A DNA stretch of 32,693 bases, taken from assembly GCA_949282835.1 (NCBI GenBank), contig CASDQU010000038.1:1-32693 (forward strand). Reading direction: 5' to 3'. This DNA comes from an uncultured Bacillota bacterium. Its GTDB lineage: Bacteria; Bacillota; Clostridia; Christensenellales; UBA1242. The notes beneath the pieces were generated by a model. It searched no databases. It had not been told where the DNA came from and saw only the letters and a list, made by a program, of their open reading frames with translations. The position numbers and the translations under genes were made by a program. Below, piece by piece: positions 1-32,693 of this stretch (position 1 is its first letter; each line of letters begins with the position of its first letter).

Positions 1-83
1 GATTTTGCTCCTCTATAACCCTTTGCACTTTTAAGAATAGAACGGCGTTTTTTTAATGCGTTTACTGATCTTTTAATTCTCAT
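1..83 (-). CDS. rplT: 50S ribosomal protein L20, N-terminal part (gene continues beyond the window)
   Basis: Reverse complement of 83..1 reads ATG AGA ATT AAA AGA TCA GTA AAC GCA..., giving MRIKRSVNALKKRRSILKSAKGYRGAK, a typical L20 N-terminus. AAGGAGG SD lies upstream. It follows rpmI as in the conserved infC-rpmI-rplT operon. Confidence 0.85.
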   Translation of the reverse strand, partial: MRIKRSVNALKKRRSILKSAKGYRGAK

Positions 84-94
84 CTCATTCCTCC

Positions 95-289
95 TTATTT
101 AGCCAAAAGGGTCTTAATGTTTTGAGTGTTTTGACCTTTAATGTAAGAGCCCTTTCTTAATTTTCTTTTCGTTGACCTTGACTTTTTAGCAAGGAAATGA
201 CCTTTTCCAGGTCTAGCAAATTTAACTTCTCCACTAGCTGTTAAATGAAAACGCTTTTTGCATCCACTATGTGTTTTTTGTTTTGGCAT
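95..289 (-). CDS. rpmI: 50S ribosomal protein L35
   Basis: MPKQKTHSGCKKRF... is a canonical L35 N-terminus. I use the internal ATG at 289 (64 aa) rather than the track start at 340, which overlaps infC. Confidence 0.9.
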   Translation of the reverse strand: MPKQKTHSGCKKRFHLTASGEVKFARPGKGHFLAKKSRSTKRKLRKGSYIKGQNTQNIKTLLAK

Positions 290-302
290 AATCTTTCTCC
301 TT

Positions 303-818
303 TTATTTAGCTTTTTTTGGACTGATAACAACAAAGACATTTCTTCCTAAAAGTTCAGGTTCTTTTTCAGTCAATCCATATTCACTTACTCTTGCACAAA
401 AATCCTTTACGATTTCTATAGCTTTTTTTACATAAGCTTGTTCTCGTCCTTTCATTCTAAGAGTAACTTTAACCTTATTCCCCTCTTTTAAGAATTTTGT
501 TGCACTAGAAACTCGATAAGCTATGTCATGTTCTTCAATAGTCATTGACAAGCGTACCTCTTTGGTCTCTATTATTTTTTGAGATTTTTTCATCTCCTTT
601 TCTTTTTTTAGTGCCTCATATTTAAACTTCCCATAGTTTAAAAGTTTACATACAGCAGGAATAGATGTTCCTGACATAAGCACTAAATCATAGCCGCGCT
701 CTTCAGCAATTTCAAGCGCTTCTTGTCTTGATAAAACTCCAAGTTGTTCTCCATTTTCACCTATTAAACGAACTTCCTTTGCTGTGATTTGTTCGTTTGT
801 TAAAAGTTCCTTAAAAAT
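303..818 (-). CDS. infC: translation initiation factor IF-3, with non-canonical ATT start
   Basis: The track ORF (303..683) is only the C-terminal part. The same frame stays open upstream and reads (I)FKELLTNEQITAKEVRLIGENGEQLGVLSRQEALEIAEERGYDLVLM, the IF-3 N-domain. ATT at 818..816 lies 8 nt after a GGGGA SD (831..827). Confidence 0.85.
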   Translation of the reverse strand: MFKELLTNEQITAKEVRLIGENGEQLGVLSRQEALEIAEERGYDLVLMSGTSIPAVCKLLNYGKFKYEALKKEKEMKKSQKIIETKEVRLSMTIEEHDIAYRVSSATKFLKEGNKVKVTLRMKGREQAYVKKAIEIVKDFCARVSEYGLTEKEPELLGRNVFVVISPKKAK

Positions 819-835
819 TGTTATAGTCCCCTTTT

Positions 836-976
836 AATAAAAATTTGGTGGAAGCACAAAATTCCACCAAAACCAATATTTTCATAACAAAAGATTTAAT
901 CAAATATTTAAGTTTTTAACCTAGTTAAGCCCAAATGCCAACTGGTGAGAAGTGGAACTTCTACTTTCATGTGAGT
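836..976 (-). promoter_or_regulatory. infC operon 5' leader with intrinsic-terminator attenuator (L20-leader type)
   Basis: Minus strand has a 10-bp perfect stem, TTTGGTGGAA (871..862) and TTCCACCAAA (853..844), with an 8-nt loop, followed by TTTTTATT directly before the infC SD. An upstream TTCCAC (957..952) could pair with the terminator 5' arm as an alternative structure. Confidence 0.6.
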
Positions 977-1005
977 ATTCTAGCATATTAATTTTTTCTT
1001 GTCAA
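977..1005 (-). promoter_or_regulatory. sigma-A type promoter for the infC-rpmI-rplT operon
   Basis: Minus strand reads TTGACA (1005..1000), a 17-nt spacer, then TAGAAT (982..977). Confidence 0.65.
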
Positions 1006-1022
1006 CTCTTTTAATTAAATTT

Positions 1023-1583
1023 TTATATAAATCTTTCTAAAATTTTTCCCAATCTTAGTATTATAATATTGCAGTTTTTTAAAGCATATTCTTTCATAAG
1101 TGCCTTAAAAAATATGGTAAGCCCTGCAATCAATGCTGATACACTGATTGATATTAGAATAAGTAGATGATTATCATAAATATTTTCAGTGAGAGCAACG
1201 ACAATACAAGCCCCTCCTGCACCACAAAGAGTACTGCAAATATCTCCCACTACATCTGCACAAAAAGAACAAACTTTTTCTGAATGTTTGCATAGTATAT
1301 ATCCAGTTACAGCCCCCTTTTTGTTTTCTTTTATCCACTGTTTAAAAACTTCTGTTTCTGCACTTGCTGCTGCTATGCCAATCATATCAAATATTACAGA
1401 GAAAAAAATAAATATTGATATTCCTATTGAGGCTACTGCAATTCCCATGCTTGTAAGCAGAGTTTGGCTTATAAAGCCAAAAAATAAAGACAAAGAAATT
1501 GCTATAAAAAACATTTTAATTGCCCAAGCGAATTTCCTTGCCCCTTTATAATTTTGAATTTGCGCTTTTGAATACCTTCTCAC
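1023..1583 (-). CDS. integral membrane protein, possibly a stand-alone DUF21/CNNM-type transmembrane domain without a CBS pair
   Basis: Multiple hydrophobic segments. The segment ...AAASAETEVFKQWIKENKKGAVTGYILCKHSEKV...GDICSTLCGAGGA loosely resembles the DUF21 signature (SE-A....eG.k.A....l). The functional assignment is weak. Confidence 0.3.
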   Translation of the reverse strand: MRRYSKAQIQNYKGARKFAWAIKMFFIAISLSLFFGFISQTLLTSMGIAVASIGISIFIFFSVIFDMIGIAAASAETEVFKQWIKENKKGAVTGYILCKHSEKVCSFCADVVGDICSTLCGAGGACIVVALTENIYDNHLLILISISVSALIAGLTIFFKALMKEYALKNCNIIILRLGKILERFI

Positions 1584-1624
1584 AAAATAATGTATGTGCT
1601 GTTTTATTTTATTATGTCTAGTAT

Positions 1625-1840
1625 TCAGTTGCCATCTACTTCTTGAAGTCCATTTAAAGTCTCTTTAATTTCAGTTAATTTGCCTTTTGCCTCATCAAGA
1701 ATAGAGTAGCAATCTTTAATAATGCTTGCTCCCTCTTCCAAATTTTTTATTGCTTGGTCAATAGGCAAATTCCCCTCTTCAAATTTTTCAATTATCTCAT
1801 TTAATTTTTTAGTCGCCTCTTCATATGATAACTTATTCAT
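1625..1840 (-). CDS. xseB: exodeoxyribonuclease VII small subunit
   Basis: 71 aa. MNKLSYEEATKKLNEIIEKFEEGNLPIDQAIKNLEEGASIIKDC matches the XseB helical hairpin pattern. Its start overlaps the proS 3' end by 8 nt. Confidence 0.85.
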   Translation of the reverse strand: MNKLSYEEATKKLNEIIEKFEEGNLPIDQAIKNLEEGASIIKDCYSILDEAKGKLTEIKETLNGLQEVDGN

Positions 1841-3548
1841 AATTCCTCCTCAATTCTTTACATGTTTTAGCGAGAAATGACTTTAATTCTTTCAAGTTAA
1901 CCATTATCTTTTCGCCAGTTTTCCTTATTGTAATTTCAGCCCCTTGATTAGCAAGACTTCTTGGACTTATAAGAACTCTAATAGGTATTCCCATTAATTC
2001 ACTATCAGTGAGTTTTATACCAGCCGAAACATTACGGTCATCATATATGACTTCGAATTTTTTTGATAAACTCTTATACAATTCTTCAGCTTTTAATTTA
2101 ACATTATCATCATCCATTCTAAGAGGCGATAGATAAATTTGCCATGGAGCTATTGCAATAGGCCAAACTATACCCTTTTCATCAGATAACTCTTCCACAA
2201 TTCCAGCTAGACTTCTTCCAACCCCAATACCATAACATCCCATTATAGGGTTTATTTGCTCTCCATTTCTATCTTGAATTGTCATACCCATGCTTTTAGT
2301 ATACTTTGTGCCAAGCTGGAAAATGTTGCCGACTTCAATGCCCTTTTTTATATTTAGAGGATGTCCACAAATTGGACATTTTTCTCCTTCACTAACTTTG
2401 GCAATGTCGTAATATGTTTTTACTTTGACATCTCTTTCCATATTGACATTAATAAGATGATATTTCTCTTTATTAGCCCCGCATACAAGCCCTTTTTGTC
2501 CTGAAATAGATTTGTCAAAGACAAGGATGGCATTATCTATTGTTAAACCTATTGGTCCAATATTGCCTTTAACAAGCCCATCTTCACTTATATCTTTTAC
2601 AACAACATCTCCCCCTACAATTTTCTTCAATTTTGCTTCATTTATTTCTTTGTCGCCTCGAATAAATGCTACAACAACTGAATTAGGGTCGCCTTCTATG
2701 GCATAACAAACAGCTTTAATTATTTGTTTTTGGTCTATCTTGAGATAATTAGACACTTCATCTATACTTTTTGCGTCTTCGGTATAAACTTCTTGCAGCT
2801 TGCCATCATTGAAGGTTACTTTGTCAATAATTGAGGTTGCTATCTCCATATTAGCTTTATAGTCGCAATGAGAGCAAATGATAATATTGTCTTCGCCTGC
2901 TTCAACAAGAAGTTGAAATTCATCAGCTTTTTGACCGCCCATCATTCCGCTGTCAGATGAAACAGCGATACAATTTTTCATGCCCATTCTTTTAAAAATG
3001 GTCTGATATGATTTATAAACTTTTTTATAATAATTTTCTAAATCTTTTTGAGAGGTATGGAAGGAATAAGCATCTTTCATGGTAAATTCTTTTACACGAA
3101 GTAACCCTGCCCTTGGTCTTGCTTCATCTCTAAATTTAGTTTGAATTTGATAAATCATGTATGGCAACTGGTCATAACTTTTTATGGTATTTTGGCATAG
3201 ATGTACAGCCGCCTCTTCATGTGTCATACCTAAAAGCATATCATGATTATTTCTATCTTTAAATCTAACCATTTCTTGACCAATGGAATTAAATCGCCCA
3301 CTTTTTTCCCATAATTCTTTAGGCATTACAACAGGCATTAAAACTTCTTGTCCACCTATTTTGTTCATCTCTTCTCTGATTATATTTATAATTTTCAAAC
3401 TAACCCTTTGTCCTGCTGGCATGAGAGTATAGATGCCATTGCTAACCTGTTTTATATAACCTGCACGCAACAATAAACTATGGCTTTTTGCAACTACGCC
3501 ATTTGGAATATCTTTTAATCTTTCACTTACAAGTTTTGAAACTCTCAT
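1833..3548 (-). CDS. proS: proline--tRNA ligase (bacterial type with INS editing domain)
   Basis: 571 aa. Class II aaRS motifs are present (RAGYIKQ..GIYT..P.G, FRDE.RPR.GLLRV.EF.MKDAYSF, GCYGIGV.R), plus a central insertion domain and a C-terminal anticodon-binding domain. AAGGAG SD. Confidence 0.92.
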   Translation of the reverse strand: MRVSKLVSERLKDIPNGVVAKSHSLLLRAGYIKQVSNGIYTLMPAGQRVSLKIINIIREEMNKIGGQEVLMPVVMPKELWEKSGRFNSIGQEMVRFKDRNNHDMLLGMTHEEAAVHLCQNTIKSYDQLPYMIYQIQTKFRDEARPRAGLLRVKEFTMKDAYSFHTSQKDLENYYKKVYKSYQTIFKRMGMKNCIAVSSDSGMMGGQKADEFQLLVEAGEDNIIICSHCDYKANMEIATSIIDKVTFNDGKLQEVYTEDAKSIDEVSNYLKIDQKQIIKAVCYAIEGDPNSVVVAFIRGDKEINEAKLKKIVGGDVVVKDISEDGLVKGNIGPIGLTIDNAILVFDKSISGQKGLVCGANKEKYHLINVNMERDVKVKTYYDIAKVSEGEKCPICGHPLNIKKGIEVGNIFQLGTKYTKSMGMTIQDRNGEQINPIMGCYGIGVGRSLAGIVEELSDEKGIVWPIAIAPWQIYLSPLRMDDDNVKLKAEELYKSLSKKFEVIYDDRNVSAGIKLTDSELMGIPIRVLISPRSLANQGAEITIRKTGEKIMVNLKELKSFLAKTCKELRRNYE

Positions 3549-3551
3549 ATT

Positions 3552-4730
3552 TTACTCCTTTTCTTTTGGTGATGCTTTCAATTTGCCATCTTTAAAGATT
3601 ATACTTAAATCGCTATTAAAATCAATATTATTTATTGAAGATATGCTAATACCATTCTGTTCAATTTTGGCAAATCCTTTGTTTAAAATTTCAACTGGGT
3701 TATTTTTATTTAATGTAATTTCACTTAAGCCTAACTCATAATATTTGGAATTAATATAATTCTCATAACAAACAGTCAAAGAGCGGTAAATATTTCCAAT
3801 TAAATTTCTATTTGCATCTAATTTCTTCTCGCCTACGCTAATGAATTTAAATTTTTTAAGTTCTAACTCATTTTGAATATTTGAGATAAAAGTATCAAAA
3901 GTGCGCAATAAATTATTAGCAGTAGATATAAATTGTTCTTTTTTGCTTTCATTATCAACAGTCAAAAGTTCGGCAGCGGCTGAAGGAGTTGGCGCTCTTA
4001 GGTCACTAACAAAATCGATAATAGTATAGTCGGTTTCATGTCCTACTGCTGATACTAAAAATTTAGGACATTTATAGGCTGCTCTTGCCACTATTTCAGT
4101 ATTGTAAGCCGATAAATCTTCCAGCGAGCCCCCTCCTCTTGCTACAATTATAGCATCAATTTTATCATAATTACCCATAACATCAATCGCATGAGCAATT
4201 TCTTTTTCTGCCAAATTACCTTGAACTTTTGTATTGAAAAGCACTATGTCAACCGCGGGATTTCTTCTCCAAACAATATTTTTAATATCCTGAAGAACTG
4301 CTCCTTCGCTTGAGGTTATAACTCCTATCCTAGCTATCTTTTTAGGCATGGGCTGTTTGCCTGAAATATCAAAAAGCCCTTCTTCTTCAAGTTTTTGTTT
4401 GAGTTTTAAAAATTCTTCAAAAAGTTTACCCTGCCCAAGCTTTTCAACTCTTATAACATTAAAATTAAATTTACCAGCTTTAGTATAATAGTTTGGCGAG
4501 CCTGTAATGATAACTTTATTTCCTTCAATTATTTGCGAAACAAAATTAGGATAGAAACATACACATGAAAGAGTAGAAGTTTCATCTTTCAATGAAAAAT
4601 ATATCACATTTCTAGAAAAACTCACTCCAAAAACTTCCCCTACTATTGAGATGTTATGTAGAAGCTCCTCACTATCAAATATCTGTTTGATATAATTATT
4701 AAATTTTGTAACACTTATTGCTTGTTCCAT
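3552..4730 (-). CDS. xseA: exodeoxyribonuclease VII large subunit
   Basis: 392 aa. An N-terminal OB fold (VSVTKFNNYIKQIF...I.GEV...) is followed by the catalytic core (GVITS..GA.LQDI..., RGGGS.EDL..YN, GHETD.T..DFV.D.RAPTPSAAAE). Confidence 0.9.
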   Translation of the reverse strand: MEQAISVTKFNNYIKQIFDSEELLHNISIVGEVFGVSFSRNVIYFSLKDETSTLSCVCFYPNFVSQIIEGNKVIITGSPNYYTKAGKFNFNVIRVEKLGQGKLFEEFLKLKQKLEEEGLFDISGKQPMPKKIARIGVITSSEGAVLQDIKNIVWRRNPAVDIVLFNTKVQGNLAEKEIAHAIDVMGNYDKIDAIIVARGGGSLEDLSAYNTEIVARAAYKCPKFLVSAVGHETDYTIIDFVSDLRAPTPSAAAELLTVDNESKKEQFISTANNLLRTFDTFISNIQNELELKKFKFISVGEKKLDANRNLIGNIYRSLTVCYENYINSKYYELGLSEITLNKNNPVEILNKGFAKIEQNGISISSINNIDFNSDLSIIFKDGKLKASPKEKE

Positions 4731-4734
4731 ATCG

Positions 4735-5124
4735 TTAATTAAGATTTAAGTCTTTTATAATAGATGCTAATACTCCATTTATAAAACGACTACTTTTTTG
4801 AGTTGAGAATTTTTTTGCCAAATTTACAATTTCATTAATTGCAACTTGTTTAGGCGTTTTATTATATAATATTTCAGTTAAAGCTTCATAGATTAAAGCA
4901 AGATCAACCTTATAAACTCTATCAAGCTCATATCCTATTAAATGTTGAGAAACAATCGCTTCAAGTTCTCCTTTATTTTCTTCAAAGTTTTTTACAATAC
5001 TTTTTGCAAATAATAAATCCTCTTCTTTTGTCAAAGTTGCAAAAAACTCTTCGTCAAAATACTCTTTAACGAAAAGTCTTTCATAGATAAGCTGAAAAGC
5101 AAGCTCTCTTGCGTCATTTCTCAT
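4735..5124 (-). CDS. nusB: transcription antitermination factor NusB
   Basis: MRNDARELAFQLIYE... is typical of NusB. The ATG at 5124 has a GAGGAAGG SD and sits 1 nt after the asp23 stop. The track start at 5166 overlaps the upstream gene and is rejected. Confidence 0.88.
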   Translation of the reverse strand: MRNDARELAFQLIYERLFVKEYFDEEFFATLTKEEDLLFAKSIVKNFEENKGELEAIVSQHLIGYELDRVYKVDLALIYEALTEILYNKTPKQVAINEIVNLAKKFSTQKSSRFINGVLASIIKDLNLN

Positions 5125-5125
5125 T

Positions 5126-5488
5126 TTAACCTTCCTCATCACACTCAACGCCATATACATGGACATTGATTTTGCCTGGGTTTAACCCTACCATAGAAGA
5201 GAGTGAATTTTTAATGTTTTCTTGTACTCTATAGGCGATATCTGGTACACTGTAACCAATGTACACTTTAATATATACATCGACAGTTAAATTTCCATTG
5301 ATATCAAACTTTATGCTGACACCCTCATTTTTAGGCTTAACCATTTTTTTGTATAAAGGAAGATAGTCATTAGTCAAAGAATGAACACCATTAATTTCCT
5401 TAGTGGCAAGATTAATAATAGAAAGAAGAATTTCTCTATCTATTTCCACCTTGCCTTTACCTAGCATATTCTTCTTTGTTTTGTTCAT
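5126..5488 (-). CDS. Asp23/Gls24-family (alkaline shock) protein
   Basis: 120 aa. The pattern ...I...I..IA..A..EI.GV..L... V.V.....V.VD.YI.V.YG..I...A..VQ..I is characteristic of DUF322/Asp23. It sits before nusB as in Bacillus (yqhY). Confidence 0.8.
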   Translation of the reverse strand: MNKTKKNMLGKGKVEIDREILLSIINLATKEINGVHSLTNDYLPLYKKMVKPKNEGVSIKFDINGNLTVDVYIKVYIGYSVPDIAYRVQENIKNSLSSMVGLNPGKINVHVYGVECDEEG

Positions 5489-5509
5489 AATTCCACCTCT
5501 ATCTTTTGT

Positions 5510-5539
5510 ATTATAACATATTTTTTTTTATTTTTGCAA
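5510..5539 (-). promoter_or_regulatory. sigma-A type promoter (extended -10) ahead of asp23-nusB-xseA-proS-xseB
   Basis: Minus strand reads TTGCAA (5539..5534), an 18-nt spacer ending in TGT, then TATAAT (5515..5510). Confidence 0.5.
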
Positions 5540-6010
5540 TTATTCTACTGGAATAATTTTGATATTTTCAATTCCAACAGAAAGTTCAGTTTGAATAACC
5601 GAAACAATTTGAGCAACTTCACTAGAAGTAAGTTCTGCAGCTTTAACTACAGCATTTACATTTGAATCGGAAATAGTAACAACACAATCGGCAAAGCCCT
5701 TTGATTTAATAAGTCCCTCTACTACTAATTCCTGTTCCATTTGGTCAATCAAAGCAAGTTTTGCGGTTTCTGCATTTTTAATCGCTTCTTCTGATGATGA
5801 TTCGCTAGAAATTATAGCATCATAATAAAGCATCTCTTGGTCGCGCGTAGATTCTCTATCATTTCTATAAGTTTGGAAATAACTTGAAGTTGTAGTAGTT
5901 TCATTATTATTATTTGACACAGACTTGTTAAGCATAACATTTAAATAGCCAGTAACCCCTAGAAGAAGTACCATAACTGCAATAATGATAATTTTTGTTC
6001 TTTTTTTCAT
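5540..6010 (-). CDS. spoIIIAH: stage III sporulation protein AH
   Basis: N-terminal TM segment, then a YscJ/FliF-like domain (...YF...R..RE..R......L..II.......A...A......L....E..VE.L....GF.D.VV). It is the last gene of the spoIIIA cluster. ATG at 6010 has AAGGAG 5 nt upstream. Confidence 0.85.
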   Translation of the reverse strand: MKKRTKIIIIAVMVLLLGVTGYLNVMLNKSVSNNNNETTTTSSYFQTYRNDRESTRDQEMLYYDAIISSESSSEEAIKNAETAKLALIDQMEQELVVEGLIKSKGFADCVVTISDSNVNAVVKAAELTSSEVAQIVSVIQTELSVGIENIKIIPVE

Positions 6011-6024
6011 AATCACTCCTTTTA

Positions 6025-6546
6025 TTAGCTTAATATATTTATCTTTGAGTTGTCTACATCTATCACCGTTTGAATGACGCTTAGTATATTCATCTTTACC
6101 GAAACATCACTTGCGCCGCTTGCAACTACAACAAGCCCGCTTATTATTGGATAGATTTCCTTCTCAAGTACAGGTTGTCCATCAACTAAAACGACTGACG
6201 AAGTAGTTACAGTTGTGCCATTTGAAGTCGTTCTTGTTTCATCTTCGGTAACATAGACATATTCAAAGCCTTTTTCTAATGTAATTATAACTTCAACATC
6301 TCCCGCATTTTTTACTTTTGTTAATACACTTTCAAGTTTATTCTCAAGGTAGTCCACATATTCCAAAGAGGAAGAAAATTCTTGATTAATATTGTCATCT
6401 TTTGTAGAGGAAGCTTCCTTTTGTTTGTTAAAGACTGAAGAAAAATATATGATTGCTATGATGAGAGCTAGTCCAACAGCTATATAAATATGAATATGCT
6501 TAACCTTTTTAATACGCTGGTAAAGAGCTTTGAATTTATCCGTCAT
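6025..6546 (-). CDS. spoIIIAG: stage III sporulation protein AG
   Basis: TM segment plus the C-terminal conserved block GAGDVEV.ITL..G.E.VY......T......T........P.....E..P.I.G..VVA.GA. ATG at 6546 has AAGGAGG 9 nt upstream. Confidence 0.85.
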   Translation of the reverse strand: MTDKFKALYQRIKKVKHIHIYIAVGLALIIAIIYFSSVFNKQKEASSTKDDNINQEFSSSLEYVDYLENKLESVLTKVKNAGDVEVIITLEKGFEYVYVTEDETRTTSNGTTVTTSSVVLVDGQPVLEKEIYPIISGLVVVASGASDVSVKMNILSVIQTVIDVDNSKINILS

Positions 6547-7036
6547 AAAGAATAGCCTCCTTGTCAATATCAACATAGTTTACAATGATATTTGTAATAT
6601 CTTTCTTTATCTTTGTTATATCTTTATGCTCAGCATTTTCAGTTATTACTAAACTTGTTAAATCGACAGTAATCGACTTAAATTGCATTGCATTATCAAA
6701 AATGTCACAGTTTATATATACTTCAACATTTTGGTAGCCATTGTTATAAATGGCTTTTTCTAGTTGCTCTTTTACAACAGAGATTTTATTTAAATTTAAT
6801 TGATAGATGTAGTCTTGGTCTGCTTCTATTCCGCTTTCATCTAGAATATTAGATATATTAAAATTTTTATTTAAAAGTTTTGGAATTGGCAATAAAATAA
6901 CTAAAACAACTATAAAAGAAAACACCCCTCTTATATATCTATTTAGTTGCCCTTCTGGCAGAATAAGTTCTAATACAACTGAAAGACAAATAATGCCAGC
7001 TATAGATAAAATCCAATTAGATAATTCTCCTATCAT
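6536..7036 (-). CDS. spoIIIAF: stage III sporulation protein AF
   Basis: MIGELSNWILSIAGIICLSVVLELILPEG...RYIRGVFSFIVVL is a typical SpoIIIAF N-terminus. Position in the cluster agrees. Confidence 0.85.
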   Translation of the reverse strand: MIGELSNWILSIAGIICLSVVLELILPEGQLNRYIRGVFSFIVVLVILLPIPKLLNKNFNISNILDESGIEADQDYIYQLNLNKISVVKEQLEKAIYNNGYQNVEVYINCDIFDNAMQFKSITVDLTSLVITENAEHKDITKIKKDITNIIVNYVDIDKEAILYDG

Positions 7037-7046
7037 ATTTCTCTCC

Positions 7047-8294
7047 TTATACTATATTGGCAGAGCAAATAACTAAACCGATAGTAATAAAGTATACAAA
7101 TGCAACACCTATTAAAAGTACAATTAAAAGTACCATACTTTTTGAAAGTGAAGATATAAAACTTGCCACCTGCTTATTTCCTAATGGCTCTACAATACCT
7201 GCAATTAATTTTAGTGCAAGCATAAAAATTACCAGTTCAATTAATGGAGATATAAGGGTTGCCAGCAATAGAAATAAACCAGTAGCTCCTACCGCATTTT
7301 TAATCAAGTTTGAAGAAGCAAGTATAACACCCATGCCATCACTTAAATAAGAGCCAAGTATTGGAATATAAGATTTTATGGCATATTTAGCCGTCCTAAT
7401 AGAAATGCCGTCTATTGAACCTGCGGTAATTCCTTGAATAGACAAAAAGGCGGTAAAAATAGTAAAAATTAAACCTACAAGCCATTTATATGTGCTATTT
7501 AAAAAGGAAGAAAATTTATCAAGTTTAACTGTATTAGAAAGATTGGAAACTACACTAAAAACCACTGAAAATATAAAGATTGGAAGCAAAATAAAAGTAA
7601 AAAAATTCATAATTATACTTGAAAGCAGCGCCATAGCTGGTTGATAAACTGATGTCGATACACTCCCTCCTATTGCTGTTAAAAGAGTAAGCAGAATTGG
7701 AAATATTGCGTCCATTTGATTTTTGATAGATATAATAGTAGAAGATGTAAGCGTGACCATTTCTACCACCATAGATAAGACTAGTACAACTATTACGCCA
7801 TAAGTGACAAAATTAACTAAATTAGAAATACTCTTGCCATTACTAGGCTTTAATCCTTGCAACATATTACCGAGTAAAGCCACGGCAACGATTATCGATA
7901 TGATGGGAAGAAGCCCCAAAAAACTATCAAAGAAAATCTCTATAATTGCATTCCATAGCCCTTCTTCTTGTTCAAAGTCACCACTTATGAGTTTTGCTAC
8001 CTTTTCTAAAAAACTTGTCCCGCCAAAAATTTTTATTTGTCCATCATTAAAAGAATTTAAAATGTCTTCTAGCGATGAAAAATCTAACTCTTCTAGTTGC
8101 TGTTTGGTCTCATCTTCTAATTCTTGTGAGATGTCTTCATTATCAGATATCTGTTCATTTACCGATGAAGATTGAGCCTGGCTTATCGTTATGCTCTTGC
8201 CAATAGTTGGGCAAAAAACAAAAAGTAGCATAAACGCTATTATTAAACACCATCTAAATTTCCTTTCTTTTTTGCCAAATTTCAATTTTTTCAT
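7047..8294 (-). CDS. spoIIIAE: stage III sporulation protein AE
   Basis: 415-aa polytopic membrane protein with a signal/TM segment and an acidic N-terminal region. Size and position match SpoIIIAE. ATGA overlap with the spoIIIAD stop. Confidence 0.85.
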   Translation of the reverse strand: MKKLKFGKKERKFRWCLIIAFMLLFVFCPTIGKSITISQAQSSSVNEQISDNEDISQELEDETKQQLEELDFSSLEDILNSFNDGQIKIFGGTSFLEKVAKLISGDFEQEEGLWNAIIEIFFDSFLGLLPIISIIVAVALLGNMLQGLKPSNGKSISNLVNFVTYGVIVVLVLSMVVEMVTLTSSTIISIKNQMDAIFPILLTLLTAIGGSVSTSVYQPAMALLSSIIMNFFTFILLPIFIFSVVFSVVSNLSNTVKLDKFSSFLNSTYKWLVGLIFTIFTAFLSIQGITAGSIDGISIRTAKYAIKSYIPILGSYLSDGMGVILASSNLIKNAVGATGLFLLLATLISPLIELVIFMLALKLIAGIVEPLGNKQVASFISSLSKSMVLLIVLLIGVAFVYFITIGLVICSANIV

Positions 8295-8683
8295 GATGGC
8301 AATAGCTCCATAATAATTTCTAAAATACTGGTAATGATAGGTAATGCCATAACCATAATTATAATTTTGCCGCCAAGCAAAATTTTATCTCCTAGACTAC
8401 CATTACCAGTATCGTTACATATTCCAGCTGTAAATTCAATTAAATAGCCAATTCCAACAATTTTAAGAAGGATGGTATAAAGGCTAGAATTTAAGTTAGT
8501 AATGCCTATAATGTTTTGTAAGGTATTGAAAATGCCGGTAAGATAATTGATTATCATAAATAAAATAATCAAACCGCCTACAATACTAATTAAGATAGCA
8601 AAATCAGTGCGAATTGGTTTTATAACTAATGTAGCAACACATGTTATAAGTCCAATAGCAACAATTTTAAAAATAATATCCAT
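8291..8683 (-). CDS. spoIIIAD: stage III sporulation protein AD
   Basis: MDIIFKIVAIGLIT... is a small 4-TM protein paralogous to SpoIIIAC. I prefer ATG 8683 (AAGG + 5 nt); the track uses GTG 8689. Confidence 0.8.
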   Translation of the reverse strand: MDIIFKIVAIGLITCVATLVIKPIRTDFAILISIVGGLIILFMIINYLTGIFNTLQNIIGITNLNSSLYTILLKIVGIGYLIEFTAGICNDTGNGSLGDKILLGGKIIIMVMALPIITSILEIIMELLPS

Positions 8684-8694
8684 AAGCACCTTAT

Positions 8695-8889
8695 CTAAAA
8701 ATTAAATATTGTCTTAAGACTTGCAAAAAGGTCTCCTATCAAATTCAAAACCATAAGAAGTACAATAATAAGTCCTGCCAAGGTAGCTAAGGTTGATATT
8801 TCATCTTTCCCCGATTGCTTTAATACCTGTCCAACAATAGCGGTTAAAATTCCAATAGCTGCAATTTTAAAAATAATATCTACATCCAT
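8695..8889 (-). CDS. spoIIIAC: stage III sporulation protein AC
   Basis: MDVDIIFKIAAIGILTAIVGQVLKQSGKDE... is a 64-aa 2-TM protein. I prefer ATG 8889 (GAGG + 5 nt); the track uses GTG 8895. Confidence 0.8.
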   Translation of the reverse strand: MDVDIIFKIAAIGILTAIVGQVLKQSGKDEISTLATLAGLIIVLLMVLNLIGDLFASLKTIFNF

Positions 8890-8899
8890 ATTCACCTCA

Positions 8900-9394
8900 T
8901 TATATAAAGAGCACTATAACAACAAGTCCTGCCAGCACACCCAATTTTATAGATAGCGAGCCATATTTTTTATTTTCTGTGATAGCAGTTTGAGATAATT
9001 CTTCAAATCTTTTTAAAAAGTTTTTTATCTCTTTCGATTGGCTTTCTACATCACTACGGCCAAGCATACGGAAAAAATTAAATAAAATATCCTGTTCTTC
9101 TTCTTTAAGAAAATTGATAGACGCAAAAAGAGAGTTTTTATCAAGTGAGCTTTCTTTGTCAATAAAAGCTAGATAATTTTTATCAATGCCTCTTAAATTT
9201 TTCTTTGTATTTTCATCAAGGTTTAAAAATATGTTTTTTATACGCTCTCTAGAATAATTGATTTCAATTTCAAATTTTTGACATAGAGATATAATTGCCT
9301 TAAAAAAATTTGCGCGTATACTATATTTTTTAGAAAACAAATACCCTATAAATATACAGCCAATTAAAAGTGCAAAAAGTATAATATATTTCAT
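8900..9394 (-). CDS. spoIIIAB: stage III sporulation protein AB
   Basis: 164 aa with N- and C-terminal TM segments flanking a helical cytoplasmic domain. It lies between the spoIIIAA ATPase and spoIIIAC. AAGGAGG SD. Confidence 0.75.
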   Translation of the reverse strand: MKYIILFALLIGCIFIGYLFSKKYSIRANFFKAIISLCQKFEIEINYSRERIKNIFLNLDENTKKNLRGIDKNYLAFIDKESSLDKNSLFASINFLKEEEQDILFNFFRMLGRSDVESQSKEIKNFLKRFEELSQTAITENKKYGSLSIKLGVLAGLVVIVLFI

Positions 9395-9403
9395 TTCGCC
9401 TCC

Positions 9404-10309
9404 TTATACTCTTACTCTTGAAAAATTTTCATTGTATATTCCTTCAATAGTTCCTGGCCCATTTCTCATTGATAAAAGCAGATATCTTTGAAAAACTTTG
9501 TTTTTGATAATTGGCTCAAAAAGAGGTTTTTTAGTTAAACTTTCAATGCTATCACTATGCACAGACGCAAGAATTTTTACCCCACAATTTACAGCATATA
9601 AAACCGCGTCTATATCTTCTTTTTGCCCTAGTTCATCGGTCACAATAATATTTGGAGAAAGAGACCTAATCCCATTTTCAAAACCTATAGACTTTCGCGC
9701 GAAAGAAATTTTGTCAGTAAAATTACCAAGGCAACTTTTACTCCCAACATCTAATTCTCCTCTCTCATCTAGTACCAAAACATTAAATGCATAATTATGT
9801 TCTGAAAGTTGACTGATAAAATCTCGCAAAAAAGTCGTTTTCCCTGCCCCTGGCGGAGAAATAACAAGAGTATTGTAAATATCATTATCACTCAAAAGAT
9901 AATCAAAAGCTGGTAAACTACAATTTTTAATTTCATGAGGCAGTCTTATATTAACACTTGAAAAATTGCTCATAGTTTTGATTACACCATTTTCCTCAAT
10001 TAAATCTCCACCAAGCCCCAATCTAATACCACCAGGAGTGACAATAAACCCCTTTTTTATTTGTTCATTTACAGAATATATTGAACATTCACTTGCTCTA
10101 AAAATTATATCTTCTATCATAATTTTAGAGGCGAAAATTGCCTCTTTAATATTTGAGGTTGTACCACTATAACAAAGAAAAGTTCGTTTACTACCAATTT
10201 GTAATAAAATTGGCTTATCACAACGAAATCTAATCTCATTTATATAATTGAGATTAACTTTATTTTTTAAAATTGAATAGATGTCACTAGGCAAGATTTT
10301 TTCTAACAT
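9404..10309 (-). CDS. spoIIIAA: stage III sporulation protein AA (AAA/secretion-type ATPase)
   Basis: Walker A motif ISPPGAGKTTFLRD and Walker B-like VLVLDE / IIVTDE. First gene of the spoIIIA cluster. ATG 10309 has an AAGAGGTG SD; the track start at 10375 adds a hydrophobic extension with no SD. Confidence 0.85.
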   Translation of the reverse strand: MLEKILPSDIYSILKNKVNLNYINEIRFRCDKPILLQIGSKRTFLCYSGTTSNIKEAIFASKIMIEDIIFRASECSIYSVNEQIKKGFIVTPGGIRLGLGGDLIEENGVIKTMSNFSSVNIRLPHEIKNCSLPAFDYLLSDNDIYNTLVISPPGAGKTTFLRDFISQLSEHNYAFNVLVLDERGELDVGSKSCLGNFTDKISFARKSIGFENGIRSLSPNIIVTDELGQKEDIDAVLYAVNCGVKILASVHSDSIESLTKKPLFEPIIKNKVFQRYLLLSMRNGPGTIEGIYNENFSRVRV

Positions 10310-10543
10310 AAACACCTCTTTTGGTAACTTATGAGAACTATCTTTTATAAATACAAATACGACAATTAAAGCCAAAATTTGTCTAAAATAAAAAACGAAT
10401 AAAATCGATGATATCTATAAATTTACTTAAATAATTTTCTATTGCCATTTTTAATCTTAATTGGAGCAAAAACAAGATTATACTTTAAGTTTTAAAGATT
10501 TCCGCTTTTCAATTAGCCTTAACCAAACTGCCTTTGTGTGACA

Positions 10544-10569
10544 TAAAAAAAGCTGCCAATTTGGCAGCA
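10544..10569 (-). terminator. intrinsic terminator downstream of efp
   Basis: Minus strand reads GCTGCCAAATTGGCAGC followed by TTTTTTTAT, about 19 nt after the efp stop. Confidence 0.75.
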
Positions 10570-10587
10570 CTATTATTATATAACTAT

Positions 10588-11148
10588 TTATTTTACTCTT
10601 TCCATATAGCTTCCGTCACGAGTATCAATTCTTATTTTATCTCCCATATTAATAAACAAAGGAACATTAAGTACATAACCAGTTTCAACTTTGGCAGGTT
10701 TTGTTGAAGATTTAGCTGTATCTCCTTGTACACCAGGCTCACAGTCAATAACTTCAAGCTCAACAAAAGTTGGAGGATATATAGCAAAAGGGTTGCCTTT
10801 GTAGAAATACATAGTACACATCTCATTTTCTTTTACATAATTTAATGCGTCTTCTACACTATCTTTATTTAAAGGAATTTGGTCATATGTTTCATTGTCC
10901 ATAAAATAATAAATTGACCCATCATTGTAAAGGTAAGTCATTTCTTTCTTCTCAATCACAGCTATAGGAAATTTATCAGATGGATTGAAAGTAGTTTCTT
11001 TTACTTGTCCAGTCATAACATTTTTTAATTTAGCTCTTACAAATGGCGAGCCCTTTCCAGGTTTTACATGTAAAAAGTCAATTACCGAATATACAGCTCC
11101 ATCCATTTCAAAAGTTGTGCCTTTTCTAAAATCTCCAGCAAATACCAT
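10588..11148 (-). CDS. efp: elongation factor P
   Basis: 186 aa. The N-terminus ...[39 protein letters not shown] contains the conserved KPGKG loop. AAGGAG SD. Confidence 0.95.
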
Positions 11149-11191
11149 AAATTTCTCCTTAGATTAAATTTTCTTATATATTCTAACACAG

Positions 11192-12055
11192 TTATTTTAT
11201 TTTGTCTAGTAAATTGTGATATATTTTTTTCATTACAAGAGCATCATGCGGCATAAGCGACATGGATTCACAAATAACTCTAGGCGAAAGATTGTAATCA
11301 ATTAATACTTTTGCAAGCGGCTCAAAATCTGGGCCATAGAGTATATCATCAAAGTTCAAATGTCTTATTTCTCCCTTTGCTCCATACTGAATTTTAGAAA
11401 AATGTATATGACAATTATTTGTTTTATCATAACCTAATTTTTCAAGAGAATAATCTAAAATCTTTTTATAATCATCTTCAGTTTTTAAAGTTCCTTGTTG
11501 CAAAGCATTAATGTGACCAAAATCAAATGTTGGCACTAGGTGAGAATTTATAGTACATAAATCTATAATCTCATTATATGTGCCTATTTGCATAGATTTG
11601 CCCATCGTCTCAGGACAAAGATATAGTCCATCTAAAAGTCCTTCGCTTTCTAGTTTATCAAATGTTTCCTGAAAGCGTTTACGAGTAAGTTGCAAGGCTT
11701 CCTGTCGAGTTAGTTTTCCGCATGAAGCAGAATGAAAAACTAATTTATCACCACCAAATGCTCTCAAAAATTTTAGACCCGTATATATGTAGCCTTGAGT
11801 TTTTTGATACATCACCTCATCAGGATTTGCAAAATTAATATAAAAGGGTGCGTGAAGAGATAGTTTTATATCCTGTTCTCTAAATAAATCACCTGCTTTT
11901 TGAGCCGTTTGGCTACTCATTTGGTAACCATGACCAAAAGAATACTCATAAGCATCAAGCCCTCTTTCTTTTAACCACTTAGGGACTTGAAAAATATCTT
12001 TAAATCCTTCATTATAAAATTCTTCCCCACAACCCGAAGGTCCAAATAATACCAT
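11192..12055 (-). CDS. endonuclease IV-family (AP endonuclease 2 / xylose-isomerase-like) TIM-barrel protein
   Basis: The metal-ligand pattern resembles Nfo: HAPFYINFAN, VFHSAS, CPETMGK, FDFGH, HIHFS, RHLNF, ICES. ATG 12055 has an AAGGAGAA SD. Confidence 0.55.
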   Translation of the reverse strand: MVLFGPSGCGEEFYNEGFKDIFQVPKWLKERGLDAYEYSFGHGYQMSSQTAQKAGDLFREQDIKLSLHAPFYINFANPDEVMYQKTQGYIYTGLKFLRAFGGDKLVFHSASCGKLTRQEALQLTRKRFQETFDKLESEGLLDGLYLCPETMGKSMQIGTYNEIIDLCTINSHLVPTFDFGHINALQQGTLKTEDDYKKILDYSLEKLGYDKTNNCHIHFSKIQYGAKGEIRHLNFDDILYGPDFEPLAKVLIDYNLSPRVICESMSLMPHDALVMKKIYHNLLDKIK

Positions 12056-12116
12056 TCTTTTCTCCTTTTCCCTATGTAAGCTAACTTGAAAGCTCATCCA
12101 TTCAATAATAATTTTG

Positions 12117-12968
12117 TTAAATCAGTCTAATAGCAATTTTAGCTTTATGATTTTTGATTTCGATTATTCCTATAAAGTTTTCGTTATAATAACCTTTATA
12201 AAGACCGTCATTTAAATGTATTTTTATTATCTGCCCATTAAGCAGTTTCGCTCCTTCTTCTTTTAAAAAGATGCTTTGATAAGAAAATAATGAAGCTAGA
12301 CTTAAAATTGCATAATTCCCATTTTCTATATCATTTAGCGTAAAAGCATCTTTTAAAGAGAAATCCCCACATTTAGTGCGTATTATGTCAAGCATAACAC
12401 CATATGTATTTAATGCGGTAGCCATATCTCGACACAAACTTCGTATATATGTGCCACTTGAGCATTTTACTTTAAATTGAAAAATATTGTTTTCAACACA
12501 ATTCAATAATTTTATATCATAAATTTCTATTTCTTTAGGTTTTAAATCACTTTCTGTAATTTGTGAATTTCTTGCAAGCTGATAAGCTTTCTTCCCTGCT
12601 ATCTTTTTGGCTGAATATATAGGTGGAATTTGATTTATTTTGCCAATAAAATTAGGAATGATATTTAATATATCTTTAGAAGAAATTGATACATTATTTT
12701 TATTGATAATTTCACCCTCACTATCGAGAGTTGTTGTAGTTTCTCCAAATTTAAATGTTGTTATATATTCCTTATCTTTATTTAAAAATAGGTCAAAAAG
12801 TTTTGTTCCTTTACCTAAAGTGACTGGTAAAAGTCCTTCTCCTAAAACATCTAAAGTACCAAGATGCCCTGCTTTATTTGCATGCAAGAGGTATTTTACT
12901 TTGTTTACCACTTTATTAGAAGAAAGCCCTTTTTCTTTATTCACTAAAATTATTCCGTTGATTTCCAT
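12117..12968 (-). CDS. truB: tRNA pseudouridine(55) synthase
   Basis: NGIILVNKEKGLSSNKVV.KVK.......AGHLGTLDVLGEGLLPV.LGK.TK carries the TruB catalytic Asp motif (GTLD). Confidence 0.92.
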   Translation of the reverse strand: MEINGIILVNKEKGLSSNKVVNKVKYLLHANKAGHLGTLDVLGEGLLPVTLGKGTKLFDLFLNKDKEYITTFKFGETTTTLDSEGEIINKNNVSISSKDILNIIPNFIGKINQIPPIYSAKKIAGKKAYQLARNSQITESDLKPKEIEIYDIKLLNCVENNIFQFKVKCSSGTYIRSLCRDMATALNTYGVMLDIIRTKCGDFSLKDAFTLNDIENGNYAILSLASLFSYQSIFLKEEGAKLLNGQIIKIHLNDGLYKGYYNENFIGIIEIKNHKAKIAIRLI

Positions 12969-12969
12969 A

Positions 12970-13935
12970 TCATTCTCTATTTTTTTCTATTAAAGATAAA
13001 ATCTTTTTTACAAGTGTGCTAATATTCTTTTCTTTGACTTTTGCTCCTGAAGCGCATACATGCCCGCCTCCTCCCAAAGCTGTTGCAATAGTATTCACAT
13101 TGTACCCTTGTTTTGACCTAAAAGAAATATCGCAAAGTCCTGTTTCATCCTCTGTTATAGAAAAACTGTAGTTGATATTTTCAATAGAAATTAAATCAGT
13201 GCTAAAACCACTGCAATTATCTTTCTCTCCATTTAAAGCTTTTATTGTTTTATAATCTATTACACAATATGCAATATCTTTTTTGATTTTATAATTTTCA
13301 TATAGATATTTTTTAAATTCAATGCCAACTAGTGTTTTTGTTCTATAGAGTTTTTGATTGACAGTTTTCACATCTGCATTTAATTTTGAAAGTTCAAATC
13401 CGCATTTAAATGATGACAAATTGGTATTTCCATTGACAAAGGAATTGGTATCGCTTGACAAACCTGCATAAAGCAAAGTTGCTACAAATGGCTCTATTTT
13501 AACCTTCATTATTTTAAGTAATTCAAAAATAATCTCACTGCACGAGCTGTAAGAGGGCTCAATAAAGTTTAATTTCCCTCTTAAATCATAATTGTTATGA
13601 TGGTCTATAACTATTGTTTTGTTATTTGTATTTTCAAATATTTTAGAATATTCGCCAAGTCGACGCAATGCTGGTGTATCGGTAGAAATAAATAAATCAA
13701 AATCTTCTTCCCGGCAATCTTCACTGCAAATTATAGAAGGATCTAATAGTAATTCTTCTTGATGAGTAAGATGATATTTGGAAAATAATACTACATGCTT
13801 ATTTAATTTTTTTAAGGTATAATAAAGTGGCATGGAAGAGCCAAAGGCATCAAAATCAGGGTCAATATGCGTAAAAAGCGCAATACGATTTGCCTTTTTA
13901 ATTTCTTTTGCAATTTGTTTTAAAGAGTTATTCAT
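12970..13935 (-). CDS. nrnA: DHH/DHHA1-family phosphoesterase (NrnA-like oligoribonuclease / pAp phosphatase)
   Basis: Motifs H.DPD.DA.GS, DHHNN and C-terminal GGGGH..ASGA. It lies between rbfA and truB, as in many Firmicutes. Confidence 0.7.
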   Translation of the reverse strand: MNNSLKQIAKEIKKANRIALFTHIDPDFDAFGSSMPLYYTLKKLNKHVVLFSKYHLTHQEELLLDPSIICSEDCREEDFDLFISTDTPALRRLGEYSKIFENTNNKTIVIDHHNNYDLRGKLNFIEPSYSSCSEIIFELLKIMKVKIEPFVATLLYAGLSSDTNSFVNGNTNLSSFKCGFELSKLNADVKTVNQKLYRTKTLVGIEFKKYLYENYKIKKDIAYCVIDYKTIKALNGEKDNCSGFSTDLISIENINYSFSITEDETGLCDISFRSKQGYNVNTIATALGGGGHVCASGAKVKEKNISTLVKKILSLIEKNRE

Positions 13936-14299
13936 TACTATCCTTTCCTTCCGAATGTAAATTCAATGATTTTAAAATTTCATTTATTCTAATCGTTGCA
14001 CTTGTGCCTTTATCAATTTCAAATTTTAATTTAGGTATAGATGGCATTTTTACAAGTGTGGCAAGTTCATGCTTTATAAAACCTTCCGATTTTTGTAAAA
14101 CTTCAATCATTTCTTTTAATTTTTCTTGATTATCATTATCAAGCGCAATTTTTATTTTGCAATATTTAAAATCTGGTGTCAAATTTACTTCACTTACATA
14201 AATCATAGGATCAAGTCGTGGATCATTTAAACGGGTTTGAATAATTAAAGAAACACATCTTTGAACTTCTTTATTTGCCCTATCTAATCTTAATGACAT
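13928..14299 (-). CDS. rbfA: ribosome-binding factor A
   Basis: MSLRLDRANKEVQRCVSLIIQTRLNDPRL....VSEV.LT.D...CKI fits the RbfA KH-like signature. It lies downstream of infB. Confidence 0.88.
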   Translation of the reverse strand: MSLRLDRANKEVQRCVSLIIQTRLNDPRLDPMIYVSEVNLTPDFKYCKIKIALDNDNQEKLKEMIEVLQKSEGFIKHELATLVKMPSIPKLKFEIDKGTSATIRINEILKSLNLHSEGKDSNE

Positions 14300-14320
14300 A
14301 ACTACTCCTTTTAAAGAAAA

Positions 14321-16774
14321 TTATCTTTTTATAACCTCTTTTGAGTAAAATTCAATAACATCGCCTTCTTTAAAATCAATGTTATCTCTCAATTTAATTC
14401 CACATTCAAAGCCTTTAACAACTTCAGACTTTTCATCTTTTACAATTTTTAAAGACTCTACAGTAGTTTTTCCTATTTCCTCTTCGCCGCGTTTAACTAT
14501 AGCTATAGCATTTCTTGTTGCTTTTCCATCTTTGATATAACAACCAGCCACCTTACCTGCTGTAGATAATTTAAATACCATGCGAATTTCAGCAAAACCG
14601 ATATACACTTCTTGATATTTAACACTAAGCATGCCGTTAATTGCCGCGGTAATTTCATCAACAACTTCATAGATGATTTTGTATTCTTTAATTTGAACCT
14701 TTAAAGTATCAGCGAGAGATTTTGCCTTGGCTACAGGTCGTTGATTAAAGCAAATAATAATTGAACCTGTAGTTTGAGCTAAATCTACATCACTCTCTGT
14801 TACAGCACCTGCACCGCTATGAACTATATTTACTTTTGCTTCTTCATTTCTTATTGCTAAAAGTGCTGCTTTCAAAGCTTCTACAGAACCCATTGTGTCA
14901 GCTTTAATTATAATGTTCAAATTTTTCAAATTGCCTTCTTGAACTCTATTCATAAAATTGTCTAATGTAACACCTGAAGAATGAGTTGCTCTTTCCTTTT
15001 TAATTCTGTCAATTCTCTCTTGAATTACTTGTTTAGACATAGAATTGTCAACTTCATAAACATGGTCACCTGATGATGGCACATCATTTAGTCCAAGAAT
15101 GGCTACTGGCGTAGATGGTCCAGCTGCTTTTACAGGTTTACCTTTATCATTGAACATTGCACGCACTTTGCCATAAGTAAGTCCTGACATTATTGAGTCA
15201 CCAACATTTAAAGTGCCATTTTGAACAATAATAGACGCAACAGGCCCTCTATTTTTATCAAGTTCGGCTTCTATAACAACCCCGCTAGCCATTTTCTTAG
15301 GATTAGCTTTTAAATCAAGCATTTCACTAACAAGGAGTATTGTTTGTTTTAAATCGTCTAGTCCCATACCAGTCTTAGCAGAAATTGGTACACATATAGC
15401 ATCGCCGCCCCACTCTTCTGGCAAAATATTATTCTCAGCGAGCTGTTGTTTAATTCTTTCTGGATTAGCTTCTATTTTATCCATCTTGTTAATGGCAACA
15501 ATGATAGGCACGCCAGCCGCTTTGATGTGATTAATTGCCTCTATCGTTTGTGGCATCACACCATCATCAGCGGCAACGACAAGTATTGCGATATCAGTAG
15601 CTTGCGCTCCTCTAGCTCTCATTTGAGTGAATGCGGCATGACCAGGCGTGTCAATAAATGTAATTTTTTCACCATTAAATGAAATTTGATAAGCGCCTAT
15701 GCTTTGAGTTATACCACCAGCTTCTCCAGCCACAACATTTGTTTGCCTAAAGGCGTCAAGAAGAGAGGTTTTACCATGATCAACATGCCCCATAACAGCA
15801 ACGATTGGAGGTCTTTTAACAAGGTCTTTTTCATCATCTTGAGCTTCTGCTGTTTCAAGCAATTTTTCTTCATATGACTTGTCAATTTTTAATTCAAGTG
15901 TCACTCCAAAATCGCTAGCAATAAGTTCTGCTGTTTCGTAATCGATATTAGAATTTATAGACGCCATAATCCCTAGCAACATGAGTTTTTTAACTATTTC
16001 AGTGACAGGCTTTCCAATTTTTTCACTGAAATCTTTTACAGTAATTTCTTTTGCTGTTAATATTGCATGTGTAATTGAAGGTGCGACACTCTTAACAACT
16101 TCCTTTTTCTTTTTAATGCTCTTTCTTGAGCCGAAAGAAACTTCTTCAAATCCATTTTCATCTTCAATAAAAATATTATTTCTTCGTTGCTCATCTTTAC
16201 GACGCCCTTGTGATTTCTTTTCATCCAAGTTATTAGATTTCTTTTGATATTTATTCTTGTTGGCAATATTTCTTTCTGCTTTTAAATCTATCTCTGGCAA
16301 GTCATTAGAGGCAAAAGACCTAAAATTATTTGTTTTAGTCGAAACAAAATTATTCCCTCCGCTCTTTTTCTGCATATTGTTTTTATTGAAGGAATTAAAT
16401 GGTCTGTTGTCTTTTTTATTATCTCTATTAAATGGTTTATTTTTGTCAAAAGGAGGCTTGTTATTTCTATTTTGGAAATTATTTGTATTCTCAAATTTTT
16501 TAAACTGAGTTTTGCTCTCTTGAGGTGCAGAAACAGTTGGAGCAGGCTTATCTTCTTGCTTTAATGCAATATTTTCTTGCTTTTTTGCCTCACTTTCCTC
16601 TTGTTTTTTTGCTAACTCAGTTAAAATGAAATTTTTGCGATCTTTTAGTTGCTTGCTAAAAGCTTCCACTTGTATTTTGGAATTTCTTATCTCCTTCAAT
16701 ATCTGTGAAATTTCACCATCTTTTTGAAGATCATGTATCTTCTTTAAATTTGCTAATGTTTGATTTGCCAACAT
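14321..16774 (-). CDS. infB: translation initiation factor IF-2
   Basis: 817 aa. GTPase motifs GHVDHGKTSLLD, DTPGH and NKMD are present, with IF-2 domains downstream and a low-complexity K/N-rich N-terminal region. Confidence 0.95.
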   Translation of the reverse strand: MLANQTLANLKKIHDLQKDGEISQILKEIRNSKIQVEAFSKQLKDRKNFILTELAKKQEESEAKKQENIALKQEDKPAPTVSAPQESKTQFKKFENTNNFQNRNNKPPFDKNKPFNRDNKKDNRPFNSFNKNNMQKKSGGNNFVSTKTNNFRSFASNDLPEIDLKAERNIANKNKYQKKSNNLDEKKSQGRRKDEQRRNNIFIEDENGFEEVSFGSRKSIKKKKEVVKSVAPSITHAILTAKEITVKDFSEKIGKPVTEIVKKLMLLGIMASINSNIDYETAELIASDFGVTLELKIDKSYEEKLLETAEAQDDEKDLVKRPPIVAVMGHVDHGKTSLLDAFRQTNVVAGEAGGITQSIGAYQISFNGEKITFIDTPGHAAFTQMRARGAQATDIAILVVAADDGVMPQTIEAINHIKAAGVPIIVAINKMDKIEANPERIKQQLAENNILPEEWGGDAICVPISAKTGMGLDDLKQTILLVSEMLDLKANPKKMASGVVIEAELDKNRGPVASIIVQNGTLNVGDSIMSGLTYGKVRAMFNDKGKPVKAAGPSTPVAILGLNDVPSSGDHVYEVDNSMSKQVIQERIDRIKKERATHSSGVTLDNFMNRVQEGNLKNLNIIIKADTMGSVEALKAALLAIRNEEAKVNIVHSGAGAVTESDVDLAQTTGSIIICFNQRPVAKAKSLADTLKVQIKEYKIIYEVVDEITAAINGMLSVKYQEVYIGFAEIRMVFKLSTAGKVAGCYIKDGKATRNAIAIVKRGEEEIGKTTVESLKIVKDEKSEVVKGFECGIKLRDNIDFKEGDVIEFYSKEVIKR

Positions 16775-16783
16775 TTTCTCCTT

Positions 16784-17071
16784 TTATTCATTCAAAAGTT
16801 TTAACACAATATCACTTATTGCTTTATTTTTGATGCCAACTATTTTACAATTCTCCACATGAATAAATTGTTGTAAATTTTCAAGTGCTAAACATGTAAT
16901 ATTTAGACCTTTTAATTTTTGAATAATTTTCATTGTATTTTTTTGTGCGGTGCTATCATAAAGTACAAGATACAATTTTTTATTATAATTATATAATTTT
17001 TCGCCGCCAATTATTAAATATCCAGCTTTATGCGCGATATTCAAATATCCGCTAAGTTTATCTTTATCCAA
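16784..17071 (-). CDS. ylxQ: L7Ae-family RNA-binding protein YlxQ
   Basis: 95 aa, ...LNIAHKAGYLIIGGEKL.... It lies between ylxR and infB. TTG start at 17071. Confidence 0.75.
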   Translation of the reverse strand: MDKDKLSGYLNIAHKAGYLIIGGEKLYNYNKKLYLVLYDSTAQKNTMKIIQKLKGLNITCLALENLQQFIHVENCKIVGIKNKAISDIVLKLLNE

Positions 17072-17315
17072 GAATTTCCTCCTCGATTGATTTATAAACC
17101 TCTTCGCCTATATTTATTTTGAAAGCTTTGTTTAATAATTTTTGTTTTTTTAGTTTGCTAAGGCAATCTATATCTCTACAAATATAAGCGCCTCTACCAT
17201 TTTTTTTGCCCGTTTTATCGATGAATATATTATTTTCTTTGTCCTTTACAATGCGCAACATTTCACGCTTGTCTTTCATCTGCCGACAGGCAATGCACAT
17301 TCGCATAATTTCCAT
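17064..17315 (-). CDS. ylxR: YlxR/RnpM-family (DUF448) RNA-binding protein
   Basis: RMCIACRQMKDKREMLRIV....I.ID.TGK.NGRGAYIC is the DUF448 signature. ATG 17315 sits 1 nt after the nusA stop with a GAGGA SD; ATG 17306 is an alternative. The longer track ORF overlaps nusA. Confidence 0.85.
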   Translation of the reverse strand: MEIMRMCIACRQMKDKREMLRIVKDKENNIFIDKTGKKNGRGAYICRDIDCLSKLKKQKLLNKAFKINIGEEVYKSIEEEILG

Positions 17316-17316
17316 A

Positions 17317-18480
17317 CTATTCCTCGTCATCATCAATAGGAGTAATCTCTTCAAGATCTTCAAGATCGTTAAAACCTTGGAAAGCATCATCGTCATTTAA
17401 TTCGGTTAATTCATATTCAGGTTCTTTAATATTGCTATTTAAAACAGCGCTTTGTGGTTTTACTTCAATCTTCCAACCAGTAAGTCTAGCAGCCAGTCTT
17501 ACATTTTGACCATTTTTACCTATAGCAAGTGAGAGTTTATCATCTGGAACAACCACTCTTGAAGAATGTAAACTTTCATTTGTCTCTACGCTAAGAACAG
17601 TTGCAGGGCTAAGAGCTTTAGCAATATAATCAAGTGGATCATCACTATACTCTACTAAATCAATTTTTTCTCCATTAATTTCTGAAGTAATAGTATCTAT
17701 TCTCTGACCATGGAAACCTACACATGTGCCAATAGGATCTAAGTTTGCTTTTTCTGTATAGATGGCAACCTTTGTTCTATTTCCCGGGTCTCTTGCAATA
17801 TTTTTAATTTTGATATCTCCTGAGGCAACTTCTGGAATTTCAAGCTCAAAAAGCTTTCTTATAAACCCAACATTGCTTCTAGTAACTTGAATTTGAGTGC
17901 CTTTAAAAGAGTCTTTAATTTTCTTTACATAGACCTTTACTCTATCGCCAACATTGAATTTCTCTCCAGGAATTTGGTCAGATGGAAGCATTACGCCTTC
18001 AGTATGTGTGTTTGAAATTTGCAAATAAATAGTTCCATTATCAATTCTTTTTACGATAGTAGTCAAGATTTCATCTTCTTTTTCTGCAAGTTCATCAAGC
18101 GCCATTTGTCTTTCCATTTCTTTTAATTTCTGCATTACAACTTGCTTTGCAGTTTGAGCGGCTATTCTTCCAAAATCTTTAGTCGATTCTTCAGTCTGAA
18201 CGATATCTCCCACTTTAAAAGATTTTTTTATAAGTCTTGCATCTTTCAAAGAAATTTCTTTATCTGGGTCTTGCACTTCCTCAACAATAGTCTTGTAAGA
18301 ATAAATCTTAATAGTTGCTTTATCTGGGTTCAATTTTACCAAAGCACTTTTAGCCTCGCCATACATTTTTTTATAAGCAGAAGTGAGTGCCGACTCTAAT
18401 GTCGCTATAAAAGTTTCCTTGTTTATTTTCTTTTCTGCTTCCAAATCTTCTAATGCTTGAAAAAAATCTTTATTAATCAT
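17317..18480 (-). CDS. nusA: transcription termination/antitermination factor NusA
   Basis: 387 aa with an N-terminal domain, S1 and two KH domains (...GDIV.G.V......G......, ARDPG.R.K.AV, CVG..G.RI..I..EL.GEKID.V.YS.D), plus an acidic C-terminal tail. Confidence 0.95.
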   Translation of the reverse strand: MINKDFFQALEDLEAEKKINKETFIATLESALTSAYKKMYGEAKSALVKLNPDKATIKIYSYKTIVEEVQDPDKEISLKDARLIKKSFKVGDIVQTEESTKDFGRIAAQTAKQVVMQKLKEMERQMALDELAEKEDEILTTIVKRIDNGTIYLQISNTHTEGVMLPSDQIPGEKFNVGDRVKVYVKKIKDSFKGTQIQVTRSNVGFIRKLFELEIPEVASGDIKIKNIARDPGNRTKVAIYTEKANLDPIGTCVGFHGQRIDTITSEINGEKIDLVEYSDDPLDYIAKALSPATVLSVETNESLHSSRVVVPDDKLSLAIGKNGQNVRLAARLTGWKIEVKPQSAVLNSNIKEPEYELTELNDDDAFQGFNDLEDLEEITPIDDDEE

Positions 18481-18491
18481 GTTATCTCTCC

Positions 18492-18953
18492 TTAAAACTT
18501 AATAATTGGCACGATATGTGCAATTTTAGATTTTTCGATATTTTGAATGTTTTTGCTTGTTTGTAAAGTTATTGACTTGTCGTCATAGGATTTTAAAATG
18601 CCATCAAATTTTTTTTGACCATTTTCTTTGGCAAAAAGTGTAACAGAAATTTCTTTGTCAAGATGTCTTTTTAAATCTCTATCCGATTTGAGAGGTCTAT
18701 CAAGTCCCGGTGAACTCACACTTAAAATGTAAGGACTGTCCTCAGTAGGATTTAACTCTTCTAAAACAGGGTCTATAGTTTTTGAGACTTTTTCACAGTC
18801 ATCAATGTTAACACCATTTTCACAATCAATGTAGAAAGTTAAATTCATACCGTCTGATTTTTTCGCATATTCAACTTCAACTACTTCATAACCCATCTCT
18901 TCAATAATAGGCACAATTTTTTCTTCACAAATAGTTTTTACTTTTCCAGCCAA
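18492..18953 (-). CDS. rimP: ribosome maturation factor RimP
   Basis: 153 aa, ...GYE.V.VEY.K......L..YID...GV.IDDCEKVS..I...L.......Y.L.VSSPG.DRPLK. TTG start at 18953 lies 7 nt after GGGGGA. Confidence 0.85.
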   Translation of the reverse strand: MAGKVKTICEEKIVPIIEEMGYEVVEVEYAKKSDGMNLTFYIDCENGVNIDDCEKVSKTIDPVLEELNPTEDSPYILSVSSPGLDRPLKSDRDLKRHLDKEISVTLFAKENGQKKFDGILKSYDDKSITLQTSKNIQNIEKSKIAHIVPIIKF

Positions 18954-19005
18954 ATTTAAAATCCCCCTTTTATTTTTATTTCAAGCATTTTACAAAAAGG
19001 CTTCT

Positions 19006-19043
19006 GTAAAATGCGAGGAGCGTTGCAAATTTGCACGCTCCTC
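19006..19043 (-). promoter_or_regulatory. terminator-like hairpin inside the rimP-nusA 5' leader (possible attenuator)
   Basis: Minus strand reads GAGGAGCGTGCAAATTTGCAACGCTCCTC (9-bp GC-rich stem, extendable with one bulge), then GCATTTTAC. It lies downstream of the promoter at 19059..19087 and upstream of the rimP SD. Confidence 0.5.
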
Positions 19044-19058
19044 TTCCAAGTCAATATT

Positions 19059-19087
19059 ATTATATCAAAGTACAATAATAAATGCAA
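19059..19087 (-). promoter_or_regulatory. sigma-A type promoter (extended -10) for rimP-nusA-ylxR-ylxQ-infB...
   Basis: Minus strand reads TTGCAT (19087..19082), a 17-nt spacer ending in TGA, then TATAAT (19064..19059). Confidence 0.65.
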
Positions 19088-19127
19088 GTATTTTTTAAAT
19101 TTATTATAATCTTTTTAAAATTTTTAA

Positions 19128-20678
19128 TTATTTATTTTCAACTTTTTTTACTTTGTGCATTTCCATAAGCACTTTAGCTGTTGCATATGCATCATTGTAA
19201 GCCCTGTGCGCACCTGTTAAAGTCATATTTAAAGCCTTTACTACAGTGGATAATTTGTAATTAGAAACTCTAAGAGTGGATTGTTTTACCAGAATCATGG
19301 TATCTATAACCTCATTAACAAACTTTAAGCCCACTTTGTTAGCTGCTTTTATTATAAATTTCATATCAAAGCCAACAACATTATAACCGCTTAATATACA
19401 TCCATTTGTCCAATTATAGAAATCACGAATTACACTTTCTATTTTGGGAGCATCTGCAACCATTTCATTTGTAATATTGGTTAAATTTTGAACTTCAAGA
19501 GGTATTGATGAGTTAGGTTTAACTAGACTTGAAAATTGTTCAATAATTTCACCATGTGAAATTTTAACAGCGCCAATTTCGGTTATTTCACAAATATCAG
19601 GGTCTAAACCTGTCGTCTCTATATCAAAAACAACAATTTCATTATTTAATATAAAAGAGTCGTATTGAGGCTTTGTGTCAAATAAATTTTCTTGAGTATT
19701 TCTCGGTATAATGGTAGGAATAACGACAGGTTTGTATTCACCCTCTTTATAAATCTCCTTTGATATATCTTCAGCCAGCATATTAGCCAAAGATAACTTT
19801 TTTATTCTATATACAACTTTTCCATATAAATCTTTTACAATATCGCCAAGGCATAGAACAAAAGTCCCCTCACTTAAAGCCTCCATGTCTTTCAAATAAG
19901 TTTTAGCTGCAAAATAAATACAATCAATATTCCCAGATATGTCTTTTAAAGAAAAGGTGAATAAACTTCTCTCTTCGCCTGCCCTCGCGCCGCGTTTCAA
20001 TGTATAAGATTTTTGCTTTTTATTATTTAAAATACCAGCCAATATAACCGATTGTTTTAATGTTTTATTATTTTTTATGTATTCTGGTTTTGGAAGAATT
20101 TCTCCACCGACAACCTTTTTGATAATCTGGACATTATATCTATTTGTGCCTACAGGTAATGTTATAATATCAGGCGCATCTATTTCATCGGGCAAAACTT
20201 CATCATTTTCTTCAATAATAATTTCAAAATTGGCTATATATAGTGAATTTAGATATTTCATTAATTCATTCTTTAACCCTTGTTCATCAATTAATGAATA
20301 AACATCTTGATTTAATAGAATATTTATTTTTACATTGAGCTGCTCTTGATTAATTGAAAAATTTTCTTCATTTAAATAAGGAATTAAGGCTGGTTTATTT
20401 GTTTTAAAAAACTCTATTATATCATTTAAAATTAATCTCTTATCTAAAAAACTCTTTTTGAATTTTATTTTCACATCGCATTTAAGTGCTAAAAATTCGG
20501 TTATAAACTGTGTAATTAAAGCCTTGTCTTCTTTTGAAATTTCCTCTATTGTTATAGGATATAAAAAAGTTATTGTGCAACATTTGTTATTTTCATTTAG
20601 CACAATACTGTTTAATAATTTTAAATAATTGAATTTATCATCAAATTTTGAATTTAATTTTTCGACTATATCAATCAT
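19128..20678 (-). CDS. PolC-like N-domain + OB-fold + DEDDh 3'-5' exonuclease protein, lacking PHP and polymerase domains
   Basis: 516 aa. The C-terminal ~160 aa carry Exo I VVFDIETTGL, Exo II GYNVVGFDMKFI and Exo III HRAYNDAYATA. Residues ~205-297 resemble the PolC OB domain (VILAGIL....SLFTFSLKD.SGNIDCIYF....L..GTFVLCLGDI). The N-terminal ~200 aa resemble the PolC N-domain. It occupies the polC slot between rseP and rimP. Confidence 0.65.
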   Translation of the reverse strand: MIDIVEKLNSKFDDKFNYLKLLNSIVLNENNKCCTITFLYPITIEEISKEDKALITQFITEFLALKCDVKIKFKKSFLDKRLILNDIIEFFKTNKPALIPYLNEENFSINQEQLNVKINILLNQDVYSLIDEQGLKNELMKYLNSLYIANFEIIIEENDEVLPDEIDAPDIITLPVGTNRYNVQIIKKVVGGEILPKPEYIKNNKTLKQSVILAGILNNKKQKSYTLKRGARAGEERSLFTFSLKDISGNIDCIYFAAKTYLKDMEALSEGTFVLCLGDIVKDLYGKVVYRIKKLSLANMLAEDISKEIYKEGEYKPVVIPTIIPRNTQENLFDTKPQYDSFILNNEIVVFDIETTGLDPDICEITEIGAVKISHGEIIEQFSSLVKPNSSIPLEVQNLTNITNEMVADAPKIESVIRDFYNWTNGCILSGYNVVGFDMKFIIKAANKVGLKFVNEVIDTMILVKQSTLRVSNYKLSTVVKALNMTLTGAHRAYNDAYATAKVLMEMHKVKKVENK

Positions 20679-20687
20679 AAAATCATT

Positions 20688-21902
20688 TTACAATAGAAAA
20701 TGTAAAATGTCAACAAGAATAACAAATCCAAAAAGCACAATAAGACCTACCAAATGAATGGTATTTTCAAGCTCTCGTTTAATCGGTTTTTTCCGTATGG
20801 CTTCAATCGTTGTAAATAAGACATGAGCGCCATCTAAAGCAGGAATAGGCAGGATATTAAATATCGCCAAATTGGCAGAAATTAAAGGTATTAATACTAG
20901 TAAATTAGAAATACTTGCCTGTGTATAAGTTGCGATAGTTGCTATTGTAGTAATAGGTCCACCTATTGAAGAAATTGGAAGCTGGAATGTCAATAGTAAA
21001 AATAAACTCTTTAACACCACCCAAGCAAGACCAAATGCAAAAGGAACGGCTCTCTCTAAGGCCTCTCCAACACTATGCACATAAGCTTTAACATTTACAT
21101 CCCAAGTATAGGTATAATTTAAAACTGGATTGTTGTTTTCATCATAAAGAAGATTACCATTTTCATCTTCTTTCTGAACTTGCAACTGCGTAAAGCCCAT
21201 ATATACTTCTTGATAATGTCCATCTCTTTTAACTATAGCTGTTATAGGATTTTGCTCTGTATATTCTTTGAAAGCCTCTCTTTCACCTGTAGCCTGATTG
21301 CCTTCTCGAACATTAGAAATAAATTGATTTAATTTTTTAACTTCAGTATTTACCAAATCATTATAATTAGCTCCATATGCAAAATCTATCTTTTCTCCAT
21401 TTATAGAAATGATAACATCGCCCTTCATTAATAATTGCTCTTGCGAATATAAGTCTTTTATAGGAGAATAAGCAGAGCCATCTATCATATTCTCTATGTC
21501 TAAAGAAGTGAATTGTTGATAATTTACAAATTGCGGTATATCATAACCAACTGTGCATAACAATAAAAAACTAGTTAAAACCGCAAAAGCAAAATTAAAA
21601 GTCACTCCTGCTAAAAATACAAGTATTCTTTTCCATGGTTTTTGATTGGTAAAAGCCGATTTATCTTGCGGATTTGTTTCTTCTTCTCCTGCAAATGCAC
21701 AATATCCGCCAAGCGGAAAGATACGAAGAGAGATAAGCTCTCCTCGTTTATTAGTGCGAGAAAATATTGACTTGCCAAAGCCAATAGAAAATTCGGTAAT
21801 TTTAAAATTTAACATTCTTCCCACAACATAATGTCCAAATTCATGAACCATTACCATCACAAGTAATATAATTATTGCAAGGAAGATATATAAAATATAC
21901 AT
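20688..21902 (-). CDS. rseP: RIP (site-2) zinc metalloprotease RseP/RasP
   Basis: HEFGHYVVGR (HExxH) lies in TM1. There is a central PDZ-like region and a C-terminal NILPIPALDGAH (LDG motif). Confidence 0.9.
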   Translation of the reverse strand: MYILYIFLAIIILLVMVMVHEFGHYVVGRMLNFKITEFSIGFGKSIFSRTNKRGELISLRIFPLGGYCAFAGEEETNPQDKSAFTNQKPWKRILVFLAGVTFNFAFAVLTSFLLLCTVGYDIPQFVNYQQFTSLDIENMIDGSAYSPIKDLYSQEQLLMKGDVIISINGEKIDFAYGANYNDLVNTEVKKLNQFISNVREGNQATGEREAFKEYTEQNPITAIVKRDGHYQEVYMGFTQLQVQKEDENGNLLYDENNNPVLNYTYTWDVNVKAYVHSVGEALERAVPFAFGLAWVVLKSLFLLLTFQLPISSIGGPITTIATIATYTQASISNLLVLIPLISANLAIFNILPIPALDGAHVLFTTIEAIRKKPIKRELENTIHLVGLIVLFGFVILVDILHFLL

Positions 21903-21997
21903 GACGCCTCGCGATGATTAATTTAACTAGCTAACTCTATTAATATATGCAAATCAAAATTAAACTATAAGCATATTAAGATAAAATTAAATTACGA

Positions 21998-22969
21998 TTA
22001 TATAACAGCAAACAAAATACTAAACGCCATAAAGATATAAGGCGCAACAAAAATATAGGAGTCAAATCTATCAAGCATTCCGCCATGTCCAGGAAGTAAT
22101 TTCCCTGAATCTTTTACAGAAGCAGAGCGCTTTAAAGAACTTTCTGCCAAATCTCCAAGCTGACTAATTATAGCTCCTATAAACGAAATAATCACAACTT
22201 TCCAAATCGAAATTCCAGCATTTTGTAACATTAAAGACATTGATGGAACAGCATCAAAAATGCAGAATACCACTACAGATAGTAGTACGCACCATAGAAG
22301 ACCACCAATCGCTCCTGATATTGTCTTATTAGGGCTTATTTTAGGAGCGAGTTTTTTGCCACCTATTAGTCCGCCAGTAATATAGGCAAAAGTATCGGCA
22401 AATATAGGTATGAGGAAAGCAAACAGAAGCACATAAAAGGAAATCCATCCATCAAAATTGGTTAAATTTGTAAATGATGATGTCATATCCTCAAAATGAT
22501 TTATTAAAGTTAAAAACATCAATAGAAAAGCAGGATAAATATATACCAAAGTCGTGTTTAGTGCTTTAAAGAAAGCATATTTTGCAAGTGTATAGGACTT
22601 ATCTAGTTTCCTTGTTTTAATTTCCATTCTTGCATTTCTAAAATCAATACAAGACCATAAAAAGGCAAGAATAAAGAAAAACAATATTACGCCTACAGCT
22701 ATTACAAAAGTAAATTCTATTCCTATTTCTGCATCAAACTCAACACACAAAAGTAATGCCAGCATTAAAAATGCAGGAAAAATTGTGGCTAATATTTTAT
22801 TATTAAATTTATTTGTTTTTGCGAATAATTTTGATGCTTCATATGAAGCAAAACAAGTAACCGCAAGTATTAAAGCATCAAAAAAATAATTGCTTACATA
22901 AATCTTTAATATAAAAGCTATTGCAAGTACAACAACAATTCCAAGCGATGTTAAAAGTCTAGTTTTCAA
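21998..22969 (-). CDS. cdsA: phosphatidate cytidylyltransferase
   Basis: Polytopic membrane protein with the C-terminal signature SSLKRSASVKDSGKLLPGHGGMLDRFDS. TTG start lies 6 nt after GGAGG and overlaps the uppS stop. Confidence 0.9.
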   Translation of the reverse strand: MKTRLLTSLGIVVVLAIAFILKIYVSNYFFDALILAVTCFASYEASKLFAKTNKFNNKILATIFPAFLMLALLLCVEFDAEIGIEFTFVIAVGVILFFFILAFLWSCIDFRNARMEIKTRKLDKSYTLAKYAFFKALNTTLVYIYPAFLLMFLTLINHFEDMTSSFTNLTNFDGWISFYVLLFAFLIPIFADTFAYITGGLIGGKKLAPKISPNKTISGAIGGLLWCVLLSVVVFCIFDAVPSMSLMLQNAGISIWKVVIISFIGAIISQLGDLAESSLKRSASVKDSGKLLPGHGGMLDRFDSYIFVAPYIFMAFSILFAVI

Positions 22970-23652
22970 TTTAAACCTCCAAATCTTCTATTCCTCTTTT
23001 GATAAATGTCTAAACATTTTTTTAAATATCTTTCATTAAAATCTGGCCAATAAACTTTTGGGAAATAAAGCTCACTGTATGCCATCTGATAAAGTAAAAA
23101 ATTTGATATTCGCATTTCACCACTTGTTCTAATCACTAAATCTGGCTGCGGTATATCTTGAGTGTCCAAATTTTTCAACAAAAGCTCTTCATCAATTTTG
23201 TTATAGCCCTTTTGTATCAATTTATTCACAGCTCTTACTATATCATCTCGTCCACCATAATTTAGAGCAAAGATTGCACAAGTATCATTGAAATTTTTTG
23301 TCTTTTCTTTGATTTCATACAAAGCATCTTGTAAATCCTTAGGAAATTTTTCTAATGTACCTATAGAAGCAACTTTAATTTTATGTTTTAAGAAAACATT
23401 ATCCTCTTTTCTTAAATATTCTCTTAGAAGGTTAAAAATACCATCAATTTCCTCTTTACTCCGTTTCCAATTTTCTGTAGAAAAAGCAAAAAATGTGCAA
23501 TATTTGATATTAAATTTTTTACAAGCGATAACAGTTTTTTCAATAGCCTTTATACCCTGCTTGTGACCCAAATTACGAGGAAGTCCCCGTTTTGTAGCCC
23601 AGCGCCCGTTGCCATCCATAATAATTCCAATGTGCATTGGTAAATTAGTCAT
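22966..23652 (-). CDS. uppS: isoprenyl transferase (undecaprenyl-diphosphate synthase)
   Basis: HIGIIMDGNGRWA, FAFSTENWKR and IRTSGE.R.SNFLL.Q.AYSELYF are canonical cis-prenyltransferase motifs. Confidence 0.93.
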   Translation of the reverse strand: MTNLPMHIGIIMDGNGRWATKRGLPRNLGHKQGIKAIEKTVIACKKFNIKYCTFFAFSTENWKRSKEEIDGIFNLLREYLRKEDNVFLKHKIKVASIGTLEKFPKDLQDALYEIKEKTKNFNDTCAIFALNYGGRDDIVRAVNKLIQKGYNKIDEELLLKNLDTQDIPQPDLVIRTSGEMRISNFLLYQMAYSELYFPKVYWPDFNERYLKKCLDIYQKRNRRFGGLN

Positions 23653-23693
23653 GTCAATTCCCTTTCTAAAACAAATTGTAAATTATGAATGAG

Positions 23694-24260
23694 TTAGATT
23701 TCCATAATTTCTTTTTCTTTTGTTTTATAATTGGCATCTATTTTGTCACAAGATAAATCTACCAATTTTTGAATATCATCAAAATAGCCATCTCTTTCGT
23801 CTTCTGAAATTTCTCCATTTTTTTCAAGGTCTTTAATCATATCCATTGCATCACGGCGCGCATTTCTAACCGCAATTTTAGTCTCTTCTGCTATCTTTTT
23901 GATTGATTTAACAATTTCAATACGCCTCTCCTCGGTAAGCATAGGGAAAACAAGTCTAATCACTTTGCCATCTTCATTTGGAGTAATTCCAAGATCGGCG
24001 GCAGAAATCGCTTTTGAAATATTTTTCACCTGACTTTGATCCCAAACCGAAATAGCAAGTATGCGTGCTTCAGGTACAGTAATTGAAGCCATATTTTTAA
24101 TAGGAGTTGGCACTCCATAATAATCAACATAAACTTTATCAAGTATATGAGGATTAGCTCTCCCTGCCCGAATAACAAGGTATTCATTAAGTTGATGATT
24201 TATTGCTTTATTAATTTCCTCTTCACAAGACAACTTAATTTCATCTATCATTTCGTTCAT
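23694..24260 (-). CDS. frr: ribosome recycling factor
   Basis: 188 aa, ...RAGRANP..LD.V.VDYYG..TP....A.I.VPEAR.L.I..WD...... IRL..P.LTEERR. Confidence 0.93.
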   Translation of the reverse strand: MNEMIDEIKLSCEEEINKAINHQLNEYLVIRAGRANPHILDKVYVDYYGVPTPIKNMASITVPEARILAISVWDQSQVKNISKAISAADLGITPNEDGKVIRLVFPMLTEERRIEIVKSIKKIAEETKIAVRNARRDAMDMIKDLEKNGEISEDERDGYFDDIQKLVDLSCDKIDANYKTKEKEIMEI

Positions 24261-24278
24261 AATAATCTCCTCGAAAAT

Positions 24279-24307
24279 ATTTTACTATAAACTAATAATT
24301 TTTGCAA
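24279..24307 (-). promoter_or_regulatory. sigma-A type promoter dedicated to frr(-uppS-cdsA-rseP)
   Basis: Minus strand reads TTGCAA (24307..24302), a 17-nt spacer, then TAAAAT (24284..24279), about 18 nt before the frr ATG with its GAGGAG SD. Confidence 0.5.
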
Positions 24308-24390
24308 ATGATTTACATTATTATAATAAGAATATTGGCAAATTTTGTATCGAAAATCAATCTTTTATAATAATTAATATATAGCAAATA

Positions 24391-24419
24391 TTGACATTCT
24401 TTTTATAAAAATATATAAT
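24391..24419 (+). promoter_or_regulatory. consensus sigma-A promoter for the HipA-like two-gene module
   Basis: Plus strand reads TTGACA (24391..24396), exactly 17 nt, then TATAAT (24414..24419), followed by a GAGAGGAAA SD and GTG at 24441. Confidence 0.7.
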
Positions 24420-24440
24420 ATTTTATATAGAGAGGAAATA

Positions 24441-25529
24441 GTGAAAAGAATAAATATTGAGCCCGACAAAAATTGTAAAATTTATCAAACAGAAGCTAGA
24501 GGCGCTAAACCAAAATTTTGGTTTTATTTTCCAGATGATAAATCAGATAATCCAAAACAATGGCTATTTAAAAATACCAATCGTAGCGAAGAGACGACTA
24601 ATGCCTCTAAAACTTTTGAAGATATAGGTGAGGTCATATTTTATAAGATATGCAAAAGGCTGGGCGTTGATTGTGTGGAATATAAACTTGCCCAATATCA
24701 AAAAGGCGATCAAATTGTTGAAGGTGTTATTTGTCAAAATTATAACCCAGATGAATGTGTAGAGCTTTCTGGTTATACAATACTTGAAAATTATAGAAAC
24801 TATATTTATGATAATTTTAATGGTAAAAATGTTCCCAATGATAATACTCTCGAAAATTATAAAAGAAGTTTAAATTGTATTAAAATAACACATACACCAC
24901 TAGAGAGCGAACACGGCACAAATTTGTCCGTTGATATAAACAAAATTTATAAGCAAATGGCAAAAATGTTAATATTAGATTATATATGTTGTCAATCTGA
25001 CAGAAATTGGTTTAATATATCATTTTTGATTGATAGCAAGACCAAAGAATTAAAAATGACGCCTTTATTTGACAATGGCAATATATTCTCTTGGAACTTT
25101 AGAGAATCGGTAATAGAACATCAAAACACAGTTTTGTCAAAATACCCTAAATATGAAAACTATCTAGAATTATATCAATCTAAATCTACTGCCATGGGTG
25201 TAAAAACGCCTGTTTCTCATAGAGATAAAAATAATCCTATTAGATCTATCAATTCAAAATTTAAAGAAATATCTACAAACTTAATTGACCATGAACTTGC
25301 ATCGGTTATCGCAAATGATGAAGAATTACAAGAATTTTTAGCAAATTGCCAAAACATAGGATTATATTTAGAGGAAGCCTTTGAAGAATTTAAAAAGGAA
25401 TATGAAGAAGACTGCTCATTGTTAAGAAATCAAAGCTCTATAATTGCTTCTATAAAAAGCGAACATTTATTACAGCTTGTTAAAAAGAAAATACAAGAAA
25501 TGGAGGTCGATGATGAAAATTCTCTTTAA
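24441..25529 (+). CDS. HipA-family Ser/Thr protein kinase lacking the HipA N-terminal subdomain (HipT-like putative toxin)
   Basis: 362 aa. It aligns by eye to E. coli HipA. P-loop ARGAKPKF matches AGAQEKTA. QWLFK matches THIIK. GEVIFYKICKRLGVDCVEYKL matches NEYYCLLLAKELGLNVPDAEI. Catalytic loop QSDRNWFNISFLI (D187, N192) matches TDGHAKNFSVFI. KMTPLFDNGN (D211) matches RLTPFYDIIS. GTG start. Confidence 0.7.
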   Translation: MKRINIEPDKNCKIYQTEARGAKPKFWFYFPDDKSDNPKQWLFKNTNRSEETTNASKTFEDIGEVIFYKICKRLGVDCVEYKLAQYQKGDQIVEGVICQNYNPDECVELSGYTILENYRNYIYDNFNGKNVPNDNTLENYKRSLNCIKITHTPLESEHGTNLSVDINKIYKQMAKMLILDYICCQSDRNWFNISFLIDSKTKELKMTPLFDNGNIFSWNFRESVIEHQNTVLSKYPKYENYLELYQSKSTAMGVKTPVSHRDKNNPIRSINSKFKEISTNLIDHELASVIANDEELQEFLANCQNIGLYLEEAFEEFKKEYEEDCSLLRNQSSIIASIKSEHLLQLVKKKIQEMEVDDENSL

Positions 25530-25836
25530 ATATATGAATTTTGTTTTAGGCGAACTTTCTTATGAAAATAATAGATATATTTATGACTCTAATATAGAAG
25601 AAGAACAAAAAGCAAAGCGTGCTACTTTTGGCTTGCTGGACTATAGATTATACAATTCTATTAATAAAACTTCAAATCAAATTTTTATTGAATTCTTGCC
25701 CTTTATAAATCAAGCGACAAGACCTGATATCAAAAAAGAATGTCATATAGAAAATAATGACAATGATTTTCAAAAATTAATTAAAATGGCAACTAATAAT
25801 ATTTCAATGGGTGCTTATTCAATATCCATTTTCTAA
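25513..25836 (+). CDS. HipS-like protein (resembles HipA N-terminal subdomain 1; putative antitoxin or partner)
   Basis: About 107 aa. MKILFKYMNFVLGELSYENNRYIY matches HipA KLVTWMNNQRVGELTKLANGAHTFKY. SNQIFIEFLPFI......I........DFQKLIKMATNNISMGAYSI matches SDAVFNFFDNLLPDS..........PFDLLSEIGRDSVGAVTL. ATG 25513 lies 6 nt after GGAGG and overlaps the kinase 3' end by 17 nt. Confidence 0.55.
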   Translation: MKILFKYMNFVLGELSYENNRYIYDSNIEEEQKAKRATFGLLDYRLYNSINKTSNQIFIEFLPFINQATRPDIKKECHIENNDNDFQKLIKMATNNISMGAYSISIF

Positions 25837-25915
25837 TTTGCTTAGTTTACAATTATTCATAAGTAAAACTGTAAACTAAAAACAGAAGGTAAATCATTTT
25901 TGAAACTAGCATAAT

Positions 25916-25953
25916 AAAAAAGAGTTCTACTTTTAGCGGTAAAACTCTTTTTT
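25916..25953. terminator. bidirectional intrinsic terminator shared by convergent tsf and the HipS-like gene
   Basis: AAAAAAGAGTTcTAC-ttttagcg-GTAaAACTCTTTTTT has an A-run on the left and a T-run on the right, so it reads as hairpin plus U-tract on both strands. It lies 22 nt after the tsf stop. Confidence 0.7.
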
Positions 25954-25975
25954 AATTAGTTTGCAATGTGGTTTT

Positions 25976-26632
25976 TTATTTATTGCCTCGCATTTGTTTT
26001 TCAACTTCTTCAGCAAGATTGTCGTTTCGCTTTTCAAGACCTTCTCCCATTTCAAATCTTGCAAATCTTCTAATAGAGATTTTTTCTCCAATTTGAAGAG
26101 TTTTTTCATTGATATATTGCTGAATTGTCATGCTAGGATCTTTGACAAAAGGCTGTTCAAGAAGACAAACATCTTGATAAAATTTCTTAACTCGTCCTTC
26201 TACCATCTTGTCAATAATTTGAGCTGGTTTTCCCTCATTAAGAGCTTGATTTCTCAAAATATCCTTCTCTTTCTCAAGTTCTTCTTGAGGAACTTCCTCA
26301 ATTCTTACATATTTAGGAGCACTAGCTGCTATTTGAAGGGCAACATCATGTCCAATTTCTTGGAAAGCATCAGTTTTAGCAACAAAGTCAGTTTCACAAT
26401 TTATTTCAACTAAAACTCCAATTTTGCCACCCATATGAATGTATGAAGTAACAATACCTTCAGATGCAATTCTTGATTGCTTTTTAGCTGCTGCCGCAAT
26501 ACCTTTTTCTCTGAGCCAAACGATAGCCTTTTCAAAGTCTCCATCACATTCAACTAGAGCTTTTTTGCAGTCCATCATGCCAGCATTAGTTTTTGCTCTT
26601 AATTCTGCTACATCTTTCGCTGTAAAATTCAT
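25976..26632 (-). CDS. tsf: elongation factor Ts (short form)
   Basis: [44 protein letters not shown] is the canonical EF-Ts UBA-like N-terminus. ATG 26632 has a GAAGGAGAA SD and lies 1 nt after the rpsB stop. Confidence 0.93.
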
Positions 26633-26633
26633 A

Positions 26634-27539
26634 TTATTCTCCTTCACTTTCAGATTTTGTTTCTTCTTTGTTTGTTTGCTCTATTTTTTCTTCTTTCTTT
26701 GTCTCTACCTTTTTCTTTGCAGGTTTCTTCTTTGCAGGTTTCTTGCTCTTATGCTCTTCTCCAGCTTCAGCAATTTCAATATTAGGTTTTGTTTCTGCAA
26801 GAACTTTTTCTAAGTCAATATCCTCTTCTTCAACAGTCTCTTCTTTCTTTAAAGATACCCCTTCAGTAGCCTCAATAACTGCATCAGCCATAGCTTGAGC
26901 AATTAATTTAACAGATCTTATTGCATCATCATTGCCAGGAATGATATAGCTAATTCCGTCTGGATTGCCATTGGTATCTACAAGAGCAACCATTGGAATA
27001 CCAAGAATTTTACATTCATTAACGCAAATGTGTTCAACATTAGGATCAACTAGGAATACAGCACCAGGGAGCTCTCTCATCTCTTTAATTCCACCCAAAT
27101 TCTTTTCAAGCTTATCTCTTTCAGCTTTAAGAATTGTAACTTCTTTTTTAGGTAGAAGGTCAAATTCCCCCACTTTTTCCATTTGATTTAATTTGTTAAG
27201 CCTTTCAATTCTTGACTTTATAGTTTTGAAATTAGTAAGGCAACCACCAAGCCAGTGTGAATTGATATAATACATTCCACATCTTTCAGCTTCTTCTTTA
27301 ACAGCATCTTGAGCTTGCTTTTTTGTACCAACAAATAGTACTTTTTTCCCAGAAGCAACAACATCTCTTATAAAAAGATATGCCTTATCAACTTGCTCTG
27401 AGGTTTTTTCTAGATTAATGATGTGAATATCATTTCTTGCAGTAAAAATGAAAGGTTTCATTTTTGGATTCCATTTTCTTGTTTGATGACCGAAATGTAC
27501 CCCTGCTTCTAGAAGTTGTTTCATAGAAATAACCGACAT
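26634..27539 (-). CDS. rpsB: 30S ribosomal protein S2 with a Lys/Glu-rich C-terminal extension
   Basis: [27 protein letters not shown]... is canonical S2. About 60 extra C-terminal residues include [21 protein letters not shown]. Confidence 0.95.
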
Positions 27540-27711
27540 TTTTAAATCCTCCTTTTGTTTTTGTCCTTCCCTATAGTTTTCTAGCTTTTAATAGCGACCT
27601 CAGGTTTTCACCTTTTCCATAATGACAGATGTAGCTTTTAATTCACTATGAGTTTTAGGCAACTGCTATAAAATATACTATAAGTGCATATTTGTCTTAT
27701 GAGACTTAAAG

Positions 27712-27740
27712 AGTATATCATAATGAAAAATTTAAGTCAA
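27712..27740 (-). promoter_or_regulatory. sigma-A type promoter (extended -10) for rpsB-tsf
   Basis: Minus strand reads TTGACT (27740..27735), a 17-nt spacer ending in TGA, then TATACT (27717..27712). It leaves a 5' UTR of about 165 nt. Confidence 0.6.
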
Positions 27741-27790
27741 GAAAAATATCAATTATACTTTTAAAATATAAATTACTTTTTCATAGTTAT

Positions 27791-27818
27791 TAAAAAAATT
27801 CACATATTACTGTGAATT
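27791..27818 (-). terminator. intrinsic terminator of secDF; the secF stop codon lies in its loop
   Basis: Minus strand reads AATTCACA-GTAATA-TGTGAATT followed by TTTTTA. The TAA stop (27809..27807) falls in the 6-nt loop. Confidence 0.7.
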
Positions 27819-28859
27819 TTTATTTTTATTAAGATTTTGTTTCTTCTTATCTTTGAATAAAGTCACCCAAAAAGAAGGAAGAATGAAAGTTGAAGTGTAG
27901 AAAGTAACTACAAGCGCAATAAGTAGACCAAGAGCCACCTGTCTAACGCCCTCCACCGCTACCGCGATAAATAGTATCGTTGCAATTAGCACTAATCCAT
28001 AAATCAACATTTTTTTATAAATCATTTCTTTTGTTGTAACATTTGCAAGCATAGATAAACCAACTTTGCCATGTTTTTCAGATTTTAAATTATCTTTGGT
28101 TTTCATATAGAAATAAATGATGTAAAATAAACTAAAGGCAAATGTAGCAAGCAAAATTATACCCATTGAGAAATTAATTGTTAAGCGACAAATAGTTAAA
28201 AGCGCAATAACCAAGAATAAATCTAAAGCAAGTTGCATGAGCATAACTAAACTTGCAGTTGGGCTATATCTAAATGACATATATATAGCACTAACTATAA
28301 AAGCAAATACTATACTTGCCACAATCGCTATTGTCCAGCCCAAATTGGTGGCAGGCTCAACAAAATCGGCAGAAGACACTGCTTGATCATAATTTTGATA
28401 TGAAAACTCAGCAATCAAATTTTGTCTGATTGTGTTATCGGTAACCTCAATTAATTCTAAATCATTTGTATTATGTTGATATTTGATTTCTACCGCTTGT
28501 CCATTTGAAACAATAAAATTTTCATCTATAATATTCATTGAAGAGATGGTATACGAAGTAATCTTCACATCTTGACCTGATAAAGCATCGGTGATTTTAT
28601 TATATACCTTGTTGTAATCTTTCTTATCATTCAAGTCATATGATGACACTGTCTCGTCTACTATTTCTAATTCATTATTGACATAAACTTTTACCACACT
28701 ATAGCCAGTGAAATCTGTACCAAGGTTAAAACCAATAGTGCAAAGAAGAATAACTCCCGTCAACAAAATTAATAAAGGTGCTATCAAAAAATAAAGGAAA
28801 TTTTTAGGAATGTTTAACTTGCTATTTTGGATTTTGCTATCAAGATTTAATTTTTTCAT
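27807..28859 (-). CDS. secF: protein translocase subunit SecF
   Basis: 350 aa. TM1 is followed by LGTDFTGYS (SecF G.DF.GG-like motif), an extracytoplasmic domain and 5 C-terminal TMs. ATGA overlap with secD. Confidence 0.8.
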   Translation of the reverse strand: MKKLNLDSKIQNSKLNIPKNFLYFLIAPLLILLTGVILLCTIGFNLGTDFTGYSVVKVYVNNELEIVDETVSSYDLNDKKDYNKVYNKITDALSGQDVKITSYTISSMNIIDENFIVSNGQAVEIKYQHNTNDLELIEVTDNTIRQNLIAEFSYQNYDQAVSSADFVEPATNLGWTIAIVASIVFAFIVSAIYMSFRYSPTASLVMLMQLALDLFLVIALLTICRLTINFSMGIILLATFAFSLFYIIYFYMKTKDNLKSEKHGKVGLSMLANVTTKEMIYKKMLIYGLVLIATILFIAVAVEGVRQVALGLLIALVVTFYTSTFILPSFWVTLFKDKKKQNLNKNKNSQ

Positions 28860-30259
28860 AAATTTTCACCTCCTTGTTCAGGAGTGGTGTCCTCTTCTTC
28901 TATTACAACAACAGGCTCGTCATCCTTGCTCTCTTTTACATTTTTTTCTCTATAAAGATGCATAACTTTAGCATTTGTACTATTGATAGGAAGATATAAC
29001 TTAATCAAATATTTAAGGATAACTAAAGATGCAAACATAGAAATTAAAGCTCCAATAATTAAAGTAATACCAAATATCTTCAATGCTGATGGAGCAAAAA
29101 TCCATATAAAGGCACTAGCTAAAATTACTATAAAGTGACTATCAAGTATTGGCCATAAAGAGCGTTTGATACCACTTCTGCATGAAAGATGTATCTTTTT
29201 GCCAAGGGCATACTCTTCTTTAATTTTCTCAAATACTATGCAAGAGGCAATAACACAAAGAAGTAATGCCAAGAGCGAGCCAAATACTCCAGCCAAATTG
29301 AATGTTATAAATGGAATTGCTTGCATTAAGAATAGAAATATAACTCCGCTAAATACAAGTGATAAAATTCCAAGTAAACCTAGTGTACCATATCTTACAA
29401 TTAGAACAATAAATATAGTTACAATTAACGCCAACAATGCAATTCCTATATATAGTAAAGTATTCTGCCCTAAAACTGGAGATATAGCACTTGTTTCAAG
29501 TAGAGAAATATTAAATCCTAAATTCCCACCAACAATATTATATAAAGTTTGAGAGATGTCTGCAGAACTGGAACTATATGAGCCGCTGCTACTAATGACA
29601 AAAGAGAAACTATCACCAGATAAATCACCGCTTTCAATTTCTCCTAAAATATTATTAGAATTTATCTCGCCTAAATATATATATATCTTGCCGTCAGTTG
29701 TCAAATCTGCTCTTTCTTTAAGATTTGCTAATTGTTTTTGACCTTCATTTGTAAATTTGAATTTAAGGCCATAACTACTATTTTCATAGTCATAATATAC
29801 TGAAACATCAATAATTTCTTGACCGTTCATATATACAGTTGGAGAAGTTTCACTATCTGATGCCTGCTCTAAAGTAAAAGAAAGTTTTTTCCCACTTTGC
29901 AAATAAGTAAAATTATTGGCATCACTTACAGCATTTGCCACTTCTACCCTTATCTTGTTTTCACCTTGTCTAACAACTGTTATTTGTGAATAATTTTCTT
30001 TTTCAAAAAGATTTTTCACTTTAACTATAGAATTATCAATTAATTCACTTAAATCTTCTTTAGAATCTCCAGGAATTTCACATTCATATATAGCAGTCAC
30101 TCCACCTGAAAGATCGATATCTTTCTCAATAGCGTTTAAAAAGCCGTTATATCTATCTGTAGATGCTGGGACTGAAAAAGGACATATACATAAGAGTATG
30201 CCAAGAATTGCAATAATTGTAAGTAAAACGAATGAAACGATTGAATATTTTTTTAACAT
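28856..30259 (-). CDS. secD: protein translocase subunit SecD
   Basis: 467 aa. TM1 is followed by IDLSGGV (SecD LDL.GG motif), a large extracytoplasmic domain and an RND-like C-terminal TM bundle (GTLGLLGILSL...). Confidence 0.8.
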   Translation of the reverse strand: MLKKYSIVSFVLLTIIAILGILLCICPFSVPASTDRYNGFLNAIEKDIDLSGGVTAIYECEIPGDSKEDLSELIDNSIVKVKNLFEKENYSQITVVRQGENKIRVEVANAVSDANNFTYLQSGKKLSFTLEQASDSETSPTVYMNGQEIIDVSVYYDYENSSYGLKFKFTNEGQKQLANLKERADLTTDGKIYIYLGEINSNNILGEIESGDLSGDSFSFVISSSGSYSSSSADISQTLYNIVGGNLGFNISLLETSAISPVLGQNTLLYIGIALLALIVTIFIVLIVRYGTLGLLGILSLVFSGVIFLFLMQAIPFITFNLAGVFGSLLALLLCVIASCIVFEKIKEEYALGKKIHLSCRSGIKRSLWPILDSHFIVILASAFIWIFAPSALKIFGITLIIGALISMFASLVILKYLIKLYLPINSTNAKVMHLYREKNVKESKDDEPVVVIEEEDTTPEQGGENL

Positions 30260-30340
30260 TAATAAGCCCTCTTAATTTATTAAATAGATTACTCTCATTA
30301 TTATAAAGAATTAAAAGGGCTATGTCAAATAATTTATGCT

Positions 30341-30757
30341 TTAATTTGTACTTTTTTTGATATTAACACAAATAATACCGCAGATTGCTCCAATAATTGC
30401 TCCAAATACTATATCGGTCAAAAGTGTTATATCAAAACTGAAGCTGCCATTTAAAATTGAAAATACTAAAAATGCCATTATTGTATAGATAAAGCCAATT
30501 AAAAGACCACAAATCAAACCTAATTCCTTAGATTTTTTTAGCCCCAAAAACACCCCTAAGAATACACTGATACCTTTGATAACCTGATTGACTGGCATAA
30601 TAATGCTATCTGAAATATTGGTAAATTTCAAGATGAAAGCAAATACAAGTATTAATACCAGTGAAACCGATAAAGCGATTAAACTACCCTTTAAAATGTA
30701 TTTTAAAATAGGTGATGTATTTGTTTTTAATTCTCTTACTTTTGCCTTCTTTTTCAT
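30341..30757 (-). CDS. small 4-TM membrane protein (YrzE/TIGR04086-like)
   Basis: 138 aa with four hydrophobic helices and a Gly-rich pattern (GISVFLGVFLG, GLICGLLIGF, FGAIIGAICGIIC). AAGGAG SD. The family assignment is from memory only. Confidence 0.4.
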   Translation of the reverse strand: MKKKAKVRELKTNTSPILKYILKGSLIALSVSLVLILVFAFILKFTNISDSIIMPVNQVIKGISVFLGVFLGLKKSKELGLICGLLIGFIYTIMAFLVFSILNGSFSFDITLLTDIVFGAIIGAICGIICVNIKKSTN

Positions 30758-30854
30758 GATTGACTCCTTTTTATAAATTTATACATTTTTGCTTGTCCAA
30801 ACTATCCTGTATATTTTCTTTTGCAAATTCGTTATTGTAAAATATGATGTTAAA

Positions 30855-30893
30855 TAAAAAAAAATAACCATTCTCATAATCTAAAATGGTTAT
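30855..30893 (-). terminator. intrinsic terminator after the transglutaminase-like gene
   Basis: Minus strand reads ATAACCATT-(12-nt loop)-AATGGTTAT followed by TTTTTTTTT. Confidence 0.7.
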
Positions 30894-30915
30894 TTTAAAT
30901 GGTTTTCGACAAAAA

Positions 30916-31692
30916 CTACATTTGTCTATCCTTATCTTTAATCTCTCCTAAAAACTTTTTATAATCTCTAACTACCGATGTATAATTTTGTAGCTGGTTA
31001 TCGCTATTTTCTAAAAAATCATTTCTATCATATAAATAAGTGATAAAGCCAAAAGCATTAAATCTTCTATTAACCATATTGCTTTTGCCCAACATATATC
31101 CTTCATTTGATTTCAATGTTGGTCTGGCAAAATTTTTATAATCTTGTTTTATTGTTTCTTTTTCTAACACTTGAATTGGCTTAAATTTAAAAAGTTTAAA
31201 ATATAAATCTTTGCTCATCACCATATAATTTGCGCCATCAAAAACAAATTCCTTATTTTCGACATTGAAAGTCGCGATTGAATGGAATAGTCCATCACCC
31301 ATATCATATGGATTAATTTTTCCAAAATTCAATTTGCAAGGAAATTTTGACTTATATACAAAACTATATGCAGAGAAATGACATTCCCCCACATGACAAT
31401 AAACTTTATTGCCAAAAATTGCATTTGCATTTATAAATAATCCGCCATAATGAGAGGTATTTATCTCCATCCAAGGCACATCATCAATCTTACATTTAGT
31501 AACATCTAGACTTTGAAGCTCCTTTGCCTTATCATTCCTATAGAAAACTTCGCATAATCTTGGAATTTCATAACAAAAAAGTTCCCTTCCTTTTAATGAA
31601 TGGTATTTTAATCTTTCCTTCAATCTTTGTGAAAGTTCAACCTCTTTTTTTATACTTTCTTTTATGAAATTTTCTGAAGTATAAATGTTCAT
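30916..31692 (-). CDS. hypothetical protein with a transglutaminase-like / papain-fold Cys-His-Asp signature
   Basis: 258 aa from ATG 31692. VGECHFSAYSFVY...GDGLFHSIATFNVENKEFVFDGAN resembles the transglutaminase-core pattern G.C..FA..F ... H.W.E...... W...D. The start is chosen because a promoter sits immediately upstream; the track start (TTG 31797) has no SD. Confidence 0.4.
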   Translation of the reverse strand: MNIYTSENFIKESIKKEVELSQRLKERLKYHSLKGRELFCYEIPRLCEVFYRNDKAKELQSLDVTKCKIDDVPWMEINTSHYGGLFINANAIFGNKVYCHVGECHFSAYSFVYKSKFPCKLNFGKINPYDMGDGLFHSIATFNVENKEFVFDGANYMVMSKDLYFKLFKFKPIQVLEKETIKQDYKNFARPTLKSNEGYMLGKSNMVNRRFNAFGFITYLYDRNDFLENSDNQLQNYTSVVRDYKKFLGEIKDKDRQM

Positions 31693-31698
31693 GTGTAT

Positions 31699-31727
31699 AT
31701 GATAACATGTGGTTATACAAAAGTCAA
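31699..31727 (-). promoter_or_regulatory. sigma-A type promoter (extended -10) positioned for a leaderless transcript
   Basis: Minus strand reads TTGACT (31727..31722), a 17-nt spacer ending in TGT, then TATCAT (31704..31699), 6 nt (ATACAC), then ATG (31692). Confidence 0.5.
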
Positions 31728-31805
31728 TTTTATTTTTGTAAAAAATGTTAAAAAAAGCTTGATAGTTTATAACCATCAAAAAGCTTTTAAAAACCAAATT
31801 AATTA

Positions 31806-32273
31806 TTAAATTTTATTTGAGAAAAGTAATCCTTCTCCTCCTTCATTTTTAATAATTTTGCCCTCATATTCCCAGCCTAATTTTCTGAAAAAATCAGGTG
31901 CTTGGTCTGTCCAAACATAAATTTTATCATAGCCTAATTCTTTCAATTTAGTACTAGCAAAATCAATCATCATTTTTGCATAGCCCTTACCCTTGAATTT
32001 ATCAAAAATCATAAGATTACAAAGCCATGGATTAATATTAAGATGATTGATAAGTCTGTTTTCTCTAAGAGTACAAAATCCTATAATTTCTCCATTATCT
32101 TCAAGAGCTACACCTAAAGGCAAAACATTCTTATTATTGCGCATATTGATAATATTTCCAGTTGAATGATTATAATCTAAAATTGGATTAAATTTTTTCC
32201 AATAGTTATAATTGCTCTCCGCAATAAACTTTACCTGTTCTTCTGTTAGCTGACTAAAAAGTTTAATATTCAT
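31806..32273 (-). CDS. GNAT-family N-acetyltransferase
   Basis: 155 aa. Motif A-like L.IFDKFKGKGYAKMMIDFA and the C-terminal beta-bulge region YVWTDQAPDFFRKLGWEYEG. AAGGGGAG SD. Confidence 0.75.
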   Translation of the reverse strand: MNIKLFSQLTEEQVKFIAESNYNYWKKFNPILDYNHSTGNIINMRNNKNVLPLGVALEDNGEIIGFCTLRENRLINHLNINPWLCNLMIFDKFKGKGYAKMMIDFASTKLKELGYDKIYVWTDQAPDFFRKLGWEYEGKIIKNEGGEGLLFSNKI

Positions 32274-32326
32274 AATTTATCTCCCCTTTTTAATAAATTT
32301 TCAAAATAACAAAGACCATATAACAT

Positions 32327-32362
32327 AAAAGACGCTTTAATCAAAAGTTTAAAGTGTCTTTT
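32327..32362 (-). terminator. probable intrinsic terminator after yajC
   Basis: Minus strand reads AAAAGACACTTTAA-(8-nt loop)-TTAAAGCGTCTTTT with one A.C mismatch, followed by ATGTTAT. It starts 9 nt after the yajC stop. Confidence 0.45.
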
Positions 32363-32370
32363 ATTAAAAT

Positions 32371-32693
32371 TTATTCTTTCTTTTTAGATTTTTTAGTAGA
32401 CTTCTTCTCGGTTTTTTCTGGGCTTTGCTCTTTCTGCTGAGTTTCTATTTCTTGTGACGCGATATTTTCTTCCTCTTTCTTGTCAACTTTATCTTCTACA
32501 ATCTTCTTTTCTTCATTAGATTTGACATCGTTAGGTTTATCTTCAGTCACAGCTTCTTCATCTTTGAAAACTGTATAGATAGCATAGGCGTCTACAGAAA
32601 TATATCCCTTTTTCTTATCTGTTCCTGTTTCTATAGTAACAATTTTTTTATCTTCTTCTAAATGAAGATCAACAATTGTGCCATAAACACCAC
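32371..32693 (-). CDS. yajC: preprotein translocase subunit YajC, C-terminal part with a long charged tail (5' end outside the window)
   Basis: Not in the ORF track because the start lies outside the window. My translation of the minus strand gives GVYGTIVDLHLEEDKKIVTIETGTDKKKGYISVDAYAIYTVFKDEE...KKSTKKSKKKE*. The G(I/V)YG.IV......v.ie block is the YajC C-terminal signature. Confidence 0.65.
   Translation of the reverse strand, partial: GVYGTIVDLHLEEDKKIVTIETGTDKKKGYISVDAYAIYTVFKDEEAVTEDKPNDVKSNEEKKIVEDKVDKKEEENIASQEIETQQKEQSPEKTEKKSTKKSKKKE

Follow-up and report, generated by a model that had tools for sequence, protein, structure and literature searches.

A divergent kinase-first split-HipA gene pair of the hipJS-type layout between frr and tsf in uncultured gut Clostridia

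A 32,693-nucleotide stretch of DNA from an uncultured Bacillota bacterium (contig CASDQU010000038.1; the whole stretch is hereafter called the window) carries two overlapping plus-strand genes, in which a divergent HipA-like kinase is followed by a small protein with the predicted fold of HipS. The pair is a new, divergent member of the known hipJS-type layout, and by analogy with HipS and HipT this two-gene split-HipA module may constitute a toxin-antitoxin or abortive-infection pair that is controlled post-translationally, a reading to which we assign a probability of roughly 0.6. The locus is composed as follows.

23694 to 24260, minus strand: frr (ribosome recycling factor; Pfam RRF on orthologues), left boundary of the insertion slot
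24391 to 24419, plus strand: sigma-70-type promoter, TTGACA-17 nt-TATAAT, with the end of the -10 hexamer 21 nt upstream of the kinase start codon
24441 to 25529, plus strand: kinase ORF, GTG start, 362 aa
25513 to 25836, plus strand: small HipS-like ORF from the in-frame ATG at 25513, 107 aa
25915 to 25954, no strand assigned: AT-rich 16-nt inverted repeat with A and T runs on its flanks, in the gap that separates the small ORF from the convergent tsf
25976 to 26647, minus strand: tsf (EF-Ts; Pfam EF_TS on orthologues), right boundary of the insertion slot

Apart from the kinase ORF and the small ORF, the window has no credible plus-strand gene, as a sequence-only reading of this DNA had stated, all other plus-strand ORFs of at least 100 aa being nested in longer minus-strand ORFs. 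The same reading had described a 17-nt overlap of the second ORF with the kinase stop and a GGAGG Shine-Dalgarno sequence of its own, and both were found, the latter at 25502-25506, 6 nt 5' of the ATG at 25513; an alternative in-frame ATG at 25510 would give a protein of 108 aa, and the longest mechanical ORF runs from a TTG at 25477. The perfect promoter that it had pointed out is the sole 12/12 consensus match within 23600-26700, and 9 of 10 homologous loci carry a promoter with 11-12 of 12 consensus positions at the equivalent place, 7-27 nt 5' of the start codon; the Shine-Dalgarno sequence is conserved as well. The overlap, the strong Shine-Dalgarno sequence preceding the small ORF and the conservation of the consensus promoter were counted in favour of the mechanism proposed below, as signs of coupling and expression. 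AT-rich palindromes near the promoter were considered as operators and rejected, being indistinguishable from base composition. No HTH-encoding ORF was detected in the island, in the 180-bp upstream spacer or in the 139-bp downstream spacer, in agreement with the proposed lack of a HipB, and neither a tRNA nor an integrase marking the island, nor defence genes neighbouring the pair, were found. Downstream of the pair, the arms of the inverted repeat (25915-25930 and 25939-25954) are 94% complementary around an 8-nt loop and probably act as a bidirectional terminator; a G+C-based terminator scan made no call at this repeat.

The product of the 362-aa ORF belongs to the HipA superfamily, as a divergent Ser/Thr kinase core of the HipT/HipJ/CtkA kind that lacks N-subdomain 1 and has intact catalytic residues. 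It begins about 15 residues upstream of its Gly-rich loop (R20-G-A-K-P-K25, with the GAKPK motif at G21-K25), which bears out the earlier claim that the HipA N-subdomain 1 is missing, and the motifs named in that claim are present as described, namely the loop, the catalytic stretch Q185-S-D187-R-N-W-F-N192 and the Mg-binding D211 in T207-P-L-F-D211-N-G. Residues G21, K25, K44, D187, N192 and D211 show no variation in an alignment of 49 family sequences. Kinases of the family are 342-363 aa long, those of the close family 350-363 aa, and the C-terminal region of the window kinase (about 279-361) is helical. The assignment to the HipA family stood in part against the Pfam profile HipA_C (PF07804), which matches residues 19-88 only of the kinase with an E value of 9e-6 and matches 35 of the 49 family members (best 2.6e-13); the 25.9 bits of the window kinase are under the gathering score of 30.5. 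A stronger and longer match was obtained with the PADLOC model PDC-M03A (E 3.9e-20, 70.5 bits, residues 13-223).

NCBIfam gave no match for the kinase or the small protein, and PDB searches with single sequences and close-family profiles returned nothing for either. When the 49-sequence family profile was compared with PDB, the kinase matched CtkA (5.5e-7), HipT of Legionella pneumophila (3e-4) and Shewanella oneidensis HipA (8.5e-3), and in an hhalign alignment of this profile with residues 109-440 of E. coli HipA (sequence verified against 2wiu_A), D187, N192 and D211 corresponded to HipA D309, N314 and D332. The same catalytic and Mg-binding motifs also line up with CtkA and L. pneumophila HipT in the profile alignment. 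The AF2 model of the kinase, for which structure prediction was run with database proteins, reached a pLDDT of 79 and a pTM of 0.80, and Foldseek retrieved with it CtkA (3akk, E 5e-7), followed by HipT (7ab3_C, 1.5e-4) and S. oneidensis HipA (4e-4); a Foldseek search of viral structures returned generic kinases only.

For the 107-aa protein, the proposal that it represents the missing N-subdomain held at the level of predicted fold and did not hold at the level of the by-eye sequence alignment on which it had been based. Its AF2 model is compact (pLDDT 96.2), and its best Foldseek match in PDB is E. coli HipS (7ab3_E, E 5.6e-3, TM 0.63/0.65), followed by L. pneumophila HipS (8ezr_A), the HipS chain 7vkb_B and, next, HipA chains over their N-terminal subdomain; 19 of the 21 top matches are HipS or HipA. 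Judged from this model, the small protein has the fold of HipS and HipA N-subdomain 1, and the likeness is real at the fold level. At the sequence level, Pfam gave no match for the small protein of the window, Couple_hipA (PF13657) matched 1 of 19 relatives at E 0.1, profile searches of PDB did not reach HipS even with an enlarged profile, and hhalign of the small-protein profile was not significant against either residues 1-108 of E. coli HipA (P 0.011) or a 9-sequence HipA N-domain profile (P 0.025). What links the sequence to HipS are weak bridges. PDC-M03B matches the small protein with E 0.0068 over profile positions 18-103 of 248 only, and the three PDC-M03B models give 11 matches among 19 relatives (best 6.9e-5). 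The other bridge is a clear homologue of the small protein, L107:335-670 (hhalign 99.1%, E 5e-19), which matches Pfam Couple_hipA with E 0.009 over positions 3-87 of 99, below the cut-off.

The sequence-only reading had left it undecided whether this arrangement belongs to a named family; it is already named and not new, since the layout matches hipJS as well as the PADLOC candidate PDC-M03. In the work of Gerdes et al. (2021), hipJS (kinase, then HipS, and no DNA-binding partner) and hipIN were both named and proposed as toxin-antitoxin modules, with hipJS accounting for only 2 of 1,239 modules (PMC8262856). HipJ, HipI and HipL were encountered in the literature in this 2021 paper only, with no experiment on any hipJS-type module. 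The pair of the window shares with hipJS the bicistronic, kinase-first organization, the short core kinase without N-subdomain 1, the HipS-like protein encoded downstream, which has a single domain and about 100 aa, and the absence of an HTH/HipB partner. The two differ in that the kinase here has 362 aa and, as in its family, a helical C-terminal region, whereas the HipJ-group kinases are reported to have 279-321 aa, and in that the small protein has no detectable sequence similarity to HipS, whereas for hipJS the published HipS can be aligned with its hipBST counterpart (PMC8262856).

The kinase-first order is also shared with hipIN and PDC-M03, in which a HipA-like kinase is combined with a HipS-like-HIRAN protein. 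Here the kinase matches PDC-M03A (E 4e-20), and the PDC-M03B models are matched over their N-terminal ~85 positions by the small protein as well as by its relatives; these models, however, comprise about 250 positions, and the window protein lacks the C-terminal domain, which we infer to be HIRAN from two papers (PMC8262856; PMC11706625). PDC-M03 is a candidate defence system and not a validated one. HipBST, known from E. coli O127:H6 and Legionella pneumophila, is likewise a split HipA, to which both proteins are related by predicted fold, the kinase being HipT-like (7ab3_C, 8ezr_B) and the small protein HipS-like (7ab3_E, 8ezr_A, 7vkb_B). In HipBST, the Trp65 of HipS forms a plug at the Gly-rich loop, and the kinase autophosphorylates on a Ser beside this loop. 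In contrast, motif spacing places no conserved Ser/Thr at -3 or -1 of G21, the equivalents of the autophosphorylation serines of HipA and HipT (S57 and S59 of HipT), and an Asp or Glu occupies position -3 in all cases. Furthermore, HipBST includes hipB, an autoregulatory DNA-binding component that has no counterpart here, and its hipS lies directly upstream of hipT, whereas the HipS-like gene is downstream of the kinase in the window. HipT is toxic alone, and HipS neutralises it through binding at its Gly-rich loop (PMC8262856; PMC10627512).

Two further systems are comparable through the kinase. CtkA of Helicobacter pylori (JHP0940; PDB 3akj/3akk/3akl) is both the closest solved structure and the closest profile match, with its DRHxxN catalytic and P-x-F/Y-D-x-G Mg motifs in line with those of the kinase, but the likeness covers the kinase core only (profile positions 43-228; TM 0.51/0.63), and the solved entries contain the kinase alone and thus provide no precedent for a HipS-like partner; a literature search linking CtkA to HipA yielded nothing of use. 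In HipAD/DS-6, a HipA-family kinase is found with a partner unrelated to HipB, as it is here, and this system is a validated phage defence in which kinase catalysis is required (PMC13092281); compared by description, its partner is a DUF3037/DUF1829 protein predicted to bind DNA, whereas the partner here is a HipS-like lid.

The pair occurs in approximately 10 uncultured gut Clostridia species, always between frr and tsf. A survey of neighbourhoods found the kinase paired with a HipS-like ORF in every homologue examined, as had been anticipated: the small ORF is directly 3' of the kinase in all 10 GTDB species and in all kinase-carrying metagenome relatives, and the pairing is kept in distant relatives at unrelated loci (P0034, P0035, P0037 and P0039), while the HipS-like ORF lies upstream of the kinase in the relatives L107 and L108. 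About 20 close clusters make up the family, and its profile recovered hundreds of relatives. Both ORFs are intact at every locus carrying the pair, and across species pairs, among which synonymous divergence is saturating, the kinase has a dN/dS of 0.10-0.23 and the small ORF one of 0.05-0.24. As judged from these substitution rates, both are real genes under purifying selection. The dN of the pair is several-fold above that of the flanking genes; across pair-carrying loci, identity is 79-96% for frr and 91-100% for tsf, and the kinase has diverged to 42%.

The kinase tree agrees with the host tree, indicating that the pair was gained once, long ago, was then passed on vertically and was lost at least once. 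The description of the pair as a recently acquired island had to be given up, as vertical inheritance has kept it at this site while the clade radiated. One nested lineage lost the pair, locus L030 is without it, and at L026 it has been replaced. The tsf-frr slot generally receives accessory genes of unrelated kinds, and sister lineages have nothing inserted there. At L024, paralogous kinases have expanded, and the G+C content of the pair is below that of its flanks. This accessory character (low G+C, high dN, absence at L030, replacement at L026 and kinase expansion at L024) was counted for the proposed mechanism. Phage records gave no tblastn match to the pair, no relative was found on IMG/VR viral contigs, and plasmid records contained only 23%-identical matches, on Bacillus thuringiensis megaplasmids. 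Vertical inheritance at one locus together with the lack of phage and viral relatives is atypical for mobile toxin-antitoxin or defence genes. A displacement of pyrH by the pair was rejected, as even sister lineages with an empty tsf-frr slot have no pyrH in it, and a substitution of the kinase for UMP kinase was set aside in view of the protein-kinase fold, the opposite strand and the HipS-like partner.

In the mechanism that we propose, the constitutive consensus promoter would drive a short HipA/CtkA-like Ser/Thr kinase without the N-terminal lid of HipA, and the translationally overlapped 107-aa protein would provide this lid as a separate polypeptide. On the model of HipS and HipT, the small protein would most likely dock on the kinase N-lobe beside the Gly-rich loop and keep the kinase inactive, and if it were lost or displaced, e.g., during stress or infection by a phage, growth would stop because the kinase would phosphorylate some essential component, which probably belongs to translation. 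A DNA-binding component being absent from the module, its control would be exerted at the post-translational level alone. We infer physical binding, inhibition, toxicity, target and trigger alike. Further points counted for the mechanism are the precedents of HipS and HipT (PMC10627512), of the hipJS and hipIN modules as proposed (PMC8262856) and of HipAD (PMC13092281). Counted against it are the non-significant sequence similarity of the small protein to HipS and HipA N-subdomain 1, the vertical inheritance at a single locus without phage or viral relatives, the absence of defence genes nearby and the lack of a conserved Ser/Thr at the autophosphorylation positions.

A different function is conceivable for the same two proteins. 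The N-subdomain of HipA is part of the active toxin and not an inhibitor, and a split lid therefore need not be an antitoxin; the small protein could instead be a detached N-subdomain that completes or tunes the enzyme, the pair being a domesticated two-subunit kinase that serves as a lineage-specific housekeeping regulator, e.g., of translation, rather than a restrained toxin. The strict synteny and vertical inheritance over approximately 10 species, with agreeing trees and a kinase down to 42% identity, are in favour of such a role, as are the strong conserved promoter without an autoregulator, the purifying selection on both genes, the location among translation genes and the lack of close relatives on phage or plasmid records. 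However, the slot receives unrelated accessory genes in general and is empty in sister lineages, the pair was lost in one nested lineage, distant relatives occupy unrelated loci with kinases that are sometimes multiplied, both proteins match the models of a candidate defence system (PDC-M03), and the related core kinase HipT is toxic alone and neutralised by HipS (PMC8262856; PMC10627512). We therefore regard domestication as possible but rather unlikely. A more specific proposal, in which a hipJS-type module from one ancient insertion was co-opted by the gut Clostridia clade as a permanent chromosomal regulator of translation or growth, with a constitutive split kinase under the control of a detachable HipS-like lid alone, appears doubtful and less probable still.

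Two other explanations are very unlikely. The pair could be what is left of an old toxin-antitoxin insertion, decaying or without function and persisting only by chance, in which the kinase is inactive or the small ORF does not interact, and the sub-threshold HipA_C score of the window kinase, the absence of an NCBIfam match and the fast evolution of the pair relative to its flanks are what one could cite for this; but dN/dS of 0.05-0.24 for both genes, catalytic residues that are invariant in 49 relatives, ORFs that are intact at every locus with a conserved promoter and Shine-Dalgarno sequence, and the confident, compact predicted structure of the small protein make it highly improbable. That CtkA is the best match of the kinase by fold and by profile could likewise suggest a secreted or effector-type kinase similar to that of H. 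pylori, with the small protein as its chaperone or immunity factor. Yet this likeness does not extend beyond the kinase core that the two have in common, neither a signal peptide nor secretion genes were observed at or near the locus, and the HipS-fold partner points to a Hip toxin-antitoxin architecture, so that an effector is scarcely to be expected. A post-translationally controlled toxin-antitoxin or abortive-infection pair thus remains our preferred reading.

The pair reveals no new principle. So far, a split HipA with a separate lid protein is understood only for HipBST, and the hipJS layout was defined from two sequences; to this the window adds a well-populated family, with usable alignments for both partners and a clear evolutionary course, in which the pair was gained once, descended vertically and was lost at least once. 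Should the co-opted regulator prove true, this would be the first case in which a Hip-type toxin module became part of core physiology by domestication, maintained here at the tsf-frr junction. The family also opens the question of whether such modules take part in phage defence, and it offers a convenient test case for whether a HipS-like protein without a DNA-binding partner can control a Hip kinase.

The slot between frr and tsf holds two overlapping plus-strand ORFs, laid out as follows:

23694-24260, minus strand: frr, left flank of the two-ORF island
24391-24419, plus strand: promoter TTGACA-17-TATAAT, 12/12 consensus match
24441-25529, plus strand: kinase ORF, 362 aa, GTG start
25502-25506, plus strand: Shine-Dalgarno GGAGG, 5' of the small ORF
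25513-25836, plus strand: small ORF, 107 aa, ATG at 25513; alternative starts ATG 25510 (in-frame) and TTG 25477
25915-25954: 16-nt inverted repeat between the convergent small ORF and tsf
25976-26647, minus strand: tsf, right flank of the two-ORF island

The lengths of the two ORFs, their 17-nt overlap and the internal Shine-Dalgarno sequence are as described in the sequence-only reading. Its claim that these are the only plus-strand genes also holds, as every other ORF of 100 aa or more on that strand of the window lies inside a longer minus-strand ORF. The perfect promoter it had pointed out was the sole 12/12 match in a consensus scan of 3.1 kb, and a near-consensus promoter just 5' of the kinase start recurs across homologous loci, as does the GGAGG-type Shine-Dalgarno sequence of the small ORF. 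Neither spacer flanking the pair carries an ORF able to encode an HTH protein, in agreement with the reported lack of an HTH gene in the island, and the window contains no tRNAs. The G+C content of the island is 26-29% compared to 31-36% in the flanking genes.

The 362-aa protein is a divergent HipA-superfamily kinase with weak direct matches in the databases. Pfam HipA_C aligned only to residues 19-88 (E 9e-6) and, while 35 of the 49 kinase-family members match this profile, the window protein itself stays below the gathering score (25.9 against 30.5 bits). No match was found in NCBIfam or in a single-sequence search of the PDB; the PADLOC candidate-system model PDC-M03A matched with E 4e-20. 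Only 13 close clusters exist in a set of 5.8 billion proteins, and their profile retrieved 694 representatives (E<1e-3) from a library of 1.84 billion. Seven columns are invariant in the 49-sequence family alignment (G21, K25, W27, K44, D187, N192, and D211), and the family profile matched Helicobacter pylori CtkA (E 5.5e-7), Legionella pneumophila HipT (E 3e-4) and Shewanella oneidensis HipA (E 8.5e-3) in the PDB, each with catalytic and Mg-binding motifs in register. Using an E. coli HipA sequence checked against PDB chains, hhalign placed D187/N192/D211 on D309/N314/D332, confirming the kinase core proposed earlier. The AlphaFold2 model (pLDDT 79, pTM 0.80) opens directly on the N-lobe beta-sheet, leaving only about 15 residues before the Gly-rich loop, so that the kinase is predicted to begin near the P-loop and to lack N-subdomain 1. 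Its best PDB match was CtkA (E 5e-7, TM 0.51/0.63), followed by HipT of HipBST and HipA structures.

E18 (24492-24494) lies three residues ahead of the glycine of the Gly-rich loop and, by G-x3-K spacing, is the counterpart of HipA Ser150 and HipT Ser57, which are autophosphorylated. The equivalent position is Asp or Glu in all 13 close homologues; the acidic residue could be a built-in phosphomimic, or the motif alignment may be wrong.

The small ORF had been aligned by eye to the HipA N-subdomain, and this assignment stands for the fold but not for the alignment. HMM and profile searches of libraries and the PDB linked the small protein to neither HipS nor the HipA N-terminal domain, and hhalign was not significant (P 0.011 against E. 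coli HipA 1-108; P 0.025 against a nine-sequence HipA N-domain profile), hence the alignment is statistically unsupported at the sequence level. In contrast, structure prediction (pLDDT 96.2 from an 18-sequence alignment) provides strong evidence for a HipS fold: the first Foldseek match in the PDB was E. coli HipS (7ab3_E, E 5.6e-3, TM 0.63/0.65), followed by L. pneumophila HipS (8ezr_A, 7vkb_B) and then by HipA chains over their N-terminal part and by 7czo, an isolated 'N-terminal domain of HipA toxin', with HipS or HipA making up 19 of the 21 top matches. Weak sequence bridges come from PDC-M03B (E 0.0068, N-terminal ~85 model positions) and from L107:335-670, a clear homologue from another metagenome (hhalign 99.1%, E 5e-19) that matches Pfam Couple_hipA with E 0.009 (positions 3-87 of 99). 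The three PDC-M03B models gave 11 matches among 19 relatives of the small protein. The original observation is confirmed and its structural interpretation supported.

Both ORFs are real genes and their pairing is conserved. The kinase is encoded in ten GTDB species, all uncultured gut Clostridia/Firmicutes MAGs, and the order frr(-), kinase(+), small ORF(+), tsf(-) was found in every one. The kinases are as little as 42% and the small ORFs as little as 39% identical to those of the window, compared to 91-100% for Tsf and 79-96% for Frr. Pairwise dN/dS is 0.10-0.23 for the kinase, 0.05-0.24 for the small ORF and 0.00-0.11 for the flanking genes. Four distant kinase relatives (P0034, P0035, P0037, and P0039; profile E 1e-74 to 1e-36) lie at unrelated genomic sites, and directly downstream of each, overlapping or abutting it, is a homologue of the small ORF with 105-112 aa. 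The kinase-first order noted earlier holds in these loci but not in two metagenome contigs (L107:335-2471 and L108:250-2341), where the HipS-like ORF lies 5' of the kinase, with which it overlaps, and another kinase gene comes next, showing that gene order varies in the wider family. At L024:2835-7608, one pair is followed by a tandem array of three further paralogous HipA_C kinases of full length; their catalytic residues are all intact, and none is accompanied by a HipS-like ORF of its own.

Some loci carry extra ORFs. In one species frr and the kinase are separated by a 277-aa ORF that has the orientation of the kinase and no Pfam or PADLOC match (L009:6963-7796). Just 5' of the P0034 pair, the nearest out-group, is a same-strand ORF of 84-85 aa (L018:4668-4925, L019:490-744), which, having no Pfam or PADLOC match, is not recognisable as HipB.

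As is usual, pyrH fills the interval between tsf and frr in all the more distant lineages that were retrieved. It is missing from this slot in the window lineage, and neither the complete 32.7-kb window nor any close locus contains it. Scanning metagenomes with Frr, we compared the intervals at 24261-25975 of the window, L044:4071-4832, L030:4831-4997, L026:4627-4830, and L036:2815-4815. In the window lineage the slot either is empty (L030, 167 bp; L039, L041, and L042) or holds the kinase pair, a 67-aa XRE-type HTH gene (L026), or a 666-aa ORF without family match (L036 and L037). In a neighbour-joining tree of Frr, Tsf, and RpsB, L030 is sister to the pair-bearing clade and L026, also without the pair, is nested inside it; the same host groupings recur in the kinase tree. 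Read most simply, the pair was inserted once into a landing site for accessory genes, was then inherited vertically for a long time, and was lost or replaced at least once. Phage records and IMG/VR contigs yielded no relatives, and the plasmid matches were only 23% identical, all on Bacillus thuringiensis megaplasmids. Elsewhere in the window, the product of the gene between rimP and an M50 peptidase gene (19128-20678; orthologues at L001:709-2283 and L005:742-2307) is 516 aa long and carries an exonuclease domain of the RNase_T/RNase_H_2 type.

The sequence-only reading had not placed this arrangement in a named family; the layout was already defined in 2021 as hipJS in a classification that grouped HipA homologues according to operon organisation (Gerdes, Baerentsen and Brodersen, 2021; PMC8262856). 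Main clade XI there includes short core kinases without N-subdomain 1 and with downstream partners, namely HipS-like plus HIRAN in hipIN, and HipS alone, with no DNA-binding component, in hipJS; both are putative and account for 14 and 2 of 1,239 modules (PMC8262856). Independently, the pairing of such a kinase with a HipS-like domain appears in PADLOC as the candidate defence system PDC-M03, and Gram-positive HIRAN+HipA clusters are predicted defence genes (PMC11706625). Compared to published HipJ (279-321 aa), the present kinases are larger (342-363 aa), more distant in sequence from HipA_C and Couple_hipA, and closest to CtkA among solved structures.

We consider a two-component toxin-antitoxin or abortive-infection-type module the best supported reading (probability roughly 0.6). 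The consensus promoter would drive constitutive transcription of both ORFs, and the strong Shine-Dalgarno sequence inside the 3' end of the kinase gene would allow translation of the small protein, which may bind the kinase as a detached lid and hold it inactive. In HipBST, HipS occupies the site where HipA has N-subdomain 1 and inserts Trp65 beside the Gly-rich loop, blocking the kinase (PMC10627512). If the lid were lost or displaced, the free kinase might phosphorylate an essential target, probably a translation component by analogy with HipA acting on GltX and HipT on TrpS. HipAD/DS-6, which likewise pairs a kinase of the HipA family with a partner other than HipB, gives kinase-dependent phage protection (PMC13092281).

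A domesticated kinase, with the small protein as its constitutive or regulatory subunit, is favoured by the long vertical descent and by the absence of any mobile context. We regard this main rival as rather unlikely, since the slot is a landing site from which L026 has lost the pair, relatives occupy scattered loci and show kinase multiplications, and the related core kinase HipT is toxic when expressed without its HipS antitoxin. The pair is a new, divergent lineage of a known kind, hipJS- or PDC-M03-like by arrangement, with an unusually stable chromosomal history, and is chiefly of use as a well-populated test case for kinase-first split Hip modules without HipB.
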